From UHGV virus genome UHGV-0213395: 43,313 nucleotides of DNA. One strand, written 5' to 3'. Under the pieces are notes generated by a model. The model saw only the letters and a program-made list of their open reading frames with translations, had not been told where the DNA came from and did not search any database. Position numbers and translations under genes: made by a program. This document shows positions 1 through 43,313 of this stretch, one piece after another; within the stretch, counting starts at the first letter, position 1, and every line of letters begins with the position of its first letter. Source of the DNA: a virus.

Positions 1-6
1 ATAAGC

Positions 7-1137
7 ATGGCCCGGAAGAAAATAACCGACGAACAGTTACAGGAAGAATTGAACGCCGGTATGAAGAATATCGACATCGCCCGTAAATACGGCATCTCAG
101 ACCGAGTTATTCGTATCCGTAAAGCGAAGCTGGCTAAGAAAGGTGTAGGCCACGGGCGCGACGTCAGCCACCTTGTGCCAGATGGCTACAAGATTAAAGG
201 GACGTCGTCTCTGGTAGACGAGTTCGGCAATACTAAGTTGCAATGGGTTAAGACAGACACCGACGCTGAACGTCAGGTCGAGTTGATGAAAGCCGTGATT
301 GAAGGCATGAAGTCAGAGATTACGCCAGTTGCGCCGGCTAAAGCGACTCGAGCCAAACGCGACGACAAGCTACTCAATCTTTACACGGTATCTGATTTCC
401 ATCTCGGTATGCTTGCCTGGGCCGACGAGAGCGGCGACGACTGGGATATAAAGATTGCGGAAGACCTGTTCTCTCGTTGGTTCGACGCGGCGTTTCAGAA
501 AGCACCGGATGCAGGAACAGGAGTTATTAACCTGCTGGGTGATTTCGCGCACTTCGATAGTCTGGATGCCGTTACACCTGAGTCGCGTCACGTGTTGGAC
601 GCAGACACTCGCTACCAGAAACTCGTCCGCTACATGATTCGTATGGTACGCCGTGTTGTAGATATGGCACTGGTTAAACATAAAAATGTTCGCTTGCTTA
701 TCGTACAGGGGAACCATGACCCTGTAGGCTCTGTATGGCTGGCTGAAATGTTCACAGTTTTATATTCGAACGACAGCCGAGTGATTGTCGATACGTCGCC
801 GGATGTTTACAAGATGGTGCAACACGGAAAAACGACGTTGTTCTTTCACCACGGGCATAAGGCGCGATTCGATGCTATCGAACCGGTTATGATTGCCAAA
901 TTCCGCAAAGCGTTCGGTGAGAGTGTCTATAGCTACGCCCACGTAGGCCACCTGCACCACCAGAAGATTGTAGAAAGCCGTAACATGATTGTTGAGCAAC
1001 ACCGCACCTTAGCGGCTAAAGACGCCTATGCCTCCCGCGGCGGGTGGATGTCAGGCCGTAGTGCAAATGTAATTACTTATAGCGCCGAATATGGCGAGGT
1101 CGCACGTTTAACTATTTCACCGGAGATGCTGGGATGA
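7..1137 (+). CDS. HTH domain fused to calcineurin-like metallophosphoesterase (376 aa)
   Basis: ATG at 7 preceded by GAGGA at window end 43309-43313. N-terminal basic HTH-like segment (ARKYGISDRVIRIRKAKL); phosphoesterase motifs DFH, GDFAHFD, GNHD, HHGH, GHLHH. Antisense to flanking tail genes. Confidence 0.7.
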   Translation: MARKKITDEQLQEELNAGMKNIDIARKYGISDRVIRIRKAKLAKKGVGHGRDVSHLVPDGYKIKGTSSLVDEFGNTKLQWVKTDTDAERQVELMKAVIEGMKSEITPVAPAKATRAKRDDKLLNLYTVSDFHLGMLAWADESGDDWDIKIAEDLFSRWFDAAFQKAPDAGTGVINLLGDFAHFDSLDAVTPESRHVLDADTRYQKLVRYMIRMVRRVVDMALVKHKNVRLLIVQGNHDPVGSVWLAEMFTVLYSNDSRVIVDTSPDVYKMVQHGKTTLFFHHGHKARFDAIEPVMIAKFRKAFGESVYSYAHVGHLHHQKIVESRNMIVEQHRTLAAKDAYASRGGWMSGRSANVITYSAEYGEVARLTISPEMLG

Positions 1138-1364
1138 CTTCAAAATACAACCGAACAATGACAAACACTCACGGCAGCACTATGACCGTAGACGTTTACG
1201 ATGTTCTCCGTGCCTTCGACATCCGTGACCCCGCACTACAGCACGCATTGAAGAAGTTATTGTGCATGGGTCTTCGCGGGCATAAGGACACCGGAACCGA
1301 CTTAGCAGAAGCAATTGAAAGTCTGGAGAAGTTACGGGAGTATCGAAGTAATATTGATGAGTGA
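1134..1364 (+). CDS. hypothetical protein (76 aa), coupled to upstream phosphoesterase gene
   Basis: ATGA start/stop overlap with preceding ORF; followed by terminator hairpin at 1369-1388. Confidence 0.55.
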   Translation: MTSKYNRTMTNTHGSTMTVDVYDVLRAFDIRDPALQHALKKLLCMGLRGHKDTGTDLAEAIESLEKLREYRSNIDE

Positions 1365-1368
1365 GAAA

Positions 1369-1388
1369 AAGGCCCCGAAAGGGGCCTT
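1369..1388. terminator. bidirectional rho-independent terminator (AAGGCCCC-GAAA-GGGGCCTT)
   Basis: Perfect 8-bp GC-rich stem between convergent genes; A-run upstream gives a U-run on the minus strand, AGTTTTA downstream on plus. Confidence 0.7.
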
Positions 1389-1392
1389 AGTT

Positions 1393-2565
1393 TTATGCGT
1401 AGGTGATACGTTGAATTACGATAGACGACTGGTACTGATTGCCGGTAGCCTGGCCTTCAATGGACTGAGTGATTGACTCAGGCCCACCAATCTCAGGTGT
1501 AACCGCCGTAAGCTCTGCACGTTTCAAACTGAAAGACATAGCCCCGTTTACCCCTGCCAGAATAGAGTTAATCTCTACCTGCTGCTCGTTGATAAACTTC
1601 TGAATCATCGCCATGTCGTACAGCTTGCCAGAGATAGAGAATGTGTTAGCTGCGCGTCCACGTTCGACGAACGCCACGCTACTGTTACCGAGTTCGAACT
1701 GCGCGGAAGCTCCGTTGTCGTTGGTGATGGTGAGAGTATCGCAACGCAACGGCGTGGAGCCATCGAACACCGACACATCTACCGACGAGAACGGCTCATC
1801 GGTGAACGTAACCTGAGAGAAATCAGAGCCAGACGGCGGCGCGGTAAGAATCTCCTGACTCAGGCCGATGAACGGGAAGCTGCCGGTGACCATGGCGTTA
1901 ACCGCCTGCTCTACGGTAAAGCCAGAGATTTCCACACCTTTGGTCAGCATGTACGCGTACGGGTTACCACACTGGCCCTTGAACCACGTCAGGATGGAGA
2001 ACGTCTTACACGCGTTACCGGTTTCCAGCTTGTCGCCAGTTTTTGCGTCAGTGGTTACTGTCTCTGCTGTCAGCGTGTGCTGAATACCTGCGCCCGTAAC
2101 TACCAGAGCGGAAACCGCGGTCACGATAAACGGTTTTGCGTTGTCGCCGGTTAAGCCGGTGAACGCAATAAGGTCGCCAACTTCTACACCGTCAGTAATG
2201 AAGCTACCGGCAGCGCGGGTGAATGTTTTACCTGCTGGGGCGACCGTAATTTTGGCGCCAGTAATCTCTACCCCAGCTTGCCACGTAGAAGTCATCGCTC
2301 CCGCAAGGAAATCATCCTGGCTACGAGAGCTAAGTTCGATGGCATACTCCCCGCTAACCTGCTTGTTACCGGTTCGGATGGATGTAGTTTCACGGCTGCC
2401 GTCCAGTTCGTTGGAAGTCAGTGCATCGCGGGTTACAGCGGGAACGCCGCCCGTGTTACGCAACGGCGACCATACCGGGTTAGTCGGTGTTACGCCAGGG
2501 GTAGTTTCCACCACATAGAATTGCGCGGTATTCGCGCCCTTAAAAGGAGTTGTAGCCATATTCAC
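1393..2565 (-). CDS. major tail (tube) protein candidate (390 aa)
   Basis: Last large gene of the head-neck series, in the position of the tube protein ahead of chaperone and tape measure genes; Thr/Gly/Val-rich. Positional call. Confidence 0.5.
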   Translation of the reverse strand: MNMATTPFKGANTAQFYVVETTPGVTPTNPVWSPLRNTGGVPAVTRDALTSNELDGSRETTSIRTGNKQVSGEYAIELSSRSQDDFLAGAMTSTWQAGVEITGAKITVAPAGKTFTRAAGSFITDGVEVGDLIAFTGLTGDNAKPFIVTAVSALVVTGAGIQHTLTAETVTTDAKTGDKLETGNACKTFSILTWFKGQCGNPYAYMLTKGVEISGFTVEQAVNAMVTGSFPFIGLSQEILTAPPSGSDFSQVTFTDEPFSSVDVSVFDGSTPLRCDTLTITNDNGASAQFELGNSSVAFVERGRAANTFSISGKLYDMAMIQKFINEQQVEINSILAGVNGAMSFSLKRAELTAVTPEIGGPESITQSIEGQATGNQYQSSIVIQRITYA

Positions 2566-2975
2566 AGCCTCTTGGTGAATGCAATAAAGTTAATTGACAA
2601 TGGTCGTTTGGCCCATCCGTTTTCTACAATCAGCGGCCCCAGGCTAACCGATTGAACCTCGGCGCAGATGTCGTTACGCGAAAATGACTTACCTGCTTTA
2701 AACGCCGTGTTAAGTAAGTCTGCCATTTTATTGATTGGCGCGCTACCTTTCACCGATGCGTAGTTAATGTCTACCTGATAAATACCAGAGCGTTGCTCAG
2801 TGAAGAACAAATCCGCCTGCTCGGTATCTGCCAGTAGCATGTAACTCGCCAGATACGGCGTATCGGTTGACGTCGGCGCGTCGATGTTTTCAAGCGCAAC
2901 CTTGATGCCGTTGGCGGTTCCGAAGGCTACCAGCGGAACATCGAACGCTTTTGTTAAGTCCTCAAAGTAGCCCAT
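2562..2975 (-). CDS. tail terminator / tail completion protein candidate (137 aa)
   Basis: Position immediately upstream of major tail gene; 4-nt overlap with neighbours. Positional call. Confidence 0.45.
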   Translation of the reverse strand: MGYFEDLTKAFDVPLVAFGTANGIKVALENIDAPTSTDTPYLASYMLLADTEQADLFFTEQRSGIYQVDINYASVKGSAPINKMADLLNTAFKAGKSFSRNDICAEVQSVSLGPLIVENGWAKRPLSINFIAFTKRL

Positions 2976-3475
2976 TATTTATACTTCCTCGCTTCTTCTT
3001 CGAGCAGTTTATTGAATCGCTGAACGTTAACCCGGACAACACCTTGCGGAGCCTGAAGGGAATATCCGTCTGTGGTTGTTCTGCTGGGCGCTTTCGGCCT
3101 CAATGGGCCAACAAATTTAGAGCCTAAGTTAGAAGGACGCTTAGGGCCATGGAAGCCGGTAGCGTAACCCCCGAACTCTATAACTTCCGCATACGGCAGA
3201 TTATTTGTCAGGGTGAACTCGCTCCAGTCGGGTAAACCAGACACGGTAGAAACCATGGCACTTATTGCGTTCGCCCCGCTAGGGTCAGTACCGCGGCTTG
3301 TACCGGAAGCGGGGGTACTGCCAGAGGCCATCCAGTTCATTCGGAACCGGCCTGTATCTACCGGACTCGCCTTTATAATAGCGGAAAACAGCTTGATAGA
3401 CACCTGACGCATCACCTTCTCAGGGTTCTTCTTCGCCTTTTCCACGAACTTAGAGACATCAAGCGCGAAACTCAT
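2975..3475 (-). CDS. HK97 gp10-like tail component (166 aa)
   Basis: Contains DTGRFR...LPYAEVIEFG resembling the HK97 gp10 family signature; coupled to neighbours. Confidence 0.5.
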   Translation of the reverse strand: MSFALDVSKFVEKAKKNPEKVMRQVSIKLFSAIIKASPVDTGRFRMNWMASGSTPASGTSRGTDPSGANAISAMVSTVSGLPDWSEFTLTNNLPYAEVIEFGGYATGFHGPKRPSNLGSKFVGPLRPKAPSRTTTDGYSLQAPQGVVRVNVQRFNKLLEEEARKYK

Positions 3476-3831
3476 TTTCTCACCTGAATAAAATATGCCA
3501 CGACATCATCGTTAACCATCTTCTTCTCAATGGCTACGACCGACCATTGCTCGCCGCCGAATTGTACCTTGTCTTCCATCTTCGGAACGACACTACAATC
3601 CGCTTTAACAATCATGTCGCCAGCCTGAATCGTCGTACCGTTTACCAGCCCAGCGTTTACCGGAACCGGAACGGCCTTCAACGGCAGCGCTTCATCCGCA
3701 GACCAGACGTATTCACCGAGAACTTCATCCCACACTTTCGAGCCAGCGCGAACCAGAGCTACCGTGCTACCGAATTTGGTTAGCAGGCGTGTACCCACGC
3801 CCTGCATACGTTTGCTGAAAGCGGTGCTCAT
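3472..3831 (-). CDS. head-tail joining (head closure) protein candidate (119 aa)
   Basis: Start moved to in-frame ATG at 3831 with GGGGAG SD; the track start at 3918 lies in an AT-rich insert. Positional call. Confidence 0.45.
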   Translation of the reverse strand: MSTAFSKRMQGVGTRLLTKFGSTVALVRAGSKVWDEVLGEYVWSADEALPLKAVPVPVNAGLVNGTTIQAGDMIVKADCSVVPKMEDKVQFGGEQWSVVAIEKKMVNDDVVAYFIQVRK

Positions 3832-3959
3832 GTTGACTCCCCGCAAACCGCTAAAAATATAATTAGAGCTGTTGTTGATACCAGCGCAAACACTGATACC
3901 AAAAATTCGTACTTCCACAAAAAATCAGAGTTAATCCACATATTAATTATTTTACGCAT
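3828..3959 (-). CDS. small single-pass membrane peptide (43 aa), AT-rich moron-like gene
   Basis: MRKIINMWINSDFLWKYEFLVSVFALVSTTALIIFLAVCGEST; TAATG overlap with upstream gene and ATGA overlap with downstream gene; markedly AT-rich compared with flanks. Confidence 0.4.
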   Translation of the reverse strand: MRKIINMWINSDFLWKYEFLVSVFALVSTTALIIFLAVCGEST

Positions 3960-4573
3960 TACGCAGCCTCCAGTCTCGAAATAACCAGTAGCGCAGATGG
4001 TGCTGTGCCCCATGCAGTTACCGTAGCCGCTTGCGGGTATACGCCGCCGAAGTTACTCCCGGCGCTATCCCGCATAATCTGAACGGCAAACGTCTGGCCT
4101 GCGGTCGGGTTAATAACGACGCGGGATTCAATCGGGATTGTTACATCGGCGCTTACCAGTTTCGTGGCAGCTGGTGAGCCGTATTGAGCTCCGTTAAGAA
4201 GAATGCGCGATAACAGGATGGACGTGCCGCTGGCCCCTGTGCGCCCCGCCTGTAACTTGATGCGAACGGCGTAGTTACCCGCGGTGTTGAATGTAACCAG
4301 CCACGCAGCATTAATCATTACCGGGTCAGATGCACTACCCTGAGCAGAGCCGAACGATACCTGCAACGCCGTATCTACTGCGGTAGGCGCTTGCGCTACT
4401 GTCGACGCAGCGCGGAGAACTTCAACCTCTTTAACACCCGGAGTGGCGTAAATAGGTGAGTCAGCCATCTGGGTTAATACCCCGCGCAACTTCGCAGGCG
4501 TAATAAGTCCGGTCGTGTTGTCCGGTAGCTCGGAACCGATTAGCGTGAATATCTCTGATTTAGTCTTCGCCAT
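3959..4573 (-). CDS. structural protein of unknown role (204 aa)
   Basis: Intact ORF within the neck gene series, tightly packed with neighbours. Confidence 0.55.
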   Translation of the reverse strand: MAKTKSEIFTLIGSELPDNTTGLITPAKLRGVLTQMADSPIYATPGVKEVEVLRAASTVAQAPTAVDTALQVSFGSAQGSASDPVMINAAWLVTFNTAGNYAVRIKLQAGRTGASGTSILLSRILLNGAQYGSPAATKLVSADVTIPIESRVVINPTAGQTFAVQIMRDSAGSNFGGVYPQAATVTAWGTAPSALLVISRLEAA

Positions 4574-4575
4574 TT

Positions 4576-5088
4576 TTAACCCCGGTACACGTTAAACGAG
4601 AAACCATTGTTAAGACCGCCACACAATAACGGGCGTAAAGCGTCGTCAGCAGCGGTAATCGCGGTCGTAGCGCCACTGTTGCCATTGTTGAAGTAGGTCA
4701 CTGTTACCGCACCCTCGACACGCTCAGTCTGCACGGCGCGACCGTCTGAGTTAGCCCGGACTTCGGTGCCCTCGCCATATGTAGCGGCAGCGATTACCTG
4801 CGCAAGAATAACCTGTTTCGGGATTACATTGTTCGCGACAGGGAACCCGTTTAACGTAACGCCGGTGCGGGGGTATGCAAGAGACTGTTCGGCGGATACT
4901 CGACGACCGCACATCTGCGGTTCTGCAAGCCCTACATAAGTAGCACCGTTGCGTAAGGCCACCTCTGCTGCGGTATCGTCTTCCGGCAGCTCAAGGCCAT
5001 AATTAGCCGCTAACGCGCGGGCGTCAGCCAGACTAATGTAACTGTCGGCATTTGGGACGATCACCCCAGTTTCCACGATTAGCGGCAT
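4576..5088 (-). CDS. head-tail connector (gp6-like adaptor) candidate (170 aa)
   Basis: Position after capsid/decoration genes; N-terminal SYISLADARALAANYG resembles adaptor proteins. Weak call. Confidence 0.45.
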   Translation of the reverse strand: MPLIVETGVIVPNADSYISLADARALAANYGLELPEDDTAAEVALRNGATYVGLAEPQMCGRRVSAEQSLAYPRTGVTLNGFPVANNVIPKQVILAQVIAAATYGEGTEVRANSDGRAVQTERVEGAVTVTYFNNGNSGATTAITAADDALRPLLCGGLNNGFSFNVYRG

Positions 5089-5091
5089 AAA

Positions 5092-5271
5092 TTATTCCTC
5101 TGACTTACGGCGACGACGCTTAGTACCAACGCCGTTGTTGTGCGCTTCTTCATTGTCTGGTTGGGTTGCAACCAGTTCATCCGCTTCTACCACACCGCGA
5201 ACAGGCATCACCTGTCCGTCAACGATATCAACGTGGGTATACTTTTCGCGGATTACATAATTATCTGCCAT
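5092..5271 (-). CDS. small protein with basic C-terminal tail (59 aa)
   Basis: ATG at 5271 with AAGGAAAGG SD; ends ...GTKRRRRKSEE; below the 60-aa ORF-track threshold. Confidence 0.35.
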   Translation of the reverse strand: MADNYVIREKYTHVDIVDGQVMPVRGVVEADELVATQPDNEEAHNNGVGTKRRRRKSEE

Positions 5272-5307
5272 GACCTTTCCTTATTACGGCCCCGAAGGGC
5301 CGTTGTA

Positions 5308-5658
5308 TTAAGACACAGTTGCTACGGTGCTGCTGGAGATAATATTACCATACACATCGTGAACAACCACTTTATACGTGCCTGAATCTGCGGTAGTAGT
5401 GGACGCCTTCGCATAGGTAGCTGCGGTGGCTCCGTCGATGGCGTTGTTATCTTTGTACCACTGGTAGGAATACGGCTCCAGACCGCCAGTTACCACTACG
5501 GCAAGAGTCATAGTCCGCCCCACCGTAACTGCGGTGGTAGCCGCAAGCGCGGAAGAAAAAGACGCTGGCGAGATATTCGCCATATCGATTTCAACCTGAC
5601 CATCGGCAGGAGAATCATCAGAAACACCGGTAATACGACGTTTGATTACATCAACCAT
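5308..5658 (-). CDS. Ig-like domain protein (head decoration candidate, 116 aa)
   Basis: PYSYQWYKDNNAIDG...GTYKVVVHDVYG matches an Ig-like fold signature; lies just downstream of the capsid gene. Confidence 0.55.
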   Translation of the reverse strand: MVDVIKRRITGVSDDSPADGQVEIDMANISPASFSSALAATTAVTVGRTMTLAVVVTGGLEPYSYQWYKDNNAIDGATAATYAKASTTTADSGTYKVVVHDVYGNIISSSTVATVS

Positions 5659-5670
5659 TTTTAAGCTCCT

Positions 5671-5970
5671 TTAGCTTACGGTTCCTGCGTTTTTAAGCGC
5701 AGTCAACAGATTTGCTACGGTAGTGCGCAGCGCGGTAACATCGGTTCGGAGTTTGTTGTACTCCGCTACAAGGGCGTCGAACTCTTCCTTAGTCGGTGCC
5801 TCGGCGGACTGCGCTCCTTCACCAGCGGTAACCGCCGCAGGTGCGGCTACAGTAGCTGACTTTTTAACCCCACCAACTACGCTGGTAGTAGCAGGCGTGA
5901 CTGGGATATCAAAGTCGCCGAAATCGACATTCTGAAGGCTGCGCGGCAAGCCTTTTCCGGTCTTGACCAT
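5671..5970 (-). CDS. hypothetical head-associated protein (99 aa)
   Basis: AAGAGG SD before ATG at 5970; Ala-rich with C-terminal coiled-coil-like segment; directly after capsid terminator. Confidence 0.55.
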   Translation of the reverse strand: MVKTGKGLPRSLQNVDFGDFDIPVTPATTSVVGGVKKSATVAAPAAVTAGEGAQSAEAPTKEEFDALVAEYNKLRTDVTALRTTVANLLTALKNAGTVS

Positions 5971-5993
5971 AATTTACCTCTTAGTAAATGAAA

Positions 5994-6013
5994 AGAGGGA
6001 CCGAAGTCCCTCT
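5994..6013 (-). terminator. terminator/attenuator hairpin directly after major capsid gene
   Basis: AGAGGGAC-CGAA-GTCCCTCT stem followed on the minus strand by TTTCATTT. Confidence 0.55.
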
Positions 6014-6029
6014 CGATTATAGCTTAACC

Positions 6030-7079
6030 TTAAGCACCGACACCAGTTACCAGGAAGGCAATCGGTACGTGCTTGCGGTCAACCACACGGTTCCAGTTGG
6101 AGGCGTTCGCCAGGTCCTGCCAGGAAGCAGAACGTGCGACAGTCTTGGTGCCGTTACCGGTGATTACTGCGCTGGTGAAGCTGTAACCAAACGGATGTAG
6201 CAACCAGGTCTTACGGGTCCACAGGGTTTCAACGCCGCCGCCGTTGCCGCGGGACGCTTCGCGCTCGTATTCCAGCGGGTTGGACGGAGAACCTTCACCG
6301 TAACCGATAGCGCCGTTGCCGAAGATGATGGAGATGAACTTACGGGTCTGGCCAGTGCCGACTACGGTCATGCTGTCGTCAACAATCACGCGGTAGCCCT
6401 GGTAGGTGGCGAACATGGTGTTGTTGTCCGCGTCACGGATGAAGTCGATAAGCTGCTGCTTACGTGCCTGCGCATAAACGAAGCTATGCATCGCGATAGC
6501 CCCCAGCACTTCACCGCCGTTGCCCATCAGAGCATCGCCCATAGTCTGGGTAGCGTCGATGAACGCGCCCGCATCGAAGCCCAGAGTAGCAGACACGTCG
6601 ATAACCATGTCGTTCTGCTTGTGGTAAGCATCGGTAGCAGCTACGTTGTCGTTGTACAGACCGAGCGCGGTAGCAATCAGACGGCGTTGTGCCTGGCGCT
6701 GCCAGAAGTTATCCAGACGGGACGCTACGGATTGCAGCGGGTTCTGGCTGGTCAGTTCGACAGTCAAATCCGCCTGACCGAAACCTTCGTTCAGGTATGC
6801 AACGCGGGCCATCATCTCACCGGTCTGCACGTTACGCGGGGTGGCGATGTCCTGGTATACATCGTTCGAGTAGTTAGGCTCGATAGAGGTATCAATCGCT
6901 TTCCAGAACGGAATATTAGCGACGTTGGACGGGCCGCGGGCAATCTCGGCAGCGTACGGGGTCGGGGTCAGAATACCAGACTGGAAGAACGCGGTTTTTT
7001 CTACCGGGTCCTCGGTCATATAAGACGCCAGGACCGGGATGTTGCCAGTTACGATATCGCCGATAGTGGTAATTGCCAT
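6030..7079 (-). CDS. major capsid protein (349 aa)
   Basis: Follows scaffold gene by 2 nt; size and position typical of HK97-fold capsid; followed by a terminator-like hairpin. Confidence 0.65.
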   Translation of the reverse strand: MAITTIGDIVTGNIPVLASYMTEDPVEKTAFFQSGILTPTPYAAEIARGPSNVANIPFWKAIDTSIEPNYSNDVYQDIATPRNVQTGEMMARVAYLNEGFGQADLTVELTSQNPLQSVASRLDNFWQRQAQRRLIATALGLYNDNVAATDAYHKQNDMVIDVSATLGFDAGAFIDATQTMGDALMGNGGEVLGAIAMHSFVYAQARKQQLIDFIRDADNNTMFATYQGYRVIVDDSMTVVGTGQTRKFISIIFGNGAIGYGEGSPSNPLEYEREASRGNGGGVETLWTRKTWLLHPFGYSFTSAVITGNGTKTVARSASWQDLANASNWNRVVDRKHVPIAFLVTGVGA

Positions 7080-7081
7080 TA

Positions 7082-7783
7082 TTATTTCCTCAGGGCTTTA
7101 AGTTGCCGTTCAAATTCGGCAGGGTTCGATTTATACAGGGCTAAACGCTCTGCTTCACTCATGTCTTTAAACGCTGGTGCGGCCCCGCCGCCTTTGCTAC
7201 CGGAAGCCCCGCCGCCGGAAGCTGCATTTGCTTTGATCAAATGCGAAAACGCCTTGTGTTCGCGCAGGTATTTGCGGAACTGTTCCGGGTCAGTCGTGAT
7301 TACGTTACCGTCTGCACCAACAAACTTAGTAACCACATCATCGCCTTCGAACTCAGTCTTAACGAACGGCGCAAGAATGTCCACTGCTTCTGGGGTAATA
7401 AAGTCACCCGCGAAAGAGCCTAGCACCGCTTTACGTTCGCTGCCGAGGATACGCTCTGCCATTCTGGAGATGCGACCGTCTTTCTCGGCTAACACCGGGT
7501 CATACTGGCTACGAATCGTCTTTTCGAACTCATCCATCTTACCAGCGGCTTTTAACGCCTCCTGGTGCGCGCGCTGCCGTTCTTCTTCGGCCTCTTTTGC
7601 TTTGCGAGCGGCTTCTTTCTTCTCCGCCAACAATGCTTCCTGATTAGCCTTAAGCCCGGCAACTTCTTTCTCAATCAGCGCCTGAACTTCTTCAGCGGTG
7701 AACATTTTCGGCGCGTCACCGCCACCAGCTTTATCTTCTGCTCCAGCTTCTTCCTGGAACGGATAACGTAAAAAACGATTCAT
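7082..7783 (-). CDS. scaffolding protein (233 aa)
   Basis: Start moved to ATG at 7783 (AGGGGA SD). Ala/Glu/Lys-rich predicted helical protein immediately upstream of capsid gene. Confidence 0.55.
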   Translation of the reverse strand: MNRFLRYPFQEEAGAEDKAGGGDAPKMFTAEEVQALIEKEVAGLKANQEALLAEKKEAARKAKEAEEERQRAHQEALKAAGKMDEFEKTIRSQYDPVLAEKDGRISRMAERILGSERKAVLGSFAGDFITPEAVDILAPFVKTEFEGDDVVTKFVGADGNVITTDPEQFRKYLREHKAFSHLIKANAASGGGASGSKGGGAAPAFKDMSEAERLALYKSNPAEFERQLKALRK

Positions 7784-7865
7784 AGTCAGTATGTCCCCTG
7801 GACGTTGGAATCCGGGCCACCCGGATTTACATGTCAAGAATAAATTATTCCAACATGCAAGGCAA

Positions 7866-8129
7866 CTATTCCAGAATATTCCTCACGTAATCCTGCAACA
7901 TGAACACTTTCAGTCTCAGTTGCCGTACGCATTCAGCATTCTGAACGTCGACGGCCAAATCCTCATCAGCGTCGCTACTTGGCTGCGCCAGTTTGCACGG
8001 CGGCTGCATCATCGTCGTATCCGGGGATGGAATTGGCGTTGGCGACGGCGCGGGACTTGAGCTGCACGCGCTCAGGGTCAAAAGTGCACACGCTGCGACC
8101 AGGCGTTTTAATGTACTTAACGACTTCAC
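7866..8129 (-). CDS. o-spanin (Rz1-like outer-membrane lipoprotein, 87 aa)
   Basis: Signal peptide with lipobox LSAC, Pro-rich mature region; starts inside the i-spanin gene in another frame. Confidence 0.55.
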   Translation of the reverse strand: MKSLSTLKRLVAACALLTLSACSSSPAPSPTPIPSPDTTMMQPPCKLAQPSSDADEDLAVDVQNAECVRQLRLKVFMLQDYVRNILE

Positions 8130-8361
8130 GGGTAATCACCTCTGATTTCGTCTTGCCTTCGTTGTCAGCGGCGGCGGCCTTCGATTCATCCTGCTGCTGC
8201 CGTTGTGTTTTCTTCGCTAACTCAGCCTGTGCTTTCTGCTGTTGCTGCGAAACGAGATTAGCCCGGCCTTCGTTCCATCCGCTGCGATACTGGTAGATGC
8301 CGTGTGCGTAAACCAGGATGATGAAACATGCTCCTGCTACGACAGTTGCTTTAAGATTCAT
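7975..8361 (-). CDS. i-spanin (Rz-like, 128 aa)
   Basis: N-terminal transmembrane segment then charged coiled-coil region; overlapped arrangement with o-spanin ORF. Confidence 0.6.
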   Translation of the reverse strand: MNLKATVVAGACFIILVYAHGIYQYRSGWNEGRANLVSQQQQKAQAELAKKTQRQQQDESKAAAADNEGKTKSEVITREVVKYIKTPGRSVCTFDPERVQLKSRAVANANSIPGYDDDAAAVQTGAAK

Positions 8362-8680
8362 GTTTCCCCTTTCTCGATAAGTAAAGCCCCGCCATAAAGC
8401 GGGGCGCTAGTCCTTATCATTTAAACATAGAAACGGCGTAATCTCAGTAAACCAGTTACTTTTTACACAAGCAATAGAGTATGGCCCTTCCGAACGCGTC
8501 AGCGTAACTACACTCAGGACTTACGTCCCGCTCCGTTACCTGCCCGCGCCGCGGTCGCTTGTTCATACTTCACAAGCTCAGGTGGAGCTTATCATATTTT
8601 TAGTGAAAAGTCAACTATTCGAATAGTTTATTCCAACATTTACAATTCGGAGGAATAACTGGAATACGTAAATAAATAGT

Positions 8681-8709
8681 TTGCACACCCCAATATAATA
8701 GGGTACTAT
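8681..8709 (+). promoter_or_regulatory. sigma70-type promoter TTGCAC-N17-TACTAT (conserved early promoter, copy 1)
   Basis: Near-identical ~33 bp to copies at 42872-42900 (+), 20239-20267 (-) and 19065-19093 (-); AGGAGG SD and ATG at 8737 downstream. Confidence 0.55.
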
Positions 8710-8736
8710 TCAGTTAACTTAAACAGGAGGTGAAAA

Positions 8737-8940
8737 ATGTATGCAATTTGCGAAGTAGTTCAAGAGTTCGATGAAGAGTTCGACGGTGACTTGTGCCGGG
8801 TTAAAAAGGTTCTGCAGGTTTTCCCTGACGCAATGTCTGCTTACAAGGCATTAGATATATTTGAACCTGGAAGATACGGGGATTATGACACTGTTCTGAG
8901 GGTTGTCCATGAGCAGGATTTAAACACAAGATTCCGTTGA
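8737..8940 (+). CDS. small acidic protein (67 aa), moron-like antisense gene
   Basis: Own promoter and AGGAGG SD; terminator at 8946-8966; antisense to head operon; lower GC than flanks. Confidence 0.6.
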   Translation: MYAICEVVQEFDEEFDGDLCRVKKVLQVFPDAMSAYKALDIFEPGRYGDYDTVLRVVHEQDLNTRFR

Positions 8941-8945
8941 AAACT

Positions 8946-8966
8946 AAGGCCCCATAATGGGGCCTT
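8946..8966. terminator. bidirectional terminator (AAGGCCCC-ATAAT-GGGGCCTT)
   Basis: Perfect 8-bp stem followed by TTTAT; between convergent ORF ends at 8940 and 8970. Confidence 0.7.
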
Positions 8967-8969
8967 TTA

Positions 8970-9431
8970 TCATTCTGGCTTAGTAACCTTCGCCGCTTTG
9001 CTTACCGCCTCTACTCCATCGGCATCAGTAACTTTAACGAAGTATTCGCCGACCGCATTAACCGTCAGAGACAGAGCCTCCTCAGGCGCATTCACCACTT
9101 CCTTACCGTCTTTGTACCAGGTCAGAGAATACGGCGCTTTGCCTGCCTTAACCTCGACAGTGATGGTTGCGCTGCCGCCCGCCAGTTCAGCGTCCTGCGG
9201 TTGCGCAGAGAAATACACGTCGCCAGCGTCCGCCAGATACGGAATTTCATAAAGCATACCAGCGGCGGGCAACGCAATACCGGTTTTATCTGCAAACGGC
9301 ATATCATCTACCGGTGTACCGAGTACACTTTCGTCCTCAATAAATACCACGTTCTCGCCAGAGCCAGACACGCGGGCGTACTGGACTACGCGACGAGACG
9401 GTACGTCAGTTACTTTGAAAAAGCCCATCAT
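8970..9431 (-). CDS. Ig-like domain protein (153 aa)
   Basis: C-terminal APYSLTWYKDGKEV...GEYFVKVTDADG Ig-like signature, paralogous to the domain in 5308..5658. Confidence 0.55.
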   Translation of the reverse strand: MMGFFKVTDVPSRRVVQYARVSGSGENVVFIEDESVLGTPVDDMPFADKTGIALPAAGMLYEIPYLADAGDVYFSAQPQDAELAGGSATITVEVKAGKAPYSLTWYKDGKEVVNAPEEALSLTVNAVGEYFVKVTDADGVEAVSKAAKVTKPE

Positions 9432-10507
9432 TATTCCCCTTTCAGATAATCAGCAACACGTTTATCGAGTTCCGCCATCTGCTTAAGCGTGAGCGGATTC
9501 CCGAAACCATCTACAGATATTACGCGAAACTCTTCCGGCGATATACCGCTGTTACGGAAAATCTTACCTCGCACCGGGCCGAGCGCCTGGTCCTGAAACC
9601 ACGCCGGTTGTTGTTTAAGGAACTCGTAGTAAGTGGTGTCTGCGCTTACCTGAGTGCCACCTTCCGCGCCTTTAGCCGCGCGTTTTGCGCCTTTATCGAG
9701 GAAGTCGAACTCGGAACTGATTACCGGAGCCGTGCACGACCGGCAGTTCGGATGGGCTGGGGGCATCGGCCCCTTACCAATTTCCCACGTCATCCCGTCT
9801 CTGACCCTGCAAATTGTACTGGTGCGGCTGTCAAGCGTTGACACCCACTCGTACTTCTCGATGATGTCGTCGTTCTGGCGGTACGTCTCGTTACGGGCCT
9901 CGTTGGATACGTGGGACAGCGCGGTGCGGATTACCGTAGTCGCGTTACGTTCTGAGATGTCGGCTAGTCCACCAGCGCCAACAACATTCTTAACAATCTG
10001 CCGTGTGGTTTGACCTTGCACAAAGCCCATCTTAACTCCAGTTACAAGACGTGCTACTTCCGTTTCGCCCCATCCAGACATCAGCTTGGTGAAATCAACG
10101 GGCTTGTCGCTCAATGATAATGGTTGAAACTCGGCAGCGGCCCATACCTGCTCAGCGGTAGGCGTAACAAATTCCGCGTTTACGTTGGCGGTCAGTGTCT
10201 TTACGTTCCACTCCGCCTCATACGCCGCCAGTTCCTTAAGGTCTTCTGTCAGCTTTGTTTGCCAGTCACCCGTAAGCCCCGTCAGAGCTTCTTCAAGGTC
10301 ACGTAACAGTTTATTCAGCCGTGCGGTGCTGCGGCCGTCGTCGCCGAATAGCAGCACCTGCCGTTTGATTTCGTCCCGCATTTCCTGAATGAATGGTGCG
10401 AGGTCTTTTACTTCACCGGATGCGGCGCGTTGCAGCCAAATCTGGTGGCTGATTAGTGATGTCAGTAAGCTCATAGATAAACCCTGTGGCGCTAAAGTTA
10501 ATAGCAT
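9431..10507 (-). CDS. head morphogenesis (minor head) protein candidate (358 aa)
   Basis: Gene directly after portal, the usual place for SPP1 gp7/Mu F-type proteins. Positional call. Confidence 0.55.
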   Translation of the reverse strand: MLLTLAPQGLSMSLLTSLISHQIWLQRAASGEVKDLAPFIQEMRDEIKRQVLLFGDDGRSTARLNKLLRDLEEALTGLTGDWQTKLTEDLKELAAYEAEWNVKTLTANVNAEFVTPTAEQVWAAAEFQPLSLSDKPVDFTKLMSGWGETEVARLVTGVKMGFVQGQTTRQIVKNVVGAGGLADISERNATTVIRTALSHVSNEARNETYRQNDDIIEKYEWVSTLDSRTSTICRVRDGMTWEIGKGPMPPAHPNCRSCTAPVISSEFDFLDKGAKRAAKGAEGGTQVSADTTYYEFLKQQPAWFQDQALGPVRGKIFRNSGISPEEFRVISVDGFGNPLTLKQMAELDKRVADYLKGE

Positions 10508-10543
10508 ACTATAAGAAAGCCCCTTTCGGGGCTATAGGTGAAC

Positions 10544-12025
10544 TTACTGCTGAGTGGTGTCCTGTTGCTGCGCCGACTGCGGAATCTCTCCCGCTACCTG
10601 AGCAACAGAACCCAACGGCAGAGGTGCGTCTTCAATAGCGTTCTGAATGTCCTCATCTGTCCAGTCAGTCACACCTGCCTTGCGCAACGCAGCATAGTAA
10701 GCGGTGGCGGGTAGCAGGCCAGCGTTAATATCCGCCATCCACTGAGCGCGGTCCTGAGCTGTCATAGGTTGCAGGAAGAATTCCATATTCAGCTTGAACT
10801 CAATCTCAGTATCTTCACTAAGCCCAAGCATACCCGCAACCCAGCGCAACGCATCGGTATACGCCATGCTTACATTACGTGCTATTGTTGCCATGACTGA
10901 CGTGTCGGCGCCGCGTTGCAGGCGGGCCGATTCCGCGGTGATTTGCTGCGTCGGGGTGATAAGCTGCGCGCCAATCTGGATGGCCTGATTCTCTTTATCC
11001 AGCATATTCTGCTTGGCAAGGTTATTCTCCCCCGCCTGGACAAGAAACGCATTACCTCCGTAACCGATGTTATGGCCTGAGCGCGACCCCATGCGCACAC
11101 CGTGAGGGTTGGCCTCTTTCCACTGTTCCATGCTCATGTTCTCGCCGGGGGCGATAAACAGCGTGGGCTGGCCTACAACGAAGCTCGACTCCTCATTGTC
11201 CGCGCTGTTGCGGAAATGCCCGATATTAAGCTCAGCCAACGGCAGCAAAGGAGCATCGTCGATGGTCGCATCGTTGTTGCTTGCGCCAATGAATGTGAAC
11301 GGGATTTTGCCGCGTAACTGTTCGCCAAGTTCCGGGAAGATTTCGATTACTTCATCCTGTGCGCCACCTTCGGCATCGAAGCGGTAGATGCGCTGGCGGT
11401 AGCGACCGTCAATCAGGTCAAGGACGCGGTATTGCTCGCCGAATTTTGTTTCAAACTCAGCGCCTGGTTCCGAGTATTCCCATGCCTCACGCAATACAAC
11501 CATCGTCACGCGGTTCACTGAACCGATGCGGGTGAGTCTCCAGTTGATAATGTTCTCCGCGGTATAGAATGCGATTACCGGGTTTAATAATCCCGCGTTC
11601 TGCTCTGCCGCCGTTGCTGCGGCTGTTTCCGGGGCGTCCACCAGCAACCCGCCACGGCCTATCGAGTTAATCTCCATCAGCGTATCCTGCGCGTGCTGCC
11701 ACAGCCCGACACCTGAACCGTCAGCGTTGTGCAACAGGTACTCAAGTTCAGGCGGGATAATCTGCTCAGGGTCTTTGCGCATCACTGACCCCGTCATCCC
11801 CGCCAGCGTGCGTTTGGTGAAATTGTAGCAGATAGCGCCGTTCTCGTATTCTTCCTGTCGCTGTGCTGCGTAGGTCTGGTCAGGCTCGTTCTTCCCGACG
11901 TTGCGCAGATAGCGGATAAGGTCGCCTTCAAGAGCGTGGCGTACCTTCTGCCATTTATCGAAGTGATGCAGCCATTCCCGGTGTTTTGTCTTAACACCCT
12001 GATTCTGACCGTTCATAGTTAACAT
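10544..12025 (-). CDS. portal protein (493 aa)
   Basis: Large ORF immediately downstream of large terminase; size and position typical. Confidence 0.65.
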   Translation of the reverse strand: MLTMNGQNQGVKTKHREWLHHFDKWQKVRHALEGDLIRYLRNVGKNEPDQTYAAQRQEEYENGAICYNFTKRTLAGMTGSVMRKDPEQIIPPELEYLLHNADGSGVGLWQHAQDTLMEINSIGRGGLLVDAPETAAATAAEQNAGLLNPVIAFYTAENIINWRLTRIGSVNRVTMVVLREAWEYSEPGAEFETKFGEQYRVLDLIDGRYRQRIYRFDAEGGAQDEVIEIFPELGEQLRGKIPFTFIGASNNDATIDDAPLLPLAELNIGHFRNSADNEESSFVVGQPTLFIAPGENMSMEQWKEANPHGVRMGSRSGHNIGYGGNAFLVQAGENNLAKQNMLDKENQAIQIGAQLITPTQQITAESARLQRGADTSVMATIARNVSMAYTDALRWVAGMLGLSEDTEIEFKLNMEFFLQPMTAQDRAQWMADINAGLLPATAYYAALRKAGVTDWTDEDIQNAIEDAPLPLGSVAQVAGEIPQSAQQQDTTQQ

Positions 12026-12037
12026 TGAATAATCCTC

Positions 12038-13309
12038 TTAAAGTGCGAAAGTCACCGGGACGTTAATAACTGGTTTGCGAATCGGCATTTCATACGCGAT
12101 AGGGTATGTGGTTCCATCATTCTGGTGGTCCACACCGCCTGATTTATCCGGTTCGCCGTTCTTGTCGTAAGCCTGTTGCTCCAGGCATCGTGCGGTAACA
12201 GGGCAAGCCTGTTCATTAATCATGACCATACCAGATTCAAGCGCCTTATTCATCGCCGCTACGCGGTCTTTAACCGGTGGGTTTGTCGATTTAGCGCGCA
12301 CTTCGAAGCCGGCCTGCTGTAACTGGGCAATATCAGATGTGCTGGCGTTGTTACTTTTACGGTTTTTACCGCTTGCGTCGGGGTACATAACGATATAGTG
12401 GCCCTTACTTTTCCAGCGCTCTGTTACGGCTCTCACCACATCGGGCGTATCGAACATATCCACCAACTCGGCGACTGCATGCCAGACTTTGCCACGTTGC
12501 ACGTAAACTGTACTAGCCATGTGGCCTACGTTAAAGTCCTGCCCGATATACAGAGTCTCGCCTGGTTTTATTGTTTCGCGGCTGCTGTTTTTCCTGCGGT
12601 CATAGGCGTAATAGACAGTCCCCGCCGTCAGGTTGACGAACTCGCCGTTGATGTAGGCGTCAATCAACTGACCTGGGTATGTGTCGCGTAACGACTGCAC
12701 ATAATCTTCTGGCAGGAACGGGTTAGACAGGGTGGACGCCTGAATCATCTCGTAGCCTGGATTCTTTTTGACTACCCAGCGGTCATGTACGAAACGGAAT
12801 CCTTCCGGGGTAGTGAACACGGAAACGGTATTAGCAGGTTTCGGTGTAATAGGTTTATATGTCCGCGGCAACTGGCGGTTACGGGCGATGACTTTGTTCC
12901 ACGCGTGCTCGGCGTGCTCCATGTTAAGGGTGTCCAACTCGTCGATTTTCGCACGAAACGATTCGTAGCCAACGATTCGTGCTGGATTATCAAGTGTACG
13001 CAGAACAAAATCCCCAAATTGTCCGGAAGACGTATAGATTATGTTGTCAGACTTGTTGTATTTGTACCGGATACCCCAGTCGGTGAGCTTTTCTTCCATA
13101 CGCGGTGCAAGGATGAGGCGCACCAGGTCATAAGTCGGCTCATACATGGCGATGATAGAATCGCTACCACCTTCCATGCTGTCGAGTAGTGCAGAGTTGC
13201 ACATAACTTCGGATTTACCCGTACCGAAGCCAGCTACGAATGCCGGAAACTTGCAATGCATACCGAGAAACGCGCCTTGCGGCTCCGTTGCCGTGATATT
13301 AACGTTCAC
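12038..13309 (-). CDS. terminase large subunit (423 aa)
   Basis: N-terminal Walker A-like GFGTGKSE; overlaps small terminase ORF; precedes portal. Confidence 0.75.
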   Translation of the reverse strand: MNVNITATEPQGAFLGMHCKFPAFVAGFGTGKSEVMCNSALLDSMEGGSDSIIAMYEPTYDLVRLILAPRMEEKLTDWGIRYKYNKSDNIIYTSSGQFGDFVLRTLDNPARIVGYESFRAKIDELDTLNMEHAEHAWNKVIARNRQLPRTYKPITPKPANTVSVFTTPEGFRFVHDRWVVKKNPGYEMIQASTLSNPFLPEDYVQSLRDTYPGQLIDAYINGEFVNLTAGTVYYAYDRRKNSSRETIKPGETLYIGQDFNVGHMASTVYVQRGKVWHAVAELVDMFDTPDVVRAVTERWKSKGHYIVMYPDASGKNRKSNNASTSDIAQLQQAGFEVRAKSTNPPVKDRVAAMNKALESGMVMINEQACPVTARCLEQQAYDKNGEPDKSGGVDHQNDGTTYPIAYEMPIRKPVINVPVTFAL

Positions 13310-13808
13310 CGGACACCACCTTAATTGTTACTTCGCTGATTGGCTCGTCGCGTACTTCTTCGGCGACAACTGTTTTATTCAGGCCCAGTTTCGCGGCAGC
13401 AAACGTAGCAGAGATGCCCGCGGCCCCCGTTTCAGTGAAGTATGCCTCTTCCAGCGCCTGTGCTGTCTCCCAGGCTTCTGCAAATGCGGGAATCTCACGC
13501 AGCCAAAGCTTAATAATCGGGATAGTGACTCCGATGTGTAAGGCGAAGCGGGCCAGTGACGGTGGTTTATCCTGAATCAGCGGGCGTTCGTCACCCTTAG
13601 ACGTAGGCACAAGCTCCCACGACGTGCGGTCGAAGAACTCGATTAGTGCATCGCAATAGCCCGGGTCCCACAACGCGGCGGAATTACGGGATGATTGATA
13701 AAGGCTCTGTCTACCGCGCGGTCGTTTACGGCGACGGTTTGCGCTAACAGCTTCTTCATGTGCAGCTTGTACCACCTCTGGCGATGGCTGCTTAAGTTTC
13801 AGCTTCAT
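13299..13808 (-). CDS. terminase small subunit candidate (169 aa)
   Basis: Start moved to ATG at 13808 (AAGGGGA SD); basic N-terminal region; first gene of the structural operon. Confidence 0.5.
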   Translation of the reverse strand: MKLKLKQPSPEVVQAAHEEAVSANRRRKRPRGRQSLYQSSRNSAALWDPGYCDALIEFFDRTSWELVPTSKGDERPLIQDKPPSLARFALHIGVTIPIIKLWLREIPAFAEAWETAQALEEAYFTETGAAGISATFAAAKLGLNKTVVAEEVRDEPISEVTIKVVSGER

Positions 13809-13874
13809 AGAATCCCCTTGCATATGCGTCTGACCATCAGAGCGCACCAGACGCGCCCTACGCGTCTAAAGGGA

Positions 13875-13903
13875 TTATATAAGGGGATTGGGCGGGATGT
13901 ACA
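13875..13903 (-). promoter_or_regulatory. candidate promoter for the structural operon (TGTACA-N17-TATAAT on minus strand)
   Basis: Consensus -10 TATAAT (rc of 13875-13880) with 17-nt spacer to a -35-like hexamer; lies between the early terminator and terS; palindrome AGACGCG-CCCTA-CGCGTCT (13849-13867) in the leader. Confidence 0.35.
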
Positions 13904-13907
13904 GAAA

Positions 13908-13925
13908 AGCCCTCCGTAGAGGGCT
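13908..13925 (-). terminator. terminator of leftward early transcription unit
   Basis: AGCCCTC-CGTA-GAGGGCT stem followed on the minus strand by TTTCTGT. Confidence 0.5.
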
Positions 13926-13938
13926 TGTGGGTTGGTTA

Positions 13939-14091
13939 TTCTGTTATATCGCCGCCGTCTACCAGTGCGATTGGTATTCTCACTTCACCGTTGAATGTTT
14001 CGGCATACCAGAACTTTTCACACTGCGTTACGCTGAAAACATCGAGTTCTGACGTAGCCCCTGTTTTCCAGTAGATAGTTAACTTTTTCAT
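13939..14091 (-). CDS. small hypothetical protein (50 aa)
   Basis: ATGA overlap with upstream gene; MKKLTIYWKTGATSELDVFSVTQCEKFW...; last ORF before terminator. Confidence 0.3.
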
Positions 14092-14348
14092 TCTCCACTC
14101 TCCTCTTTAGCAATACGTTGCTCAGTTTTAGTGATACCACGGCGCGTGAATAACACCGGGCTAGTCTTAACGTGCGTCATCAGACGATTGTTATAAATTA
14201 CGTGGCGCTCACAATCAACGTCTTTACTGTACTTAGCAATCGTCATTTCGTTGATACCGGTTTGTCGGCATGTCTCCGCCATCGTACCAAATTCTTTAAT
14301 CAGGTTAGGAATGCTGGTAATCATCCTAAGAAATTCCTCGTTGTCCAC
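14088..14348 (-). CDS. putative HTH DNA-binding protein (86 aa)
   Basis: HTH-like segment MAETCRQTGINEMTIAKY; last sizeable gene of the early unit, just upstream of the terminase genes. Confidence 0.5.
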   Translation of the reverse strand: MDNEEFLRMITSIPNLIKEFGTMAETCRQTGINEMTIAKYSKDVDCERHVIYNNRLMTHVKTSPVLFTRRGITKTEQRIAKEESGE

Positions 14349-14493
14349 ATCGCATTCGGATATTTGTTATCGCGGTCCTGCACCACGGCGACCATGTTAC
14401 CACGTTGCACCAGGCAGAAGTGACGCTGTTGCTCGCCGTTGTAACGGCGCCAGATTGCTTCTTCGATTGCTGCGTTGATGTCGCTGAACATTA

Positions 14494-14574
14494 GTATCTA
14501 CCCCACAGAAAACCGACCAATAGCCCAATGAAGTAACTAAGACCAACCAGACTTATAACAACCTCAAGACTCAT
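14494..14574 (-). CDS. 26-aa hydrophobic peptide (possible small membrane protein)
   Basis: MSLEVVISLVGLSYFIGLLVGFLWGRY; purine-rich SD upstream; TAATG coupling to next small ORF. Confidence 0.2.
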
Positions 14575-14578
14575 GCTC

Positions 14579-14776
14579 TCACCCCACTATCTCATCGCCA
14601 AGCCACGCCGTTTCTCGTATATCGTCTACTACACACGCAGCGTGCTCGCGGCTAATCGCAAAAATGTAGAAACTGAACTTCTTCCCATCGGCGTCGATGT
14701 GGTTAACCGAGTAAGGTTTCCACAGGACGCCATCGATAACTACCGGCTCAGGCGTGCTCATCTGGCGCCTCAACAA
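14579..14776 (-). CDS. hypothetical early protein (65 aa)
   Basis: ORF in densely packed early operon; true start may be the internal ATG at 14761. Confidence 0.45.
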   Translation of the reverse strand: MLRRQMSTPEPVVIDGVLWKPYSVNHIDADGKKFSFYIFAISREHAACVVDDIRETAWLGDEIVG

Positions 14777-15056
14777 GACAACTCAGCATGTCAGTAATCT
14801 CCGTCTCAAGCCGTTTTCCTAACGCCGATTTAGTGCAGTGTTCGGCCCACTCCCCGGATTGCAACAATCCAATCATATTTTCTATGTCAGACGCGATGGC
14901 TTGTAGCTCTTTAAACGCCTCTAGAAGTTCTTTATACGCCTCCAGTTGAAACTCACCGTTAATTGACAGTTGCCCGCCTAACGTCTGTTTCTCCGACTCA
15001 AGCACCATAATACGGCGCTCGAGCGATGCAATTGTGATTTTAGGCATTGGTGTCAC
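14748..15056 (-). CDS. hypothetical coiled-coil early protein (102 aa)
   Basis: Intact ORF; heptad-like Leu/Glu-rich composition. Confidence 0.5.
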   Translation of the reverse strand: MTPMPKITIASLERRIMVLESEKQTLGGQLSINGEFQLEAYKELLEAFKELQAIASDIENMIGLLQSGEWAEHCTKSALGKRLETEITDMLSCLVEAPDEHA

Positions 15057-15225
15057 CTTTGTTCAGGTTGAAGCGGTTAATCAGTTCGCGGCGCGTCTCA
15101 TAAAGCGACTCCACCATTTGCTCGGCTACCGCGATTTTATTATTCAGGACGCACATCACGTGGCTAATGTCTACGCCGCCGTTAACGGCCTCTACCATCA
15201 TCTTTTCATATTCACGGTCAGTCAT
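15040..15225 (-). CDS. hypothetical early protein (61 aa)
   Basis: Intact ORF in operon, overlapping neighbours. Confidence 0.45.
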   Translation of the reverse strand: MTDREYEKMMVEAVNGGVDISHVMCVLNNKIAVAEQMVESLYETRRELINRFNLNKGDTNA

Positions 15226-15226
15226 T

Positions 15227-15379
15227 TTTACGCTCTCCCCACATGCGGTTGAGATACTTGTTCTTGTCCGGCCCAGGGAAACTGTTACGTTGCATCAGTT
15301 CCTCGCGTGTCGGGAACGGGGTGTTACTCACCTTACGGCCTACTCGTAATGGTTGGCTTACTTGACCTTGTTCGCTCAT
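15227..15379 (-). CDS. small hypothetical protein (50 aa)
   Basis: ATGA overlap with upstream ORF; fills the gap between track ORFs. Confidence 0.35.
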
Positions 15380-15573
15380 TCTACAACCTCCCATTTAACG
15401 CCGTGGAAACCATCACCGTCATCGTTACCAAAGTCTATGAAAATATGGCAGTCGTCGTCGGAGTCTATATAACCGAAACCAGTAGCTGTCGGGTTGTATA
15501 CATCATACACTTTACCCTCTGTGACATAGTCAAGGGTGGCTAACCAGAGAATTTTAGCGGCTTTAACTTTCAT
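15376..15573 (-). CDS. hypothetical acidic early protein (65 aa)
   Basis: Intact ORF, 4-nt overlap with upstream gene. Confidence 0.45.
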   Translation of the reverse strand: MKVKAAKILWLATLDYVTEGKVYDVYNPTATGFGYIDSDDDCHIFIDFGNDDGDGFHGVKWEVVE

Positions 15574-15818
15574 TTCTTCTCTCCTGCATAAGCTGCTTTC
15601 AGTGTCTGCATAGCAGCGAACCAGAACGCATCCGCAGGGATATTGCGGCTCAGGTTACTAACGGCGATACGCGCCATCAGTTGTGCGTCTTTGAATGCTT
15701 CGGTATCTGTGATTTTCATTGGAAATTTACGCATAGCAACCGGGTCATTACCCATAGTCCATGCGATACATTTGGCTTCAAGTTCCTCGGTTATTGCGAT
15801 TGTCTGTACGTTACTCAT
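15570..15818 (-). CDS. hypothetical early protein (82 aa)
   Basis: ATG at 15818 with GGAG SD; first gene after the promoter at 15852-15880. Confidence 0.5.
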   Translation of the reverse strand: MSNVQTIAITEELEAKCIAWTMGNDPVAMRKFPMKITDTEAFKDAQLMARIAVSNLSRNIPADAFWFAAMQTLKAAYAGEKK

Positions 15819-15851
15819 CTTCTCTACTCCGTTCTCGTTGTCGATGGAGTA

Positions 15852-15880
15852 AATATAATAGGGTCGTAGGTAATAGTCAA
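15852..15880 (-). promoter_or_regulatory. promoter TTGACT-N17-TATATT on minus strand
   Basis: Located between the strong terminator at 15902-15934 and the ATG at 15818; contains CCCTATTAT half-site related to the operator motif. Confidence 0.4.
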
Positions 15881-15901
15881 CTAGTCATTGCAGAAAATAG
15901 A

Positions 15902-15934
15902 TAAAAAAAATCCCGGCTGGGTCAGGGCCGGGAT
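15902..15934 (-). terminator. strong rho-independent terminator downstream of endolysin
   Basis: 8-bp GC stem (ATCCCGGC/GCCGGGAT) followed on the minus strand by an 8-nt U-run. Confidence 0.75.
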
Positions 15935-15998
15935 AAAACTGGAGAGCAGAGGTATGGAACAGGAGGTGATTTAAGTATCGTCGGATTAGTCTCAGGTG

Positions 15999-16484
15999 TC
16001 AACCTTTCACCGCGCGCCCGATAGCCTCTGCCTCTTGCCACGGTTTACCGTCGAACAGCGCCAGACGACCGGCGGTACGACGACGCAGTCCAAGTAACGG
16101 TCTGCCGTTCTGGTTGATGAACAGTGTCAGCTTAGCCCGCAGCGTTGCAATATCACCAGAACGCAGTGCCTTACCCGTGCCGGTAGTAGCAGCAATCACA
16201 CCAGCACCTGCGTTGTATACCAGGTCGCACACTGCATCGAACTGTGCCTGTGTCAATGAATGGTGTGCTGCTGCGTCAACCGCAGCTACGGCCTTAGCCA
16301 TATCACGATTCAGTAACAGGAGGCCTTGTCCCGGGGTGATGGTCTTGCCTGGCGTTACGTCTGGCCCATAATGACCGTACCCAATAGTCAGGTACTTCTC
16401 ATTTGGCGTAGCACGATACGCAGTTCCGCGGAATCCCTCGAACGCGGCGGTGAATTTGATGCCATTGTTGCTAATGTTTCTCAT
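15999..16484 (-). CDS. endolysin, phage lysozyme (GH24/T4-lysozyme-like, 161 aa)
   Basis: N-terminal FEGFRGTAYRATPNEKYLTIGYGHYG lysozyme signature; adjacent to holin genes. Confidence 0.8.
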   Translation of the reverse strand: MRNISNNGIKFTAAFEGFRGTAYRATPNEKYLTIGYGHYGPDVTPGKTITPGQGLLLLNRDMAKAVAAVDAAAHHSLTQAQFDAVCDLVYNAGAGVIAATTGTGKALRSGDIATLRAKLTLFINQNGRPLLGLRRRTAGRLALFDGKPWQEAEAIGRAVKG

Positions 16485-16574
16485 AAAGCACCTTCCCGTA
16501 ATTTATGGTTCGCGAAAACTCCGGTATCGGGGTCGTGGTGTAAAACCTCGCGCAGCTTATCTGCGGTAAGTCCA

Positions 16575-16847
16575 TTATCTGAAATATTTCGAGACACGCT
16601 TATGTCCTCCGTATGACAGCCACGCCTGACGAATCTGGCGCAGCGCAACTAATGTGATTAATGTCTCAGGCAGCGTCGGAGACATGCTGCCCTGTAACAG
16701 GTGGATACATCCTGCGGCGCAGACAATAGCAGTCAGGATATAGAGCACCCGGCCAAATAGCCCGTCGTCAACGCTGGGATGATACACATTAAACAGCGAT
16801 GTGCCTCCGATTGCCAGCATACCGCAGAACCAGAATAACTCATTCAT
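16575..16847 (-). CDS. second holin / antiholin candidate (2 predicted TM segments, 90 aa)
   Basis: Start moved to internal ATG (MNELFWFCGMLAIGG...); two hydrophobic stretches; lies between holin and endolysin. Confidence 0.45.
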   Translation of the reverse strand: MNELFWFCGMLAIGGTSLFNVYHPSVDDGLFGRVLYILTAIVCAAGCIHLLQGSMSPTLPETLITLVALRQIRQAWLSYGGHKRVSKYFR

Positions 16848-17148
16848 CCGGGCCTCCTCGACGTGCGATGTATTCTCCGGCGACGATACCGGACAGACGG
16901 GAATAGATAGGCATCCAGAGAATAGCGATAATGAAGCCCAGGCCTGCGATTTCACGGTCGCCCGTGATTCCAAACCATTGAGCTGCGAGAGGTGCGCCAA
17001 ATACGGCGCAAGTGAAGCCAGTTGCAATAAAGCAGAAGCCGTCGATAGGGCCGGAAATAGCGGACTTATGTTGCCTTAGTCCGATTACCCCTCCGGCTAG
17101 TGCGGCAGCGAGAAGCCACCCCGTCACTGTTTCAGTAAATTTATCCAA
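16840..17148 (-). CDS. holin candidate (3 predicted TM segments, 102 aa)
   Basis: Three hydrophobic segments and charged C-terminus; apparent TTG start 7 nt after GGAGG; first gene of lysis cassette. Confidence 0.55.
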   Translation of the reverse strand: MDKFTETVTGWLLAAALAGGVIGLRQHKSAISGPIDGFCFIATGFTCAVFGAPLAAQWFGITGDREIAGLGFIIAILWMPIYSRLSGIVAGEYIARRGGPDE

Positions 17149-17223
17149 GATGAATCCTCCAGGTGCGTATTAAGTATGCAGTAACTGGAGGATAGCACGG
17201 GTAGGAATTATCTTAATAACGGT

Positions 17224-17517
17224 TTATTTATGACGCCAGATGTATTGTCGTCTCTGCGGTTTAGTCGGAATATCATCGTACCCCAGCGATTTCCAGTAAT
17301 TAAATAGCCGGTTCGCGATAGCTGCGCGTTCCTTTGTTTTAAACTCTCCTAGATTCACGGCCTTTCCGTTCTGGAATCCACAGGCGCGGATAGCTTTACG
17401 CCGTTCTTGTATCTCTGGGTACAGCGCGTTACGGCGGCGCTTGTGTATACGTGTCTTCGCTCTCGGTGACAGCGGCGCAAGGCCGCTTCGTTTCAGGATG
17501 TCAGTTGCTAACGACAT
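17224..17517 (-). CDS. hypothetical basic protein (97 aa)
   Basis: Start moved to ATG at 17517, 1 nt past the stop of the upstream paralog gene. Confidence 0.45.
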   Translation of the reverse strand: MSLATDILKRSGLAPLSPRAKTRIHKRRRNALYPEIQERRKAIRACGFQNGKAVNLGEFKTKERAAIANRLFNYWKSLGYDDIPTKPQRRQYIWRHK

Positions 17518-17786
17518 CACTCCACCCCTTCCACATGTGTAACTGACCCACAGTTCGCGCACTCGACGTAATCAGGGTACTGGTCTTTGTATTTCTGTAG
17601 CTCGGCGTTTACTTCTGCCAGTCTCGACACAAGCCCTTCTATTTCCTTGTCGTCGTCGGCTAGACGTTCCTGGTAATAGTCGTCCAGTTCCTTATAGCTG
17701 TCGTACTCTACATAATCGCCGTATGCGTACTCAGCCATCTCAGGCTCTGGCAGGCCCCACGCTTTTACCTCATATCTCTGTACCAT
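17517..17786 (-). CDS. small protein, tandem paralog B (89 aa)
   Basis: Starts MVQRY, ends ELQKYKDQYPDYVECANCGSVTHVEGVE; C-terminus identical to neighbour A. Confidence 0.5.
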   Translation of the reverse strand: MVQRYEVKAWGLPEPEMAEYAYGDYVEYDSYKELDDYYQERLADDDKEIEGLVSRLAEVNAELQKYKDQYPDYVECANCGSVTHVEGVE

Positions 17787-17989
17787 TACTCCACCCCCTC
17801 CACATGTGTAACCGACCCGCAGTTCGCGCACTCGACGTAATCCGGGAACTGGTCCTTGTATTTCTGTAACTCGGCTTCAACTTCCAACAGCTTTAGGTCA
17901 AGATTCTGGTAGTCCTCAAACTTAACCCACTTCCCGTGGCGGTCAATGAAATGGTTGTCGGACCCATACTTAGAATATCTCTGTACCAT
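17786..17989 (-). CDS. small protein, tandem paralog A (67 aa)
   Basis: Start moved to internal ATG (MVQRYSKYG...); ends ELQKYKDQFPDYVECANCGSVTHVEGVE. Confidence 0.45.
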   Translation of the reverse strand: MVQRYSKYGSDNHFIDRHGKWVKFEDYQNLDLKLLEVEAELQKYKDQFPDYVECANCGSVTHVEGVE

Positions 17990-17990
17990 G

Positions 17991-18212
17991 TTATTTCTCC
18001 TGTTTTCCAAGTCGCTTAGGTGAGCAGATAGCGCGTACCTCTGAATCGTTGGGCTTGTCACCCTGAAACAGAAAGTGCGCGTTCTCTGCGGCGCGTGCAG
18101 CTGACTGGCACGCCTCCATCGAGTAAAACGTTTCTGATGCCGCGAGTTGCATCTGGCCTGCGGACAGTACCCAGATAAAGAGGATGCTGGTCATTCGGTT
18201 ATCCATCCACAT
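17991..18212 (-). CDS. small protein with N-terminal hydrophobic/signal-like segment (73 aa)
   Basis: MTSILFIWVLSAGQMQLAA hydrophobic stretch near the N-terminus; overlaps neighbours. Confidence 0.4.
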   Translation of the reverse strand: MWMDNRMTSILFIWVLSAGQMQLAASETFYSMEACQSAARAAENAHFLFQGDKPNDSEVRAICSPKRLGKQEK

Positions 18213-18604
18213 TTAATACAATGACGGTGCACCCCGCTTTCAGGGTATATGTATTCAAAGTCGTGGCGGCACTCCTGCGTATCTTCCTTACGGCAACCAG
18301 ATTGCTCCGGCGGTACAGGCGTCTGTGTGCACCGACAATTTACCGTTGGCCCGGGCGCATGTTCGCCAACCACGTAGCGCTGGCCTGCGGAAACGTACCC
18401 ACCTTTGCGGATAAGTTTATACGCCTCCACGTCACCCGTAGCTTGGGCCAGAGCCAGATGCAACTCCTTAATCTGCGCCGAAGCATCACGTAACTGGTTT
18501 TTAAGTGACTGCACCTCATGCGCCATGTCTTCGCACTGGTTGTTATTTACCTGCTGCCGTAGCTGGTCAATCAGGTACTCGAATACTTCGTTTTTAGTGT
18601 TCAC
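18191..18604 (-). CDS. coiled-coil plus Cys-rich zinc-finger-like protein (137 aa)
   Basis: N-terminal heptad region; C-terminal CRC...C...C...CIKCG cysteine cluster; GTG start. Confidence 0.55.
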   Translation of the reverse strand: MNTKNEVFEYLIDQLRQQVNNNQCEDMAHEVQSLKNQLRDASAQIKELHLALAQATGDVEAYKLIRKGGYVSAGQRYVVGEHAPGPTVNCRCTQTPVPPEQSGCRKEDTQECRHDFEYIYPESGVHRHCIKCGWITE

Positions 18605-18621
18605 TCTGTCTCTCCTCTCGT

Positions 18622-18900
18622 TTATTCAACAGCGCCTGTTATTGCTATAAGCCCCGTGTTACCGCGGCGGCGATACTTACGAATCACCGTTTTAAGCTCT
18701 TCGTGACTACTCTGATGCCCGAAAGTGATCGGCAACTCTTCGCCGCCAGACATCCCGAACTCAGTGTCTGTAGGTTTGTTCCGCCACCCCTGAATAAACC
18801 CGAAACGGTCACGAGTTATATACCTGTAGTTGTTAGGGAGGGGCAACTCCAGCCCCTCAAAATCAATGGTCACGGTGTAGCTTCTAAAATTCATAGTCAA
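18622..18900 (-). CDS. hypothetical early protein (92 aa)
   Basis: Intact ORF (TTG start in track; ATG at 18894 also possible). Confidence 0.5.
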   Translation of the reverse strand: MTMNFRSYTVTIDFEGLELPLPNNYRYITRDRFGFIQGWRNKPTDTEFGMSGGEELPITFGHQSSHEELKTVIRKYRRRGNTGLIAITGAVE

Positions 18901-19033
18901 TTACCCCGAACTCATTGATGATTTGAGCCTTGTAGAAGTTGCCGTTCGAGGCCAGGCGGTACGCCTGCGCCATAGTCATCTCGCGATAAGTTGCGGCGCT
19001 GTTTTCGAATTCCATAATCATCAAAGTAACCAT
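18884..19033 (-). CDS. small hypothetical protein (49 aa), first gene after promoter copy 3
   Basis: ATG at 19033 with GAGAGGAGAGA SD; directly downstream of conserved promoter 19065-19093. Confidence 0.4.
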   Translation of the reverse strand: MVTLMIMEFENSAATYREMTMAQAYRLASNGNFYKAQIINEFGVIDYEF

Positions 19034-19064
19034 ATTCTGTCTCTCCTCTCGTTTGTGTAAATGA

Positions 19065-19093
19065 ATAGTAGCCTATTCTATATTAGTGTGCAA
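19065..19093 (-). promoter_or_regulatory. conserved early promoter, copy 3 (TTGCAC-N17-TACTAT, minus strand)
   Basis: rc reads CTTGCACACTAATATAGAATAGGCTACTATTCA; same architecture as the other copies. Confidence 0.5.
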
Positions 19094-19170
19094 GTAAATT
19101 TTATTGGTGTTTGTATTGTTGCGTCTCCTGCAATAGTCGCTTCGATTGTTGCGTTTGGTGAAATAGAACA

Positions 19171-19206
19171 AAAATGAGAAAAATGATACGCTGCTGTGTA
19201 GCAGCG
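19171..19206 (-). terminator. rho-independent terminator after DUF551-like gene
   Basis: CGCTGCT-GTGT-AGCAGCG stem followed on the minus strand by a U-rich tract. Confidence 0.6.
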
Positions 19207-19210
19207 TAGG

Positions 19211-19435
19211 TCACTCAGTAAAATCCCAAACTATTGTTACAGTATAACATAACACTTCTGGCGGCTCGGGTAACGGCATCCAGTGGGAGATATCACCGTG
19301 GTATAAACTCTTCGCTGGTCCCCAGTAGCCATCTGAATTAACACGCATAACCTCACAACCGACAAAACCATCAGTTACAAGAACGTATTCATAAGGCTCC
19401 GGCATCCGCTCGCTACACTTAATCCACTCGCTCAT
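19211..19435 (-). CDS. DUF551-like protein (74 aa)
   Basis: N-terminus MSEWIKCSERMPE resembles DUF551 family proteins common in enterobacterial phages. Confidence 0.5.
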   Translation of the reverse strand: MSEWIKCSERMPEPYEYVLVTDGFVGCEVMRVNSDGYWGPAKSLYHGDISHWMPLPEPPEVLCYTVTIVWDFTE

Positions 19436-19438
19436 ATC

Positions 19439-19582
19439 TCACCTCGTATTCACCACCGTTTGCACACCAGCTTTCCACGCCCGCCACGCGAGACGCGTCT
19501 TAACGTTCAGGTACTCTTTCTTCGAACCCTTGTTAACCGGCAGACCCTCGACTACGGCCCACCGTTCAAATGCTCCTCTCAT
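19439..19582 (-). CDS. small hypothetical basic protein (47 aa)
   Basis: ATG at 19582 with GGAGGA SD; fills the gap between track ORFs. Confidence 0.35.
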   Translation of the reverse strand: MRGAFERWAVVEGLPVNKGSKKEYLNVKTRLAWRAWKAGVQTVVNTR

Positions 19583-19585
19583 AAC

Positions 19586-19786
19586 TTAGTCCTCCAGAAC
19601 CTCACACTCACAGGAGTGCACAACCACATATCCGGCGTCACATTCGATAATGAACATATCGGAACCAGCAAGGGAAACCTCAAACTCATCACCTACCGAA
19701 ACTCCCCAGTAACTAAGCGACAAATCGTCACCATCGCGCGGGTCCACATAATCAACATCAGTTATACGAATTCTCATTAACGGCAA
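19586..19786 (-). CDS. small protein, member of tandem paralog pair (66 aa)
   Basis: Shares M..I.ITD..Y...GD...GV.VGD.FEV pattern with the adjacent 19777..20016 gene. Confidence 0.5.
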   Translation of the reverse strand: MPLMRIRITDVDYVDPRDGDDLSLSYWGVSVGDEFEVSLAGSDMFIIECDAGYVVVHSCECEVLED

Positions 19787-20016
19787 CCTCCCTCAGAGTC
19801 GTTGGCACGAGCATCATGATTCGATGCCGTTGTGTATATTTCCGCTTCGGCCTTAGTTACTGGCACTTTGTTGCGTCCAACCTTAATCCACCAACCGCCT
19901 GATACAGTACCAAGCACATCAAAAACGTCACCTATATTTACGCCTATTCTTTCCAGAGTATTGTCGCCACCTTTTTCGTAGGCAACTGTGTTATCCGTAA
20001 TTATGATTTGCATCAC
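19777..20016 (-). CDS. small protein, member of tandem paralog pair (79 aa)
   Basis: MMQIIITDNTVAY...IGVNIGDVFDV; shared pattern with downstream neighbour. Confidence 0.5.
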   Translation of the reverse strand: MMQIIITDNTVAYEKGGDNTLERIGVNIGDVFDVLGTVSGGWWIKVGRNKVPVTKAEAEIYTTASNHDARANDSEGGCR

Positions 20017-20204
20017 TTCGCCCCTTTGAATTTAAAATTGTTGCCGATGAGTTCTAAATTATCGCGTGAGGCGAACCCAGTTTTCTTTCTTACCAGACCC
20101 CATACGTCAACCAGATTATCCTCGTCATACTCGCTCTCGTCCTGCAACACTAATACATATTGCCCTCCGCGTTTAGTTTTAACCAACTGACCCTTCTTAA
20201 ACAT
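20013..20204 (-). CDS. first gene of leftward early operon (63 aa)
   Basis: Start moved to ATG at 20204; purine-rich SD; directly downstream of promoter copy 4. Confidence 0.5.
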   Translation of the reverse strand: MFKKGQLVKTKRGGQYVLVLQDESEYDEDNLVDVWGLVRKKTGFASRDNLELIGNNFKFKGAK

Positions 20205-20238
20205 AACCCTCACTCCTCTGTCTCGTTTCGATAAGTGA

Positions 20239-20267
20239 ATAGTATCCTATTATGTTGGGGTGTGCAA
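20239..20267 (-). promoter_or_regulatory. conserved early promoter, copy 4 (TTGCAC-N17-TACTAT, minus strand)
   Basis: rc reads CTTGCACACCCCAACATAATAGGATACTATTCA, differing at about 2 positions from the plus-strand copies. Confidence 0.55.
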
Positions 20268-20626
20268 GAGAATAGTTACGTTGCCGTTGTGATTCTTTCG
20301 AAACTGTTGTGCCTTTATTCTTATTACTTGGTAACTAAAGGGCAGGCCCTAAGCCTGCCCAATAATCGTTACATTTTTACGGTTGCGAATCTACGGCACA
20401 TTAAGAAACAGTAGATATTTCAGCGGGTTACTTCTTTAAATGAGATTTAGATACACTTATCCTTAAACCACAAGGCAAGCATCTCAGCTGTCTGGGAGGG
20501 GTTGACGAATCCCTCGGGGAGGGTTCGTCAACTCCGTAATATATACAAGTCCCAAAACCATTATACAAACATGTGTCAAGAACTTTCAATAACTTTTTTG
20601 TAAAGATTAAATATTGCAGGGATTGG

Positions 20627-20655
20627 TTGCTTTTACATTCCCGCTATCCTATACT
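20627..20655 (+). promoter_or_regulatory. rightward promoter TTGCTT-N17-TATACT
   Basis: Sits about 30 nt upstream of AGGGGA SD and ATG 20687 of the first rightward gene. Confidence 0.45.
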
Positions 20656-20686
20656 CGGTTTCACTAAACAAACAGGGGATATAAAA

Positions 20687-20869
20687 ATGCAACATTACAT
20701 GACACAGAATGAGGTAGCCGAGCGTATCGGGGTGACACGTCAGACCATTAATAACTGGTTGCGCAGCGGCAAATTCCCTGACTGCTGTATTAAGGTTATG
20801 GGCCGCCGTTTACCGGGAACATTTGACCGTAATAAAGTCGAAGCATGGATTAAGGAGAACGTGAAATGA
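20687..20869 (+). CDS. small HTH DNA-binding protein (AlpA/MerR-type, 60 aa)
   Basis: MTQNEVAERIGVTRQTINNWLRSGKFP HTH signature; start moved to ATG 20687; first gene of rightward operon. Confidence 0.6.
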   Translation: MQHYMTQNEVAERIGVTRQTINNWLRSGKFPDCCIKVMGRRLPGTFDRNKVEAWIKENVK

Positions 20870-21156
20870 AAGGCGTAATTTTCCACAATAAAGCAGAAAA
20901 CGAAGTGTATATGGTTCACTCCGTGGCCGGAGAGTTCGCTTTATGCTTCAATATCTCTTGCCATCTTGATACCTACCGGCCTTTCTGCGTAGAAACAGAA
21001 ATGAAGCTAATTAGCTTACGCCAACTAAGCACCATGTCGGCATCGCTTAACGTAAGAGATAATCTCGAGTATATCGACTTCTATTTCGGCGATGATTTGG
21101 TCGAGGAATATTTTGAAGAGTATAAAAATTTGCTGGAAGGGTTGGCTAAACGGTAA
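20866..21156 (+). CDS. hypothetical protein (96 aa)
   Basis: ATGA overlap with upstream gene; intact ORF. Confidence 0.55.
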   Translation: MKGVIFHNKAENEVYMVHSVAGEFALCFNISCHLDTYRPFCVETEMKLISLRQLSTMSASLNVRDNLEYIDFYFGDDLVEEYFEEYKNLLEGLAKR

Positions 21157-21225
21157 AAAGAAACCCCAACGCCAGAACGTCGGGGCTAAAGTACAAATCA
21201 TCAAAGTAAGCATAAGGATTATACA

Positions 21226-21354
21226 ATGACAAAGTTAATAGTTCCACAGCTACGCCGCCAGAAACACGGCGCTGACTTCTTCGCACCGGTAAAGATGAAC
21301 CGCGCAATGCGCCGTATGCAGGAAGCCTTAGAACGTGCGGAGAAAAAGAAATGA
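21226..21354 (+). CDS. small basic protein (42 aa), coupled to helicase-primase
   Basis: AAGGA SD; ATGA overlap with start of 21351 gene. Confidence 0.3.
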   Translation: MTKLIVPQLRRQKHGADFFAPVKMNRAMRRMQEALERAEKKK

Positions 21355-23585
21355 ATATTGTTTTTGCAACGCTGCGTAACACATTCGATAAAAACCCTGT
21401 AGCGCGTGAGATGCCGCTCGAGCAGTTTGTGGAGTATGTCTGCGATACATCGAAGCGTTTATCCGTGGACCCGTCATGGACTAAGGAAGAGTACGACGCG
21501 GCCAAGATTAAACAGAAAGCTATTGCGCCTGTTGGCGGTCGCCGTAAGAACGCTATTCTGGAAGACAGTGTGGTTAAGTTCGATTTTGACCATCTCAACC
21601 GTACTCAGTACCGCGACCTTACCCGCAAATTCAAGAACGCACCGTTCTTCAATATTCTGCATACAACGGCATCGCATCAGCATGTGTGTAAAAACGGAGA
21701 TTACGCTTTCCGCGTTCTGGTTCCAGCTCGCACGCCGTTTAACTCTAACGACGCGTGGATGGTGCAACGTGCTATTTGTGCAGAGTTAGAAATAGACGAA
21801 GCGTTGCGCGACCACTGCACGGAAGATGGCAACCGCCTTATCTACCTGCCGCACAAAGAGTCGAAGATAACGGTTACAGAAGGGCGTGTTATCCGTGCCG
21901 AGCGGTACATCAAGAAAGCCGAAGAGATGGGGTTGCGTAAGCGTGAGGCTAAAACACTTGCCGCTGATGAGCATGGGCTTAACGCGGATATAGCACACTT
22001 CTGCGAAGCCGAGCTTGGCCTTGACGCTTTATCTTCCGGGCGCGGGTACGAAGTGCCATGCCCTAACGAACATCTGCATACAGGCAAGGGCTCCACCAGC
22101 ATAATGCTCGACGGTAAAGAAGTGCGCTTTGTCTGCCAGCATACAAACAACGGCGCTTGCACCGAGCTTAACCGCCGACAGCATTTGGCCCTGCGTATGT
22201 GCGGCCTGCCAGACGAGCTTAACGTAGACAAGCAACCTATCAGCATTAACAGCATTCGTGCGGCTCTGCCTGATTTACCGGAAGAAGAGATTGAAGAACT
22301 ACACCGCACAGAGAACGAGGACCCAGTAACTTGCAGCCTCGACGACCTGGAAGACGACGAGGACTCAGAGGAGGACTCAGAGGGGGACGGGTTACCGGAG
22401 CCGGTAAAGGCTGATTTCGTCGTTGAGGGGTACATGCCGTCGGATTGTATCTGGGATATCGTCGGGGAATCTGGCACGTACAAATCGTTCTATACGCTGG
22501 GGATGATGTACCTCAGCGCCGCCGGGTACAGGTTTGCGGGGGCGGATACCCAGCGTTGCCACCATTTCTATATTGATGGTGAGGGTGGCGCAGCTACACG
22601 CACCCGTATTGATGCACTAGCGGCTAAATATGGCGGGGAAGGTAAAGATTATGTACACGTCATCGATATGGGCGAAGTCGGCAAACTTAAAAGCCTGATT
22701 AAGTTAATGCGCGAAACTGCTGGCGACGAGCCAATTGGCATGGTTGCGTTCGACACCCTTAACCAGACCCTGGCACTGACGATTGATAAGTTCGACGAGA
22801 ACAGTTCATCAACAGCAATCGGCATGGGTAAAGTTATCGCCATTCTGAAAGAAGTACGCGATGCAACTAAAGCCGCAGTAGGCGTTGTCCACCATACGCC
22901 GAAGGGTGGAAAGAAAGCACGCGGCAGTGGGGCGCTGTATGCGGGTGTTGACGTGGAACTGACAATCGAACGTGCAACCGACCGTCAAATAAACGTATAC
23001 CACTCGAAATTTAAGCACGGTCCTCAACAGAAAACGGTTGGCATGGTGCTGGAGTCTGTGCAGTTCCGCGAAGCTCCGCCGCCGAAAGAGTACCGTGCGG
23101 TTGAGTTCCTGGGGGGCACAGAAGAATACGGCACAATCGTAAACCTGGACCTTCCTGAACCACACAAGGCGCTTGTGTTGATGCCGTGGGGTTTCGAGCC
23201 GTTCAAAACTGACGAGGAGAAAGAGCGGGAAGAAGGGTTGACGAAAGAAGGTAAGCAAAAAGTAAAGGAAGAAGTTAAACGCGGCAGGGATGAAGTAAGG
23301 AAGGAGTCAATACTTTCGGCACTGGAAGACCTGCAACAGTCAGATGACACAGGTCGCGGTTTTACTCAGCAGCAGATAGTGGCTCGTTCCGGTGACTTCT
23401 CTGTGACTAACACCCATCTTGATAAAATGTTGAAAGATGGAGAACTAATGCTTGGTTGCGATGCTAACGGCGAAGTAGTACCGAGAACATATCGTATACC
23501 CGAAAGAATAGGGGATAGATTAAGGCCGAAGACACTATACGAACCAAATGAGATGCTGGTGGTGACAGAGGAGGATTTGGAATAG
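21351..23585 (+). CDS. DNA helicase-primase (primase-like N-terminal region with RecA/DnaB-like NTPase domain, 744 aa)
   Basis: Walker A GESGTYKS and DnaB/RepA-like region; acidic C-terminus ...VVTEEDLE. Confidence 0.7.
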   Translation: MNIVFATLRNTFDKNPVAREMPLEQFVEYVCDTSKRLSVDPSWTKEEYDAAKIKQKAIAPVGGRRKNAILEDSVVKFDFDHLNRTQYRDLTRKFKNAPFFNILHTTASHQHVCKNGDYAFRVLVPARTPFNSNDAWMVQRAICAELEIDEALRDHCTEDGNRLIYLPHKESKITVTEGRVIRAERYIKKAEEMGLRKREAKTLAADEHGLNADIAHFCEAELGLDALSSGRGYEVPCPNEHLHTGKGSTSIMLDGKEVRFVCQHTNNGACTELNRRQHLALRMCGLPDELNVDKQPISINSIRAALPDLPEEEIEELHRTENEDPVTCSLDDLEDDEDSEEDSEGDGLPEPVKADFVVEGYMPSDCIWDIVGESGTYKSFYTLGMMYLSAAGYRFAGADTQRCHHFYIDGEGGAATRTRIDALAAKYGGEGKDYVHVIDMGEVGKLKSLIKLMRETAGDEPIGMVAFDTLNQTLALTIDKFDENSSSTAIGMGKVIAILKEVRDATKAAVGVVHHTPKGGKKARGSGALYAGVDVELTIERATDRQINVYHSKFKHGPQQKTVGMVLESVQFREAPPPKEYRAVEFLGGTEEYGTIVNLDLPEPHKALVLMPWGFEPFKTDEEKEREEGLTKEGKQKVKEEVKRGRDEVRKESILSALEDLQQSDDTGRGFTQQQIVARSGDFSVTNTHLDKMLKDGELMLGCDANGEVVPRTYRIPERIGDRLRPKTLYEPNEMLVVTEEDLE

Positions 23586-23594
23586 GTAAAAAGA

Positions 23595-23613
23595 AAGGGG
23601 CTTTAAGCCCCTT
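23595..23613 (-). terminator. terminator hairpin at end of XRE regulator gene
   Basis: AAGGGGC-TTTAA-GCCCCTT; U-run on the minus strand; the regulator stop codon lies in the loop. Confidence 0.5.
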
Positions 23614-23818
23614 CACCTAACGCCAGCCACTTGGCGTCTACTTCCAGAACTTCCGCCAGTTTGAACAGCGTTGCCGGGCGGACGTCCTGAGTTACTCCAA
23701 GTGCCAGTTGGTTAATCGCGCCCTGGGAAACGCCGGTCAGGGCCGCCAAACGGCGCTGGGAGATGCCGAGTTCTTTGCGGCGTTGTTCTACACGGATGCC
23801 TAGTTCAGATGGTTGCAT
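23603..23818 (-). CDS. Cro/CI-type (XRE family) HTH transcriptional regulator (71 aa)
   Basis: GISQRRLAALTGVSQGAINQLALG HTH_XRE signature; AAGGAG SD; antisense and monocistronic within the replication module. Confidence 0.75.
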   Translation of the reverse strand: MQPSELGIRVEQRRKELGISQRRLAALTGVSQGAINQLALGVTQDVRPATLFKLAEVLEVDAKWLALGEGA

Positions 23819-23882
23819 GTCAATTACTCCTTAGTCAGTTGATATGTGAATAGTACCATATTAATTATTTTAGAAAAGCCCA

Positions 23883-23911
23883 TTGACATGTGAATAGTTC
23901 GCTATTATAGT
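23883..23911 (+). promoter_or_regulatory. promoter TTGACA-N17-TATAGT with AATAG-N4-CTATT operator-like palindrome in the spacer
   Basis: Consensus -35, 17-nt spacer, good -10; near-identical architecture at 26566-26594; drives the gene at 23943. Confidence 0.55.
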
Positions 23912-23942
23912 TAGCCCATACCAAACGAGAGGAGAGAAACAA

Positions 23943-24443
23943 ATGTTAGAACAATTCTTAAAATTACTGGAACGTTTCGTAGTTGCACATGAACTGATTG
24001 CTGCGAACAGTGCGAAACAGTCAGCACAAGTTGCAGCGCCGTTAGAAGTAGAGACGGTAGTGTATACCAAAGAAGCGGTAGCTGAGTGCGAAAAAGAAGC
24101 AACAAAAGAAATCCCTGTTGAAGGTGAAGACATCGTTGACGCTAAACCAGCAGAAGAAGAGAAGCCGAAACGCAAGCCGCGTAAAGCTAAAGTAGAGGAG
24201 CCGACTCCAGAACCAGAAGAAGAGAAAGAAGAGGTCGATTACCAGTCTCTTCGTGACCAGATTCAGGCTATCGACGATGCAATTAACGAAGGTCCTAGCG
24301 ATGCTGCGTGCGACGATTCCGATGAACTGCTGGAGGAGTTCACCGGTAAGAAAATGAAGATTGCCGCGATTAAAGACGAAGACCTGGCTGAATACCTGAA
24401 ACGCCTGACGGCGATTAAGAACAAGTATTTCGAAGAAGAATAA
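23943..24443 (+). CDS. highly acidic low-complexity protein (166 aa)
   Basis: GAGAGGAGAG SD; Glu/Asp/Lys-rich central region; terminator at 24452-24470. Confidence 0.6.
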   Translation: MLEQFLKLLERFVVAHELIAANSAKQSAQVAAPLEVETVVYTKEAVAECEKEATKEIPVEGEDIVDAKPAEEEKPKRKPRKAKVEEPTPEPEEEKEEVDYQSLRDQIQAIDDAINEGPSDAACDDSDELLEEFTGKKMKIAAIKDEDLAEYLKRLTAIKNKYFEEE

Positions 24444-24451
24444 TTTATCTG

Positions 24452-24470
24452 GCGGCCTCCGGGCCGCTTT
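24452..24470 (+). terminator. rho-independent terminator
   Basis: GCGGCC-TCCG-GGCCGC followed by TTT. Confidence 0.5.
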
Positions 24471-24486
24471 AACAGAGGGTCGTAAT

Positions 24487-24759
24487 ATGATTTACCAACT
24501 CTACCGAGGTATTGACCGACGGGATAACACAGAGGCGTTGTGGCTGTTGCGTGCGCCGTCCGGCGCGCACCAGATGGAAGAGATGGCCTACCTCGGCAAA
24601 GTACCGAAGCCGAAAGATATAGGCCGTCACCTGTCGCAGATTAAGCGCACGACATTCGTTAAAAGTGACTTTTATGTCTTCGAGTCGATGTATAGCTGGG
24701 CGATGCATTGTGACCACAAGACACGACATTTAATTGACCAGTGGGAGAACCGGGTATGA
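24487..24759 (+). CDS. hypothetical protein (90 aa)
   Basis: AGAGGG SD; intact ORF. Confidence 0.55.
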   Translation: MIYQLYRGIDRRDNTEALWLLRAPSGAHQMEEMAYLGKVPKPKDIGRHLSQIKRTTFVKSDFYVFESMYSWAMHCDHKTRHLIDQWENRV

Positions 24760-25103
24760 CGGATAAATGGTGGCTTAATCTGCGTAGTGGTGACAAGGTT
24801 TACACCGTCGGTGACCGCAGAAAGAACAGCGGCGTAGCTACTGTGCTACAAAACGGCAAAAAGTACATCCACATTGCGCATGAAGCTCGAGCACTCCGCG
24901 TGAATAAATCGTCTGGAAGACTTGAGGATTACCCGAAAACATTAATATACAAAAGCGAAAAGCATCACATGGCCACTGTTGACGCAAGACGTAAGTTCGC
25001 AGGAATGCTGCAACAGTTAAGCGACTTACATCGTGATGATTCTTTCATCCCCACAGAAGAACAGCTACAGGCATTAAACTTGTATTTGGAGAGTTTACGA
25101 TGA
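24756..25103 (+). CDS. hypothetical protein (115 aa)
   Basis: Start moved to ATG 24756 (ATGA overlap with upstream stop). Confidence 0.55.
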   Translation: MTDKWWLNLRSGDKVYTVGDRRKNSGVATVLQNGKKYIHIAHEARALRVNKSSGRLEDYPKTLIYKSEKHHMATVDARRKFAGMLQQLSDLHRDDSFIPTEEQLQALNLYLESLR

Positions 25104-26380
25104 TTCTAAAAGAACGCGGCGGCAATAACGACGTACACGCCTTACTGTCACCGTCAGGTGCTAAAAAGTGGTTAACCTGCGCCGCATCACTGGCCTGTGA
25201 AAAGGATATTCCTGACACGTCCGGTAAAGCTGCGATATTAGGCACGGCAATGCACACCATAGCCGAGATACACCTTAACCAGTACATCAAAGGCACTGCG
25301 TTGCCATTAGAACGTGAAGTCGGCGCTTATGTACTGGACGAAGGAAAAGGCCAGATTAAGGCGTTAATCAGCCCTATGAAAGGCGCGGTACTGATTACGG
25401 CTGACATGATTGAACAGGTTCGCAAGTACACCGACTACTGCAAAGCGATTATCGATGTAGCGACTTACGCCAAGCTGGAAATGCGTGTCAATCTTACTGA
25501 GGTATTGCATCCGGGCTACAAAGTACCTGCTGAGAGTGAAGAAGGTAAGGAGGATGATTTAGAGACATTCGGGACAGCCGACTTAGTGGCGGTTATAGAA
25601 GGCTTTACAGGTGAAAGTAACTCCGCGATGCTCATTATCGGCGACCTTAAAACAGGACGGCATCGCGTCGAAGCGAAAGAAAACAAGCAGCTTATGCTTT
25701 ACGCTCTCGGTGTTTATCGTCGACTCAAGAGACGTTATAACATAACAACCGTTCGTCTGGTCATCTTCCAGCCTTACGCTGGGGGCGCGACAGAGTGGGA
25801 CATCTCGGTTGAAGGACTGGAACTGTTCGCTAAGTTCGCACAGAAACGCGCGCTGTTAGCGCTTGATGCGTATTTCCGTGGCAAGAAGAACCTGAAAGCG
25901 TCGGACTTCAAGCCATCGGTAGATGGTTGTCAGTGGTGCCGGTTCTCTGAACAATGCGCTGCGCGTACAAAGACGGTTAATTCTGTACTGGCGGAAGAAC
26001 TGGAAGACGACTTTGTGCTGGAACTGACGCCGGAGCAACTCGTAGCTGAGTATGAGAAGTTGCCGCTGTTGCGCCAGCACATCGACAAGGTTGAGAAAGC
26101 TATGGCGGCCGCGTTGCATTCAGGTAAGAAAGTTCCTGGTTACAAGTTGGTTGAAGGCCGCCCAGGTAATCGTGCATGGAAAGACGCGGAGAAAGTAACA
26201 GAACTCTACGGCGACAAGCTGACTAAAGAAGTGCTCATGTCACCTACCGAAGCTGTTAAAGTCATACCGGAAGAAGAACTGAAAGACTTCATTACCCGTA
26301 AGCCAGGCGCACCATGTGTCGCAACGGCAGACGACAAACGTCCTGAGTGGAATCAGGTAACAGAGGAGGATTTGGAATGA
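25100..26380 (+). CDS. PD-(D/E)XK nuclease with Cys cluster (RecB/Cas4-like recombination exonuclease, 426 aa)
   Basis: GTADLV ... IGDLKTG nuclease motifs; cysteines at WLTCAASLAC and CQWCRFSEQC; C-terminus ...QVTEEDLE. Confidence 0.65.
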   Translation: MILKERGGNNDVHALLSPSGAKKWLTCAASLACEKDIPDTSGKAAILGTAMHTIAEIHLNQYIKGTALPLEREVGAYVLDEGKGQIKALISPMKGAVLITADMIEQVRKYTDYCKAIIDVATYAKLEMRVNLTEVLHPGYKVPAESEEGKEDDLETFGTADLVAVIEGFTGESNSAMLIIGDLKTGRHRVEAKENKQLMLYALGVYRRLKRRYNITTVRLVIFQPYAGGATEWDISVEGLELFAKFAQKRALLALDAYFRGKKNLKASDFKPSVDGCQWCRFSEQCAARTKTVNSVLAEELEDDFVLELTPEQLVAEYEKLPLLRQHIDKVEKAMAAALHSGKKVPGYKLVEGRPGNRAWKDAEKVTELYGDKLTKEVLMSPTEAVKVIPEEELKDFITRKPGAPCVATADDKRPEWNQVTEEDLE

Positions 26381-26580
26381 TTCAAGTAAATGAAATGCCC
26401 ACAGATAAAGATTTTGTGATGATATGGCGCTGGGGCGGTTATATCCATTCGGAATCGTTTACGTTCCTGAACGGCACGATGGTGCGATACAACCATGTGG
26501 AGGATGAATTCGAACCCGTTGATATGAATGATTTCGAGAACATAGTCCGTATTGCGAAATTTTATTTGACACCTGAATAG
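26377..26580 (+). CDS. hypothetical protein (67 aa)
   Basis: ATGA overlap with nuclease stop; the GAGGAGGA SD lies inside the nuclease C-terminal codons. Confidence 0.5.
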   Translation: MIQVNEMPTDKDFVMIWRWGGYIHSESFTFLNGTMVRYNHVEDEFEPVDMNDFENIVRIAKFYLTPE

Positions 26581-26594
26581 TTAGCTATTATAGT
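26566..26594 (+). promoter_or_regulatory. promoter TTGACA-N17-TATAGT with operator-like palindrome (second copy)
   Basis: TTGACACCTGAATAGTTAGCTATTATAGT; drives the SSB-like gene at 26648. Confidence 0.5.
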
Positions 26595-26647
26595 TCTAAT
26601 CACTGGCCGGGCAGCTCCCGGAGTAAACTTAAAAGCGAGAAATCAAG

Positions 26648-27274
26648 ATGGGCATTAAACTGAATCTGCGTAAAGTAAACACTGCATGGGTTAACGTATT
26701 CGAACGCGAAAAAGACCGTGAAAACGACGACGGCTCAATCACTAAAGGCCAGTACAGCGCAACTATCATCCTGCCGTCTGACCATGCTCAAATCGACGCG
26801 CTCTACGACACCGTTTACGCTGTGGTTGAAGAAGCGTTGGGTGCAGCCGCCGCAGAGAAATGGATGAAGTCAAACTACGGCGAAGGCAAGCACATGGATA
26901 AATGCGCGATTAAGGACATCGCCGAGCGCGACAATCCGTTTGAAGACTTCCCGGAAGGTTTCTACTTCAAAGCGAAAGCGCAGAAACAACCTCTGATTGT
27001 AACATCTAAAAAAGGCGAAACTCAGGTAGAACCAGACTTCAATGTAGAAGGCGAACAGATTGAAGGTGAACAGGTGTACAGTGGCTGCGTCGCTAACGTA
27101 AGCGTTGAAATCTGGTTCAGCCAGAAATATAAAGTACTCGGCGTTAACCTGCTGGCAATTAAGTACGTTGGCGAAGGTAAAGCGTTTGGAGGCTCTAAAG
27201 TTGCTGCAAGCGTCGACGACCTGGAAGACGACGAAGAAGATGAAGCACCGCGCCGCGAACGTCGCCGCCGTTAA
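26648..27274 (+). CDS. SSB-like ssDNA-binding protein candidate with acidic C-terminal tail (208 aa)
   Basis: Sits between nuclease and polymerase as in DUF2800/DUF2815/PolA-type modules; C-terminal DDLEDDEEDE then basic tail. Confidence 0.5.
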   Translation: MGIKLNLRKVNTAWVNVFEREKDRENDDGSITKGQYSATIILPSDHAQIDALYDTVYAVVEEALGAAAAEKWMKSNYGEGKHMDKCAIKDIAERDNPFEDFPEGFYFKAKAQKQPLIVTSKKGETQVEPDFNVEGEQIEGEQVYSGCVANVSVEIWFSQKYKVLGVNLLAIKYVGEGKAFGGSKVAASVDDLEDDEEDEAPRRERRRR

Positions 27275-27293
27275 TATCTGAATCAATTTAACT

Positions 27294-27316
27294 AAGGCCC
27301 TTCATTGGGCCTTTTT
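27294..27316 (+). terminator. rho-independent terminator
   Basis: AAGGCCC-TTCATT-GGGCCTT followed by TTT. Confidence 0.6.
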
Positions 27317-27333
27317 ACTAAGGGTCGAAAATC

Positions 27334-27489
27334 ATGTTTTTCTGTAAGCACGTATACCGATATATGAAACCGCTTCCGTGGTACGCGGATGAGTACCGCG
27401 CCGGGTACAGGCATGTGTGGATTTGCCGTGATTGTATGAAAATAAGACTCAGCGAAACGAAGGCACTGGATTTAAGGAAAAAGAAATGA
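27334..27489 (+). CDS. small Cys-containing protein (51 aa), coupled to DNA polymerase
   Basis: AGGGT SD; MFFCKH...ICRDCM; ATGA overlap with polymerase start. Confidence 0.3.
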   Translation: MFFCKHVYRYMKPLPWYADEYRAGYRHVWICRDCMKIRLSETKALDLRKKK

Positions 27490-29666
27490 GCTACTTATAC
27501 CTGGACTTTGAAACATTCTCCGAAGCCGATTTAAAGAAAGTCGGCTCCTACGCTTACGCCGAACACCCGACTACCGAAGTGCTTATCTGCACATATGCTT
27601 TTGACGACGAGCCTGTGCGGGTATGGGATTGCACCGACGGCAGCGACATGCCGGGTGATTTGCACCGCGCACTGCGCCGCCTGGTTAAGCCGAACAGTCG
27701 TATTAAGATGGTGTGGCACAACGGCTCAATGTTCGACAGGCTCATCATGAAACACTGCTGGGGCTTTGATATTCCCGTAAGCAACACCATTGATACGATG
27801 ATTTGGGCGTTTCGTCACGCGCTGCCGGGTTCACTTGATGCGCTGTGCGAAGTGCTGGGCGTGTCTGCAGACAACGCGAAAGATAAACGCGGCAAGGCTC
27901 TGATTAAGCGTTTCTCTAAACCGACGCCGAAGAACTACAAAATCCGCCGCTACACCGCAGAAACTCACCCTGACGAGTGGGCGATGTTCATCAGGTACGC
28001 CGTGAGCGACATCACTGCGATGCGTGAAGTCTTCCATAAGCTGCCGCGTTGGGGTAACTCCGAGTTCGAAGACCGTGTACTGGAACTGGACCAGTTGATT
28101 AACGACCGTGGGTTTAAGGTTGATGTGACGCTGGCGGAAGCCGCGATTGAAGCCGTGGAAAAACACAAGGCCCAGCTACAGGAAGAAGCACAGCGCAAAT
28201 ACGGCGGCTCGCTTACTGGTAAAGACTTCCTGCCGATTCTGCGTGAACTTGCACCAGCGCACCGCATCCACAACGCGCAGAAGTCTACGCTTAACGACCT
28301 GTTGGCGGATGATGATTTACCGGACGACGCACGCACGATTATCGAAATGCGCCTCGGGGCCGCGTCCACAGCGTCAACGAAATATAACCCGCTGCTGTTA
28401 GGGCGCTCGTCGGACGACCGCCGTCGTGGTTGCATTCAGTACGGCGGAGCCAAGCGTACATTACGATTTGCCGGTAAAGGATTTCAGCCGCAGAACCTCG
28501 CGCGTGGGTACTATCACGATGATGAACTGGATAAAGGTATTTCAGCGTTACTTAAGGGCCGCGCGCATCGCCGTTTCGATGTCGCTAAGCTAACGGCATC
28601 GACGGTGCGTAGCTGCATTATCCCGGAAGCCGGAAAAAAGTTTGTCGTCGCCGATTACTCTAACGTTGAAGGTCGGGGGCTTGCGTGGCTGGCAGGCGAA
28701 GAAACCGCGCTAGATACGTTCCGCGCCGGGCTGGACATTTACTGTGTAACCGCGGGTAAGATGTTCGGCATGGAGCCGGATTACATTAAGAAGGAACGCA
28801 AAGACTTGCGCCAGATTGGTAAAGCCTGCGAGCTTGGCCTCGGCTACGCTGGTGGTGTTGGCGCTTTCGTTCAGTTTGCTAAGAACCTCGGACTTGACCT
28901 TGTTGATATGTCAAAAACAATGGACGGTACTTTCCCGGACCACATCTGGGCGGCTACTGCACGCGGCTATGAATGGGCACGTATTCAGGAAGCCAAGCGA
29001 CCGCCGCGACCCGGGGAGAAGGATGACCGACCATCGTATATTCTTGATAAGAAAGTGTGGCGTACCTGTGACGCTATCAAGCGTATGTGGCGAGAGTCAC
29101 ACCCTGAAACAGTAGCTTTCTGGCGAGATATTGAAGACGCAGCTATGGCCGCTATCCGCAATCCAGGTAAAGAGTTCACCGCGGGGCCTAGGGGGGTTAA
29201 GTTTTCGCGCAACGTAGAGACAGACAACAACGGCAACAAAGTCGCCGGCTGGTGGTTGCGCATGACGTTGCCGTCGGGTCGCGTTATGTCTTATCCGGGC
29301 GTCGGGTTAAGCGTGTCGAAAGAAACAGACGAAGATGGAAAAGTGTCTACTAACGTACGCATCAAGTACCAGGGGGAGAACCAGTTAACCCGTCAGTGGG
29401 GCTTCCAGTACACCTACTCTGGTAAACTCGTGGAAAACTGTACTCAGGCGCTGTGCCGTGATTTGCTGGCCAATGCACTGCTGAACGTTGAAGCAAACGG
29501 CTATCCTATTGTGCTTCACGTACACGACGAAATTATCTGCGAAACACCAGATACGCCAGAATACAATGTTGCAGAGCTTGAGCGGTTGATGTGCGAATTA
29601 CCGGAGTGGGCGGAGGGGTTCCCTCTTGTAGCGGAAGGTGCGGAGATGAAGCGTTATGCCAAGTAA
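27486..29666 (+). CDS. family A DNA polymerase with N-terminal 3'-5' exonuclease domain (726 aa)
   Basis: Exo motif YLDFETFS; Pol A motif A VVADYSNVEGR, motif B RKDLRQIGKACELGLGYAGG, motif C VLHVHDEIICE. Start moved to ATG 27486 (AAGGAAAAAG SD). Confidence 0.85.
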   Translation: MSYLYLDFETFSEADLKKVGSYAYAEHPTTEVLICTYAFDDEPVRVWDCTDGSDMPGDLHRALRRLVKPNSRIKMVWHNGSMFDRLIMKHCWGFDIPVSNTIDTMIWAFRHALPGSLDALCEVLGVSADNAKDKRGKALIKRFSKPTPKNYKIRRYTAETHPDEWAMFIRYAVSDITAMREVFHKLPRWGNSEFEDRVLELDQLINDRGFKVDVTLAEAAIEAVEKHKAQLQEEAQRKYGGSLTGKDFLPILRELAPAHRIHNAQKSTLNDLLADDDLPDDARTIIEMRLGAASTASTKYNPLLLGRSSDDRRRGCIQYGGAKRTLRFAGKGFQPQNLARGYYHDDELDKGISALLKGRAHRRFDVAKLTASTVRSCIIPEAGKKFVVADYSNVEGRGLAWLAGEETALDTFRAGLDIYCVTAGKMFGMEPDYIKKERKDLRQIGKACELGLGYAGGVGAFVQFAKNLGLDLVDMSKTMDGTFPDHIWAATARGYEWARIQEAKRPPRPGEKDDRPSYILDKKVWRTCDAIKRMWRESHPETVAFWRDIEDAAMAAIRNPGKEFTAGPRGVKFSRNVETDNNGNKVAGWWLRMTLPSGRVMSYPGVGLSVSKETDEDGKVSTNVRIKYQGENQLTRQWGFQYTYSGKLVENCTQALCRDLLANALLNVEANGYPIVLHVHDEIICETPDTPEYNVAELERLMCELPEWAEGFPLVAEGAEMKRYAK

Positions 29667-29787
29667 ACTGATTATCGCGGTACTGGCGGGATTTGCCGCC
29701 GGTGTCTACTGTCACGAGGGACAATACGGCATGATGGTTGCCATATTGGGCATGTTCATCGCAATTTATATGTGGGTGCTGGAATGA
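29656..29787 (+). CDS. small membrane protein (43 aa)
   Basis: ATG overlaps 3' end of polymerase gene; hydrophobic IIAVLAGFAAGV ... VAILGMFIAIYMWVL. Confidence 0.3.
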   Translation: MPSKLIIAVLAGFAAGVYCHEGQYGMMVAILGMFIAIYMWVLE

Positions 29788-29873
29788 AAATTTACTGGTT
29801 TTATGAAGACGACTGCCGAATCTGCCCGCGCTGCGGGATTGAGCATACGAAACGTGAGGGGTGCGTATTATGA
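29784..29873 (+). CDS. 29-aa zinc-ribbon-like peptide
   Basis: CRICPRC ... EGC cysteine pattern; ATGA coupling on both sides. Confidence 0.25.
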   Translation: MKIYWFYEDDCRICPRCGIEHTKREGCVL

Positions 29874-30022
29874 CAATGTTTGTATTTAGGACCATAGTAA
29901 CCATGCTCGCACTGTTACTCGGTGCGGGAATAGCTGCTATGTTCTGTTACGGCCTGTTCTTTCAGTTTGCCGGTGTTGCCATTCTAGGCTGGGTTTTCCT
30001 TACCTGGATGCTGCGGTCATGA
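29870..30022 (+). CDS. small membrane protein (50 aa, 2 predicted TM segments)
   Basis: Hydrophobic throughout; ATGA overlap with VRR-NUC start. Confidence 0.3.
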   Translation: MTMFVFRTIVTMLALLLGAGIAAMFCYGLFFQFAGVAILGWVFLTWMLRS

Positions 30023-30351
30023 CTAAAGAGGGCCGCATCCAGAAATACGCAAAAGAGCGATTCGAGGCCATTGGTGGCCTCGTTCGTAAACTTTCCTACG
30101 AAGGACGTTCAGGCGCTCCTGACCTGCTGGCAATTCTACCCGGCGGCATCGTCTGGTTCGTCGAGGTGAAGAAAGACGAAAACACTAAGCCAGACCCGCA
30201 CCAGCTACGGGAACACGAGCGTATACGTAAACGTGGCGCAAATGTTTTTGTCGTTGGTTCGATAAAACAGATTGACACCCTAATAGCAGACTATTATAGT
30301 AAGCACATACCCCAACAATATAAGGAATTTAGAAATGAAACACGAATATGA
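30019..30351 (+). CDS. VRR-NUC domain nuclease (110 aa)
   Basis: PDLLAI ... VEVKK PD-(D/E)XK core in a ~100 aa protein. Confidence 0.65.
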   Translation: MTKEGRIQKYAKERFEAIGGLVRKLSYEGRSGAPDLLAILPGGIVWFVEVKKDENTKPDPHQLREHERIRKRGANVFVVGSIKQIDTLIADYYSKHIPQQYKEFRNETRI

Positions 30352-30526
30352 CCGCAAACCAGCACGTGACATCGTACCAGGCGACATGATTTTCAACGTT
30401 AAGACCCGTCGTCCTGTTGCCGTTGATACGGTGTTCGTCGAGTCGAACGGTAAACTGGTTATCGAAGATGTAACGGGTAACGTTACGGCGTTCGGGCGTA
30501 AAGAGCTGGTGCTGGTGGCAAAATGA
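30335..30526 (+). CDS. hypothetical protein (63 aa)
   Basis: Intact ORF overlapping neighbours. Confidence 0.45.
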   Translation: MKHEYDRKPARDIVPGDMIFNVKTRRPVAVDTVFVESNGKLVIEDVTGNVTAFGRKELVLVAK

Positions 30527-31317
30527 ACTATTACAACGAATGGGATAAAGGCGCAGCCGCGTGGCTGCGTGAATTAATAAAACAGGGTCACATACCTTTT
30601 GGAGTTGTAGATGAAAGAAGCATTACCGAAGTTAGACCAGAAGACCTTGACGGGTTCACCCAGTGTCATTTTTTCGCGGGTATCGGCGGCTGGCCTCTCG
30701 CGCTCAGACTTGCGGGAGTTTCTGAAGATACGCCTATATGGACGGGAAGTCCGCCTTGCCAACCGTTTAGCACGGCAGGAAAGCAACTCGGACAGTTCGA
30801 CCAGAGACACCTCGCACCTGTGCTCCTCGACCTCATCAGCGAGTGCCACCCTCCAGTCATCTTTGGGGAGCAGGTTGCGGCAGCAATTGCAAAATCGTGG
30901 ATGTGCGATTTACAAACTCACCTGGAAAGAGAAGACTACGCCGTCGGGTTTGCCGTACTCCCAGCTTGTAGCGTCGGCGCACCGCACAAAAGGAATCGAT
31001 TGTTCTTCGGAGCGCAGCAACTGGCCAACACCGTGTGCGAACAACTCGGCGGGAGCAGGCCATCAGGGCAGGAACGGGGGCCACAATCTGCAAACAGAGG
31101 CATCTCTGACACAGCCAATCCGCCTAACGGGTTCTGGTCAGATGCTGACTGGCTCGGATGCCGGGATGGAAAATTCAGGCCAGTTGAACCCAGCACATTC
31201 CCGCTGGCTAATGGGGTACCCGCCAGAGTGGGACGATTGCGCGGTTACGGCAATGCTATCGTCCCGCAAGTAGCCGCTGAATTTATAAAGGCGTTCATGG
31301 GGGCCGTAAATGAGTAA
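30523..31317 (+). CDS. DNA cytosine-5 methyltransferase, apparently frameshifted (motifs split between two frames)
   Basis: Frame 1: motif I FAGIGGW, motif [10 protein letters not shown], motif [13 protein letters not shown]. The +1 frame (ORF 30611..31273) carries WPTP and [18 protein letters not shown] (motif IX-like). Confidence 0.55.
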
Positions 31318-32734
31318 GTTTCAAAGGCGCGAATACCAGAAGCTAATGACTTCGTTCATGTTGCGGCACCATCGCTGTAATATTTGGGCGAGCATGGGCG
31401 CCGGGAAGACTGGCAGCGTACTGTGGACATTAAACCGACTGTTCCGCAACGGGCAGCTTACAGAAGAGGACCGCGTGTTAATCCTCGCCCCGTTGCGCGT
31501 TGCATCAGGCACATGGCCGGCGGAACAAACTAAGTGGAATTTCCCATGTCTGCGTGTCGTAGACGCGACCGGTTCAGAGAAGCGCCGCATCGCGGCGCTG
31601 GAGTCGGACGCTAACGTGGTGTGCACGAACTATGAGGTAATAGAGTGGTTGATTGACTACTACGGCAAAGACGACTGGCCTTTTACCGTTATCGTTGCCG
31701 ATGAAAGCACGAAACTGAAGTCATTCCGCAGCCGTTCAGGCGGCAGCAAGAGGGCAAAGGCGCTTAGTAAAGTGGCATTTGGCAAAGTTAAGCGTTTCAT
31801 TAACCTGACTGGCACGCCGTCACCAAACGGCCTCAAGGACTTGTGGGGGCAGAACTGGTTTATCGACGCAGGCGAGCGCCTGGGGTCATCGTACACAGCA
31901 TTCACCGACCGCTGGTTTAACTCGGTACAGAAAGGGAAATCTGCGATGGCCCGTGAATACCACGCACGCCCGGGTGCGGATAATGAAATTCACCAGAAGA
32001 TGAAGGACATTAGTCTCACGATTGACGCCGCCGAGTGGTTCGGGTGTGAAGCGCCGATTATTGTGCCGGTTGAAATCGACCTGCCGAAGAAAGCACGTCA
32101 GGCGTACATCGATATGGAGGAGAAGTTATTCGCGGAACTGGAAAGCGGAGAAGTTGAAGCGGCTAACGCTGCGGCGAAGACGTCGAAGTGCCTACAGATT
32201 GCCTCCGGTGCCGTGTATGTATCGGGGCCAGATGGCGAATCAACCAAAGAATGGGAGAAAGTGCACGACACGAAACTTGATGCGCTCGAGTCCATTGTTG
32301 AGGAGTTACAGGGGGCACCGTTACTGGTGGCCTATCAGTTCAAGCACGAACTGGAGCGCATCCTTAAGCGATTCCCACAAGCACAGGCGTTTTCCAAAGG
32401 CGCGAAGGGTAATAAGCAGATGGAAGCGTGGAACCGCGGCGAAATAGAAATCTTATGCGTACACCCTGCGTCAGCCGGGCATGGTTTGAATTTACAGGAC
32501 GGCGGCCATCATCTGGCGTTTATTTCACAAGGCTGGAATCTTGAGCACTATTTGCAGGTTGTCGAGCGCATCGGCCCTGTTCGCCAGAAACAAGCTGGGC
32601 ACGAGCGCCCGGTGTTCCTTTATCACATAGTCGCTAAAGACACGCTGGACGAGGTTGTTGCCGCGCGTACCGACGAGAAGAAATCGGTACAGGAAGAGTT
32701 GCTTAACTACATGAAGAGACGAGGTAAGAAATGA
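31310..32734 (+). CDS. SNF2/DEAD-like superfamily 2 helicase (474 aa)
   Basis: Motif I MGAGKTGS, motif II VIVADESTKLK, C-terminal helicase domain. Confidence 0.75.
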   Translation: MSKFQRREYQKLMTSFMLRHHRCNIWASMGAGKTGSVLWTLNRLFRNGQLTEEDRVLILAPLRVASGTWPAEQTKWNFPCLRVVDATGSEKRRIAALESDANVVCTNYEVIEWLIDYYGKDDWPFTVIVADESTKLKSFRSRSGGSKRAKALSKVAFGKVKRFINLTGTPSPNGLKDLWGQNWFIDAGERLGSSYTAFTDRWFNSVQKGKSAMAREYHARPGADNEIHQKMKDISLTIDAAEWFGCEAPIIVPVEIDLPKKARQAYIDMEEKLFAELESGEVEAANAAAKTSKCLQIASGAVYVSGPDGESTKEWEKVHDTKLDALESIVEELQGAPLLVAYQFKHELERILKRFPQAQAFSKGAKGNKQMEAWNRGEIEILCVHPASAGHGLNLQDGGHHLAFISQGWNLEHYLQVVERIGPVRQKQAGHERPVFLYHIVAKDTLDEVVAARTDEKKSVQEELLNYMKRRGKK

Positions 32735-32868
32735 ACATCATAGCCCCGATTCCAGCATTGCAAAAACGTATCAAGGAACTCGAAGAGGAGGTTCTACGCC
32801 TACGGCAACAGAGAGATGCCGCTAATGCGCAACTGGCGTTTGTGCTGGAGAAGTTATCAGAAGAGTAG
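32731..32868 (+). CDS. small coiled-coil protein (45 aa)
   Basis: ATGA overlap with helicase stop; heptad-like KELEEEVLRLRQQ; followed by terminator. Confidence 0.3.
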   Translation: MNIIAPIPALQKRIKELEEEVLRLRQQRDAANAQLAFVLEKLSEE

Positions 32869-32872
32869 AGAA

Positions 32873-32893
32873 AAGGCCCCATTATGGGGCCTT
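32873..32893. terminator. bidirectional terminator (AAGGCCCC-ATTAT-GGGGCCTT)
   Basis: Perfect 8-bp stem between convergent helicase-operon and tailspike gene ends; T-rich on both sides. Confidence 0.7.
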
Positions 32894-32897
32894 AGTT

Positions 32898-34829
32898 TTA
32901 AGCTATAGATGGAGTTTGACGCCAATTCGCCCCGTCAAAAACGTACATTATAGTGTCTCCGCCCGCAATGGTCTTACCAACCGCCCCGTTATTTGCGATT
33001 CCACCAGACCCTGGATTATGGTTCATAACGAACGAGATAGCGGATGCGTTTCGGATTATTAGAAGAAAACCTGGCTTAACCGGCTGACCATAGTCGTCAT
33101 TAATAGCAATACTGCTGAATGAACTGCCGGCGGATATCGCGGTGACAGACACAACCCCAGAGGGCCCCAAACTGTCGCCAACAATCATTGTAGCCGCAGC
33201 GCCGCTAAGATTCTGTTCTTTATACCCCGGCCTAGGTTTGCCGTTTCCTATTACTTTCGCCTTAACAGATGATAATCTATTATTAAGATAACTGTTACCG
33301 AGATTCATTGTCATTAGGTCACTGCGGTATTGACGGACTAGTTGGATATTTGACCCGCTAAAAAGCCCTACGGCGGCGCTAACCTCAAACGCAGTATCGG
33401 CGGGAGCGCCAGGTTTCAGGGACCCATAGAATCCTGTTACCATCAGTTGTTCACAGAAACCTGCAGCCATAAATTTCTGGCTATTTACTGCGGTTATACT
33501 ATCTAAACTAACATTGTGCAACGTGCCAGCCGAAGTGCCTTCGACGAGCACATCCGCATAAGTAGATCCTGAATAATTTGCCCCAACAATTTGCACGTCA
33601 TTAGCTACGTTTTCGGACTTAATCCGCATATGTATAGCGGAATCGATGCTTTGTAAGTTTGCGCAGGTAATACGCTCAAGTTGTGCGGTTGTGCTGTAAA
33701 TCCAAACACCTTGACTGGAAACACCATTACCGACATTAATGTGCCCGTCCAGCACCACATTTTTTGCCGTGCTGAACTCACTATCAGATTTAATGATAAC
33801 GCCAGTATCACAGCTTACGGTTATTACGCCTCTGGCAACAACGTTTCTTGACTTAATCGCGAGGCCAAAAAGATTATAACCGCCAGTTATTTGAGATACA
33901 TGCGCGGAATCGTAGCCTTCAACAAGAACGCTGTGGTACGGGTCCGAACCGGAAAGGCCCGCGGCAACTACATCTTGAACAATACAAGACCCACCAGCAT
34001 AGTTATCGGTCGATAACACCAGACAATCTCCGGGGGAGCCTGTAGGCCTACGCACACCAAGTGACTTAATAATCACCTGGCTTGCGGAAAATCTTAAATT
34101 GCCAATTATAACAGACCCGTTAGACATAGAATTGGAGATAAGATTGTAATCAGGACGTCTGTCACCGATTATTGTTACGGGTGAAGTTATAATACCGCCA
34201 TTCCAAACATAAGATTTTGCGGGGATTCTTAACGCGATACCGTTGCTTGAGCAATAGTCAATAGCCTGTTGCAAAGGCGCGGTGTCGTCGGTAACACCAT
34301 CACCCACCGCGCCGAAATCATCGGGTGTCATATACCCTATTTTGAAATGGTCAACCTCGCCTTGCACTGTGCGACCCGAAGACGTACCGACTAGCCCTGC
34401 GCCAGTGCTTAGGGCCAAATCACGGCGCAATGCAGCTTCACTAACGGAAACCCATGCGGTCTGGCCTACTCCGCCCGTAGACGCCGGGGTTGAAGATGCC
34501 GGGATGGTTTTTGGCAGGGCACCTTTCCATGCATAATAGTTGCCGTCGCCTGATGGCCCTGGCCACAACACCGCCAGGTCAGCGTCGTTAACGCCCAAAG
34601 TCCCACCTGTTTCGAATGTGAATGGCGCAGGTCTGAACCCGGCGTCACGCAACACGGCCGGGAGCGTCTTCTGAGTCTGCCCTGTAACCTGATTTGTCGC
34701 GTAATCGATATCAGCACCCGTAGCTACACCGCCAGCTTTACCGGTGATAACCTCGGCTTCAAAAATTTGGTGTTTCTTGGCGGTTTGTAAATCCGCCAGG
34801 CTTAAAACGTCACCGCATCCGCTTGACAT
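32898..34829 (-). CDS. tailspike / tail fibre with beta-helix (pectate-lyase-like) domain candidate (643 aa)
   Basis: Last gene of tail module; Gly/Asn/Ser/Thr-rich repetitive composition typical of right-handed beta-helix receptor-binding proteins. Confidence 0.6.
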   Translation of the reverse strand: MSSGCGDVLSLADLQTAKKHQIFEAEVITGKAGGVATGADIDYATNQVTGQTQKTLPAVLRDAGFRPAPFTFETGGTLGVNDADLAVLWPGPSGDGNYYAWKGALPKTIPASSTPASTGGVGQTAWVSVSEAALRRDLALSTGAGLVGTSSGRTVQGEVDHFKIGYMTPDDFGAVGDGVTDDTAPLQQAIDYCSSNGIALRIPAKSYVWNGGIITSPVTIIGDRRPDYNLISNSMSNGSVIIGNLRFSASQVIIKSLGVRRPTGSPGDCLVLSTDNYAGGSCIVQDVVAAGLSGSDPYHSVLVEGYDSAHVSQITGGYNLFGLAIKSRNVVARGVITVSCDTGVIIKSDSEFSTAKNVVLDGHINVGNGVSSQGVWIYSTTAQLERITCANLQSIDSAIHMRIKSENVANDVQIVGANYSGSTYADVLVEGTSAGTLHNVSLDSITAVNSQKFMAAGFCEQLMVTGFYGSLKPGAPADTAFEVSAAVGLFSGSNIQLVRQYRSDLMTMNLGNSYLNNRLSSVKAKVIGNGKPRPGYKEQNLSGAAATMIVGDSLGPSGVVSVTAISAGSSFSSIAINDDYGQPVKPGFLLIIRNASAISFVMNHNPGSGGIANNGAVGKTIAGGDTIMYVFDGANWRQTPSIA

Positions 34830-34841
34830 ATAGAGTCCTCT

Positions 34842-37409
34842 TTAATTAAAACCATTGCTGAATCCGTCGGAGAAACCGCTGCCGTATGGCGCGACGCCGT
34901 CGTATTTATAGAATCCGTCATCATAGTTGTAGCCCGTAATCTTGACCGTGCGGTCGTCGCCGGGGTCGATTGAAGAAACAACTATCTTCTGAGCATTATG
35001 CCTTGCTTCGTTGCCGAATGAAAACTCAGTTTTTAGCGCACTATTCCCCGTGTAGATTGCCTCCTCCGGCGCGGAGAGCATAATCACTTCGCGGTCGTGG
35101 CTTCCTTTGATAACAGAAATACTCTGCACAGAGCCGTCGCGCTTCTTAAGAATGATGGAATGGTCATCACCAGGAGTAAACGTAACCGGCTGCGACAGCG
35201 TAAGCGTAAGCCCATTAACGGCGACAACATAACCATCCTGCGGCGCGATGCGGGAGCCTTTAACCACGCTGATTACGCCGCCGGGAGTAGCTAGAGCGCC
35301 TTCTTCGGTAGCTTCGAACTCTACGACAACTTTACTTAACGCATTGCGCTGGTAGCGACGCCACGCCAGCCAGTACGCTTGCTGATAGTTACGTACACCC
35401 TTCGATTCGTACTCCTCGGTGTTCGCGCCGAGTTCTTCCGGGATATAAATCGTCTCCTGTACGTTTGTATCCGGGTCAATGTACGAGAACGACAGGCTAT
35501 CGTAGGTTGTCGAATCGTTGAACGTGCGCGTCCATTTCTCCGTACCGGTCGTTTTGCTGCGGTGGGTGAAAACCATCTCAGGCCCCGCAACAGGACGGTC
35601 GAATCGCAGCATAATATCAGCACCTTTACGGTATGCCGTACAAAACACGGCTTCCGCGATGGTCTGAACGATGTCTTGCATGGTTGTGTCGTAGTCGTCG
35701 AATGTGTAGCAGAACTGCCCGGCTAATTCACTGTCAAAATACGACTCAATTTCTTCCTGCACGGCAAGTAACTTGTCCATATTTGCCGTTGTCAGTTCCA
35801 GATTACCCACCACAGGGTCACGCGCCAGCCTGATTAGCGACTGCACGGCCTGAGTGTTCGGTGTCATTACCGTATCGAATACGCCGTTACCTAAGTATTT
35901 GTAGCACATCTCGGTAGCAATCATGCGCAGTTCCGGTTCTGACACCTCCGCGGCACGTGGCGTTTGTTTACGAGCGCAGTGTACGGTGGTTCTGTTGCCG
36001 TAGTGTGGGGTTGTGTCCAGAGACTGCCCGTACAGATTAGTGAAAGTAACCTCATCACTAACAGTACCTTCAAAATCTTTATCGGTGTCGGAAACACGAC
36101 GCATACGGGCGCGGAATCTGGAAGCAGTTGGTAAACTTCCGTAAAGAGTAATACCTGTGTAATCCGTGTTCCGGCCTGTTACGGTTCCTTGTACAGTAAA
36201 TATATCACCTACAGGCTGTTTCAGCTCATCAACCATCTGGTATTGCAGTTCCACTGTCACTGAAGCGCGGTTATAGTCGCCGTTGTATTTATACATGCCG
36301 TTGCTGGCGGCGACATTGGCTACAACACGGTCGACAGTACCGCGGGTGATGTACGCCCATTCAGAGAGAGAAGCCGCGTAAGTGTCCGCCGGGCCTATAA
36401 GATGGTTACCCTCTTCACCTATAAACCACACAGACGCCCCTAGCTGGTTCCATACTGATTGATTTGTACTGACGTCCACAATAAGGGTGGTTTCACTAAC
36501 CGAAAGAACCGTGTACCTCCCGTCCAGGTTAACCTCATTACCCAAAGACCCTGGGGTTGTATCTGCATATACGTTATCGAAGTATGCCAGGTCCCCGACC
36601 GCCAAAAACTCATCGAAACCAGCGTCATCGCCTACTACAACGCCGGTTGTTCCCTGCCGCTGGACAGTGTAGTCCTGCACGTCTATAGCGATATCATTAG
36701 GGGCGGGAAGAACAGCGCCATCGACATCGGCGTTTTTAAATGTAACGTACAATTTCTGGTCTATAGGGTCGCCGATATGCAATTGTGGTGTGCTGGTGTT
36801 ATTCGGCGAAGTGTAAGGAGAATACACCGTCACCGACGAGCCAGTTATCTCGCTGATTCGGGTATCTGCCTCAGTTACACCGTCTTCCTCAATATGCAGA
36901 TACCCTCGACCGGCGTCATAGTACGCATATTCAATAAGCGCACCCGCGGCATTAAACACCTTATATGTCTGCATCAGGTCATTGGGGATGGTCTGCACTG
37001 TCCCGCAGATATCATAGGAACGCTCATAAGGTCGTGGCTTGTTTGAGCGGTCGGTGAGACTGTTGTTAGGCGACGTAGCCTGATTGTTGGTAGCGGAATA
37101 ATTAGCGTTAGCCGCTGTGTTTAGCCCGAACAATTTGGCGATTGGCTTAAGGATGAAACTGAATACACTCCCGATGGCGTCGCCAATGCCGCCGCCAGCG
37201 CCCTCAATAATGTGGTACACGGCGTCCTCGTCTTTGAGCGCGTCGAAGTCGTCTGTAACATCAGTATCATCACCAATCTCGCCAAGATAGACGCGTACCG
37301 GAACGCCGTCCGGGATACGGTTAACGACAAACTCCATCGGCATCCCGACGTGTTTTGTACGGTTGAAAGCGCCATCAGCGTTTCGCGTGTAGTGCAGGAT
37401 TATCGCCAA
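34842..37409 (-). CDS. central tail fibre / host specificity protein (lambda J-like, 855 aa)
   Basis: Large tail-tip gene following the K-like peptidase gene; lambda-type order. Confidence 0.6.
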   Translation of the reverse strand: MAIILHYTRNADGAFNRTKHVGMPMEFVVNRIPDGVPVRVYLGEIGDDTDVTDDFDALKDEDAVYHIIEGAGGGIGDAIGSVFSFILKPIAKLFGLNTAANANYSATNNQATSPNNSLTDRSNKPRPYERSYDICGTVQTIPNDLMQTYKVFNAAGALIEYAYYDAGRGYLHIEEDGVTEADTRISEITGSSVTVYSPYTSPNNTSTPQLHIGDPIDQKLYVTFKNADVDGAVLPAPNDIAIDVQDYTVQRQGTTGVVVGDDAGFDEFLAVGDLAYFDNVYADTTPGSLGNEVNLDGRYTVLSVSETTLIVDVSTNQSVWNQLGASVWFIGEEGNHLIGPADTYAASLSEWAYITRGTVDRVVANVAASNGMYKYNGDYNRASVTVELQYQMVDELKQPVGDIFTVQGTVTGRNTDYTGITLYGSLPTASRFRARMRRVSDTDKDFEGTVSDEVTFTNLYGQSLDTTPHYGNRTTVHCARKQTPRAAEVSEPELRMIATEMCYKYLGNGVFDTVMTPNTQAVQSLIRLARDPVVGNLELTTANMDKLLAVQEEIESYFDSELAGQFCYTFDDYDTTMQDIVQTIAEAVFCTAYRKGADIMLRFDRPVAGPEMVFTHRSKTTGTEKWTRTFNDSTTYDSLSFSYIDPDTNVQETIYIPEELGANTEEYESKGVRNYQQAYWLAWRRYQRNALSKVVVEFEATEEGALATPGGVISVVKGSRIAPQDGYVVAVNGLTLTLSQPVTFTPGDDHSIILKKRDGSVQSISVIKGSHDREVIMLSAPEEAIYTGNSALKTEFSFGNEARHNAQKIVVSSIDPGDDRTVKITGYNYDDGFYKYDGVAPYGSGFSDGFSNGFN

Positions 37410-37765
37410 AATTCAATCTCCGTGTACGTGTCTCTGAGATCCGCCAGCCTGTCAAGCCGTACCTGACGGGACGCAAGCTCGCAATGGCTCACCATCCCGT
37501 CGAAGTAAACTCCTGCGTGCCACACGATACGACCGCCGCGGCGATACCCCATAAGCACCGCACAGAAGTTTTCAGGCTTATCAATTTTTGTAAGTCCCTT
37601 CGTGTTGCGATGTCCTTCGTCGAACGCTTCGTTAATCGCCGTTGGGCTTGCAACGTCGAACGCCGGGGTTTCTAACCCGGCATCGGCCCGTACAATGCGA
37701 ACGTGATGCCAGCAATTGCGCTTGCGAAAGTCGTAAGGTATGCCCGTGTAGTCGTTAATATTCAT
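37400..37765 (-). CDS. NlpC/P60-family tail assembly protein (lambda K-like, 121 aa)
   Basis: Cys-His-containing NCWHHV ... HAGVY arrangement; position between L-like and J-like genes. Confidence 0.55.
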   Translation of the reverse strand: MNINDYTGIPYDFRKRNCWHHVRIVRADAGLETPAFDVASPTAINEAFDEGHRNTKGLTKIDKPENFCAVLMGYRRGGRIVWHAGVYFDGMVSHCELASRQVRLDRLADLRDTYTEIEFWR

Positions 37766-38277
37766 GTGGTCAACAGGCCGCGTAATAACGGTATCTCTTT
37801 AGGTGTCATCAGTATACCAGTGCTTCGCTGGTTCAGCATAGGTGTACCAACATCCGCGGAGAACTCGCCCTTCTCCTGGTTGATGGCCTGCAACTCATAC
37901 ATGACAGGACCGTCAGCCGGATAAGACAGGTCTGTGCTGACGTAACGACGGAAGACGAACTTCGGCAACTCGGTGTTACTCATAGGGATTTTATCCATCT
38001 CATCGTCAAGTTGATTGAGAATATCCGGTAAAGTAAACGTAGTCGTCTGGTCCATATCACTGTTGTTAGCCGCCCCCGACGCCTCCATCGGGGTTGGCTC
38101 GAACGTGATAATTTCGCCTGTCTCCAGTGTTGCCGTGAGTTCCTGTAGCCCACGAACAAGATAGTACGTCTTTGACAACAACGGGTGGCTGATTTGCAAC
38201 GTGATGTAGTCCATCTCGCCGTCGGGATTTGAGGCCAGCTTACGGCGATAGGCGGCTTCTACAGATTCCTGGCTCAT
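37762..38277 (-). CDS. minor tail protein (lambda L-like position, 171 aa)
   Basis: Position in tail-tip cluster; overlapping stop/start with neighbours. Confidence 0.45.
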   Translation of the reverse strand: MSQESVEAAYRRKLASNPDGEMDYITLQISHPLLSKTYYLVRGLQELTATLETGEIITFEPTPMEASGAANNSDMDQTTTFTLPDILNQLDDEMDKIPMSNTELPKFVFRRYVSTDLSYPADGPVMYELQAINQEKGEFSADVGTPMLNQRSTGILMTPKEIPLLRGLLTT

Positions 38278-38280
38278 AAA

Positions 38281-39681
38281 TTAACCGTCCACATTAAAAT
38301 CAATACGAGTGATGTACTTGCTACCCCACGCGGAATCAGCCTGCGGGATGGTTGCGTAATCATCTGCCGCCAGAACGTTTACCACAGAGCCGTCGGAATA
38401 GGTAATGTCGATGCTTGTCGCGCCGTTCATTGCCACTTTTGCTGATGCCGTTGGACGAGTTACCGGTGACTCCTCGGTCACTATCGGGGAGGAGGCAAAC
38501 TCTGAAGGCTCCATCTGGATTAGGGCTATAATGAACCCACTGACATCATCCCCTGTGAAGGTGAGGGAGTTAGACGGAGACAACATGTTTATCTGCGAAT
38601 AAATCAATCCGCCGGAGTCGTTAGTGTCCGCTGACATTGAAACGTGATACCACCCACCACCAAGATTGCTTACGAACGACCTTGAGGTGTCGCCTGATAT
38701 CAAATAGCCGGAGGCTAAGTCAACATAGGCATACTGGAAATTATCTAAAGCGGCTCGGTTGCCGATGACTACCGCTGCCGACTGGTACTCATCTGCTTTT
38801 ATAATAGCACTAATAGAGTATCTTGTTTCTTGTTCTGGGGCCTCTGCCTTGTTTATATAATGGTTACCTGATACCGACGTTGCGGTTAATTTAGCAGCAT
38901 AAGTTTCTTGGAATAACGCCAAAGAACTCGCCGTGGTTGTTGTTCTGGTACGTGAAAATGATGTAGATAGTAAGTTGTTAGAATGTTCTACCACATTGGT
39001 AGCAGCCTTTTCCGGCGGCACACGCCCAACTGCAGTTCCGTCAATAAACGTAAGAGGCCATTCATTAGTGGCGGACTGCACAAGATTGCCGTTGCGGTTG
39101 ATGTAATAAACCTGCGGCCCTTCATACACAATGCGGCTATCAAGAGTCGACGCCAGAAGGTTAATCGGCGGATATCCGGCAGGGCCTTCATTACTCCAGA
39201 TTCGTGGAAACGTTGATTGCGCGGTTCCGTAGGCTTTAAGGAAACACCCCAGCCCGTCACCATAGCAACCATACAAATCCGGCAGATTATTGACAAGACA
39301 CTGGTTCTCGAGGTCCTGGAACGGGGATTTCTCGGCGGTTGCCGTGAAAGTAATCGTCCAGTTAATGCCGTCTTCGGTGGACTCCGCGATGGTGGACGTG
39401 ATGGTTACCTGATAATCTTCAATACCCATGCCGAAGTCATGCGCCATCCAGAAACTTGACGCGCCGCCGTCCACTTTCTCAAGGAACGACAGGAACGCCT
39501 GTCGCCCTAGTGCAGATGTAATCAGAGTTACGCTTATTGGGAACACATCATAATACGTGTCACGGCCTTGACGCACTCCGCCACCGGCTAAATCTACACT
39601 CCAGACGTTGTTGCGTCTGGTCATTGAGTAGCCTTTCGATACCACCGGCTTAAGGCTACGTGGGAAATATAAGTCGCTCAT
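38281..39681 (-). CDS. tail tip protein (distal tail protein candidate, 466 aa)
   Basis: First gene after tape measure, 1-nt overlap with its stop. Positional call. Confidence 0.5.
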   Translation of the reverse strand: MSDLYFPRSLKPVVSKGYSMTRRNNVWSVDLAGGGVRQGRDTYYDVFPISVTLITSALGRQAFLSFLEKVDGGASSFWMAHDFGMGIEDYQVTITSTIAESTEDGINWTITFTATAEKSPFQDLENQCLVNNLPDLYGCYGDGLGCFLKAYGTAQSTFPRIWSNEGPAGYPPINLLASTLDSRIVYEGPQVYYINRNGNLVQSATNEWPLTFIDGTAVGRVPPEKAATNVVEHSNNLLSTSFSRTRTTTTASSLALFQETYAAKLTATSVSGNHYINKAEAPEQETRYSISAIIKADEYQSAAVVIGNRAALDNFQYAYVDLASGYLISGDTSRSFVSNLGGGWYHVSMSADTNDSGGLIYSQINMLSPSNSLTFTGDDVSGFIIALIQMEPSEFASSPIVTEESPVTRPTASAKVAMNGATSIDITYSDGSVVNVLAADDYATIPQADSAWGSKYITRIDFNVDG

Positions 39682-42008
39682 TATTTAAACCCCGGCGCAT
39701 TTCTTGTGGCCTTGCGGGCCTTGCTAATCTTACTGTTACTGTTCTGCAAAGAGGCAGCCACTTGCTCCTCGATGATGATACGCAAACGGCCTTCATCATC
39801 TTGCTCAGTGGATACGTTGCCGATTTGAGAACTCGTGTTGTTTACGATAGTAACATTAGACGGTCCGGAAGAAGACCCGTTTTGCCCCATAATTTCTTTC
39901 ATCTGCTGTGCGGTGCGTACACGTGACGCACCAGCGGGCATGATAACTTCTGGTTTACCGCGTTCGGCGATGGTTGAAGCCTGCCCCGCGGATAACTGTC
40001 CGCCCTGTTCACGTGCGGACCTGATAGCGGAAATCTGCGCCATACCCGCCCCAACGGCAGCAGCGGCAGCTACAGGAGCCAGGAACGGGCCAACTACAGG
40101 GATAGCCGCTGTTGACTTATACGCCTCAATAGCCGCGGTGTACGTGGCTATAGTGGCCTGCACGATAGCGAATGCCTTGTACGCGCCAGAAGCCTCGCCC
40201 AAAGCCGAACCGATGTTTGAGGCCATGTTACCGAAGGCCGTTGCCGTTGCGTCGGCACGCTTCGTGGCGTACTGCTCGTTGATGGCATTAAGCGCAGCCT
40301 GATACTGCTTCTCACTAATCAAACCCTGCTCGCGGTACTTATCTGCTACCGACAGTTTCTGCTGTTCCTGGATGTCGAGAAGCTCAAGCTCAGCGGCGTT
40401 CTGACCCATAATCTGGGCCATGAAGTCGTCGCCTTTCTGCTGCTTTTCCTGCTGCTCTTTTCTTTTCTTATCCAGTTCTTCCTGTCTGGCCTGCTCGGCG
40501 GTGAGCATAATTTGAGTTTTGGCGTTTTCGTACTGCTGCTGGCTTATCGTTCCGGCGCGGTTGAACTCTTCAAGTTTCGCCAGTTTCTGTTCTTCTGCCG
40601 CTGTGATACGTGAAATTTCGTCTCCGGTTGTGCGGTCGACAGTAGCCAGGAAATCTTCCGCCGCTTTTTTCTGACGTTGTGCCGCTGTTTCTTCGCGTTT
40701 GGCTTGTGCCGCCAGACGTTCCTCGTTCGATTTAGCCTCGCGGTCGGCCTTCTCTTTCTCGGTCTTGTCAATGCGGGCGATGTCTTGCTGCGCTTCCGCG
40801 TCGCGGGCCGCATTATACGCGGCTATCTGTTCTTTGGTGACGGCTTCACGTTTAGCGAACGCCTGTTTATCAAGTTCAGCTTGCGCCCGGATACGCTCAC
40901 GGTCGCTTAAGATGGCGATTTGCTGGTTTTTGACGATAGCTTCGTTCTGTTCCTGGAATCTCTGCGTGGTTGAGTTGACGTTGCGACCAAGATTCTTTTG
41001 GGCCTCTGCCGCCGCGTTTGCTGACTTCTCCGCGTTCTCCAGTGCCGTGGCGTTCTTGTTGGCGTTGTCCGTCAGGCGGATAAGTTCCGGGTTCAACTGT
41101 TTTGTGTTACCGAGCCAGTCGGTAAACACATCGGCGATGCGACGGGCATTCTCGGCGGTTGGCTCTTTGTTAAACGCACTCTGCGCCGCTATCATCTCCA
41201 GCGCCTGGTCACGGTTAACTCCGAACTTACTGCTAAGCTCCGCGATATTCTGCGCCAGCATGTTGACGCCTACGATGTTGCCCTCGTAAGTGCCGCCGAG
41301 TTTTTCTAATGTGTCGCCTACATCTGCGCCCTTAGAGACTAATGCATCATACTGGCTAATCGCCGATGCCGTGGAGGCTTTCCACGTTTCCCATGATTCG
41401 GCATCTTCACGAACAGCTTTAGCGGTTTGCTGCGCGATAAGGTCCGCGTTAGCCTTAGCCAGAGCAAGCTGAGTCTCCGCTGCTTCTCTGCTGATTTGGG
41501 TAAGCTGGATAAGGCCGTCTGTCAGCTCGAGAGAGCCAGATGCCGTTTGCTGGAAAGTATCTTTTAACTGTTTCTGCGCGGCTTCGAGGTCTTTTGAACT
41601 GCCTTCTGCTTCGGTTAGTGATTTATACAGTACTCCACCAACAGCCGACGCTAGTGCGATTACGGCCCCAAGCACAGCACCACCAGGGCCGAAAGCACCC
41701 GCAAGTTGCGAACCTTGCTGGCCTATTGCCACAAATGCTGACGTACCGGATTGCAGCTGGACAACCATGTCCTGCACCTGGAAGCCTACCTGCCCGGCAG
41801 CGTTACGGAACTTAGCGAAACCGTCAGAAGCCGCTTTAGACGTAGCGGAGTTTACTTTATTAACGTCCGGAGTCAGCTTGTTTACCGCGGTATCAGCGCG
41901 GTCTGCAGACGACGCCATAGCGTCAAGCTGTTTGGCAGCTACGTCAGCACCTTCTGTTTTTACTCTGGCGATTAGGGAAGCCGTATCAGCCATCTTCTCT
42001 GCCCTCAA
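39681..42008 (-). CDS. tail tape measure protein (775 aa)
   Basis: Long Ala/Gln/Glu/Lys-rich helical protein with a Gly/Ala-rich hydrophobic C-terminal region; preceded by chaperone ORF pair. Confidence 0.8.
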   Translation of the reverse strand: MRAEKMADTASLIARVKTEGADVAAKQLDAMASSADRADTAVNKLTPDVNKVNSATSKAASDGFAKFRNAAGQVGFQVQDMVVQLQSGTSAFVAIGQQGSQLAGAFGPGGAVLGAVIALASAVGGVLYKSLTEAEGSSKDLEAAQKQLKDTFQQTASGSLELTDGLIQLTQISREAAETQLALAKANADLIAQQTAKAVREDAESWETWKASTASAISQYDALVSKGADVGDTLEKLGGTYEGNIVGVNMLAQNIAELSSKFGVNRDQALEMIAAQSAFNKEPTAENARRIADVFTDWLGNTKQLNPELIRLTDNANKNATALENAEKSANAAAEAQKNLGRNVNSTTQRFQEQNEAIVKNQQIAILSDRERIRAQAELDKQAFAKREAVTKEQIAAYNAARDAEAQQDIARIDKTEKEKADREAKSNEERLAAQAKREETAAQRQKKAAEDFLATVDRTTGDEISRITAAEEQKLAKLEEFNRAGTISQQQYENAKTQIMLTAEQARQEELDKKRKEQQEKQQKGDDFMAQIMGQNAAELELLDIQEQQKLSVADKYREQGLISEKQYQAALNAINEQYATKRADATATAFGNMASNIGSALGEASGAYKAFAIVQATIATYTAAIEAYKSTAAIPVVGPFLAPVAAAAAVGAGMAQISAIRSAREQGGQLSAGQASTIAERGKPEVIMPAGASRVRTAQQMKEIMGQNGSSSGPSNVTIVNNTSSQIGNVSTEQDDEGRLRIIIEEQVAASLQNSNSKISKARKATRNAPGFK

Positions 42009-42347
42009 ATATTCCGTCTAAGCCCATGATAACCTCGGCTTCGAACAAACTTATGCCGTAACCGGCGACATCACGAAACGCTACCAAATCTTGCCATTTG
42101 AGCGCATCGCGCGGGATTATAACGATAGTATCATCTGTTTCGCGCTGTAGGAATTTAATGGCACGGTATTTCTCGAACACGTCGATAAGAGAAACGGGGC
42201 ATTCTGGCCCCGTCGCTTCTTTCATCTGCGGTTCTTTAATCACGCCCATTGCAATCAAAGCCGCCTGGTGGCCCGCCGCGATGTCGTCGAATTGCTTACG
42301 TTTGTGGCGGTCGACAAAGCACCATTGCGCAAATTCATACAGCGCTT
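41986..42347 (-). CDS. tail assembly chaperone T-frame extension (expressed by -1 frameshift from the G frame)
   Basis: -1 frame is open from the G stop through to an overlap with the tape measure start; the track start is only a TTG. Confidence 0.45.
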
Positions 42348-42764
42348 TTACTTTTCCGAGAGTTTCTCACGGCTATCGGTGTGATGCTTAACTACGGCCT
42401 CTGCCAACCCACTGTACTGGTCGAACAGGTTAGCAAGCGCCTCTTTGCTGAATGGTTCGTCGAATGACCAACCGGTGACGATTTCCACGGCAAGCTGCTT
42501 GTTCAGGTCCATCACCCGCCAGCCCTTCTCATCATTATAGCGCGCCCAGTTATTCAGCGCCTCGCACTCTTTATCTAATGGCGCAAGTTCTTCCGTAAGG
42601 CGTCGAATTGCCGTTGTGTAGGCACGGCCCGCACGAACACCAGCGTCACAATCGGGGCCGATGACCTGCAACCATTCACCGGAATCTTTACCACTGGGCA
42701 GAAGGATAGGCATTTTAGTACCGGCGGCGTGGCGGTCGGCAAAATAGAAATCAGAAAGTTTCAT
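42348..42764 (-). CDS. tail assembly chaperone (G-like, 138 aa)
   Basis: Immediately upstream of tape measure; ends ...SEK with GGAAAAG heptamer at the stop. Confidence 0.55.
   Translation of the reverse strand: MKLSDFYFADRHAAGTKMPILLPSGKDSGEWLQVIGPDCDAGVRAGRAYTTAIRRLTEELAPLDKECEALNNWARYNDEKGWRVMDLNKQLAVEIVTGWSFDEPFSKEALANLFDQYSGLAEAVVKHHTDSREKLSEK
42351..42357 (-). other. candidate -1 programmed frameshift site GGAAAAG
   Basis: Heptamer is rc of plus CTTTTCC, occupying the last two G-frame codons before TAA; the -1 frame is open downstream. Confidence 0.4.
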
Positions 42765-42871
42765 TCTTTAGTCCTTTGGTTAAGAGGTTACTGGTTATGG
42801 TTAATGCGCCAGGCGGGAACCACCCGCTTTTCGTGTGCGACACTAGGCGCAAACTTATTCTAGCACACTAC

Positions 42872-42900
42872 TTGCACACCCCAATATAATAGGGTACTAT
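42872..42900 (+). promoter_or_regulatory. conserved early promoter, copy 2 (TTGCAC-N17-TACTAT)
   Basis: Identical over ~33 bp to the copy at 8681-8709; GAGG SD and ATG 42929 downstream. Confidence 0.55.
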
Positions 42901-42928
42901 TCACATGTAACTTACTGAGGAAATAATT

Positions 42929-43255
42929 ATGCGTAAATTAGTACTAGCTCTGGGTTTTATGTCTTTTGCTACTTTTGGGGCCCCGTGCGAACAGGTATTT
43001 AGTGAATCTGTTCTTATGACTTCTGGTGTGCTTGATAAAGCCGACCCTACTATTGTAAAGGCATTTAAGGACTCCACAGTCCGTGAATGCGAGGCCGCCG
43101 TAGATGTCGGTAAATCGGGCCTACCTCCGCAAGCCGTAACATACACGGTAATACGTTCGGTAGAGAAAACCGGAGACGCGTTTTACAGCCTTCTGACAGC
43201 CACCCGTCTGCAAATGGTAATGACTGGATGGGCAATAGGCGCAGAAAGTAAATAG
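42929..43255 (+). CDS. small secreted/periplasmic protein (108 aa, signal peptide)
   Basis: MRKLVLALGFMSFATFGA then PCEQ: cleavable signal peptide without lipobox; two Cys in the mature part; lower GC than flanks. Confidence 0.6.
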   Translation: MRKLVLALGFMSFATFGAPCEQVFSESVLMTSGVLDKADPTIVKAFKDSTVRECEAAVDVGKSGLPPQAVTYTVIRSVEKTGDAFYSLLTATRLQMVMTGWAIGAESK

Positions 43256-43313
43256 TTGCCTTTATTTAAAGGAATCCACTGTGGTTAAATAGGACAAATC
43301 CTAAGCACGAGGA

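What the first reader, a model, noticed from the sequence alone, without database searches (positions are those of the whole stretch)
1..1392. Antisense accessory cassette between major tail and chaperone genes encodes an HTH-metallophosphoesterase fusion
Three plus-strand genes (42929..43255, 7..1137, 1134..1364) interrupt the minus-strand tail operon between the major tail gene and the chaperone/tape-measure genes, with their own promoter (42872-42900) and terminator (1369-1388). The middle gene fuses an HTH-like N-terminus to a calcineurin-like metallophosphoesterase (DFH, GDFAHFD, GNHD, GHLHH). A phosphoesterase expressed from an early promoter inside a structural module is not a virion-assembly function. 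Candidate roles are nuclease, protein phosphatase, or degradation of a nucleotide second messenger used by host defence (counter-defence). The latter is a hypothesis only.
Basis: partly seen in the sequence, partly recalled or inferred. Interest (0 to 1): 0.75.

Follow-up and report, generated by a model that had tools for sequence, protein, structure and literature searches.

The report
Conserved phage HTH-metallophosphoesterase gene, likely nuclease
The three-gene antisense block is real, but its central gene is an already catalogued, never-tested phage enzyme (a DNA-binding domain fused to a nuclease-like metallophosphoesterase, also present in phage T1) that every relative of this phage carries, so it is a core DNA-metabolism gene and not an optional counter-defence add-on.

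Summary
The window is a complete, circularly permuted Kagunavirus genome, about 99% identical over this region to BASEL phages Bas70/72/75/76. All reported features exist at the stated coordinates.

- **The enzyme.** The 376-aa protein has an N-terminal three-helix HTH, a conserved beta-hairpin and helix, and a metallophosphoesterase (MPE) domain. All five metal-binding motifs are invariant across the family.
- **The family.** It belongs to phrog_704, annotated "DNA repair exonuclease". Homologs occur in 2,037 of 50,697 phage records, including T1 ORF ST16 at 44% identity.
- **Not accessory.** In 21 of 21 Guernseyvirinae loci the MPE, its promoter and a bidirectional terminator are fixed. The MPE is more conserved than the flanking tail genes. 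Only the small genes on either side are swapped.
- **Neighbours elsewhere.** They are DNA or nucleotide-metabolism genes, repeatedly a PNKP-type HAD phosphatase plus a P-loop kinase.

Best reading: a DNA-tethered nuclease of phage DNA metabolism. The exact role is unproven and the second-messenger idea has no support.

Aside: the divergent leader of the tail-chaperone operon carries an int-alpA RNA motif.

The parts
42789..42853 (-). int-alpA-type structured RNA motif in the leader of the tail assembly chaperone / tape measure operon. It marks the fixed left border of the cassette region.
   Evidence: Rfam RF02996 scores 35.8 bits, equal to the gathering score, E 1e-5, over the full model 1-71. 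In 13 related sequences 95.6% of cells are paired and 3 pairs show compensatory changes. The G-U pairs only make sense on the minus strand.
42872..42900 (+). Sigma-70-like promoter of the cassette: -35 TTGCAC (42872-42877), 17-nt spacer, -10 TACTAT (42895-42900).
   Evidence: Read from the sequence. Both hexamers and the spacing are conserved in 21 Guernseyvirinae loci. The generic scan did not call it.
42883..42911 (-). Candidate divergent promoter for the chaperone / tape measure operon (GTTACA-17-TATATT). An alternative reading is TTGGGG-16-TAGAAT at 42884-42857.
   Evidence: Scanner hit at 9 of 12. The alternative is read from the sequence. Neither is verified.
42929..43255 (+). First cassette gene: 108-aa protein with a signal-peptide-like N-terminus (MRKLVLALGFMSFATFGA...). 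It occupies an exchangeable slot.
   Evidence: ORF. phrog_14165, function unknown, E 5.5e-55. In other relatives the slot holds a 59-72 aa protein; the EM1 representative matches phrog_1039 'immunity to superinfection'.
7..1137 (+). HTH-metallophosphoesterase, 376 aa (phrog_704; T1 ST16 homolog).
28..138 (+). N-terminal three-helix HTH (aa 8-44).
   Evidence: AF2 helices 8-16, 21-28 and 32-44. Weak GerE and FixJ hits. Homologs carry HTH_1, HTH_50, HTH_8, Sigma70_r4, MarR or HTH_23 at the same place, sometimes in two copies.
187..315 (+). Conserved beta-hairpin plus helix linker module (aa 61-103; KG.S...QWVK with W80 and K82 invariant in A2, >=90% conserved in A1).
   Evidence: AF2 strands 61-70 and 76-85, helix 87-103. 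Conservation.
361..1134 (+). Metallophosphoesterase catalytic domain (aa 119-376). Motifs: I SDFHLG, II GDFAHFD, III GNHD, IV HHGH, V GHLHH. It also holds an invariant but low-confidence loop at aa 186-199 (VTPxSxHxLDADxR).
   Evidence: Invariant columns. Pfam Metallophos_2 1.7e-4 and Metallophos 8e-3, both below the gathering score. Fold matches.
1134..1364 (+). Third cassette gene: 76-aa protein, translationally coupled to the MPE (ATGA overlap). Function unknown. It occupies an exchangeable slot.
   Evidence: ORF. It matches the C-terminal parts of phrog_2452, phrog_17613 and others. Its homologs are all 61-127 aa with no Pfam domain. In relatives the slot holds a HAD-PNKP phosphatase plus a P-loop kinase, an HNH endonuclease or other genes.
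1369..1388 (.). Probable bidirectional intrinsic terminator shared by the cassette (+) and the tail tube gene (-).
   Evidence: Scanner hit: 8-bp stem with 6 GC pairs and a T run. The hairpin, with an A run upstream and a T run downstream, is conserved in 21 of 21 loci.

Best explanation
The middle gene encodes a catalytically competent binuclear metallophosphoesterase of the nuclease-like branch of the superfamily (closest folds: Mre11/SbcD and the PolD DP1 exonuclease). An N-terminal helix-turn-helix holds it on DNA.

It belongs to a large, catalogued but experimentally uncharacterised phage family (phrog_704; T1 ORF ST16). In Guernseyvirinae it is a fixed core gene. It is transcribed antisense to the tail genes from its own sigma-70-type promoter and ends at a terminator shared with the tail tube gene.

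The most likely mechanism is metal-dependent hydrolysis of DNA phosphodiester bonds, without a Rad50/SbcC partner, as part of phage DNA metabolism. The role I favour is breakdown of host or damaged DNA and clean-up of DNA ends, feeding nucleotide salvage. Processing of replication or recombination intermediates is almost as likely.

Shown here: the domain architecture, invariance of the metal ligands, core-gene status and the synteny.

Inferred: DNA as substrate, nuclease chemistry, the biological role and the timing of expression.

The two flanking small genes are exchangeable accessory genes riding in the same transcription unit.
For: - A full MPE motif set is invariant across 52 sequences at 32-49% identity. 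This includes the Mre11-like D-x-H-L-G and G-D-x-x-H.
- The AF2 model has mean pLDDT 83, with HTH, hairpin and MPE modules.
- In a profile search of all PDB sequences, the only MPE-domain chains to surface were Mre11/SbcD and P. putida 'Nuclease MPE'. These hits are weak, E 0.35-2.
- BFVD relatives are labelled 'DNA polymerase II small subunit' or 'SbcD' by their depositors.
- An HTH is always present, but its subtype changes and it is sometimes duplicated. DNA binding is therefore the conserved feature.
- Synteny with DNA or nucleotide-metabolism genes:
  - T1 and Webervirus: helicase, VRR-NUC and Dam upstream.
  - phiEa100: exonuclease, endonuclease VII, MPE, HAD-PNKP phosphatase, a further ORF that clusters with the P-loop kinases, then DNA ligase.
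  - Environmental phages: a D5-type primase upstream and a Q-like antiterminator downstream.
- MPE followed by a HAD-PNKP phosphatase and a P-loop kinase recurs in Kagunavirus EM1, Webervirus and phiEa100.
- Core-gene status is shown.
- Precedent: the mycobacteriophage A10ZJ24 gp48 MPE degrades DNA in vitro and host DNA in vivo, and is needed for phage DNA replication in M. tuberculosis (PMC12287305).
Against: - Foldseek ranks Rv0805 and a COG0622 protein slightly above Mre11.
- Profile-to-sequence hhalign does not separate SbcD (E 0.0099) from CpdA (E 0.0086).
- There is no Mre11 capping domain and no Rad50/SbcC-like gene in the genome.
- The phage already has a PD-(D/E)XK exonuclease next to a gp2.5-like annealing protein for recombination.
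- No experiment on any family member was found in the searchable literature.
- It is not explained how phage DNA would be spared by a host-DNA nuclease.
Confidence: 0.5

Rival explanations
1. Replication or recombination intermediate processing. A stand-alone SbcD/Mre11-like or DP1-like exo/endonuclease trims hairpins, blocked ends or flaps on phage DNA so that concatemer formation and headful packaging can proceed. Host DNA is not its target.
For: - Best structural matches are Mre11, SbcD and DP1.
- In phiEa100 it is adjacent to endonuclease VII, an exonuclease and a ligase. In environmental phages it is adjacent to primase or helicase genes.
- It lies directly upstream of the small terminase gene in Dhillonvirus and upstream of the terminase region in a B. 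pseudomallei prophage.
- From my own knowledge, not checked here: the Bxb1 gp47 MPE is required for phage DNA replication.
Against: - There is no Rad50/SbcC partner and no capping domain.
- A separate recombination exonuclease is already present.
- This reading does not explain the recurrent link to a HAD phosphatase and a nucleotide-type kinase.
Confidence: 0.22
2. End-healing enzyme. The MPE acts as a 3'-phosphatase or 2',3'-cyclic phosphodiesterase on broken DNA or RNA. It would work in one pathway with the PNKP-type HAD phosphatase and P-loop kinase encoded next to it in other phages, to repair damage inflicted by host nucleases.
For: - MPE followed by a HAD_PNKP phosphatase (PF25109, 5e-19) and a P-loop kinase recurs in three unrelated phage groups. 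In phiEa100 a ligase follows.
- From established knowledge: bacterial Pnkp uses an MPE domain for end healing.
Against: - Most family members, including this window, lack the HAD and kinase genes.
- No ligase is annotated in the Kagunavirus genome.
- An HTH is not expected for an RNA-repair enzyme.
Confidence: 0.12
3. One reading: a counter-defence phosphodiesterase that destroys nucleotide second messengers (CBASS, Pycsar, Thoeris or type III CRISPR signals) or otherwise manipulates nucleotide pools.
For: - A calcineurin-like enzyme paired with a HAD phosphatase acts on nucleotides in the PUA-Cal-HAD defence system (bioRxiv 10.64898/2026.01.15.699771).
- The gene sits in a locus that also carries exchangeable small accessory genes.
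Against: - It is a core gene with a fixed position and is more conserved than its structural neighbours. Known anti-defence genes are usually patchy.
- The obligatory DNA-binding HTH has no role in this model.
- There are no hits in PADLOC or NCBIfam.
- Its neighbours are DNA-metabolism genes.
- Kagunavirus phages show no unusual robustness against the defences tested in the BASEL study (PMC11990801).
Confidence: 0.08
4. Primarily a transcription factor or a protein phosphatase. The HTH regulates phage or host genes, and the MPE domain is regulatory or dephosphorylates proteins, like lambda NinI.
For: - Some GenBank records call it a 'transcriptional regulator'.
- The N-terminus weakly matches phrog_836 'late transcriptional activator' (8e-4).
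- It lies just upstream of a Q-like antiterminator in 7 environmental loci, the position NinI has in lambda.
Against: - The PPP signature (GDxVDRG, GNHE) is absent. PPP enzymes are the most distant MPE class structurally.
- A B. pseudomallei prophage carries both a NinI-like Metallophos gene and this HTH-MPE, so they are not equivalent.
- Strict invariance of all the metal ligands argues for catalysis as the core function.
Confidence: 0.08

Closest known systems
Mre11 / SbcD nucleases (including phage T4 gp47 and T5 D13)
   Different: No C-terminal capping domain and no Rad50/SbcC ATPase partner in the genome. It has an N-terminal HTH plus beta-hairpin module instead. Sequence similarity is not significant (E 0.35-2; hhalign E 0.0099).
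PolD small subunit DP1 and the B-subunits of eukaryotic replicative polymerases
   Different: No OB fold and no PolD catalytic subunit. The phage polymerase is annotated only as 'DNA polymerase', with no evidence of association.
Mycobacteriophage cluster A metallophosphoesterases (A10ZJ24 gp48, Bxb1 gp47)
   Same: A phage-encoded stand-alone MPE in the DNA-metabolism region. gp48 degrades DNA in vitro and host DNA in vivo, and is needed for phage DNA replication (PMC12287305). This was the longest hhalign alignment among the references tried (motifs III-V, 88 columns, E 0.004).
   Different: About 255 aa with no HTH or hairpin module. Similarity is only at superfamily level (probability 8%). 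It is a different PHROG and Pfam-level family.
Pseudomonas putida Nuclease MPE (PDB 6NVO)
   Different: Much lower structural score than Mre11/SbcD. It has no HTH and lies in a bacterial repair gene cluster rather than a phage.
Class III cyclic-nucleotide phosphodiesterases (Rv0805, CpdA) and GpdQ
   Different: They have no DNA-binding domain and act on small-molecule substrates. hhalign to CpdA is no better than to SbcD.
Lambda NinI (lambda phosphatase, PPP family)
   Same: A phage MPE encoded just before the late regulator Q. Some family members occupy that position.

Membership tests
Calcineurin-like metallophosphoesterase superfamily | Five motifs providing the binuclear metal ligands: DxH, GD, GNH[DE], H, GHxH | tested here: met
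   D130, H132, G178, D179, N236, H237, H282, G314, H315 and H317 are invariant in 52 diverse homologs. Pfam Metallophos and Metallophos_2 hits are below the gathering score in the window protein. One homolog exceeds the Metallophos cut-off (25.1 vs 21.5 bits); two others score below it.
Calcineurin-like metallophosphoesterase superfamily | Beta-sandwich MPE fold | tested here: met
phrog_704 (annotated 'DNA repair exonuclease'; T1 ORF ST16 family) | Full-length match to the family profile | tested here: met
   E 1.1e-162, residues 4-375 on profile positions 2-389 of 390. 44% identity over the full length to T1 ST16.
Mre11/SbcD nucleases | Mre11-type catalytic motifs, including the motif II and motif III histidines | tested here: met
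   SDFHLG, GDFAHFD (H182 invariant in A2, >=90% in A1) and GNHD (H237 invariant). The comparison with the Mre11 consensus is from my own knowledge.
Mre11/SbcD nucleases | Capping domain C-terminal to the MPE core | tested here: not met
   The protein ends with the MPE core at residue 376. AF2 shows no extra C-terminal domain.
Mre11/SbcD nucleases | Partner Rad50/SbcC ATPase encoded alongside | tested here: not met
   No such gene among the 83 annotated genes of the near-identical Bas70 genome, nor next to homologs in T1, Webervirus, phiEa100 and other phages.
Mre11/SbcD nucleases | Significant sequence or profile similarity | tested here: inconclusive
Mre11/SbcD nucleases | Metal-dependent nuclease activity on DNA | not testable with these tools
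   Requires biochemistry.
PPP protein phosphatases (lambda NinI type) | GDxVDRG and GNHE motifs | tested here: not met
Class III cyclic-nucleotide phosphodiesterases (CpdA/Rv0805) | Specific similarity beyond the shared MPE motifs | tested here: inconclusive
Known anti-defence or defence protein families | Match to a curated defence-related model | tested here: not met
   No PADLOC hit at E <= 1 for any of the three cassette proteins. PADLOC models defence proteins rather than anti-defence proteins, so this is a weak test.
Mycobacteriophage cluster A MPE (Bxb1 gp47 / A10ZJ24 gp48) | Family-level homology | tested here: not met
   hhalign probability 8%, E 0.004, covering motifs III-V only. Different length and no HTH.
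int-alpA RNA (Rfam RF02996), for the element at 42789-42853 | Score at or above Rfam's gathering score over the full model | tested here: met
   35.8 bits against a gathering score of 35.8, model positions 1-71 of 71, E 1e-5. This is exactly at threshold.
int-alpA RNA (Rfam RF02996), for the element at 42789-42853 | Structure maintained by covariation in relatives | tested here: met
   95.6% of cells paired against 87.3% in shuffles. 3 pairs (13 cells) have changes on both sides. Slid controls give 31-61% paired. The sample is small and the sequences are related, so support is moderate.

The most novel reading that the evidence does not exclude
The HTH-MPE family (phrog_704, T1 ORF ST16), present in about 4% of sequenced phage genomes, may be a so-far unrecognised general host-takeover or counter-defence nuclease of small siphoviruses. 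It would be DNA-tethered and would destroy the host chromosome, and with it expression of defence genes, as shown for the unrelated mycobacteriophage gp48 MPE. It would also feed dNMP salvage. A less likely version is a DNA-bound phosphodiesterase that removes immune nucleotide signals. My evidence does not exclude either version.
Probability: 0.2. Interest if true: 0.6.

Novelty: new member of a known kind. Interest (0 to 1): 0.3.

Why it matters
The gene is not a new discovery. Near-identical copies are deposited and annotated in BASEL phages Bas70-76, and the family is catalogued as phrog_704.

What matters is that a family found in about 2,000 phage genomes carries a purely inferred label ('DNA repair exonuclease') and, as far as I could find, has never been tested. 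It includes the classical phage T1 and widely used therapeutic or model siphoviruses (Kagunavirus, Jerseyvirus, Webervirus, Dhillonvirus).

Knowing whether it degrades host DNA, processes replication intermediates or does something else would fill a gap in the basic biology of these phages. It would also be relevant for genome-minimisation and engineering work on small siphoviruses.

The analysis also corrects the idea that the locus is an accessory island. Only the two small flanking slots behave that way. The first holds secreted or membrane proteins, one type matching a PHROG labelled 'immunity to superinfection'. The last holds varied DNA and nucleotide-metabolism genes.

Tried and rejected
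- **Second MPE in the phage.** The other 'exonuclease' (window 25100-26377) is a PD-(D/E)XK, Cas4-like enzyme with a C-terminal cysteine cluster, not an MPE paralog.
- **The 76-aa protein as a DUF3310 / T7 gp1.7-type domain**, as one GenBank record suggests. Rejected: no Pfam hit, no BLASTP or hhalign similarity, and its PHROG hits do not overlap those of DUF3310 or gp1.7. A homolog search found only 61-127 aa proteins without domains.
- **Curated libraries.** NCBIfam and PADLOC gave nothing useful for the three proteins.
- **Sequence searches of the PDB.** A single-sequence search gave no meaningful hit. The profile search gave only weak hits.
- **hhalign of the family profile against single reference sequences** (SbcD, CpdA, NinI, Bxb1 gp47, a prophage NinI-like protein). 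It cannot discriminate subfamilies. A first run with a wrong option was meaningless.
- **The search for related loci with the divergent alignment A1** failed because no stretch was conserved enough. The closer alignment A2 worked.
The BFVD search returned only unannotated relatives.
- **Literature.** Nothing on function was found for Kagunavirus, Guernseyvirinae or Drexlerviridae. No T1 host-DNA-degradation gene mapping was found. There were no escape-mutant links to defence systems. One search was wasted on loose terms.
- **My first reading of the promoter** (TTGCAC-7 nt-TATAAT) was wrong.
Full report
**What the window is.** The 43,313-bp window is a complete, circularly permuted genome of a Kagunavirus (Guernseyvirinae) coliphage. 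Bases 1-1400 are 99.4% identical to BASEL phages Bas70, 72, 75 and 76. Bas70 is colinear with the window across the window ends: Bas70 13827 corresponds to window 2, and 13830 to window 43313. Treating 42929..43255, 7..1137 and 1134..1364 as one contiguous block is therefore legitimate.

**Checking the observation.** The three plus-strand ORFs exist exactly as described.
- They lie between the minus-strand tail tube gene (1393..2565; Phage_tube_2, 8e-38) and the tail assembly chaperone genes (42348..42764, 41986..42258) and tape measure gene (39681..42008).
- The 28 bases between the 76-aa ORF and the tube gene hold a strong hairpin, AAGGCCCC-GAAA-GGGGCCTT, followed by a T run. The hairpin is conserved in 21 of 21 related loci. 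It has an A run upstream and a T run downstream, so it probably terminates both convergent units.
The generic scanner missed it because the -35 hexamer matches only 3 of 6. Both hexamers and the spacing are conserved in 21 loci, and read TTGCAT-17-TATTAT in the loci at about 85% MPE identity, which I take to be Jerseyvirus. I first misread it as a 7-nt spacer to an internal TATAAT.
- Whether it is an 'early' promoter cannot be told from sequence. The divergent promoter candidates for the tail operon are also sigma-70-like.

**The protein.** The 376-aa product matches phrog_704 ('DNA repair exonuclease') end to end (E 1e-162). It matches Pfam Metallophos and Metallophos_2 only below their gathering scores, and shows a faint GerE-type HTH.
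- It has 3818 close homologs. A full search of 1.84 billion representatives gave 4563 clusters at E <= 1e-3 and 1128 at E <= 1e-30. Nearly all are 370-420 aa and align over the full length.
- In an alignment of 52 members at 32-49% identity, D130, H132, G134, G178, D179, N236, H237, H282, G314, H315 and H317 are invariant. This is the complete metal-binding set. The motifs read SDFHLG, GDFxHxD, GNHD, HHGH and GHxHH.
- AlphaFold2 on a 62-sequence alignment gives mean pLDDT 83. The model has a three-helix HTH (8-44), a long beta-hairpin plus helix (61-103; W80 and K82 invariant in A2, >=90% conserved in A1) and the MPE core (119-376).
- One loop (186-199, VTPxSxHxLDADxR) is strongly conserved yet modelled with low confidence. 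This suggests a substrate or partner-binding element.
- The N-terminal HTH varies in subtype between members (LysR-type HTH_1, HTH_50, Fis HTH_8, sigma-70 region 4, MarR, HTH_23) and is sometimes duplicated. What is conserved is DNA binding as such.

**Which kind of metallophosphoesterase.**
- Foldseek against the PDB gives only generic MPE matches: Rv0805, COG0622, Mre11, GpdQ, Vps29 and LpxH, at E about 1e-7 to 1e-5.
- A profile search of all PDB sequences brought up, for the MPE domain, only Mre11/SbcD and Nuclease MPE chains, and weakly (E 0.35-2).
- hhalign of the family profile against single references does not discriminate. SbcD gives 0.0099, CpdA 0.0086 and Bxb1 gp47 0.0043 (with the longest alignment). 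Lambda NinI gives 0.1 and a prophage NinI-like protein 0.5.
- In sum, a PPP-type protein phosphatase is disfavoured (motifs tested and not met). The nuclease branch is favoured but not proven. A small-molecule phosphodiesterase is not excluded by fold.
- The protein fails two defining features of Mre11/SbcD: it has no capping domain and no Rad50/SbcC partner. I do not file it as a member of that family, only as working most like it.

**Accessory or core.**
- DNA-level searches find the tail tube gene in 115 records: 101 Escherichia, 11 Kagunavirus, 2 Raoultella and 1 Shigella. The MPE gene is found in 104, 11, 2 and 1 records under those same name categories, plus 123 Salmonella phages whose tube genes are too diverged to match.
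- In all 21 loci that contain the chaperone, MPE and tube genes together, the order and orientation are the same. MPE identity (78-99%) exceeds that of the chaperone (46-100%) and the tube (71-99%).
- The distance from the chaperone start to the MPE start varies from 396 to 619 bp. The distance from the MPE end to the tube gene varies from 262 to 1078 bp, because the small flanking genes differ.
- Upstream slot: either the 108-aa signal-peptide protein of this window (phrog_14165) or a 59-72 aa protein whose EM1 representative matches phrog_1039, 'immunity to superinfection'.
- Downstream slot: the 76-aa protein of this window, or a 162-aa protein plus a 184-aa P-loop kinase, or HNH endonucleases and others.
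- The MPE with its promoter region and terminator is therefore an ancestral fixed feature of the subfamily. Only the two small slots behave as accessory.

**The family elsewhere.** tblastn finds it in 2,037 of 50,697 phage records.
- Guernseyvirinae: position as in this window.
- Dhillonvirus: after the lysis genes and directly upstream of the small terminase gene.
- Drexlerviridae, including T1 itself: ORF ST16, 44% identical over the full length. It sits in a short unit ended by a terminator, downstream of the helicase, VRR-NUC and Dam genes and upstream of the lysis genes.
- phiEa100, a T7-like podovirus: the order is exonuclease, endonuclease VII, MPE, '162-aa polynucleotide kinase', a 192-aa protein, DNA ligase.
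- Also Rhodobacter, Vibrio, Roseobacter and Campylobacter phages.
- A B. pseudomallei prophage carries a NinI-like Metallophos gene as well.
- In environmental phages at about 50% identity, the gene after it is a Q-like antiterminator in 7 loci. A D5-type primase can precede it.
- The commonest downstream neighbour cluster (14 loci, MPE identity 40-95%) is annotated 'polynucleotide kinase'. It is in fact only the HAD phosphatase domain of PNKP (PF25109, 5e-19). In 11 loci a P-loop kinase follows it (phrog_139, 'dNMP kinase').
- The context is consistently DNA or nucleotide metabolism, never virion assembly.

**Mechanism.** I commit to a DNA-tethered, metal-dependent phosphodiesterase (nuclease) acting in phage DNA metabolism, with confidence about 0.5.
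- Shown: architecture, invariant catalytic residues, core status and synteny.
- Inferred: DNA as substrate, nuclease chemistry, role and timing.
- The recurrent link with a 3'-phosphatase-type HAD enzyme and a nucleotide-type kinase fits DNA breakdown and end clean-up feeding salvage.
- So does the precedent of mycobacteriophage A10ZJ24 gp48. That stand-alone MPE degrades DNA in vitro and host DNA in vivo, and is needed for phage DNA replication in M. tuberculosis (PMC12287305).
- Processing of replication or recombination intermediates is nearly as likely.
I keep it at about 0.08.
- I found no experimental work on any member of this family.

**The other two genes.**
- The 108-aa protein has a signal-peptide-like N-terminus and no known function. 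Its slot alternates with a small protein family whose EM1 representative matches a PHROG labelled 'immunity to superinfection'. This suggests an envelope-directed accessory function (inference).
- The 76-aa protein is translationally coupled to the MPE (ATGA overlap), as is the HAD phosphatase that replaces it in EM1.
- Its family has a conserved core, KY...VDVYDVLxAF...PAxQHALKKxLCxGLRGHKD...DLxEAI, but no detectable relation to DUF3310, T7 gp1.7 or any Pfam domain.

**Side observation.** The most conserved part of the divergent intergenic region matches Rfam int-alpA RNA (RF02996) on the minus strand.
- The match is at window 42789-42853. It covers the full model and scores exactly the gathering score (35.8 bits, E 1e-5).
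- It lies between the candidate promoters of the tail chaperone operon and the chaperone start codon.
- In 13 related sequences the three-helix structure is 95.6% paired, with compensatory changes at three pairs. The G-U pairs would be A-C mismatches on the plus strand.
- It is thus probably a 5'-leader element, or a small RNA, of the chaperone / tape measure transcription unit. Its function is unknown.

**Verdict.** It is wrong on 'accessory' and unsupported on counter-defence. The gene is already deposited and catalogued, so novelty is low. The open point is the untested function of a very widespread phage enzyme family. Interest 0.3.

Noticed in passing
window 42789-42853 (minus strand): Match to Rfam int-alpA RNA (RF02996) at exactly the gathering score (35.8 bits, full model). 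It lies in the leader of the tail assembly chaperone / tape measure operon. It is conserved across Kagunavirus and Jerseyvirus-like loci, with compensatory base changes and strand-specific G-U pairs.
   Followed up: partly
window 1-43313: The window is a whole, circularly permuted Kagunavirus genome, colinear with BASEL phage Bas70 (PQ850619) across the window ends.
   Followed up: yes
L005 4128-5170; L003 7160-8226; L006 6169-7244: The 161-165 aa proteins annotated 'polynucleotide kinase' next to the MPE belong to one neighbour cluster. Its representative contains only the HAD phosphatase domain of PNKP (PF25109), and the EM1 member matches the phosphatase part of PNK PHROGs. A separate P-loop kinase gene follows. 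The trio MPE, HAD phosphatase, kinase recurs in Kagunavirus EM1, Webervirus GH-K3 and the T7-like phiEa100.
   Followed up: partly
window 42929-43255 and the same slot in L005, L010-L015, L018 and others: The first cassette slot holds either a 108-aa signal-peptide protein (phrog_14165) or a 59-72 aa protein whose EM1 representative matches phrog_1039 'immunity to superinfection'. This looks like a hot spot for envelope-directed accessory genes.
   Followed up: partly
window 25100-26377 (plus strand): The second 'exonuclease' of the phage is a PD-(D/E)XK, Cas4-like protein with a C-terminal cysteine cluster. In Bas70 it lies next to a gp2.5-like ssDNA-binding / annealing protein. It is the likely recombination module and is unrelated to the MPE.
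   Followed up: partly
window 562-603 (aa 186-199 of the MPE): The loop VTPxSxHxLDADxR is almost invariant across the family, yet it is the least confident part of the AF2 model (pLDDT below 50). It is a candidate substrate or partner-binding lid.
   Followed up: no
L089 2241-2966 and 8001-9170 (B. pseudomallei prophage): One lambdoid prophage encodes both a NinI-like PPP-type Metallophos protein (241 aa) and an HTH-MPE (389 aa) upstream of its terminase genes. The two phage MPE types are therefore not redundant.
   Followed up: no
L093 5876-6788 (Bxb1 gp46/gp47): In the RefSeq record of Bxb1, the label 'recombination directionality factor' is on gp46 and gp47 is labelled metallophosphoesterase. 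To my knowledge the RDF is gp47, the MPE, so the record's labels look shifted. This was not verified here.
   Followed up: no
L094 10823-12008 (phage T1 ST16 and its terminator): In T1 the homolog also ends a short unit of small genes and is directly followed by an annotated rho-independent terminator. This resembles the cassette layout in the window.
   Followed up: no

What the first reader, a model, noticed from the sequence alone, without database searches (positions are those of the whole stretch)
3828..3959. AT-rich 43-codon membrane-peptide gene embedded in the neck gene cluster
Between the 204-aa structural gene and the head-closure-like gene lies a markedly AT-rich stretch encoding MRKIINMWINSDFLWKYEFLVSVFALVSTTALIIFLAVCGEST, one clear transmembrane helix. 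It is coupled by TAATG and ATGA overlaps on both sides. The composition contrast with the flanking structural genes suggests acquired DNA. Small membrane peptides in late operons can act in superinfection exclusion or lysis timing.
Basis: seen in the sequence. Interest (0 to 1): 0.55.

Follow-up and report, generated by a model that had tools for sequence, protein, structure and literature searches.

The report
Swappable membrane mini-gene in phage neck
A real 43-codon gene for a tiny membrane-spanning peptide sits between two neck genes of an E. coli phage, at a spot where related phages carry nothing or one of several unrelated mini-genes; what the peptide does is not known.

Summary
It encodes 43 aa. 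Its ATG overlaps the stop of the 204-aa gene (TAATG) and its stop overlaps the head-closure (Hc1) start (ATGA). GC is 0.35 against 0.51 for the window.

The window is a Kagunavirus, 99.6% identical to phage Bas76 over the 1.4 kb searched, where this ORF is annotated "hypothetical protein".

This junction is a polymorphic slot. Most relatives have it empty. Others carry a 32-aa membrane peptide, a 37-aa basic peptide or a 113-aa Cys-rich protein. Every insert starts on the upstream stop and ends on the Hc1 start.

The window's allele is in only 8 GenBank phages. It is 98.5–100% identical among the seven compared, while flanks differ by up to 13%, so it spread recently by recombination.

One diverged homologue (57% identity) occupies the same slot in a distant relative. 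An invariant NSDFLWKYEF motif persists over saturated synonymous sites, so the peptide is under protein-level selection.

It has no promoter, no terminator, no known family and no co-varying partner gene.

The acquired-DNA reading is supported. The proposed roles in exclusion or lysis timing are untested.

The parts
3828..3959 (-). Allele A mini-gene: 43 codons plus stop, encoding MRKIINMWINSDFLWKYEFLVSVFALVSTTALIIFLAVCGEST. This is the whole insert relative to genomes with an empty slot.
   Evidence: Annotated as hypothetical protein Bas76_0016 in PQ850632. Absent in Bas72 and Schulenburg.
3957..3961 (-). TAATG overlap: stop of the 204-aa gene (3961-3959) and start of the peptide (3959-3957).
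3967..3971 (-). GGAGG Shine-Dalgarno sequence inside the last codons of the 204-aa gene, 7 nt before the peptide ATG. In genomes with an empty slot the same GGAGG serves Hc1.
   Evidence: Sequence, compared with the empty junction.
3903..3938 (-). Codons for residues 8-19, W-x-NSDFLWKYEF. This juxtamembrane motif is invariant between allele A and its only homologue.
   Evidence: All synonymous sites differ and only one codon is non-synonymous.
3840..3902 (-). Codons for residues 20-40, the predicted transmembrane helix. Its C-terminal half (T-x-ALI-x-FLAV) is conserved in the homologue.
3837..3842 (-). GGGGAG Shine-Dalgarno sequence for Hc1, carried inside the cassette's last codons, 5 nt before the Hc1 ATG.
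   Evidence: Sequence. Alleles B, C and D each carry their own purine-rich stretch at the same place.
3828..3831 (-). ATGA overlap: Hc1 start (3831-3829) and peptide stop (3830-3828).
3959..4573 (-). Upstream flank: 204-aa gene (phrog_3614, function unknown; called 'neck protein' in one record).
3472..3831 (-). Downstream flank: 119-aa head-closure (Hc1) gene. It matches phrog_17193 ('tail completion or Neck1 protein') best and phrog_161 ('head closure Hc1') second. One record notes HHpred similarity to the SPP1 gp16 head completion protein.
3770..4123 (.). Tract with no differences between the window and UTEC10, whose flanks are otherwise about 10% diverged. It contains the cassette. Breakpoints differ in other allele-A phages.

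Best explanation
SHOWN. The feature is a genuine accessory mini-gene. It occupies a polymorphic slot at the junction between the 204-aa gene (here p204) and the head-closure gene (Hc1) in Guernseyvirinae siphophages. It is one of at least four unrelated cargo families found at that junction. They are: A (this 43-aa peptide, with a 46-aa homologue), B (a 32-aa membrane peptide), C (a 37-aa basic peptide) and D (a 113-aa Cys-rich protein). Most relatives have the slot empty.

The cassette has no promoter or terminator of its own. Its ATG overlaps the p204 stop and uses the GGAGG that serves Hc1 in empty-slot genomes. Its last codons carry a replacement Shine-Dalgarno sequence, and its stop overlaps the Hc1 start. 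The A family is under protein-level purifying selection. Within E. coli kagunaviruses the allele is nearly invariant while the flanks differ by up to 13%. The identity tracts around it have different breakpoints in different phages. Together these indicate recent spread by homologous recombination between co-infecting phages.

INFERRED, about 0.8. It is translated from the late structural mRNA by coupling. The product is a single-pass inner-membrane helix with its N-terminus in the cytoplasm and its C-terminus in the periplasm. The conserved W-x-NSDFLWKYEF motif would lie at the cytoplasmic membrane interface. The conserved TAALIxFLAV half-helix would lie in the outer leaflet. The peptide is dispensable for virion assembly.

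INFERRED, weak. It acts in trans on the infected cell's inner membrane, on a host protein or on a phage protein that is conserved among these phages. My single best guess, at about 0.25-0.3, is modulation of late membrane events, meaning holin triggering and lysis timing. The basis is that it is made late and in step with neck proteins, whereas exclusion functions of virulent phages are typically early genes (own knowledge). Some relatives also carry an Imm-like gene elsewhere.
For: Identity and annotation: the window is 99.6% identical to Bas76 over 3300-4700, and the ORF is annotated there.

Slot polymorphism: empty junctions; alleles B and C; allele D. Among 76 IMG/VR loci fetched with Hc1 as query, 13 are occupied (B 9, C 2, D 2) and none carries A. 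The other three neck junctions are occupied in 0, 0 and 1 of those loci.

GenBank counts among 151 related records: A 8, B 29, C 5, D 2.

Cargo are real mobile genes. B-like 32-aa genes sit after the NinH-like gene, upstream of the terminase gene where the flank was seen, in Salmonella relatives. D has more than 100 homologue clusters in unrelated phages and prophages, and dN/dS of 0.06.

Coding constraint on A. The only homologue among 1.84 billion representatives is P0001, E = 5.9e-6. It is encoded in the same slot between a p204 homologue (72% aa identity) and an Hc1 homologue (71%). For A against P0001, pS = 0.74 and pN = 0.35. In the motif, 4.5 of 4.5 synonymous sites have changed against one non-synonymous codon.

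Recent spread. The cassette is 98.5-100% identical, against 86.8-99.5% for p204 and 91.6-100% for Hc1. Breakpoints vary. The chance of so few differences at flank rates is 9e-7 to 9e-4. B and C show the same pattern.

No autonomous signals or RNA element.

Membrane helix.

No partner locus. In a tile-wise comparison of the window with 5 A-bearing and 4 other genomes, only tiles overlapping the cassette discriminate. Holin alleles do not.

Codon usage is atypical.
Against: There is no direct evidence of translation, membrane insertion or any phenotype.

The family has only two sequence types, so the selection test rests on one pairwise comparison with saturated dS.

Topology rests on a weak charge bias. 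The N-terminal net charge is +1 in A and -1 in the homologue.

The near-identity inside Kagunavirus gives no within-genus selection signal: 3 substitutions, 2 synonymous and 1 not.

The lysis-timing guess rests on timing logic only. The gene is about 13 kb from the holins and endolysin. Holins are 97-100% conserved whether or not A is present. The unrelated cargo in the same slot (a basic peptide, a Cys-rich soluble protein) suggest the site is merely permissive, so location says little about function.

In the published BASEL assays the three A-bearing phages show no advantage. They tend to be the most sensitive to the P2 Old defence, but n = 3 against 4, P = 0.11, and the assay hosts differ.
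Confidence: 0.7

Rival explanations
1. Superinfection exclusion. The peptide inserts in the inner membrane and blocks DNA entry by a second phage, as the HK97 gp15 moron does.
For: It is a small predicted inner-membrane peptide. It is encoded by an insert of atypical composition inside a morphogenesis operon and is absent from close relatives. That is the same anatomy as HK97 gp15, as described in PMC3594210. Its recent spread across diverged backbones would fit a trait selected in phage-phage competition.
Against: It has no homology to gp15/YebO, Imm or any exclusion family. It has no promoter of its own, so it should be made late with the neck proteins, when exclusion is of little use to a virulent phage (own knowledge: T4 imm and sp and T5 llp are early genes). 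Only about 3-5 poorly conserved residues would face the periplasm. Some relatives, including the A-bearing UTEC10, already carry an Imm-like 63-aa protein in another island. No tape-measure or tail allele co-varies with A.
Confidence: 0.2
2. Another host-directed accessory role. Examples are counter-defence against a membrane-associated immunity system, or inhibition or retuning of a host membrane protein (transporter, protease, sensor), in the manner of bacterial small membrane regulators such as MgrB or AcrZ.
For: The slot's other cargo (B, C, D) are generic accessory genes of the kind found in early or 'nin'-type gene arrays. No phage partner co-varies, so the target is host-encoded or conserved. 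The conserved cytoplasmic-interface motif plus half-helix looks like a protein-protein interface. Accessory status and recent spread.
Against: No match in PADLOC, Pfam, PHROGs or NCBIfam. A-bearing BASEL phages show no gain on the eleven defence systems assayed (six restriction-modification systems plus RexAB, PifA, Fun/Z, Old and Tin) and are, if anything, more sensitive to Old.
Confidence: 0.2
3. A passenger with no function for the phage. Any ORF that preserves ribosome hand-over from p204 to Hc1 is tolerated at this junction, so the peptide is a neutral or mildly selfish filler that hitch-hikes by recombination.
For: The junction accepts five unrelated sequences of 99-342 nt. Every one preserves start/stop overlaps and brings a Shine-Dalgarno sequence for Hc1, which is what selection on Hc1 expression alone would demand. 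Most relatives do without any insert. T-rich DNA tends to encode hydrophobic peptides by default (own knowledge).
Against: A and its homologue keep 24 of the 43 aligned residues, including a 10-residue invariant block, over saturated synonymous sites. That is not expected for a filler. The B family is conserved between genera in two different genome contexts. D has dN/dS of 0.06. Phage genomes delete useless DNA quickly (own knowledge), yet the A family persisted across a divergence of about 30% at the protein level.
Confidence: 0.12
4. Not a peptide gene at all. It is a non-coding AT-rich spacer or regulatory element (promoter, terminator, RNA), or an N-terminal extension of Hc1 from the GTG at 3918.
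For: The Hc1 frame is open back to a GTG at 3918, giving a 148-aa ORF. The region is AT-rich, as promoters are.
Against: No sigma-70-like promoter, terminator, Rfam match or unusual fold was found. There is no nucleotide-level conservation with the homologue beyond what the protein needs. The Hc1-frame extension is not shared: alleles C and D have stops in that frame, and empty-slot genomes start Hc1 at the same ATG.
Confidence: 0.03

Closest known systems
HK97 gp15 moron (YebO-related inner-membrane superinfection-exclusion protein; Juhala 2000 and Cumby 2012, as summarised in PMC3594210)
   Same: Both are small predicted inner-membrane proteins encoded by extra DNA of atypical GC, wedged between morphogenesis genes and absent from close relatives.
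   Different: gp15 has its own promoter and terminator and works from a prophage. This cassette has neither, sits in a phage described as lytic, is coupled to its neighbours at both ends, has no YebO or gp15 homology, and is one of several alternative occupants of the same junction.
T4 Imm-type 'superinfection immunity' proteins, including the 63-aa Imm-like gene of some kagunaviruses (Bas74_0023, UTEC10, K1G ORF21)
   Same: Both are small phage-encoded membrane proteins and both are accessory in this genus.
   Different: There is no sequence similarity. The Imm-like protein is 63 aa with more than one hydrophobic segment (sequence; my reading). It lies in a different island, between the major tail gene and the tail chaperones, on the opposite strand. 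It can co-occur with allele A, as in UTEC10.
Holin, antiholin and other lysis regulators (own knowledge: lambda S105/S107, T4 T/RI/RIII)
   Same: Both are late-made small proteins of the inner membrane. Lysis timing is a plausible target for a dispensable, exchangeable modifier.
   Different: No family match. The gene is not in the lysis cassette (holins at 16578-17148). It has no charged C-terminal tail and no periplasmic sensor domain.
Integron gene cassettes and promoter-less accessory-gene arrays
   Same: Promoter-less ORF units are expressed from an upstream signal, with alternative unrelated cargo at one fixed site.
   Different: There is no integrase in the annotated relatives and no attC-like repeats. 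Exchange appears to go through homologous recombination in the flanking structural genes. Expression depends on translational rather than transcriptional hand-over.
Bacterial small membrane regulators (own knowledge: MgrB, AcrZ, and others under 50 aa)
   Same: Same size class and single-helix architecture, with a short conserved interface motif.
   Different: No homology. This one is phage-encoded and its target is unknown.

Membership tests
Moron (as defined in PMC3594210, citing Juhala et al. 2000) | Extra DNA present in one genome and absent at the same site in close relatives | tested here: met
   Bas72 and Schulenburg have p204 and Hc1 directly overlapping. 62 of 78 classifiable loci are empty.
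Moron (as defined in PMC3594210, citing Juhala et al. 2000) | Nucleotide composition unlike the surrounding genes | tested here: met
   GC 0.348 against 0.51 for the window, the lowest 0.7% of 132-nt windows. GC3 0.37 against 0.60, beyond what the amino-acid content explains.
Moron (as defined in PMC3594210, citing Juhala et al. 2000) | Own promoter and terminator (an independent transcription unit) | tested here: not met
   No promoter-like or terminator-like site in 3400-4400. The insert is exactly the ORF and overlaps both neighbours.
Moron (as defined in PMC3594210, citing Juhala et al. 2000) | Expressed from a repressed prophage to benefit the lysogen | not testable with these tools
   No integrase is annotated in Bas73. 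No match to the locus in 5,426 E. coli genomes. Papers on the genus describe its phages as lytic.
HK97 gp15 / YebO exclusion proteins | Sequence homology to YebO or gp15 | tested here: not met
   No Pfam or NCBIfam family at E <= 1. An exhaustive HMMER search returned only P0001 and a spurious repeat protein.
HK97 gp15 / YebO exclusion proteins | Blocks genome entry of a superinfecting phage | not testable with these tools
   This needs plating assays on cells expressing the peptide.
T4 Imm-type superinfection immunity protein | Homology to the Imm family | tested here: not met
   No Pfam hit. The Imm-like protein of relatives is a different sequence at a different locus and has no match in this window.
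Holins and antiholins | Match to a holin or antiholin family, and location in the lysis cassette | tested here: not met
   No PHROG, Pfam or NCBIfam hit. The holins are at 16578-17148.
Type I toxin peptides (Hok, TisB, Ldr, Ibs and similar) | Family homology; own promoter with an antisense RNA | tested here: not met
   No NCBIfam or Pfam hit. No promoter on either strand and no Rfam match.
Integron-type gene cassette | attC-like inverted repeats at the cassette end; an integrase in the genome | tested here: not met
   Only short, chance-level repeats. No integrase is annotated in relatives.
A-family slot peptides (defined here: W-x-NSDFLWKYEF, then a transmembrane helix ending TAALIxFLAV, encoded between p204 and Hc1) | The motif, the single transmembrane helix and the slot position | tested here: met
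   The members are allele A (8 GenBank phages plus the window) and P0001 (three Logan contigs carry it; two were shown, L091 and L092).

The most novel reading that the evidence does not exclude
The p204|Hc1 junction of Guernseyvirinae may be a dedicated 'plug-in' expression site. Promoter-less mini-genes, each bringing its own ribosome-binding site for the next structural gene, would be swapped there between co-infecting phages. The A peptide would be the founding member of a new class of late-made inner-membrane effectors. Its NSDFLWKYEF interface motif would bind a host or holin partner to set lysis timing or block a competitor.
Probability: 0.2. Interest if true: 0.6.

Novelty: new variant of a known kind. 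Interest (0 to 1): 0.38.

Why it matters
Phage genomes are full of tiny unannotated or "hypothetical" ORFs, and it is rarely clear which are real. Here comparative evidence alone shows that a 43-codon ORF is a selected protein.

It also shows that one gene junction in a structural operon works as an exchange point for unrelated mini-genes, with no transcription signals of their own.

The BASEL phages Bas70-76 form a natural allelic series on a laboratory E. coli host: allele A, allele C and the empty slot. The function of such micro-proteins, and the rules that let a structural operon tolerate inserts, could therefore be tested directly. The site may also be a safe insertion point for engineering kagunaviruses, which the BASEL paper calls attractive for synthetic biology.

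Tried and rejected
Source of the cassette. I found no match by exact DNA words in IMG/VR, JGI metagenomes or GTDB genomes. A degenerate pattern for the NSDFLWKYEF motif found nothing in the same three collections. Blastn against plasmids, megablast of the locus against E. coli genomes and tblastn against 50,697 phage records beyond the 8 kagunaviruses were also negative. The word-indexed protein search found nothing for A alone and only P0001 with the two-sequence profile.

Family assignment. PHROGs, Pfam, NCBIfam, PADLOC and PDB sequences were all negative for A and P0001.

RNA or regulatory reading. The promoter/terminator scan, Rfam and folding z-score (-0.31) were all negative. Terminal repeats were negative.

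Partner-gene search. In a tile-wise comparison of the window with 5 A-bearing and 4 other complete genomes, nothing outside the cassette discriminated. Holin, Imm-like and other small membrane genes do not track with A.

Phenotype mining in the BASEL S1 Data. There is a trend toward higher Old sensitivity in A-bearers, but it is not significant (P = 0.11) and is confounded by assay host.

Function of co-slot cargo D. The AlphaFold2 model is confident (pLDDT 90), but it resembles no solved structure, and among viral models only an unnamed homologue. It gave no functional hint.

Structure searches for p204 and Hc1 by sequence against the PDB were uninformative.

The 61-aa upstream-ATG version and the 148-aa GTG-extended Hc1 were rejected as ORF-finder artefacts.

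Full report
WHAT IS THERE

The ORF lies on the minus strand. Its ATG is at 3959-3957 and its TGA at 3830-3828. It encodes MRKIINMWINSDFLWKYEFLVSVFALVSTTALIIFLAVCGEST.

Its ATG shares an A with the TAA of the upstream 204-aa gene (3959-4573), here called p204. Its TGA shares two bases with the ATG of the 119-aa head-closure gene Hc1 (3472-3831). Hc1 matches phrog_17193 ('tail completion or Neck1 protein') best and phrog_161 ('head closure Hc1') second; p204 is phrog_3614, function unknown.

A GGAGG lies 7 nt before the peptide's ATG. A GGGGAG inside its last codons lies 5 nt before the Hc1 ATG.

GC is 0.348 against 0.510 for the window, in the lowest 0.7% of 132-nt windows. With the codon usage of the structural genes, this peptide would be expected at GC 0.443. 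So roughly half of the contrast is amino-acid content. The rest is atypical codon choice: GC3 of 0.37 against 0.60, P about 6e-4.

Hydropathy gives one strong membrane segment at residues 20-38. AlphaFold2 gives a single helix over residues 2-42 with pLDDT 87.

WHICH PHAGE

Window 3300-4700 is 99.6% identical to Escherichia phage VerenaMeyer_Bas76 (PQ850632). That phage is a Kagunavirus (Guernseyvirinae) from the extended BASEL collection. The ORF is annotated there, and in seven other records, as "hypothetical protein". No E. coli genome carries the locus.

THE KEY FINDING: A POLYMORPHIC SLOT

Megablast hits fell into length classes. Reading the junction in relatives shows several states.

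- Empty. p204 and Hc1 overlap directly (…GGAGGCTGCCTGATGAGC…), as in Bas72 and Schulenburg.
- Allele A. The window's 43-aa peptide.
- Allele B. A 32-aa hydrophobic peptide, MNKFTCGVVFGFLTAVALHSYGVLLTLQEVLK.
- Allele C. A 37-aa basic peptide, MEVKKRLVIKRSYGYKKRLSDASKELANILSTKRGLE.
- Allele D. A 113-aa Cys-rich protein.

Every insert begins with an ATG on the p204 stop and ends with ATGA on the Hc1 start. Each carries a purine-rich Shine-Dalgarno-like stretch in its last codons.

I fetched 76 IMG/VR loci with Hc1 as the query, which makes them an unbiased sample. Of these, 13 are occupied (B 9, C 2, D 2) and none carries A. The three neighbouring neck junctions are occupied in 0, 0 and 1 of those loci.

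Among 151 related GenBank records, tblastn finds A in 8, B in 29, C in 5 and D in 2. All are at this junction.

THE CARGO ARE REAL, MOBILE GENES

- B-like 32-aa genes, 52-58% identical and of the same length, occur in Salmonella Guernseyvirinae. There they sit at a different place, directly after the NinH-like gene; in SenTO17 the terminase gene follows.
- D belongs to a family of more than 100 clusters in unrelated phages and prophages. Its two slot copies have dN/dS of 0.06. Its confident AlphaFold2 model matches no solved structure.

IS ALLELE A A PROTEIN?

An exhaustive HMMER search of 1.84 billion representatives found one true homologue. It is P0001, 46 aa, MSIWSKVKDYWENSDFLWKYEFIGGWFILCLTAALIVFLAVAENSQ, with E = 5.9e-6.

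Three Logan contigs carry it; the two shown place it in the same slot. Its neighbours are a p204 homologue at 72% amino-acid identity and an Hc1 homologue at 71%. No close GenBank relative of that phage exists.

The two peptides share 24 of the 43 aligned residues. These include W-x-NSDFLWKYEF and T-x-ALI-x-FLAV. At the DNA level pS = 0.74, which is saturated, against pN = 0.35. Within the motif every synonymous site has changed, but only one codon is non-synonymous.

This is protein-level purifying selection. It also rules out a nucleotide-level element. The scans for promoters, terminators, Rfam families, RNA structure and repeats were negative as well.

HOW IT MOVES

Among the seven GenBank carriers compared with the window (M01 was not), allele A is 98.5-100% identical in DNA. 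In the same phages p204 is 86.8-99.5% identical and Hc1 91.6-100%.

The chance of so few differences at flank rates is 9e-7 to 9e-4 per phage. Since the comparison with P0001 shows no nucleotide constraint, recency is the explanation.

The identity tract around the cassette ends at different points in different phages. It runs 3770-4123 in UTEC10, but breaks 5 nt outside the cassette in AMO_3701M. That is the signature of homologous recombination in the flanking structural genes. Alleles B and C show the same pattern, about 98% identity against 91-94% in the better-aligned flanks.

The A family is therefore an old occupant of the slot, shared with a lineage about 30% diverged in protein. It entered the E. 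coli Kagunavirus gene pool once, recently, and has been passed around since.

WHAT IT DOES

Nothing in any family library matches A.

I compared the window tile by tile with 5 other A-bearing and 4 non-A complete genomes. Only tiles overlapping the cassette discriminate. There is no co-inherited partner. The holins (window 16578-17148) are 97-100% conserved among the E. coli phages compared other than K1G, and one of the two is only 88% in Bas72.

Some relatives carry a 63-aa Imm-like "superinfection immunity" gene in a separate island. The window has a 108-aa signal-peptide protein at that position instead.

BASEL plating data show no benefit for A-bearers. They tend to be more sensitive to P2 Old, but P = 0.11 and the assay hosts differ.

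Function is therefore inference. The peptide should be made late, by ribosome hand-over from p204. It should sit in the inner membrane with a cytoplasmic N-terminal motif. It is dispensable for assembly.

I rank the options as follows.
- Modulation of late membrane events or lysis timing: about 0.25-0.3.
- Superinfection exclusion: about 0.2.
- Another host-directed role, including counter-defence: about 0.2.
- A functionless passenger: about 0.12.
- Not a peptide gene at all: about 0.03.

COMPARISON WITH WHAT IS KNOWN

The closest described thing is the moron, with HK97 gp15 as the archetype. That is a small inner-membrane exclusion protein inserted in a tail operon, with atypical GC (PMC3594210).

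This cassette meets the "extra DNA" and "odd composition" criteria. It fails the "own promoter and terminator" criterion and has no YebO or gp15 homology. It is not a classical moron.

It is best described as a promoter-less, translationally coupled variant, sitting in a multi-allelic hotspot of a phage described as lytic.

VERDICT

The gene is real and the acquired, accessory reading is supported. The family is new but tiny. The slot behaviour is neat but not startling for phage genomics. Function is open.

Noticed in passing
window 42929-43252 (+); Bas74 13442-13648, UTEC10 29030-29221, K1G 14531-14722: There is a second accessory island, between the major tail gene and the tail-chaperone genes on the opposite strand. 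It holds alternative envelope proteins. The window, Bas70/72/73/75, KMB35 and CR01 have a 108-aa signal-peptide protein. Bas74, UTEC10 and K1G have a 63-aa Imm-like protein with more than one hydrophobic segment, annotated 'superinfection immunity protein'.
   Followed up: partly
K1G GU196277 7987-8736; AMO_3701M locus L084 2780-2932: K1G carries a mobE-like homing endonuclease between the 59-aa gene and the head-tail adaptor gene, about 1.1 kb upstream of the slot. AMO_3701M has an extra 50-aa ORF at that same junction. Homing-driven co-conversion might help move this region, but I did not test that.
   Followed up: no
L091 1294-1455 and L092 1010-1171; L016 2249-2446: Other neck junctions occasionally hold coupled mini-genes. 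The A2-bearing Logan contigs have a 53-aa gene between Hc1 and Neck1. One IMG/VR phage has a 65-aa gene between Neck1 and the tail terminator.
   Followed up: partly
L088 1501-1599 (SenTO17), L089 1501-1599 (VSiA): The 32-aa allele-B peptide family (MNKF..G..FGF..AV..HS….L.TLQ.V) also occurs directly after the NinH-like gene of Salmonella Guernseyvirinae, upstream of the terminase gene in SenTO17. The same mini-gene therefore occupies two different genome contexts within the subfamily.
   Followed up: partly
L026 and L052 slot (342 nt); P0003-P0121: Allele D is a 113-aa protein with an invariant CxxC…CxxC pattern. It belongs to a large uncharacterised family in unrelated phages (Klebsiella, Sashavirus, Pseudomonas jumbo phages) and in prophages. 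The AlphaFold2 model is confident (pLDDT 90) but resembles no solved structure.
   Followed up: partly
BASEL S1 Data (PMC11990801, supplementary file 8): Efficiency of plating on the P2 Old defence, as geometric means: Bas73 (A) no plaques, Bas76 (A) about 0.005, Bas75 (A) about 0.02, Bas74 (C) about 0.02, Bas71 (C) about 0.15, Bas70 (C) about 0.6, Bas72 (empty) about 0.7. A-bearers trend more sensitive, but P = 0.11 and Bas74-76 were assayed on a different host.
   Followed up: partly
window 7866-8361 (-): The i-spanin gene and its embedded o-spanin lie inside the head module, between the scaffold gene and a small-ORF region. They are about 8-9 kb from the holins and endolysin (16.5-17.1 kb).
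   Followed up: no
window 29656-29784 and 29870-30019 (+): Two further small hydrophobic ORFs (43 and 50 aa) lie in the replication-gene region. The 43-aa one is conserved in all nine compared genomes. The 50-aa one is present in only four of them.
   Followed up: no
CR01 OR061068 (locus L095): Many core genes are split in this record (major capsid, DNA polymerase, tape measure, head-tail adaptor). This suggests frameshift errors in the assembly, so its gene calls near the slot should not be over-read.
   Followed up: no
K1G GU196277 9965-10716: The depositors annotated Hc1 and the next neck gene as joined by a programmed frameshift (ORF14A/14B). I did not examine this.
   Followed up: no

What the first reader, a model, noticed from the sequence alone, without database searches (positions are those of the whole stretch)
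7846..8639. Overlapped spanin pair displaced into the head operon and flanked by a 12-bp direct repeat
The i-spanin (TM plus coiled coil) and overlapping o-spanin (lipobox LSAC, Pro-rich) lie between the Ig-like head gene and scaffold, about 8 kb from the holin-holin-endolysin cassette at 15999-17148. The exact 12-mer TTATTCCAACAT occurs on both sides (7846-7857 and 8628-8639). On the minus strand each copy reads ATGTTGGAATAA a short distance upstream of a TTGAC(A/T) hexamer, so the repeats may be activator sites of late promoters. Alternatively they are scars of insertion of the spanin cassette.
Basis: seen in the sequence. Interest (0 to 1): 0.6.

Follow-up and report, generated by a model that had tools for sequence, protein, structure and literature searches.

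The report
Shared operator at two phage promoters
The repeated 12-mer is the visible tip of a conserved protein-binding motif at two internal promoters that bracket the spanin (outer-membrane lysis) genes of a Kagunavirus, and the position of those genes in the head operon is normal and already published for this phage subfamily.

Summary
The window is a Kagunavirus (Guernseyvirinae), 99.7% identical to Escherichia phage Bas74. The overlapped spanin pair and both 12-mer copies exist; the first copy is at 7845-7856, one base off.

The spanins lie between the Hoc-like gene and the scaffold gene in every lineage examined (Kagunavirus, Jerseyvirus, Cornellvirus, phiEap-2, Hafnia TS33, Serratia Otaku and Smarc3). 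This is annotated and published, so they are not "displaced".

An exact 12-mer repeat means little on its own: the window holds 91 such pairs. What is conserved is a 15-bp palindrome, GGAATAAWTTATTCC, with GGAATA half-sites about 10 and 21 bp from it. Half-site clusters occur only around the spanins: just these two in the window and in Jersey, with extra arrays in phiEap-2 and SP-031.

- **Copy B** lies upstream of a conserved promoter (TTGACT-17-TGnTAAGCT). That promoter is followed by a roughly 200-nt structured non-coding leader and then the spanins.
- **Copy A** lies inside a second conserved promoter (TTGCCT-17-TATTCT), followed by a covarying hairpin and the scaffold gene.

Serratia relatives keep the spanins, promoter A and the hairpin but have no arrays, which rules out insertion scars.

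The binding protein is unknown. A NinH (Fis-like) helix-turn-helix protein co-occurs with the arrays. Verdict: an ordinary regulatory architecture with some new detail.

The parts
7975..8361 (-). i-spanin gene (128 aa, N-terminal transmembrane segment)
   Evidence: ORF and translation. PHROG 2536 Rz-like spanin, E=4.8e-57. Annotated as a spanin in Bas74, Jersey and others.
7866..8129 (-). o-spanin gene (87 aa, lipobox LSAC, Pro-rich). It overlaps the i-spanin gene by 155 nt. Its last five codons plus the stop carry two GGAATA half-sites.
   Evidence: PHROG 5672 and 1267 Rz-like spanin. Half-sites at 7867-7872 and 7877-7882.
7845..7856 (-). 12-mer copy A (ATGTTGGAATAA on the minus strand). It lies at about -26 to -15 in the spacer of promoter P_A.
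7838..7851 (.). Operator palindrome A, GGAATAATTTATTC. It overlaps the -10 of P_A and is invariant in the K, J, C and C2 types.
7867..7882 (.). Two auxiliary GGAATA half-sites of array A, 10 and 21 bp from their neighbours, inside the end of the o-spanin gene.
   Evidence: Jersey has five half-sites here.
7837..7865 (-). Predicted sigma-70 promoter P_A: -35 TTGCCT (7865-7860), 17-bp spacer, -10 TATTCT (7842-7837). Predicted start near 7830.
   Evidence: Both hexamers and the 17-bp spacing are kept in all 11 aligned lineage variants. These include Serratia Otaku (TTGCCC-17-TATATT), whose spacer is unrelated, and Hafnia TS33 (TTGCTT-17-TATTCT). No start site has been mapped.
7809..7827 (-). Conserved GC-rich hairpin between P_A and the scaffold ribosome-binding site. 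It has no U-tract.
   Evidence: 96% of cells paired; two pairs have compensatory changes; 0 of 500 shuffles reach the observed score. Hafnia has a hairpin of entirely different sequence at the same place.
7082..7783 (-). Head scaffolding gene, the first gene downstream of P_A.
8628..8639 (-). 12-mer copy B, at about -60 to -49 of promoter P_B.
8615..8634 (.). Operator palindrome B, GGAATAAACTATTC (8621-8634), overlapping a K-type-specific perfect palindrome CTATTCGAATAG (8615-8626) that abuts the -35.
8652..8666 (.). Two auxiliary half-sites of array B (GGAATAACTGGAATA on the plus strand). The outer edge at 8666 is also where similarity to many relatives stops, so it is the border of the variable gene slot.
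8586..8614 (-). Predicted promoter P_B: -35 TTGACT (8614-8609), 17-bp spacer, extended -10 TGaTAAGCT (8594-8586). Predicted start near 8579.
   Evidence: Conserved in register in Kagunavirus, Jerseyvirus (TTGACT or TAGACT-17-TGtTACGCT), Cornellvirus (TGGATT-17-TGaTAACCT) and Hafnia (TTTACT-17-TGaTAACCT).
8377..8579 (-). Structured non-coding leader of about 200 nt. It has a 5' hairpin (8557-8577), a GC-rich multi-stem core ending in the conserved CGGAAGGG (8485-8492), and a terminator-like hairpin (8386-8405).
   Evidence: 95-99% identical in 170 phage records. Folding z-scores are -2.2, -4.3 and -3.0 for the K, J and C types. Compensatory changes are visible by eye in the sequences. No Rfam family matches. 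The annotated 36-aa ORF is broken by 1-nt indels in L013, L023 and L029.
8681..8966 (+). Opposite-strand variable-slot gene (8737-8940, 67 aa), with an early-type 32-bp promoter repeat (8681-8712) and a bidirectional terminator (8946-8966).
14091..14324 (-). NinH-like helix-turn-helix gene, a candidate for the protein that binds the arrays. This is unproven.
   Evidence: Pfam Phage_NinH E=6e-5, below the cut-off. Close homologues carry PF06322. It is found in Jersey, SP-031, phiEap-2 and Hafnia but not in Otaku, even at E<=10.

Best explanation
The two 12-mers belong to two copies of an operator-like array. Each array has a 15-bp palindrome (consensus GGAATAAWTTATTCC) plus two or more GGAATA half-sites about 10 and 21 bp away. 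The half-sites are helically phased, so they lie on one face of the DNA.

Each array sits at one of two conserved sigma-70-type promoters that restart transcription inside the head-gene cluster, after the terminator that follows the Hoc-like gene.

- **P_B** (start near 8579) makes a roughly 200-nt structured leader ending in a hairpin, and by read-through the spanin genes. Spanins are needed in small amounts.
- **P_A** (start near 7830) overlaps the end of the o-spanin gene. Its transcript begins with a stable hairpin and encodes scaffold and major capsid protein, which are needed in large amounts.

A sequence-specific, probably dimeric and cooperatively binding protein is inferred to occupy both arrays and so couple the two promoters. 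At P_A the palindrome covers -21 to -8, implying occlusion or repression. At P_B it covers -55 to -42, implying an upstream activator or a bending or looping position.

The best candidate for the protein is the phage's NinH-like (Fis-like) helix-turn-helix protein.

Shown: the sequences, their conservation, the promoter hexamers and spacing, and hairpin covariation. Inferred: protein binding, the identity of the binder, the direction of regulation, and the transcript starts.
For: - **Clustering.** GGAATA/TATTCC is not enriched genome-wide (25 seen, 21 expected), but 6 of the 25 lie in two 40-bp clusters at 7846-7882 and 8629-8666. No other cluster exists in the window or in the whole Jersey genome.
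- **Conservation of the core.** The palindrome and half-sites are invariant, while the 5-6 nt beside them vary freely among 40 distinct site-B sequences.
- **Array geometry.** It is kept even when the array is inverted relative to the promoter in Hafnia TS33. In phiEap-2 site A, the auxiliary half-sites are replaced by a second palindrome.
- **P_B.** The hexamers, the TG extension and the 17-bp spacing are conserved in four lineages.
- **P_A.** The hexamers and spacing are conserved in all lineages, including Serratia phages whose spacer is unrelated.
- **Hairpin.** Covariation is documented.
- **Length of the shared word.** The exact word shared by sites A and B is 12 nt in 20 K-type loci, 7 nt in Jerseyvirus and 9-14 nt in Cornellvirus-like phages. 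It always contains GGAATA.
- **Candidate binder.** The NinH-like gene is present in every array-bearing lineage tested and absent from Otaku. Lambda NinH is a Fis-like homodimer that bends DNA and prefers a 15-bp palindromic G-N13-C site (PMC7166090). The perfect operator is 15 bp and reads G-N13-C.
Against: - There is no transcript or binding data for any Guernseyvirinae phage in the searched literature.
- Both promoters are weak matches: 8/12 and 8/12 plus TG. The tool's consensus scan did not call either.
- The arrays sit at different distances from the two starts, shifted by about 35 bp, so one simple regulatory logic does not fit both.
- The NinH link rests on what is effectively one loss or gain event. 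Two other small genes share the same presence/absence profile.
- The NinH-like structure model is of low confidence (pLDDT 67) and gave only generic helix-turn-helix matches.
- The operator has A-T where the Fis consensus, recalled from memory, has Y-R at positions -4/-3.
- Half-sites inside the o-spanin C-terminal codons could be kept by protein-level constraint.
Confidence: 0.55

Rival explanations
1. The arrays are module-boundary or recombination sequences. They are short conserved stretches at which related phages exchange the neighbouring variable gene slot and the leader and spanin modules. They may or may not also serve in regulation.
For: - Similarity between many relatives and the window stops exactly at 8666, the outer edge of array B.
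- The slot beyond it carries different cargo in different phages: methyltransferase, RusA, sliding clamp, PAPS reductase.
- In phiEap-2 two arrays flank the opposite-strand cargo gene.
- VSt10 and L034 combine a K-type site B and leader with a J-type site A.
Against: - This reading does not explain the palindromic, helically phased organisation or the invariant register with promoter hexamers.
- It does not explain array A, where no variable slot exists in most lineages.
- Conserved regulatory DNA is expected to become a recombination junction anyway.
Confidence: 0.12
2. The repeats act in RNA. At site A the GGA-containing repeats lie on the spanin-scaffold transcript. They could bind an RNA-binding protein such as CsrA, or pair with the scaffold ribosome-binding region to control translation.
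For: - In the K type, 7847-7862 can pair with 7796-7811, which includes part of the scaffold Shine-Dalgarno sequence, at 15 of 16 positions counting G-U pairs (inverted repeat I5; MFE structure).
- Three GGA motifs are spaced 10 and 21 nt apart.
Against: - The long helix is not kept in the Jersey type (sequence inspection).
- Array B lies upstream of its promoter and beyond the terminator of the preceding operon, so it is not expected to be transcribed on the sense strand.
- The shared feature of A and B is a DNA palindrome.
- The folding z-score of the site A region is only -2.2.
Confidence: 0.08
3. The exact 12-mer identity is largely chance on top of a shorter functional core, or entirely chance.
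For: - The window has 91 exact 12-mer repeat pairs.
- The five flanking bases ATGTT vary at site B in some K-type phages (ATGCT, ATCTT, ACGTT) without matching change at A.
- Jersey shares only 7 nt between the two sites.
Against: - The core itself cannot be chance. It is conserved at both sites in five lineages, and clusters of three or more half-sites occur nowhere else in two whole genomes.
- Only 2 of 100 shuffles gave two or more near-matches to this word.
Confidence: 0.05
4. The repeats are target-site duplications or scars left when the spanin cassette was inserted into the head operon.
For: They are direct repeats on either side of the two genes.
Against: - Copy B is 267 nt from the i-spanin start, with a conserved promoter and leader in between.
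- The spanins occupy this locus in all Guernseyvirinae lineages examined.
- Serratia phages have the cassette without repeats.
- In SP-031 an extra gene separates the o-spanin from array A, and the array stays with the scaffold promoter.
- Shewanella phage 3/49 lacks spanins here and shows no single-copy empty site.
Confidence: 0.02
5. The arrays are iterons of a replication origin or terminase (pac) recognition sites. P_B and its non-coding leader would then serve as an origin-activating or primer transcript.
For: - The repeats are phased hexamers next to a promoter that makes a GC-rich non-coding RNA.
- From general knowledge, the P1 and SPP1 pac sites and the lambda and T4 origins have comparable repeat or promoter features.
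Against: - Cumulative GC skew turns at 20-21 kb, at the divergent early region of lowest G+C. It shows no inflection near 8 kb.
- The two arrays are 780 bp apart.
- Serratia relatives with the same replication and packaging genes lack the arrays.
Confidence: 0.04

Closest known systems
Two-component spanins (lambda Rz/Rz1 type) encoded away from the holin-endolysin genes
   Same: The pair comprises an inner-membrane subunit with an N-terminal transmembrane segment and an outer-membrane lipoprotein subunit, encoded in overlapping frames. PHROG Rz-like families match. Separation from the holin and endolysin genes in this phage group is published (PMC6763661, PMC9825357).
   Different: The genes are partly overlapped rather than fully embedded as in lambda. 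They lie inside the head-gene cluster, directly downstream of an internal promoter and leader.
Multi-site operators of small phage or nucleoid DNA-bending regulators (Fis upstream sites at rrnB P1; phi29 p4 at promoters A2b/A2c/A3; lambda NinH) - the Fis and phi29 comparisons are from general knowledge
   Same: The sites are palindromes of about 15 bp with helically phased neighbours. One regulator is placed upstream of one promoter and over the core of another. The perfect operator reads G-N13-C, as reported for lambda NinH (PMC7166090).
   Different: No binding has been shown. The half-site GGAATA is not the Fis or NinH consensus in its inner positions. The arrays occur only around the spanins (two sites in most lineages, three in phiEap-2 and SP-031), not genome-wide.
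Lambda late operon: PR' promoter, 194-nt 6S leader RNA, tR' terminator, then lysis and head genes under Q antitermination (general knowledge)
   Same: The order is the same: promoter, roughly 200-nt non-coding leader, terminator-like hairpin, Rz-like genes, head genes.
   Different: The terminal hairpin has a poor U-tract in Jersey and none in Cornellvirus or Hafnia. Serratia phages have a shorter leader without it. No Q-like protein was found among the small proteins scanned, though that scan was not exhaustive. Holin and endolysin are elsewhere.
5'-terminal stem-loops that stabilise E. coli mRNAs (the ompA 5' hairpin; general knowledge)
   Same: Covarying GC-rich hairpins lie within a few nucleotides of both predicted transcript starts (7809-7827 and 8557-8577).
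   Different: The transcript starts are unmapped. The hairpin at 7809-7827 is annotated as a terminator in the Ent1 record, although it lacks a U-tract.

Membership tests
Two-component spanin (Rz/Rz1-like) | Profile match to known i-spanin and o-spanin families | tested here: met
   PHROG 2536 at E=4.8e-57; PHROG 5672 at E=2.4e-30 and 1267 at E=3e-21.
Two-component spanin (Rz/Rz1-like) | i-spanin with an N-terminal transmembrane segment; o-spanin with a lipoprotein signal and lipobox Cys; genes overlapping in different frames | tested here: met
   Translations: MNLKATVVAGACFIILVYAHGIY... and MKSLSTLKRLVAACALLTLSAC.... The overlap is 7975-8129.
Two-component spanin (Rz/Rz1-like) | Required for outer-membrane disruption at lysis | not testable with these tools
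   Needs spanin-null phage and a lysis assay with divalent cations.
Sigma-70 promoter (P_B, 8586-8614) | -35 and -10 hexamers 17±1 bp apart, conserved in register among relatives | tested here: met
   TTGACT-17-TGaTAAGCT. The homologous hexamers and the TG are kept in four lineages. The simple consensus scan did not call it.
Sigma-70 promoter (P_A, 7837-7865) | -35 and -10 hexamers 17±1 bp apart, conserved in register among relatives | tested here: met
   TTGCCT-17-TATTCT. T-A-T...T of the -10 and TTGC of the -35 are invariant in 11 variants, including Otaku with an unrelated spacer, and in Hafnia.
Sigma-70 promoter (both) | Mapped transcription start | not testable with these tools
   No transcript data were found.
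   The downstream hexamers are CGGATT, CCGGAT and GGATTC. The -35 position reads TTGTTA in Jersey, TTATAT in Hafnia and TTTCGT in Otaku.
Target-site duplication / insertion scar | Repeats at the exact borders of the inserted segment, absent or single-copy where the segment is absent, always present where it is present | tested here: not met
   Copy B is 267 nt from the cassette. Serratia phages have the cassette without repeats. No empty site was found in Shewanella phage 3/49.
Fis/NinH-type binding site | 15-bp dyad with G at -7 and C at +7 and an A/T-rich centre | tested here: inconclusive
   The perfect copies in phiEap-2 and Hafnia read GGAATAAWTTATTCC, which is G-N13-C. The window's copies keep only one G/C end. 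The inner positions differ from the Fis consensus as recalled from memory. The NinH motif is taken from PMC7166090.
Fis/NinH-type binding site | Bound by the NinH-like protein | not testable with these tools
   Only co-occurrence is available.
Lambda-type late antitermination unit (PR'-6S-tR'/Q) | Intrinsic terminator at the end of the leader, conserved, plus a Q-family antiterminator | tested here: not met
   A terminator-like site is found only in the K type. The U-tract is weak in Jersey and absent in Cornellvirus and Hafnia; the hairpin is absent in Otaku. No Q family was hit among 20 small proteins.
Intrinsic terminator (hairpin 7809-7827, as annotated in phage Ent1) | GC-rich stem followed by a U-tract | tested here: not met
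   The stem is followed by CCAACG. The terminator scan did not list it.
Any Rfam RNA family (leader 8377-8579) | Covariance-model match | tested here: not met
   There are no hits at gathering thresholds. The best E-values are above 1.

The most novel reading that the evidence does not exclude
A phage Fis-like protein (NinH family), whose role in lambda is still unknown, is here a dedicated late-gene regulator. It binds phased GGAATA arrays on both sides of the spanin genes. It bends or loops the 780-bp segment so that spanin, scaffold and capsid expression are switched together. The promoter it controls also makes a 200-nt structured leader RNA of a family not yet described.
Probability: 0.12. 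Interest if true: 0.55.

Novelty: new member of a known kind. Interest (0 to 1): 0.3.

Why it matters
Nothing is known experimentally about how Guernseyvirinae time their late genes, even though hundreds of these phages (Jersey-like and K1-type) have been sequenced for therapy and biocontrol.

The analysis gives testable coordinates for two internal promoters, a shared operator, a candidate regulator and a conserved leader RNA. It also explains how low-abundance spanins and high-abundance capsid proteins can share one gene cluster.

If the NinH-like protein binds the arrays, the NinH family would gain its first physiological function. If it does not, this remains a routine case of promoter-associated repeats in a well-sampled phage group.

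Tried and rejected
- **Rfam and tRNA.** Rfam at gathering thresholds and at E<=10, and a tRNA scan, found nothing for the leader.
- **E. coli genomes.** The leader has no similarity in 5,426 E. coli genomes, so it is not a host sRNA or a prophage element.
- **Leader consensus fold.** RNAalifold on a MAFFT alignment of the leader core gave no usable consensus because the three types do not align without structural information. I did not build a covariance model.
- **HTH_17 "excisionase" protein as binder.** It is absent from the Enterobacter and Hafnia phages that carry the arrays, and probably from Cornellvirus.
- **Cro/C1-type 71-aa protein as binder.** It is present in all lineages, including array-free Otaku, and its recognition helix does not separate the groups. 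It is neither excluded nor favoured.
- **NinH-like protein structure.** pLDDT was 67. Foldseek against the PDB gave no match with E<1, only generic helix-turn-helix overlaps. A profile search of PDB sequences found nothing.
- **Host-factor consensus sites.** Comparison with ArgR, IclR, RcsAB, IHF, Lrp and Fis sites was from memory only. None fitted convincingly, and I make no claim.
- **Third near-palindrome.** The one at the Ad1 start codon (5084-5098) is conserved in Jersey, but it sits in a ribosome-binding context with no neighbouring half-sites, so I did not count it as an operator.
- **Origin of replication.** GC skew gives no support.
- **Literature.** Searches found no transcript mapping or operator description for these phages.
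Full report
**Identity of the window.**
- A 2.5-kb stretch around the finding (7000-9500) is 99.7-99.8% identical to Escherichia phages vB-Eco-KMB35 and SonjaBuckley_Bas74. It matches 483 phage records of the subfamily Guernseyvirinae, genera Kagunavirus, Jerseyvirus and relatives.
- In Bas74 the genes under the finding are annotated as two Rz-like spanins between a Hoc-like head decoration gene and the head scaffolding gene.

**The observation.**
There are no other copies at one mismatch or fewer.
- The i-spanin (7975-8361) and o-spanin (7866-8129) are on the minus strand and overlap. They show the expected transmembrane segment and lipobox and match PHROG spanin families.
- Holin, holin and endolysin lie at about 16.0-17.1 kb.
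- An exact 12-mer repeat is not remarkable in itself: the window holds 91 such pairs against about 56 expected. The repeat extends to 19 nt with two mismatches.

**The spanin position is not a displacement.** The same order (portal, head morphogenesis, Hoc-like, spanins, scaffold, capsid) is found in seven lineages:
- Jersey and Ent1;
- VSt10;
- Cornellvirus SP-031;
- phiEap-2;
- Hafnia TS33;
- Serratia Otaku and Smarc3.

The separation of spanins from holin and endolysin is stated in the Schulenberg genome announcement (PMC6763661) and in the fBC-Eco01 paper (PMC9825357). The more distant Shewanella phage 3/49 has no spanins there. It has a 324-bp promoter-rich spacer ahead of the scaffold gene instead.

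**What the 12-mer belongs to.** Read on the minus strand, the transcribed strand here, the two sites are as follows.
- Site A: GGAATA-N4-GGAATA-N15-GGAATAATTTATTC.
- Site B: TATTCC-N3-TATTCC-N17-GGAATAAACTATTC.

GGAATA/TATTCC is not enriched overall (25 against 21 expected). However, six of the 25 copies form these two clusters, and no other cluster exists in the window or in the whole Jersey genome.

The core palindrome is present at both sites in Jerseyvirus, Cornellvirus, phiEap-2 and Hafnia TS33. phiEap-2 and Hafnia carry perfect 15-bp copies of GGAATAAWTTATTCC.

Among 40 distinct site-B sequences the half-sites are invariant, while the bases immediately beside them vary. The array can be inverted relative to the promoter (Hafnia). 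Its auxiliary half-sites can be replaced by a second palindrome (phiEap-2 site A).

The longest exact word shared by A and B is 12 nt only in Kagunavirus-type phages. It is 7 nt in Jersey and 9-14 nt in Cornellvirus-like phages. The 12-mer is therefore a lineage-specific extension of a shorter conserved core.

**Promoter at site B.**
- Six base pairs downstream of the palindrome lies TTGACT, then 17 bp, then TGaTAAGCT.
- The homologous positions read TTGACT or TAGACT-17-TGtTACGCT in Jersey-type phages, TGGATT or TGGACT-17-TGaTAACCT in Cornellvirus-type phages, and TTTACT-17-TGaTAACCT in Hafnia.
- The predicted start is near 8579, not 8609.

**The leader downstream of P_B.**
- It is a stretch of about 200 nt that is 95-99% identical in 170 phage records, although the flanking genes are only 80-90% identical in most of them.
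- It begins with a hairpin and has a GC-rich core ending in CGGAAGGG. In the K type it ends in a terminator-like hairpin just before the i-spanin ribosome-binding site.
- Folding z-scores are -2.2 (K), -4.3 (Jersey), -3.0 (Cornellvirus) and -1.3 (Hafnia).
- Compensatory changes in several stems are visible by eye in the sequences.
- The 36-aa ORF annotated in Bas74 is frameshifted by 1-nt indels in three relatives, so the region is most likely non-coding.
- No Rfam family matches, and there is no similarity in E. coli genomes.

**Promoter at site A.**
- Aligning 11 lineage variants shows instead TTGCCT (7865-7860), exactly 17 bp, then TATTCT (7842-7837). TTGC and T-A-T...T are invariant.
- Serratia Otaku keeps TTGCCC-17-TATATT although its spacer is unrelated and it has no GGAATA motif. 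Hafnia has TTGCTT-17-TATTCT.
- The predicted start, near 7830, is followed at once by a GC-rich hairpin (7809-7827). That hairpin is 96% paired across lineages, has two covarying pairs, and is replaced by a hairpin of different sequence in Hafnia.
- The hairpin has no U-tract, so the "terminator" annotation in the Ent1 record is unlikely to be right.
- At A the 12-mer lies in the promoter spacer and the palindrome overlaps the -10. At B the palindrome lies at about -55 to -42.

**Insertion scars are excluded.**
- Copy B is 267 nt from the cassette.
- The arrays follow the promoters rather than the spanin borders. In SP-031 an extra gene lies between the o-spanin and array A.
- Otaku and Smarc3 have spanins, P_A, the hairpin and a homologous short leader, but no arrays anywhere in the genome.

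**Who binds?**
- Among the small proteins scanned, three have helix-turn-helix motifs.
- An HTH_17 protein is restricted to Kagunavirus and Jerseyvirus.
- A Cro/C1-type 71-aa protein is present in all lineages, including Otaku.
- The third is a NinH-like protein (14091-14324), encoded just upstream of the terminase promoter.
- A presence/absence screen of all window ORFs against five whole genomes found three plausible genes present in all array-bearing lineages and absent from Otaku: the NinH-like protein, a 61-aa protein and a DUF2737 protein. The other ORFs returned by the screen overlap real genes on other frames and were judged spurious.
- A profile search of Otaku's six-frame translation found no NinH-like sequence even at E<=10.
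- No Serratia phage appears among the organisms listed for the 518 records with a tblastn match.
- Lambda NinH is a Fis-like homodimer that bends DNA and prefers a palindromic 15-bp G-N13-C site (PMC7166090). The perfect operator has that length and those end bases.
- This is a lead, not a demonstration. It rests on one clade-level absence, the Pfam score of the window protein is below the cut-off, and the structure model was uninformative.

**Model.**
- The head cluster is cut by a bidirectional terminator after the Hoc-like gene (8946-8966).
- P_B restarts transcription through a structured leader into the spanins.
- P_A, overlapping the end of the o-spanin gene, adds transcripts with a 5' hairpin for scaffold and capsid.
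- A common operator array at both promoters would let one DNA-binding protein couple them.
- Whether that protein activates, represses or loops cannot be decided from sequence.

**Other readings considered.**
- RNA-level function of the repeats: the K-type long helix is not conserved.
- Module-boundary recombination sequences: supported by junctions at 8666 and by arrays flanking the cargo gene in phiEap-2. This is compatible with a regulatory role.
- Origin or pac site: no support from GC skew.

**Verdict.** The spanin placement is already known. The repeat is part of a conserved but uncharacterised operator at two predicted promoters. This is useful annotation-level detail with a testable candidate regulator, not a new kind of system.

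Noticed in passing
8681-8712 (+), 42872-42903 (+), 20236-20267 (-); partial copies at 19062-19093 (-), 23847-23878 (-), 23891-23922 (-): A 32-bp promoter-like repeat, TTGCACACCCCAATATAATAGGGTACTATTC, lies 25-35 nt ahead of small early-region genes. It has a perfect -10 but no -35 at normal spacing; the conserved TTGCAC is only 8 bp upstream. An AATAG-N4-CTATT dyad overlaps the -10 and +1. It equals the PHIRE consensus reported for fBC-Eco01 (PMC9825357), where it was attributed to a phage RNA polymerase that these phages do not appear to encode.
   Followed up: partly
8377-8579 (-): A conserved structured leader RNA of about 200 nt with no Rfam family. It is more conserved than the neighbouring protein genes (95-99% in 170 records). 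Three sequence types (Kagunavirus, Jersey, Cornellvirus) share a 5' hairpin and the motif CGGAAGGG. K-type leaders also occur in phages classed as Jerseyvirus (VSt10), so the module is exchanged between genera.
   Followed up: partly
8737-8940 (+), terminator 8946-8966: A 67-aa gene of unknown function on the opposite strand, inside the head cluster, occupies a variable slot. Relatives carry a methyltransferase, a RusA resolvase, a sliding clamp, a PAPS reductase or nothing at this position.
   Followed up: partly
5084-5098; Jersey L065:10854-10868: A third near-perfect copy of the palindrome (GGAATAATTTATGCC on the minus strand) spans the ribosome-binding site and start codon of the head-tail adaptor gene. 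It is conserved in Jersey, and no half-sites accompany it.
   Followed up: partly
L071 (SP-031):26068-26125; L070 (phiEap-2):11500-11537: There are extra operator arrays in relatives. One is embedded in the signal-peptide codons of the SP-031 o-spanin. One lies just before the terminator that precedes the phiEap-2 cargo gene, so two arrays flank that gene. phiEap-2 has 43 half-sites against 20 expected.
   Followed up: partly
14091-14348 (-) and 15043-15225 (-): The NinH-like protein and a 61-aa protein match the C-terminal and N-terminal parts of one PHROG family (phrog_268). They may therefore be fused in other phages and work together.
   Followed up: no
13871-13926 (-): An intrinsic terminator (13907-13926) is followed by CCCAATCCCCTTATATAATCCC ahead of the small terminase gene. 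This promoter resembles the early-type repeat in its -10 and C-rich upstream part. It has no GGAATA array.
   Followed up: no
17517-18061 (-): Two adjacent small genes are paralogues: 53% identity over 68 aa, sharing a C-terminal CxxC-containing tail. The junction sequence is repeated at 269-nt spacing, and a third copy of the junction lies at 17224-17562.
   Followed up: partly
7796-7811 with 7847-7862 (-): In Kagunavirus-type phages the 12-mer region can pair at 15 of 16 positions (counting G-U pairs) with the region covering the scaffold Shine-Dalgarno sequence. This would compete with the conserved hairpin. The pairing is not conserved in Jersey-type phages.
   Followed up: partly
23606-23818 (-): A Cro/C1-type HTH_3 protein (71 aa) lies next to the helicase-primase gene. 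It is driven by two tandem early-type promoters and is conserved across the whole subfamily. No gene of this length is annotated at the corresponding place in the Bas74 record.
   Followed up: partly

What the first reader, a model, noticed from the sequence alone, without database searches (positions are those of the whole stretch)
8362..8736. 375-bp non-coding island inside the late operon with a perfect 16-bp palindrome
No convincing ORF is present. It contains a GC hairpin (8384-8407) just upstream of the spanin SD, the perfect palindrome AACTATTCGAATAGTT (8613-8628, related to the operator half-site GAATAGT), one TTATTCCAACAT repeat and the conserved early promoter. Dense regulatory content inside a structural operon suggests a control hub, possibly a late promoter or packaging-related site, or a small RNA.
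Basis: seen in the sequence. Interest (0 to 1): 0.45.

Follow-up and report, generated by a model that had tools for sequence, protein, structure and literature searches.

The report
Late-operon promoter with structured leader RNA
The "island" is the conserved control region in front of the main structural genes of a Kagunavirus phage: a promoter that makes a folded ~200-base RNA of a family not described before. Next to it sits an inserted accessory-gene cassette with its own early-type promoter.

Summary
The window is a Kagunavirus (Guernseyvirinae) whose late genes lie on the minus strand. Comparison with about 50 relatives splits the island in two. Bases 8673-8736, together with orf67 and its terminator, form a variable accessory cassette driven by the repeated early-type promoter. 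Bases 8362-8672 form a core conserved across Kagunavirus and Jerseyvirus. Read on the minus strand, the core holds an array of GAATA/TATTC half-sites and a predicted extended -10 sigma-70 promoter (TTGACT-17-TGnTAAGCT). The promoter would make a ~200-nt RNA that ends in a GC hairpin 24 nt before the spanin start. Among Kagunavirus-type relatives the RNA is more conserved than the flanking genes. It folds into a 5' hairpin plus a long three-part hairpin, supported by compensatory changes and conserved G-U pairs. It matches no Rfam family and has no conserved ORF. In phage Golestan and two metagenomic contigs, the promoter and 5' domain occur a second time at the head of the early operon. My best reading is a regulated internal promoter with a cis-acting leader RNA. 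Terminator read-through in the manner of HK022 put is the most likely action, but nothing has been measured. A trans-acting sRNA and a stability or processing leader remain open.

The parts
8946..8966 (.). Bidirectional GC hairpin terminator. It ends the Hoc-like gene on the minus strand and orf67 on the plus strand.
   Evidence: 9-pair stem, tail TTATCATT on the plus strand. The same hairpin type recurs at 1369-1388, 27290-27317 and 32869-32896. Relatives without the cassette keep a terminator here.
8737..8940 (+). orf67, the 67-aa accessory ('moron') cargo gene of the variable cassette. Its function is unknown.
   Evidence: It has no Pfam family and only a weak match to PHROG 27256. In relatives it is replaced by at least 10 other cargo ORFs, or is absent.
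8681..8712 (+). Early-type promoter and operator of the cassette. TTGCAC (8681-8686), 17 nt, TACTAT (8704-8709), with the operator dyad AATAGGGTACTATT at 8697-8710.
   Evidence: There is an exact copy at 42872-42903 and near copies at 20236-20267(-) and 19062-19096(-). A related TTGACA-type family lies at 23839, 23883, 26566 and 30264. The same motif was reported as a repeated 'phage promoter' in fBC-Eco01 (PMC9825357).
8652..8667 (-). Two abutting 9-bp direct repeats, (T/G)TATTCCAG-TTATTCCTC, at about -74 to -88 from the predicted start site.
   Evidence: TTATTCCAGTTATTCC is nearly invariant across the Kagunavirus-type and Jerseyvirus-type sequences; only scattered single-base variants occur. 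The window has G at the first position.
8621..8633 (.). Dyad GAATA-N3-TATTC, centred at about -48. It is the dyad conserved in both genera.
   Evidence: Kagunavirus has GAATAAACTATTC and Jersey has GAATACTTTATTC. Each genome holds only two exact copies, and the second is upstream of the scaffold gene (window 7838-7850, Jersey 8012-8024). With up to one mismatch there are 7 hits against 1.0 expected.
8613..8628 (.). Perfect 16-bp palindrome AACTATTCGAATAGTT, centred at -41.5. It overlaps the -35 hexamer by 2 bp.
   Evidence: It is almost invariant in Kaguna-type sequences and degenerate in Jersey-type (ACTTTATTCAAAAAGT).
8586..8614 (-). Predicted sigma-70 extended -10 promoter. TTGACT (8614-8609), 17-nt spacer, TG (8594-8593), TAAGCT (8591-8586).
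   Evidence: The sequence shows it directly. TGnTA(A/C)GCT is invariant in both genera and in the second copies. The second copies share homology starting exactly at the -35 hexamer. The simple scanner did not flag it because the -10 matches only 3 of 6 positions (T, A and final T). There is no experimental 5' end.
8483..8579 (-). 5' domain of the RNA, nt 1-97. It holds P0 (8577-8572 with 8562-8557), P1 (8554-8545 with 8498-8490), P2 (8542-8535 with 8508-8500), P3 (8530-8525 with 8520-8515, GUAA loop), an invariant internal loop G-AG/AG-GUA, and a tail CGGAAGGGCC.
   Evidence: In isolation the minimum-energy fold equals this structure (-38.3 kcal/mol, z -2.76; Jersey -43.7, z -3.37; the complementary strand only -26.9). 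For covariation.
8406..8482 (-). 3' domain of the RNA. It is less structured but carries conserved blocks: CUAUUGCUU and AGAUU(A)CGCCGU.
   Evidence: Helix P4 occurs only in Kaguna-type sequences and shows no covariation. This part is replaced by other sequence in the second copies.
8377..8405 (-). Terminator-like hairpin (stem 8405-8386) plus tail UUUACUUAU. The stem ends 24 nt upstream of the spanin ATG at 8361.
   Evidence: The stem covaries: C-G to G-C in 10 sequences, and to U-A or A-U in single sequences. The Jersey tail is UUAGCGUAU, which is a weak U-tract.
7975..8376 (-). Shine-Dalgarno sequence (GAGAAAGGGGAAAC, 8375-8362) and the i-spanin gene. This is the first gene of the downstream block: spanins, scaffold, major capsid protein, then connector and tail genes.

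Best explanation
The island holds two things. (A) Bases 8673-8736 are the promoter and operator of an inserted accessory-gene cassette (orf67, plus strand). (B) Bases 8362-8672, read on the minus (late) strand, are the conserved control region of the main structural-gene block. An array of GAATA/TATTC half-sites (two direct repeats, a dyad at about -48 and, in Kagunavirus, the 16-bp palindrome at -41.5 overlapping the -35) probably binds a regulator that times a strong extended -10 sigma-70 promoter. That promoter transcribes a ~200-nt leader. Its 5' domain is a hairpin starting at about +3, followed by a long bulged hairpin with invariant unpaired bases. The leader ends in a GC hairpin directly in front of the spanin ribosome-binding site. 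I propose that the leader acts in cis on the polymerase that made it, letting it pass this hairpin and the further intrinsic terminators of the long late operon. That is the logic of HK022 put, but with an unrelated RNA. The anatomy, conservation, RNA-level structure, strand and second copies are shown. The start site, promoter activity, regulator binding and the antitermination step are all inferred.
For: The core is conserved in both genera, while the cassette is variable or absent. The RNA stretch is 97.6% identical among Kaguna-type relatives, against 92% and 88% for the neighbouring genes. In the structure test, 94.4% of cells pair against 32-41% for slid controls. The covariation score is 0.219 against 0.085 for shuffles (0 of 500 reach it), and 13 pairs change on both sides, spread over P0, P1, P2, P3 and the terminator stem. 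MAFFT plus RNAalifold independently recover P1, P3 and the terminator. The G-U pairs in P1 are conserved, and the late-sense strand folds 11 kcal/mol better than its complement. The promoter elements are invariant. The module from -35 to about +108 is duplicated as a unit at the head of the early operon in phage Golestan and in contigs L076 and L092, without the upstream sites. This parallels putL and putR, which sit behind PL and PR (PMC9378689). The late strand carries several intrinsic terminators: after the portal gene at 10533, after Hoc at 8966, in the island at 8405, after the capsid gene at 6014, and at 1388. No sigma-70-like promoter is visible ahead of the tail genes. No Q- or N-like antiterminator is annotated in Bas74, Jersey or Golestan, nor found among ten small proteins scanned.
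Against: There is no transcript mapping, and the one Kagunavirus RNA-seq paper reports genes only. The -10 hexamer matches the consensus at only 3 of 6 positions. The covariation rests on few independent lineages: the two genera, the L018, L029 and L009 variants, and the paralogous copies. The alignment used for the counts was fitted to the structure. The covariance model finds nothing in HK022, so there is no homology to put. The hairpin has a poor U-tract in Jersey-type phages and in the second copies, so there may be little termination to overcome. Conserved blocks in the 3' domain are not explained by this model.
Confidence: 0.42

Rival explanations
1. The unit is a stand-alone small RNA gene with its own promoter and terminator. 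The RNA acts in trans on host or phage targets, or sequesters a protein. Late genes downstream are transcribed by other means.
For: The anatomy is promoter, ~200 nt, then a terminator-like hairpin. The promoter plus 5' domain is portable and occurs in one or two copies per genome. Conservation is very high.
Against: Complementarity to either phage genome does not exceed chance-level 10-11-mers, and no target is shared between Kagunavirus and Jersey. The U-tract is weak in Jersey-type phages and in the second copies, which predicts substantial read-through. In every context the RNA sits directly upstream of, and in the same direction as, a long operon. No other promoter is available for the most highly needed genes, scaffold and capsid.
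Confidence: 0.2
2. The RNA is a cis-acting leader that works after or during transcription by another route. Candidates are a 5'-terminal stabiliser hairpin, an RNase III processing site in the long bulged hairpin, or a ligand- or protein-sensing attenuator (riboswitch-like) that uses the 3' hairpin as its expression platform.
For: P0 begins about 2 nt from the predicted 5' end, the classic position for a protective 5' stem-loop. The P1-P3 hairpin, about 22 bp with internal loops, resembles phage RNase III substrates (from my own knowledge; not tested). The invariant unpaired bases are typical of a binding pocket. In both genera the 5' arm of P1 (GCGGCG, or GCGGUG in Jersey) can alternatively pair with the conserved CGCCGU block in the 3' domain. 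The full-length minimum-energy fold uses that alternative.
Against: No clear terminator/antiterminator competition is conserved between the genera. The second copies keep only the 5' domain, with unrelated 3' parts. That argues the 5' domain works without a fixed expression platform. There are no Rfam matches.
Confidence: 0.22
3. The region functions mainly as DNA: a pac or terminase-binding site, a replication origin (promoter plus iteron-like 9-mers), or simply an operator cluster. On this view the RNA fold is incidental.
For: There are two abutting 9-mers with a third in inverted orientation, two overlapping dyads, and AT-rich DNA (30% GC over 8601-8700). A second dyad lies 780 bp away. The phage has a T7-like replisome, and in such phages a transcript can prime replication (from my own knowledge).
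Against: Compensatory substitutions and conserved G-U pairs are strand-specific RNA signatures. The cumulative GC skew has its minimum at 20224 and shows no inflection at the island. The second copies lack all the upstream repeats yet keep the transcribed part.
Confidence: 0.06
4. The island encodes a small protein, either the 36-aa ORF 8456-8566(-) annotated in Bas74 and KMB35 or the 64-aa ORF annotated in Jersey.
For: Several GenBank records annotate a hypothetical protein here.
Against: The ORFs differ between the genera. They are broken by 1-nt indels within each group, and the Kaguna ORF has no start in Jersey-type sequences. The substitution pattern follows base pairs rather than codons.
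Confidence: 0.02

Closest known systems
HK022 put RNAs (putL, putR): cis-acting, protein-independent processive antiterminators
   Same: In both cases the RNA is made immediately downstream of a sigma-70 promoter. Both have two stem-loops with bulges and internal loops, and the first starts at about +3. Both sit at the head of long operons that contain terminators. Some Guernseyvirinae genomes carry two copies at the heads of two operons. No dedicated antiterminator protein is evident (PMC9378689).
   Different: There is no sequence or profile similarity; the covariance model finds nothing in HK022. The 5' domain is about 95-108 nt, against about 70 nt for put. The host phage is a virulent siphovirus, not a lambdoid one. 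The canonical copy heads the structural genes, not the early genes. Antitermination activity and dependence on the beta-prime zinc-binding domain are untested.
Lambda PR'-6S RNA-tR' late control with Q antiterminator
   Same: Both have a promoter, then a short non-coding transcript of about 200 nt (194 nt in lambda), then a terminator, and then lysis genes followed by head and tail genes in one long operon. The lambda details come from my own knowledge; the anatomy here comes.
   Different: No Q-like gene is annotated or found. The candidate protein sites lie upstream of or over the -35, not between -35 and -10. No conserved -10-like pause element follows the start site. Lambda 6S RNA is not known to need a conserved fold, whereas this RNA shows covariation.
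Other RNA antiterminators: Tn916 canT, B. subtilis EAR, pLS20 conAn2
   Same: These are structured leader RNAs that let polymerase read through internal terminators of long operons in mobile elements (PMC11658703).
   Different: They are unrelated in sequence, occur in Gram-positive hosts, and differ in size. This is an analogy only.
Repeated early promoter-operator of Guernseyvirinae (tgAATAGTa-ccTATTat-T)
   Same: The block at 8681-8712 is a member of this repeated motif family, which was noted for fBC-Eco01 (PMC9825357).
   Different: That paper assigned the motif to a phage RNA polymerase using the PHIRE tool. These phages show no annotated RNA polymerase. The motif reads as a sigma-70 promoter with an embedded operator. 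It belongs to the inserted cassette, not to the conserved core.

Membership tests
Sigma-70 extended -10 promoter | -35 hexamer close to TTGACA, 17 +/- 1 bp spacer, TG at -15/-14, and a -10 hexamer with T-12, A-11 and T-7 | tested here: met
   TTGACT, then 17 nt, then TGaTAAGCT at 8614-8586(-). TGnTA(A/C)GCT is invariant in both genera and in the second copies. Activity has not been measured.
Intrinsic (Rho-independent) terminator | GC-rich stem-loop followed directly by a U-tract | tested here: inconclusive
   The Kaguna type has an 8-bp stem (7 G-C, -17.9 kcal/mol) and the tail UUUACUUAU, and the scanner flags it. The Jersey type has an equally strong stem but the tail UUAGCGUAU. The hairpins of the second copies lack an adjacent U-tract.
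HK022 put RNA family | Homology to putL or putR in sequence and structure | tested here: not met
   Covariance model R1 gives no hit with E-value up to 1 in the HK022 genome. No Rfam family matches.
HK022 put RNA family | Promoter-proximal two-stem RNA at the head of an operon | tested here: met
   P0 plus the P1-P3 hairpin start at about +3 of the predicted transcript. The copies sit at the heads of the late and early operons. The start site is predicted, not mapped.
HK022 put RNA family | Suppresses terminators in cis without protein factors, through the RNA polymerase beta-prime zinc-binding domain | not testable with these tools
   This needs reporter assays and rpoC mutants.
Lambda Q-type late control | Q-family antiterminator gene present | tested here: not met
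   None is annotated in Bas74, Jersey or Golestan. Ten small regulator candidates gave only HTH_3, HTH_17 and NinH-like matches. Not every ORF was scanned.
Lambda Q-type late control | Promoter, then a ~200-nt terminated RNA, directly upstream of the lysis and morphogenesis genes | tested here: met
   This is anatomy only.
Any Rfam family or tRNA | Covariance-model match at or near the gathering score; ARAGORN hit | tested here: not met
   No hits at gathering thresholds. The best sub-threshold hits score 11-21 bits against thresholds of 35-160. There are no tRNAs.
Transcriptional riboswitch or attenuator | Conserved aptamer plus mutually exclusive terminator and antiterminator pairings conserved across homologues | tested here: inconclusive
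   An aptamer-like 5' domain is present. One alternative pairing (the P1 5' arm with CGCCGU) is possible in both genera, but no conserved antiterminator was found for the 3' hairpin.
Guernseyvirinae early promoter-operator repeat | TTGCAC or TTGACA at -35, with the AATAG-N4-CTATT dyad overlapping the spacer or -10, upstream of a gene on the same strand | tested here: met
   8681-8712 is identical to 42872-42903. It is followed by the Shine-Dalgarno sequence and ATG of orf67.

The most novel reading that the evidence does not exclude
Guernseyvirinae phages carry a previously unrecognised class of protein-independent, cis-acting RNA antiterminator. It is unrelated in sequence to HK022 put. It is placed behind a dedicated promoter at the head of the structural operon and, in about a quarter of genomes, also at the head of the early operon. 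Polymerases that start at these promoters would become terminator-resistant, and this would set the temporal programme of a virulent phage that has no RNA polymerase, sigma factor, N or Q of its own.
Probability: 0.3. Interest if true: 0.8.

Novelty: new variant of a known kind. Interest (0 to 1): 0.58.

Why it matters
Guernseyvirinae (Kagunavirus, Jerseyvirus, Cornellvirus) are common E. coli and Salmonella phages and are widely proposed for therapy and food safety. How they time and boost late gene expression is unknown. I found no annotated RNA polymerase or antiterminator in them. This locus is the best candidate for that switch. It is a compact regulated promoter plus a structured RNA module that is more conserved than the genes around it and is portable between operon heads. 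If the RNA modifies polymerase in cis, it would be only the second phage example after put, and a simple part for synthetic biology. If it acts in trans, it is a new conserved phage sRNA. The adjacent insertion hotspot also marks where these phages swap accessory genes, for example a DNA methylase.

Tried and rejected
- **tRNA or tmRNA:** none found. The tRNA-Ser annotated in two Jerseyvirus records overlaps the end of the Hoc gene and its terminator on the opposite strand, so it is probably spurious.
- **Known RNA families:** nothing in Rfam at gathering or relaxed thresholds, for either the Kaguna or the Jersey version.
- **Protein coding:** the annotated small ORFs are not conserved.
- **Plus-strand promoter:** the TTCACA-18-CATATT site the scanner flagged at 8569-8598 is not conserved in Jersey-type sequences.
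- **Trans targets:** only chance-level 10-11-mer complementarity within the Kagunavirus and Jersey genomes. A fuller duplex scan timed out.
- **Replication origin:** the GC-skew minimum is at 20224, not at the island.
- **Homology to put:** no covariance-model hit in HK022.
- **Wider distribution:**
  - The strict motif scan of viral contigs returned almost only Guernseyvirinae, plus one chance hit inside a coding region, L097.
  - The looser scan of metagenomes returned mostly chance matches in GC-rich DNA; 2 of the 80 loci checked were true.
  - GTDB genomes gave only a 738-bp Jersey-type scaffold, probably contamination.
- **Literature:**
  - No transcript-level data exist for this locus.
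  - The K1B4 RNA-seq paper works at gene level and gives no expression table.
  - The MB78 record X87092 covers the locus without annotating it, and no MB78 papers were retrievable.
- **Same protein as the early operator:** rejected as unlikely. The early operator is unchanged between the genera while the palindrome changes, and the half-site spacing differs.

Full report
**Context.** The window is almost a whole genome of a Kagunavirus (Guernseyvirinae). It is 99.8-99.9% identical across this region to Escherichia phages vB-Eco-KMB35 and Bas74. The packaging, head, connector and tail genes lie on the minus strand. Reading that strand, the order is portal (10544-12025), head morphogenesis (9431-10507), Hoc-like decoration (8970-9431), the island, i-spanin (7975-8361), o-spanin, scaffold, and major capsid protein (6030-7079). 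The only plus-strand gene nearby is a 67-codon ORF at 8737-8940.

**Checking the observation.**
- The palindrome AACTATTCGAATAGTT is at 8613-8628 and is the only perfect 16-bp palindrome in the window, where 0.66 are expected by chance.
- The GC hairpin has its stem at 8386-8405. It is terminator-like on the minus strand only.
- The 12-mer TTATTCCAACAT occurs twice.
- The 32-nt block at 8681-8712 recurs exactly at 42872-42903 and nearly exactly at 20236-20267(-).
- There are no tRNAs and no Rfam families.

**The island is two things.** I fetched 48 related loci through the spanin protein and measured the interval from the Hoc stop to the spanin start.
- The interval is 317 nt in Jersey-type phages and about 342 nt in many Kagunaviruses. 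It is 608 nt in the window and reaches 1117 nt elsewhere.
- The alignment shows that the last ~310 nt (window 8362 to about 8672) are shared by all. Everything between the Hoc terminator and that core is an insertion.
- In the window the insertion consists of the early-type promoter (8681-8712), orf67, and the bidirectional terminator at 8946-8966.
- Other relatives carry at least ten different opposite-strand cargo ORFs at the same spot, all behind the same promoter. One is an N6/N4 DNA methylase.
- The 'conserved early promoter' therefore belongs to an accessory-gene hotspot, not to the conserved element.

**The core read on the late strand.** From upstream to downstream it contains the following.
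- Two abutting repeats, TTATTCCAG-TTATTCCTC, nearly invariant in both genera.
- A conserved TGTAAAT.
- A dyad GAATA-N3-TATTC at 8621-8633.
- The Kagunavirus-specific palindrome, overlapping the dyad.
- TTGACT (8614-8609), a 17-nt spacer, and TGaTAAGCT (8594-8586).
- About 200 nt of RNA-like sequence.
- The hairpin GCCCCGCU-UUAU-GGCGGGGC with tail UUUACUUAU.
- 24 nt later, the spanin ATG behind a strong Shine-Dalgarno sequence.

The promoter elements fit an extended -10 sigma-70 promoter. TGnTA(A/C)GCT is invariant in every homologue. With the start site taken as about 8579, the palindrome is centred at -41.5 and the dyad at about -48.

**The sites upstream of the promoter.**
- The same exact dyad occurs only once more in the genome, at 7838-7850 between the o-spanin and scaffold genes. 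The position is equivalent in phage Jersey.
- The early promoters use a different dyad, AATAG-N4-CTATT. It is the same in Kagunavirus and Jersey, whereas the palindrome is not.

**The transcribed part behaves as a structured RNA.**
- *Conservation.* Among 36 Kaguna-type loci the 218 nt upstream of the spanin start average 97.6% identity. The spanin gene averages 92.3% and the Hoc-like gene 87.7%.
- *Fold.* In isolation, nt 1-97 fold as P0 (a 6-bp hairpin starting at nt 3) followed two bases later by a long hairpin made of P1, P2 and P3. This minimum-energy structure takes 42% of the ensemble (-38.3 kcal/mol, z -2.76). The Jersey version has the same architecture despite about 60% identity (z -3.37). 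The complementary strand folds 11 kcal/mol worse.
- *Independent recovery.* RNAalifold on an unfitted MAFFT alignment recovers P1, P3 and the 3' hairpin, with compensatory changes.
- *Pair counts.* I built a covariance model (R1) and re-aligned 40 distinct homologues.
  - 94.4% of cells pair, against 32-41% when partners are slid by 1-3 columns.
  - The covariation score is 0.219 against 0.085 for shuffles (0 of 500 reach it).
  - 13 pairs change on both sides, distributed over P0 (3), P1/P2 (5), P3 (3) and the 3' hairpin (2).
- *Strand.* The two G-U pairs in P1 are conserved in 38 of 40 sequences. Several changes are G-U to G-C transitions. These are RNA-type, strand-specific signatures.
- *Unpaired bases.* The invariant unpaired bases are the internal loop G-AG/AG-GUA, the tail CGGAAGGGCC, CUAUUG, and AGAUU(A)CGCCGU.
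- *Caveats.* The alignment was fitted to the model. The structure was derived from these same sequences. The independent lineages are few.
- *Coding.* The small ORFs annotated here in some records are not conserved.

**A portable module.**
- In two metagenomic contigs (L076, L092) and in the cultured phage Golestan, the covariance model finds a second copy.
- Homology to the window begins exactly at the -35 hexamer and ends at about +108. The second copy therefore comprises the promoter and the 5' domain. It lacks both the upstream GAATA/TATTC sites and the 3' domain.
- It lies in the divergent early control region, upstream of and co-directional with the early operon. A different hairpin and then the early promoter follow it.
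- The Golestan copy has diverged, with a new compensated P3.
- In the BLAST survey, 214 records gave 266 matching places. Roughly a quarter of genomes may therefore carry two copies. I verified this only in the three cases above.
- In the window that slot holds a different promoter, ~200-nt non-coding stretch and terminator. Jersey has an analogous unit.

**Distribution.** Motif scans of viral contigs, metagenomes and GTDB genomes, filtered with the model, found the RNA only in Guernseyvirinae-type sequence.

**How it most likely works.**
- The late strand carries intrinsic terminators after the portal gene (10533), after Hoc (8966), in the island (8405), after the capsid gene (6014) and at 1388. 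I see no sigma-70-like promoter ahead of the tail genes.
- I found no annotated RNA polymerase, Q or N in three annotated genomes. The only DNA-binding proteins I found are a Cro-like HTH_3, an HTH_17 and a NinH-like protein.
- The scaffold and capsid genes need the highest expression and sit directly behind this unit.
- I therefore read the core as the regulated main promoter of the structural block, with a cis-acting leader.
- The combination of features matches the logic of HK022 put as described in PMC9378689:
  - a two-stem bulged RNA starting at about +3;
  - a position at operon heads;
  - optional second copies;
  - terminators downstream;
  - no antiterminator protein.
- The model finds no homology to put. 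This would be an analogue, not a member.
- The upstream sites overlap the -35 of an intrinsically good promoter. That suggests repression until late times, but class II activation cannot be excluded.

**Alternatives.**
- *Stand-alone trans-acting sRNA.* This is possible. I found no complementarity above chance in either phage genome. The U-tract is weak in Jersey-type phages and in the second copies, which predicts read-through.
- *Post-transcriptional leader.* A 5' stabiliser, an RNase III site or a riboswitch-like attenuator is plausible. The 5' arm of P1 can pair alternatively with the conserved CGCCGU block in both genera.
- *DNA-only roles.* A pac site or an origin is unlikely for the transcribed part, given the RNA-type covariation and the flat GC skew there. 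These roles remain possible for the repeat array.

**Verdict.** The anatomy is well supported: an accessory cassette beside a conserved late-strand promoter, a structured RNA and a hairpin. The mechanism is inferred. The RNA family appears to be undescribed: it is absent from Rfam, and none of the papers I retrieved mentions it.

Noticed in passing
window 8673-8969; L003-L049, upstream of about position 2190: There is an accessory-gene insertion hotspot between the Hoc terminator and the conserved core. At least 10 different opposite-strand cargo ORFs occur here in relatives, all behind the same early-type promoter. They include a lipoprotein-like 114-aa ORF, a 173-aa ORF, small membrane proteins, a 242-246-aa N6/N4 DNA methylase and a 179-aa ORF. 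Many relatives have no insert.
   Followed up: partly
window 7809-7850 (minus strand): A second exact GAATA-N3-TATTC dyad lies at 7838-7850, between the o-spanin stop and the scaffold start. A conserved hairpin AAUCCGGG-UGG-CCCGGAUU follows at 7827-7809, and it changes compensatorily in Jersey and Cornell types (ACACCGGG...CCCGGUGU). This may be a second regulatory site for the same factor.
   Followed up: partly
L226 (Golestan) 37600-37776; L076 1575-1718; L092 11300-11476: A second, diverged copy of the promoter plus RNA 5' domain sits at the head of the early operon. In Golestan it is followed by a (CTCA)6 tetranucleotide repeat and the hairpin GGUGCC-UUCG-GGCACC.
   Followed up: partly
window 20339-20590 (minus strand): The window has another non-coding unit just upstream of the early promoter. 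It has a TTGAAA-N18-TATAAT-like promoter, a long inverted repeat GUUGACGAACCCUCCCCGAGGGAUUCGUCAAC, and the terminator GGGCAGGC-UUAG-GGCCUGCCC-UUUAGUU. It occupies the slot that holds the second RNA copy in other phages. Jersey has an analogous promoter plus ~300-nt leader (L101 38860-39230).
   Followed up: no
window 42872-42903 to 1392: A second opposite-strand block interrupts the late operon. It comprises ORFs 42929-43255, 7-1137 and 1134-1364. In Bas74 the corresponding block (12045-13788) is annotated as a hypothetical protein, a DNA repair exonuclease, a superinfection immunity protein and a further hypothetical protein. It is driven by an identical copy of the early-type promoter and ends at a bidirectional terminator (1369-1388).
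   Followed up: no
window 13874-13925 (minus strand): A terminator (AAGCCCTC-TACG-GAGGGCTTTTC) is followed immediately by a TGTACA-18-TATAAT promoter-like site just upstream of the small terminase gene. Together with the other terminators, this suggests the long leftward unit is divided into modules bounded by terminators.
   Followed up: no
window 17515-17615 and 17784-17884: A 101-nt direct repeat (89% identical) lies within the two adjacent genes annotated as holins in Bas74. This indicates a tandem holin duplication.
   Followed up: no
L099 (Salmonella phage MB78, X87092.1) 744-1060; L100 572-649: The 1990s MB78 record covers this locus. It annotates a ribosomal frameshift in the downstream scaffold gene (p26/p28) but nothing in the island. 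Two Jerseyvirus records annotate a tRNA-Ser across the end of the Hoc gene and its terminator on the opposite strand. ARAGORN finds no tRNA in the window; the Jersey-type sequences themselves were not scanned.
   Followed up: partly
window 20224: The cumulative GC-skew minimum falls in the divergent early control region. This fits the switch in transcription direction and possibly the replication origin.
   Followed up: no

What the first reader, a model, noticed from the sequence alone, without database searches (positions are those of the whole stretch)
8681..8966. Second moron: 67-aa acidic protein driven by the conserved early promoter, antisense within the head operon
A self-contained promoter-SD-ORF-terminator unit sits on the opposite strand of the head genes and has lower GC than its flanks. 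The protein is small and acidic (MYAICEVVQEFDEEFDGDLCRV...). Such early-expressed small acidic proteins are typical candidates for host-takeover or anti-defence functions such as DNA mimicry or inhibitor proteins. Function is unknown.
Basis: partly seen in the sequence, partly recalled or inferred. Interest (0 to 1): 0.6.

Follow-up and report, generated by a model that had tools for sequence, protein, structure and literature searches.

The report
Swappable early-gene cassette, small acidic protein
This is a real, self-contained promoter-gene-terminator cassette in an E. coli phage that makes a 67-residue acidic protein of unknown target; it occupies a slot where related phages carry at least twelve other unrelated genes or nothing, so it is an ordinary optional accessory gene, though its function remains unknown.

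Summary
Window 8681-8966 contains a promoter-like site, a Shine-Dalgarno site, a 67-aa ORF (8737-8940, +) and a strong hairpin terminator. It lies on the strand opposite the head genes and has lower GC (0.41 against 0.51). The window is a Kagunavirus genome nearly identical to Escherichia phage Bas70.

The unit is a classical moron in a hypervariable slot. Relatives keep the promoter and terminator but carry at least 12 other unrelated genes between them, including a Dam-like methylase. About 37% of sampled relatives lack the whole unit. A Salmonella phage carries the same cassette in a second slot, between the MuF-like and portal genes.

The promoter occurs three times in the genome. Its -10 lies inside a 14-bp palindrome found at seven promoters, probably the operator of the phage's Cro-like repressor.

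The protein belongs to a small phage-only family of acidic 63-75 aa proteins, almost all ending in Phe-Arg. It is under purifying selection and has a confident beta-beta-alpha-beta model with no significant match to any solved structure.

DNA mimicry against restriction is not supported: all seven BASEL phages that carry the gene are reported as highly restriction-sensitive. The most likely role is an early accessory protein that binds a host or defence protein. The target is unknown.

The parts
8667..8969 (+). The whole exchangeable cassette (promoter, leader, ORF, terminator), about 300 bp
   Evidence: Left edge: the alignment with the empty slot of K1ind1 diverges after ...GGAATAACTGGAATA (about 8666) and resumes at ATTCTGGCTTAGTAACC. 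Similarity to the VSt10 cassette, which sits in a different slot, spans about 8670-8969.
8681..8709 (+). Promoter-like 29-mer TTGCAC-N17-TACTAT ('class A')
   Evidence: Three copies in the window (8681 +, 42872 +, 20239 -), 0 expected by chance. A fourth, looser copy lies at about 19064 (-). It matches only 7 of 12 sigma-70 consensus positions (one search did not list it).
8697..8710 (.). Palindrome AATAGGGTACTATT overlapping the -10; putative operator
   Evidence: AATAG-N4-CTATT occurs 7 times in the window against 0.03 expected. All seven lie at promoter-like sites upstream of genes. Two copies (one exact, one near) flank the Cro/C1-type HTH gene at 23603..23818.
8725..8730 (+). Shine-Dalgarno AGGAGG, 6 nt before the ATG
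   Evidence: Read directly from the sequence. The leader and SD are conserved in relatives that carry other cargo genes.
8737..8940 (+). 67-aa acidic protein gene (Bas70_0006 homologue)
   Evidence: ORF. Annotated as hypothetical in PQ850619. dN/dS is 0.23 against SHAK7858; in distant pairs synonymous sites are saturated while pN is 0.26-0.40. AF2 mean pLDDT 86.7.
8946..8969 (.). Hairpin terminator plus T-run; folds on both strands, so it probably also ends the convergent Hoc-like gene
   Evidence: Near-copies at 32868-32903 and 1359-1394. Conserved in relatives with other cargo genes, 3-5 nt after each stop codon in nearly all of them.
42872..43255 (+). Second unit with the identical promoter: a 108-aa protein with a signal-peptide-like N-terminus
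   Evidence: phrog_14165, unknown function.
23603..23818 (-). 71-aa Cro/C1-type HTH protein, candidate regulator of the operator-bearing promoters
   Evidence: Pfam HTH_3, E = 3.9e-13. Operator copies lie at 23849 (near-copy, in front of this gene) and 23893.

Best explanation
The feature is a roughly 300-bp autonomous, exchangeable expression cassette (a moron). It occupies a hypervariable slot between the Hoc-like decoration gene and the spanin genes of a Kagunavirus.

Proposed mechanism:
1. Host sigma-70 RNA polymerase starts at TTGCAC-N17-TACTAT. Copies of this promoter also drive the arm of small genes that starts at 20239 and a second moron at 42872.
2. The -10 lies inside a 14-bp palindrome shared by seven promoters. 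This palindrome is most likely the operator of the phage's 71-aa Cro-like HTH protein. If so, the gene is switched together with the early and replication genes and is probably shut off later.
3. A strong ribosome-binding site drives translation. A hairpin that folds on both strands stops this transcript and the convergent head-gene transcript.
4. The product is a 7.9-kDa acidic beta-beta-alpha-beta protein. Its size and lack of any enzyme-like features suggest that it binds and blocks a host protein, most likely a defence or DNA/RNA-handling protein. The invariant C-terminal Phe-Arg and the acidic hairpin turn are candidate contact sites.
5. The cassette spreads and is replaced by recombination in the shared promoter and terminator sequences.

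Shown by sequence: the anatomy of the unit, the repeated regulatory elements, slot variability, cassette mobility between slots, purifying selection, and the absence of known homologues.

Inferred: promoter activity and timing, the identity of the repressor, the binding-inhibitor mode of action, and the counter-defence role.
For: Anatomy.

Promoter: three copies, each upstream of a gene with a ribosome-binding site.

Operator: the palindrome occurs 7 times against 0.03 expected. The HTH_3 gene is flanked by two copies.

Slot variability:
- The promoter/SD and the terminator are conserved, while the ORF between ATG and stop is replaced.
- Alternative cargo includes proteins of 41, 55, 57, 63, 74, 78, 81 and 94 aa, a 173-aa clamp-like protein, a 179-aa endonuclease-VII-like protein, a 242-aa N6_N4 methylase, and a small membrane ORF followed by a 114-aa gene in HSE2.
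- The empty state lacks the promoter as well.
- In an evenly spaced sample of 43 related records that have both flanks, 5 carry this gene, 16 are empty and 22 carry other cargo.

Mobility: VSt10 carries a 63%-identical homologue in the slot between the MuF-like and portal genes. It has the same promoter core ATAATAGGGTACTATT and the same junction TGAAAACTAAGGCCCC. Other homologues lie in early or replication arrays: after PolA, next to a primase, and in small-gene arrays.

Protein:
- 18 clusters at 90% identity and 23 representatives at 50% identity among 1.84 billion proteins.
- Invariant D16, V22, A35, F66 and R67.
- 31 of the 32 members of 55-80 aa have net charge -3 to -9, and all 32 end in Phe-Arg.
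- dN/dS is 0.23; AF2 mean pLDDT is 86.7.

Accessory-gene context: the Dam-like methylase alternates in the same slot. In vB_Kpn2-P2 the upstream neighbour is a 2H phosphoesterase with a sub-threshold Acb1 match.
Against: - No expression data exist, and the promoter matches consensus poorly (7 of 12).
- Nothing identifies a target.
- The slot also holds cargo with no obvious defence link (an endonuclease-VII-like protein, a clamp-like protein, small membrane proteins), so position in the slot is weak evidence for counter-defence.
- Carriers Bas70-76 show no unusual resistance to the defence systems tested in PMC11990801.
- The only anti-defence neighbour, the Acb1-like gene, scores below the Pfam threshold.
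- The family was not found in the supplementary files of two published accessory-gene screens.
Confidence: 0.55

Rival explanations
1. DNA-mimic anti-restriction protein of the Ocr/ArdA/Arn type. The acidic surface would imitate DNA and block type I restriction enzymes or related nucleases.
For: The family is acidic, with pI 4.2-5.0 in 31 of 32 members. Expression appears to be early-type. A Dam-like methylase, which is an anti-restriction strategy, alternates in the same slot.
Confidence: 0.07
2. Modulator of DNA replication, recombination or a host nuclease. The protein would act with the phage replication module, for example by blocking a host exonuclease or repair enzyme, rather than acting against a dedicated defence system.
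For: In relatives L025 and L026 the homologue lies directly after DNA polymerase A, and its stop codon overlaps the start of an endonuclease-like gene (phrog_93). In vB_Kpn2-P2 it lies just upstream of the primase gene. Other cargo in the slot includes clamp-like and endonuclease-VII-like proteins.
Against: The position varies: head-module slots in Kagunavirus, VSt10 and Geezett, and after the endolysin gene in Shemara. No conserved partner gene was found. About 37% of close relatives do without any gene in the slot.
Confidence: 0.2
3. Competition between phages or superinfection exclusion. The protein would interfere with other phages or mobile elements in the same cell.
For: The companion moron with the identical promoter encodes a secreted-type protein, which is typical of exclusion functions. 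In HSE2 the slot holds a small membrane ORF followed by a 114-aa gene.
Against: The 67-aa protein has no signal peptide or membrane segment (sequence). There is no direct evidence either way.
Confidence: 0.1
4. The cassette matters mainly as a regulatory element. Convergent transcription plus a two-way terminator would insulate or time the head and lysis genes, and the encoded protein would be incidental.
For: The terminator folds equally well on both strands and lies 3 nt from the end of the Hoc-like gene. The unit converges on that gene.
Against: The protein is under purifying selection, and its family keeps its length, charge and C-terminus in unrelated genomic positions. Empty slots keep only a terminator and the phages are viable.
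Confidence: 0.05

Closest known systems
Morons (autonomous promoter-gene-terminator insertions between genes that are adjacent in related phages; concept of Hendrix and colleagues, cited from my own knowledge)
   Same: The unit has its own promoter-like site and terminator. It lies between two genes that are adjacent in relatives such as K1ind1. Its GC content is lower than the genome's, and its orientation is opposite to the surrounding late genes.
   Different: Classical morons were described in temperate lambdoid phages and are often expressed from the prophage. This is a virulent siphovirus. The unit shares its promoter and operator with the phage's own transcription programme.
PeSL regulatory cassettes of T4-like phages (PMC2839356, PMC4122927)
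   Same: Conserved promoter and stem-loop terminator sequences are repeated around the genome. They mark the end points of gene insertions, deletions and replacements between close relatives. The swapped genes are mostly small and of unknown function.
   Different: A PeSL is one short composite promoter-plus-stem-loop motif between tandem genes of one strand, in the large hyperplastic regions of myoviruses. Here the promoter and terminator sit at opposite ends of a single-gene slot, antisense to a late module of a 43-kb siphovirus, and the promoter carries a palindromic operator. Mini-circles were not examined.
Phage accessory regions and accessory genes (bioRxiv 10.1101/2023.04.06.535777; PMC12373910)
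   Same: This is a hot spot of highly variable, non-essential genes between conserved core genes. Known counter-defence genes (here a Dam-like methylase) sit among genes of unknown function.
   Different: This family was not found in the held supplementary files of either screen, so no phenotype is available.
Small acidic phage inhibitors (Ocr, Arn, T7 Gp2, anti-CRISPRs such as AcrIC8 and AcrIF9)
   Different: None of these similarities is significant. The profile comparison with T7 Gp2 is negative (probability 0.3%). No phenotype links the protein to any of their targets.

Membership tests
Moron | The gene is flanked by its own promoter and its own terminator | tested here: met
   Met at sequence level only. 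The promoter-like 29-mer occurs three times, and the hairpin terminator has -16.3 kcal/mol, z = -3.7. Transcription itself was not measured.
Moron | Inserted between two genes that are adjacent in related phages | tested here: met
   In K1ind1 and 15 other sampled relatives, only a terminator lies between the Hoc-like and spanin genes.
Moron | Nucleotide composition differs from the surrounding genome | tested here: met
   Cassette GC 0.41 against genome GC 0.51.
PeSL-type regulatory cassette | The conserved promoter and stem-loop motifs are present in several copies per genome | tested here: met
   Promoter at 8681, 42872 and 20239, with a looser copy at about 19064. Terminator at 8940-8971, 32868-32903 and 1359-1394.
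PeSL-type regulatory cassette | Gene insertions, deletions and replacements between close relatives end in these motifs | tested here: met
   At least 12 other cargo genes start 5-8 nt after the conserved SD (some bring their own leader). Nearly all end 3-5 nt before the conserved terminator; the Dam-like gene runs into it and hz69 has a longer gap.
PeSL-type regulatory cassette | A single short composite unit in which the promoter and the stem-loop are fused | tested here: not met
   The promoter (8681-8709) and terminator (8946-8969) are separated by the ORF, and no fused unit is seen in the window's slot. It therefore resembles PeSL-mediated shuffling but is not a PeSL.
PeSL-type regulatory cassette | Formation of mini-circles by recombination between motifs | not testable with these tools
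   Needs PCR or sequencing of infected cells or virions.
Accessory region / accessory gene | Variable, dispensable gene content between conserved core genes across related genomes | tested here: met
   In the sample of 43 records: 16 empty, 5 with this gene, 22 with other cargo. Flanks are 92-100% identical.
DNA-mimic anti-restriction proteins (Ocr/ArdA/Arn) | Strongly acidic protein | tested here: met
   Net charge -6, pI 4.5. In 31 of 32 family members of 55-80 aa the pI is 4.2-5.0.
DNA-mimic anti-restriction proteins (Ocr/ArdA/Arn) | Sequence or fold related to a known DNA mimic | tested here: not met
DNA-mimic anti-restriction proteins (Ocr/ArdA/Arn) | Protects the phage from restriction | tested here: not met
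   Indirect evidence: Bas70-76 all carry the gene and are reported as highly sensitive to RM systems (PMC11990801). The isolated gene has not been tested.
T7 Gp2-like RNA polymerase inhibitor | Detectable homology to Gp2 | tested here: not met
Anti-CRISPR proteins | Significant structural similarity to a known Acr | tested here: not met

The most novel reading that the evidence does not exclude
The 67-aa family is a previously unrecognised counter-defence inhibitor aimed at a non-restriction immune system of enterobacteria. Its acidic hairpin and invariant C-terminal Phe-Arg would plug the target. The promoter/terminator-bounded slot would then be a natural 'plug-in socket' through which Guernseyvirinae exchange such inhibitors, making the other cargo genes a ready list of new candidates.
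Probability: 0.3. Interest if true: 0.6.

Novelty: new member of a known kind. Interest (0 to 1): 0.4.

Why it matters
If the reading is right, this is a clean natural example, in small virulent siphoviruses, of a single-gene expression socket. A fixed promoter, ribosome-binding site and terminator stay in place while unrelated accessory genes are swapped in and out.

This gives three practical handles:
- A defined list of at least 13 candidate host-interaction or counter-defence genes (including this one) that can be tested in an isogenic background. Bas70-76 are available BASEL phages.
- A ready site for engineering payloads into Kagunavirus phages without disturbing core genes.
- A simple regulon for studying the transcription programme of this group: a 14-bp operator at seven promoters plus a Cro-like protein.

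The protein itself is a small family with no known fold relatives, so a target would be new information. Nothing found here suggests a new principle.

Tried and rejected
- **Pfam, 67-aa protein:** no hit.
- **PHROGs:** only a weak match to phrog_27256, of unknown function.
- **Rfam, 7800-9500:** only a sub-threshold chance hit inside the Hoc-like gene.
- **BFVD:** only uncharacterised phage proteins.
- **Profile against PDB sequences:** noise.
- **T7 Gp2 idea (same strand-strand-helix-strand order as I recalled it):** rejected by hhalign.
- **Conserved partner gene next to homologues:** none. The downstream genes in Geezett and vB_Kpn2-P2 are unrelated.
- **Literature search for the peptide sequence:** no paper.
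- **Supplements of two accessory-gene screens:** no match.
- **Paper search for transcriptomes of this phage group:** the terms were too general and returned nothing useful.
- **TATAAT at 8694-8699 as an alternative -10:** rejected, because no acceptable -35 lies 16-18 nt upstream in any of the three copies, and the conserved block starts exactly at TTGCAC.
- **Scan of IMG/VR for more family contexts:** only four loci, one of them informative.
- **One script timed out** and was rerun more simply.

Full report
**What the window is.** The region 8400-9300 is 99.9% identical to Escherichia phage MarieHeimVoegtlin_Bas70 (PQ850619). It matches 246 records of Escherichia and Salmonella phages of the Guernseyvirinae, genera Kagunavirus and Jerseyvirus. 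In Bas70 the ORF of the finding is annotated as hypothetical protein Bas70_0006. It lies between a Hoc-like head decoration gene and the Rz/Rz1 spanin genes, all of which are on the other strand.

**Checking the observation.**
- The ORF at 8737..8940 (+) encodes 67 aa. AGGAGG at 8725-8730 precedes the ATG by 6 nt.
- The hairpin AAGGCCCCATAATGGGGCCTT (8946-8966) with a T-run was found by the terminator scan. It folds at -16.3 kcal/mol (z = -3.7) and equally well on the minus strand. It can therefore also end the convergent Hoc-like gene, which stops at 8970.
- The proposed promoter TTGCAC-N17-TACTAT (8681-8709) matches only 7 of 12 consensus positions, and the consensus scan did not report it.
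- The same 29-mer nevertheless occurs at 42872 (+, identical) and 20239 (-, 2 mismatches), with none expected by chance. Each copy sits in front of a gene with a ribosome-binding site.
- GC falls to 0.36-0.43 across the unit, against 0.49-0.56 in the flanks. The cassette is 0.41 and the genome 0.51.
- The protein has 14 acidic and 8 basic residues and pI 4.5.

One correction: the unit overlaps no head gene; it fills an intergenic gap.

**The slot is hypervariable.**
- An alignment of the window with three relatives shows about 375 nt upstream (through the promoter, leader and SD) and the terminator downstream nearly unchanged. The sequence from ATG to stop is unrelated: 67 aa here, 74 aa in ZCEC5, 173 aa in TPH05A and a 242-aa methylase in Salmonella phage S100.
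- I then scripted a scan of every locus fetched. The cargo ORF starts 5-8 nt after the conserved SD in loci that share the window's leader; other cargo genes bring their own leader. In nearly all loci it ends 3-5 nt before the conserved terminator AAGGCCCC-loop-GGGGCCTTTTATCATTC. The exceptions are the Dam-like gene, which runs into the terminator, and hz69, which has a longer gap.
- Other cargo genes encode proteins of 41, 55, 57, 63, 78, 81, 94 and 179 aa. HSE2 holds a small membrane ORF followed by a 114-aa gene.
- Identifiable cargo: the 242-aa protein is an N6_N4 DNA methylase (Pfam E = 4e-30). The 179-aa protein matches an endonuclease VII PHROG. The 173-aa protein weakly resembles the polymerase III beta clamp. 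The remaining cargo genes are of unknown function.
- In K1ind1 and many other relatives the whole unit is absent, promoter included, and only a different terminator lies between the two flanking genes.
- In an evenly spaced sample of the 248 matching records, 43 have both flanks. Of these, 5 carry this gene, 16 are empty and 22 carry 11 other kinds of cargo, judged from span lengths and annotation.

The unit therefore meets the definition of a moron, and the site meets the definition of a phage accessory region (bioRxiv 10.1101/2023.04.06.535777).

**The cassette moves.**
- A tblastn search finds the protein in only 33 of 50,697 phage records. Twenty are Kagunavirus phages with the gene in this slot, including all seven BASEL isolates Bas70-76.
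- In Salmonella phage VSt10 a 63%-identical homologue sits in a different antisense gap, between the MuF-like head morphogenesis gene and the portal gene.
- That copy has the same promoter core ATAATAGGGTACTATT, a similar SD, and the same stop-to-terminator junction TGAAAACTAAGGCCCC. This delimits the mobile unit as about 8667-8969 of the window.
- Elsewhere the gene has other neighbours:
  - Relatives L025 and L026: directly after DNA polymerase A, with its stop codon overlapping the start of an endonuclease-like gene.
  - Klebsiella phage vB_Kpn2-P2: between a 2H phosphoesterase and a hypothetical gene, upstream of the primase.
  - Klebsiella phage Geezett: again antisense between the MuF-like and portal genes.
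  - Shemara: at the start of a run of small genes after the endolysin.
  - L036: in an array of small genes that also holds a weak relative of the 94-aa slot cargo.
- No partner gene is conserved.
- Swapping at shared promoter and terminator sequences is the behaviour described for PeSL cassettes of T4-like phages (PMC2839356, PMC4122927). Here, however, the promoter and terminator are not fused into one motif, so this works like PeSL shuffling without being a PeSL.

**Regulation.**
- The -10 of the promoter lies inside the palindrome AATAGGGTACTATT. The pattern AATAG-N4-CTATT occurs seven times in the window against 0.03 expected, and all seven are at promoter-like sites.
- Four sites have the TTGCAC form: 8697 and 42888 on the + strand, 20238 and 19064 on the - strand.
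- Three sites have a near-consensus TTGACA-N17-TATAGT/TATTAT form in front of the + strand replication genes (23893, 26576, 30282).
- A near-copy at 23849 precedes a 71-aa Cro/C1-type HTH gene at 23603..23818 (-) (Pfam HTH_3, E = 3.9e-13). That gene is thus flanked by two sites 44 bp apart, a typical autoregulatory layout.
- I infer that this protein binds the palindrome, and that the 67-aa gene is switched together with the small-gene arm and the replication genes. Timing and direction of control (repression or activation) are not shown.

**The protein.**
- The word-indexed search found 18 clusters. The exhaustive profile search of 1.84 billion representatives found 23 hits, nearly all of 63-75 aa.
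- D16, V22, A35, F66 and R67 are invariant. Of the 32 members of 55-80 aa, all end in Phe-Arg and 31 have net charge -3 to -9.
- dN/dS is 0.23 against SHAK7858. In distant pairs synonymous sites are saturated while pN is 0.26-0.40, so the protein is under purifying selection.
- AlphaFold2 gives mean pLDDT 86.7 and pTM 0.68, with a long beta hairpin (residues 2-12 and 17-29), a helix (32-41) and a third strand (53-58).
- BFVD returns only uncharacterised phage proteins, including the VSt10 homologue and a protein of Enterobacter phage EcP1.
- The family has no Pfam model. A recalled resemblance to T7 Gp2 was tested and rejected.

**What it most likely does.**
- The evidence supports an optional accessory protein under selection, expressed from a promoter of the phage's own programme. 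It is too small and featureless to be an enzyme, so binding and blocking another protein is the most economical mechanism.
- A counter-defence role is suggested by the arms-race-like turnover of the slot and by the Dam-like methylase that alternates there. A sub-threshold Acb1-like neighbour in one phage adds a little (19.3 bits against a cut-off of 27; the two HxT motifs of 2H phosphoesterases are present). This evidence is weak.
[quoted passage not shown] No DNA mimic resembles the model.
- A role tied to DNA metabolism is a serious rival, because several homologues sit in replication modules.

**Novelty and score.** Morons, accessory regions and promoter/terminator-mediated shuffling are all known. 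This is a tidy new instance in Guernseyvirinae, carrying a protein family of unknown function. I rate it a new member of a known kind, with interest 0.4. The most novel reading still open is that the family is a new inhibitor of a non-restriction defence system (probability about 0.3).

**Limits.**
- No expression, binding or phenotype data exist for this gene.
- The census rests on a sample of 60 listed records and 36 fetched loci.
- Oligomeric state and surface charge distribution could not be examined, because model coordinates are not exposed.
- Complexes could not be predicted with these tools.

Noticed in passing
window 8362-8666: The 305-nt intergenic block next to the slot is 96.7% identical between this E. 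coli phage and Salmonella phage S100, while the flanking genes are only 73-88% identical. It is absent from phage Jersey itself. It contains a perfect 16-bp palindrome AACTATTCGAATAGTT (8613-8628), a strong minus-strand terminator (8405..8386, -17.9 kcal/mol) and an annotated 36-aa ORF (8456..8566, -). The minus-strand RNA fold has z = -2.7, and there is no Rfam match. It could be a constrained non-coding element (small RNA or regulatory site) or a recently exchanged module.
   Followed up: partly
window 8697, 19064, 20238, 23893, 26576, 30282, 42888 (near-copy at 23849); HTH gene 23603..23818 (-): A 14-bp palindrome AATAG-N4-CTATT lies at seven promoter-like sites (0.03 expected by chance). 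A 71-aa Cro/C1-type HTH gene is flanked by two of them. Together they look like a phage-wide operator regulon.
   Followed up: partly
window 42872-43255: A second unit has the identical 32-nt promoter. It drives a 108-aa protein with a signal-peptide-like N-terminus (phrog_14165, unknown function), on the strand opposite the neighbouring tail genes.
   Followed up: partly
L028 2390-2760 (VSt10); L008 and L013 second sites; window 10508-10543: Relatives have a second antisense slot between the MuF-like and portal genes, with the same promoter core and terminator. In the window that junction is only 36 nt and holds a terminator-like hairpin AAAGCCCCTTTCGGGGCT.
   Followed up: partly
L030 2024-2485 (Klebsiella phage vB_Kpn2-P2): The gene just upstream of the family member is a 153-aa 2H phosphoesterase (HVT...HVT motifs). 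It is annotated as 'RNA ligase' and has a sub-threshold match to the Pfam anti-CBASS Acb1 model (19.3 bits, cut-off 27).
   Followed up: partly
window 29656-30022: In relatives the 68-aa homologue sits between the DNA polymerase A gene and the endonuclease-like gene. At that position the window instead has three small ORFs, two of them clearly hydrophobic (43 and 53 aa).
   Followed up: no
window 1359-1394 and 32868-32903: Near-copies of the slot terminator (GGCCCC-loop-GGGGCC with AACTAAGG/TTTT flanks) lie at two other gene-cluster boundaries.
   Followed up: no
window 17515-17615 and 17784-17884: A 101-nt direct repeat (89% identical) lies 269 nt apart within a run of overlapping ORFs of about 100 aa on the minus strand, which suggests tandemly duplicated small genes.
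   Followed up: no
L016 and L032 (OR594180, OR594183): The records for phages SHAK7693 and SHAK7858 carry an Autographiviridae/Kayfunavirus taxonomy line, although their sequence and gene order here are Kagunavirus-like. This is probably a labelling slip in the records.
   Followed up: no
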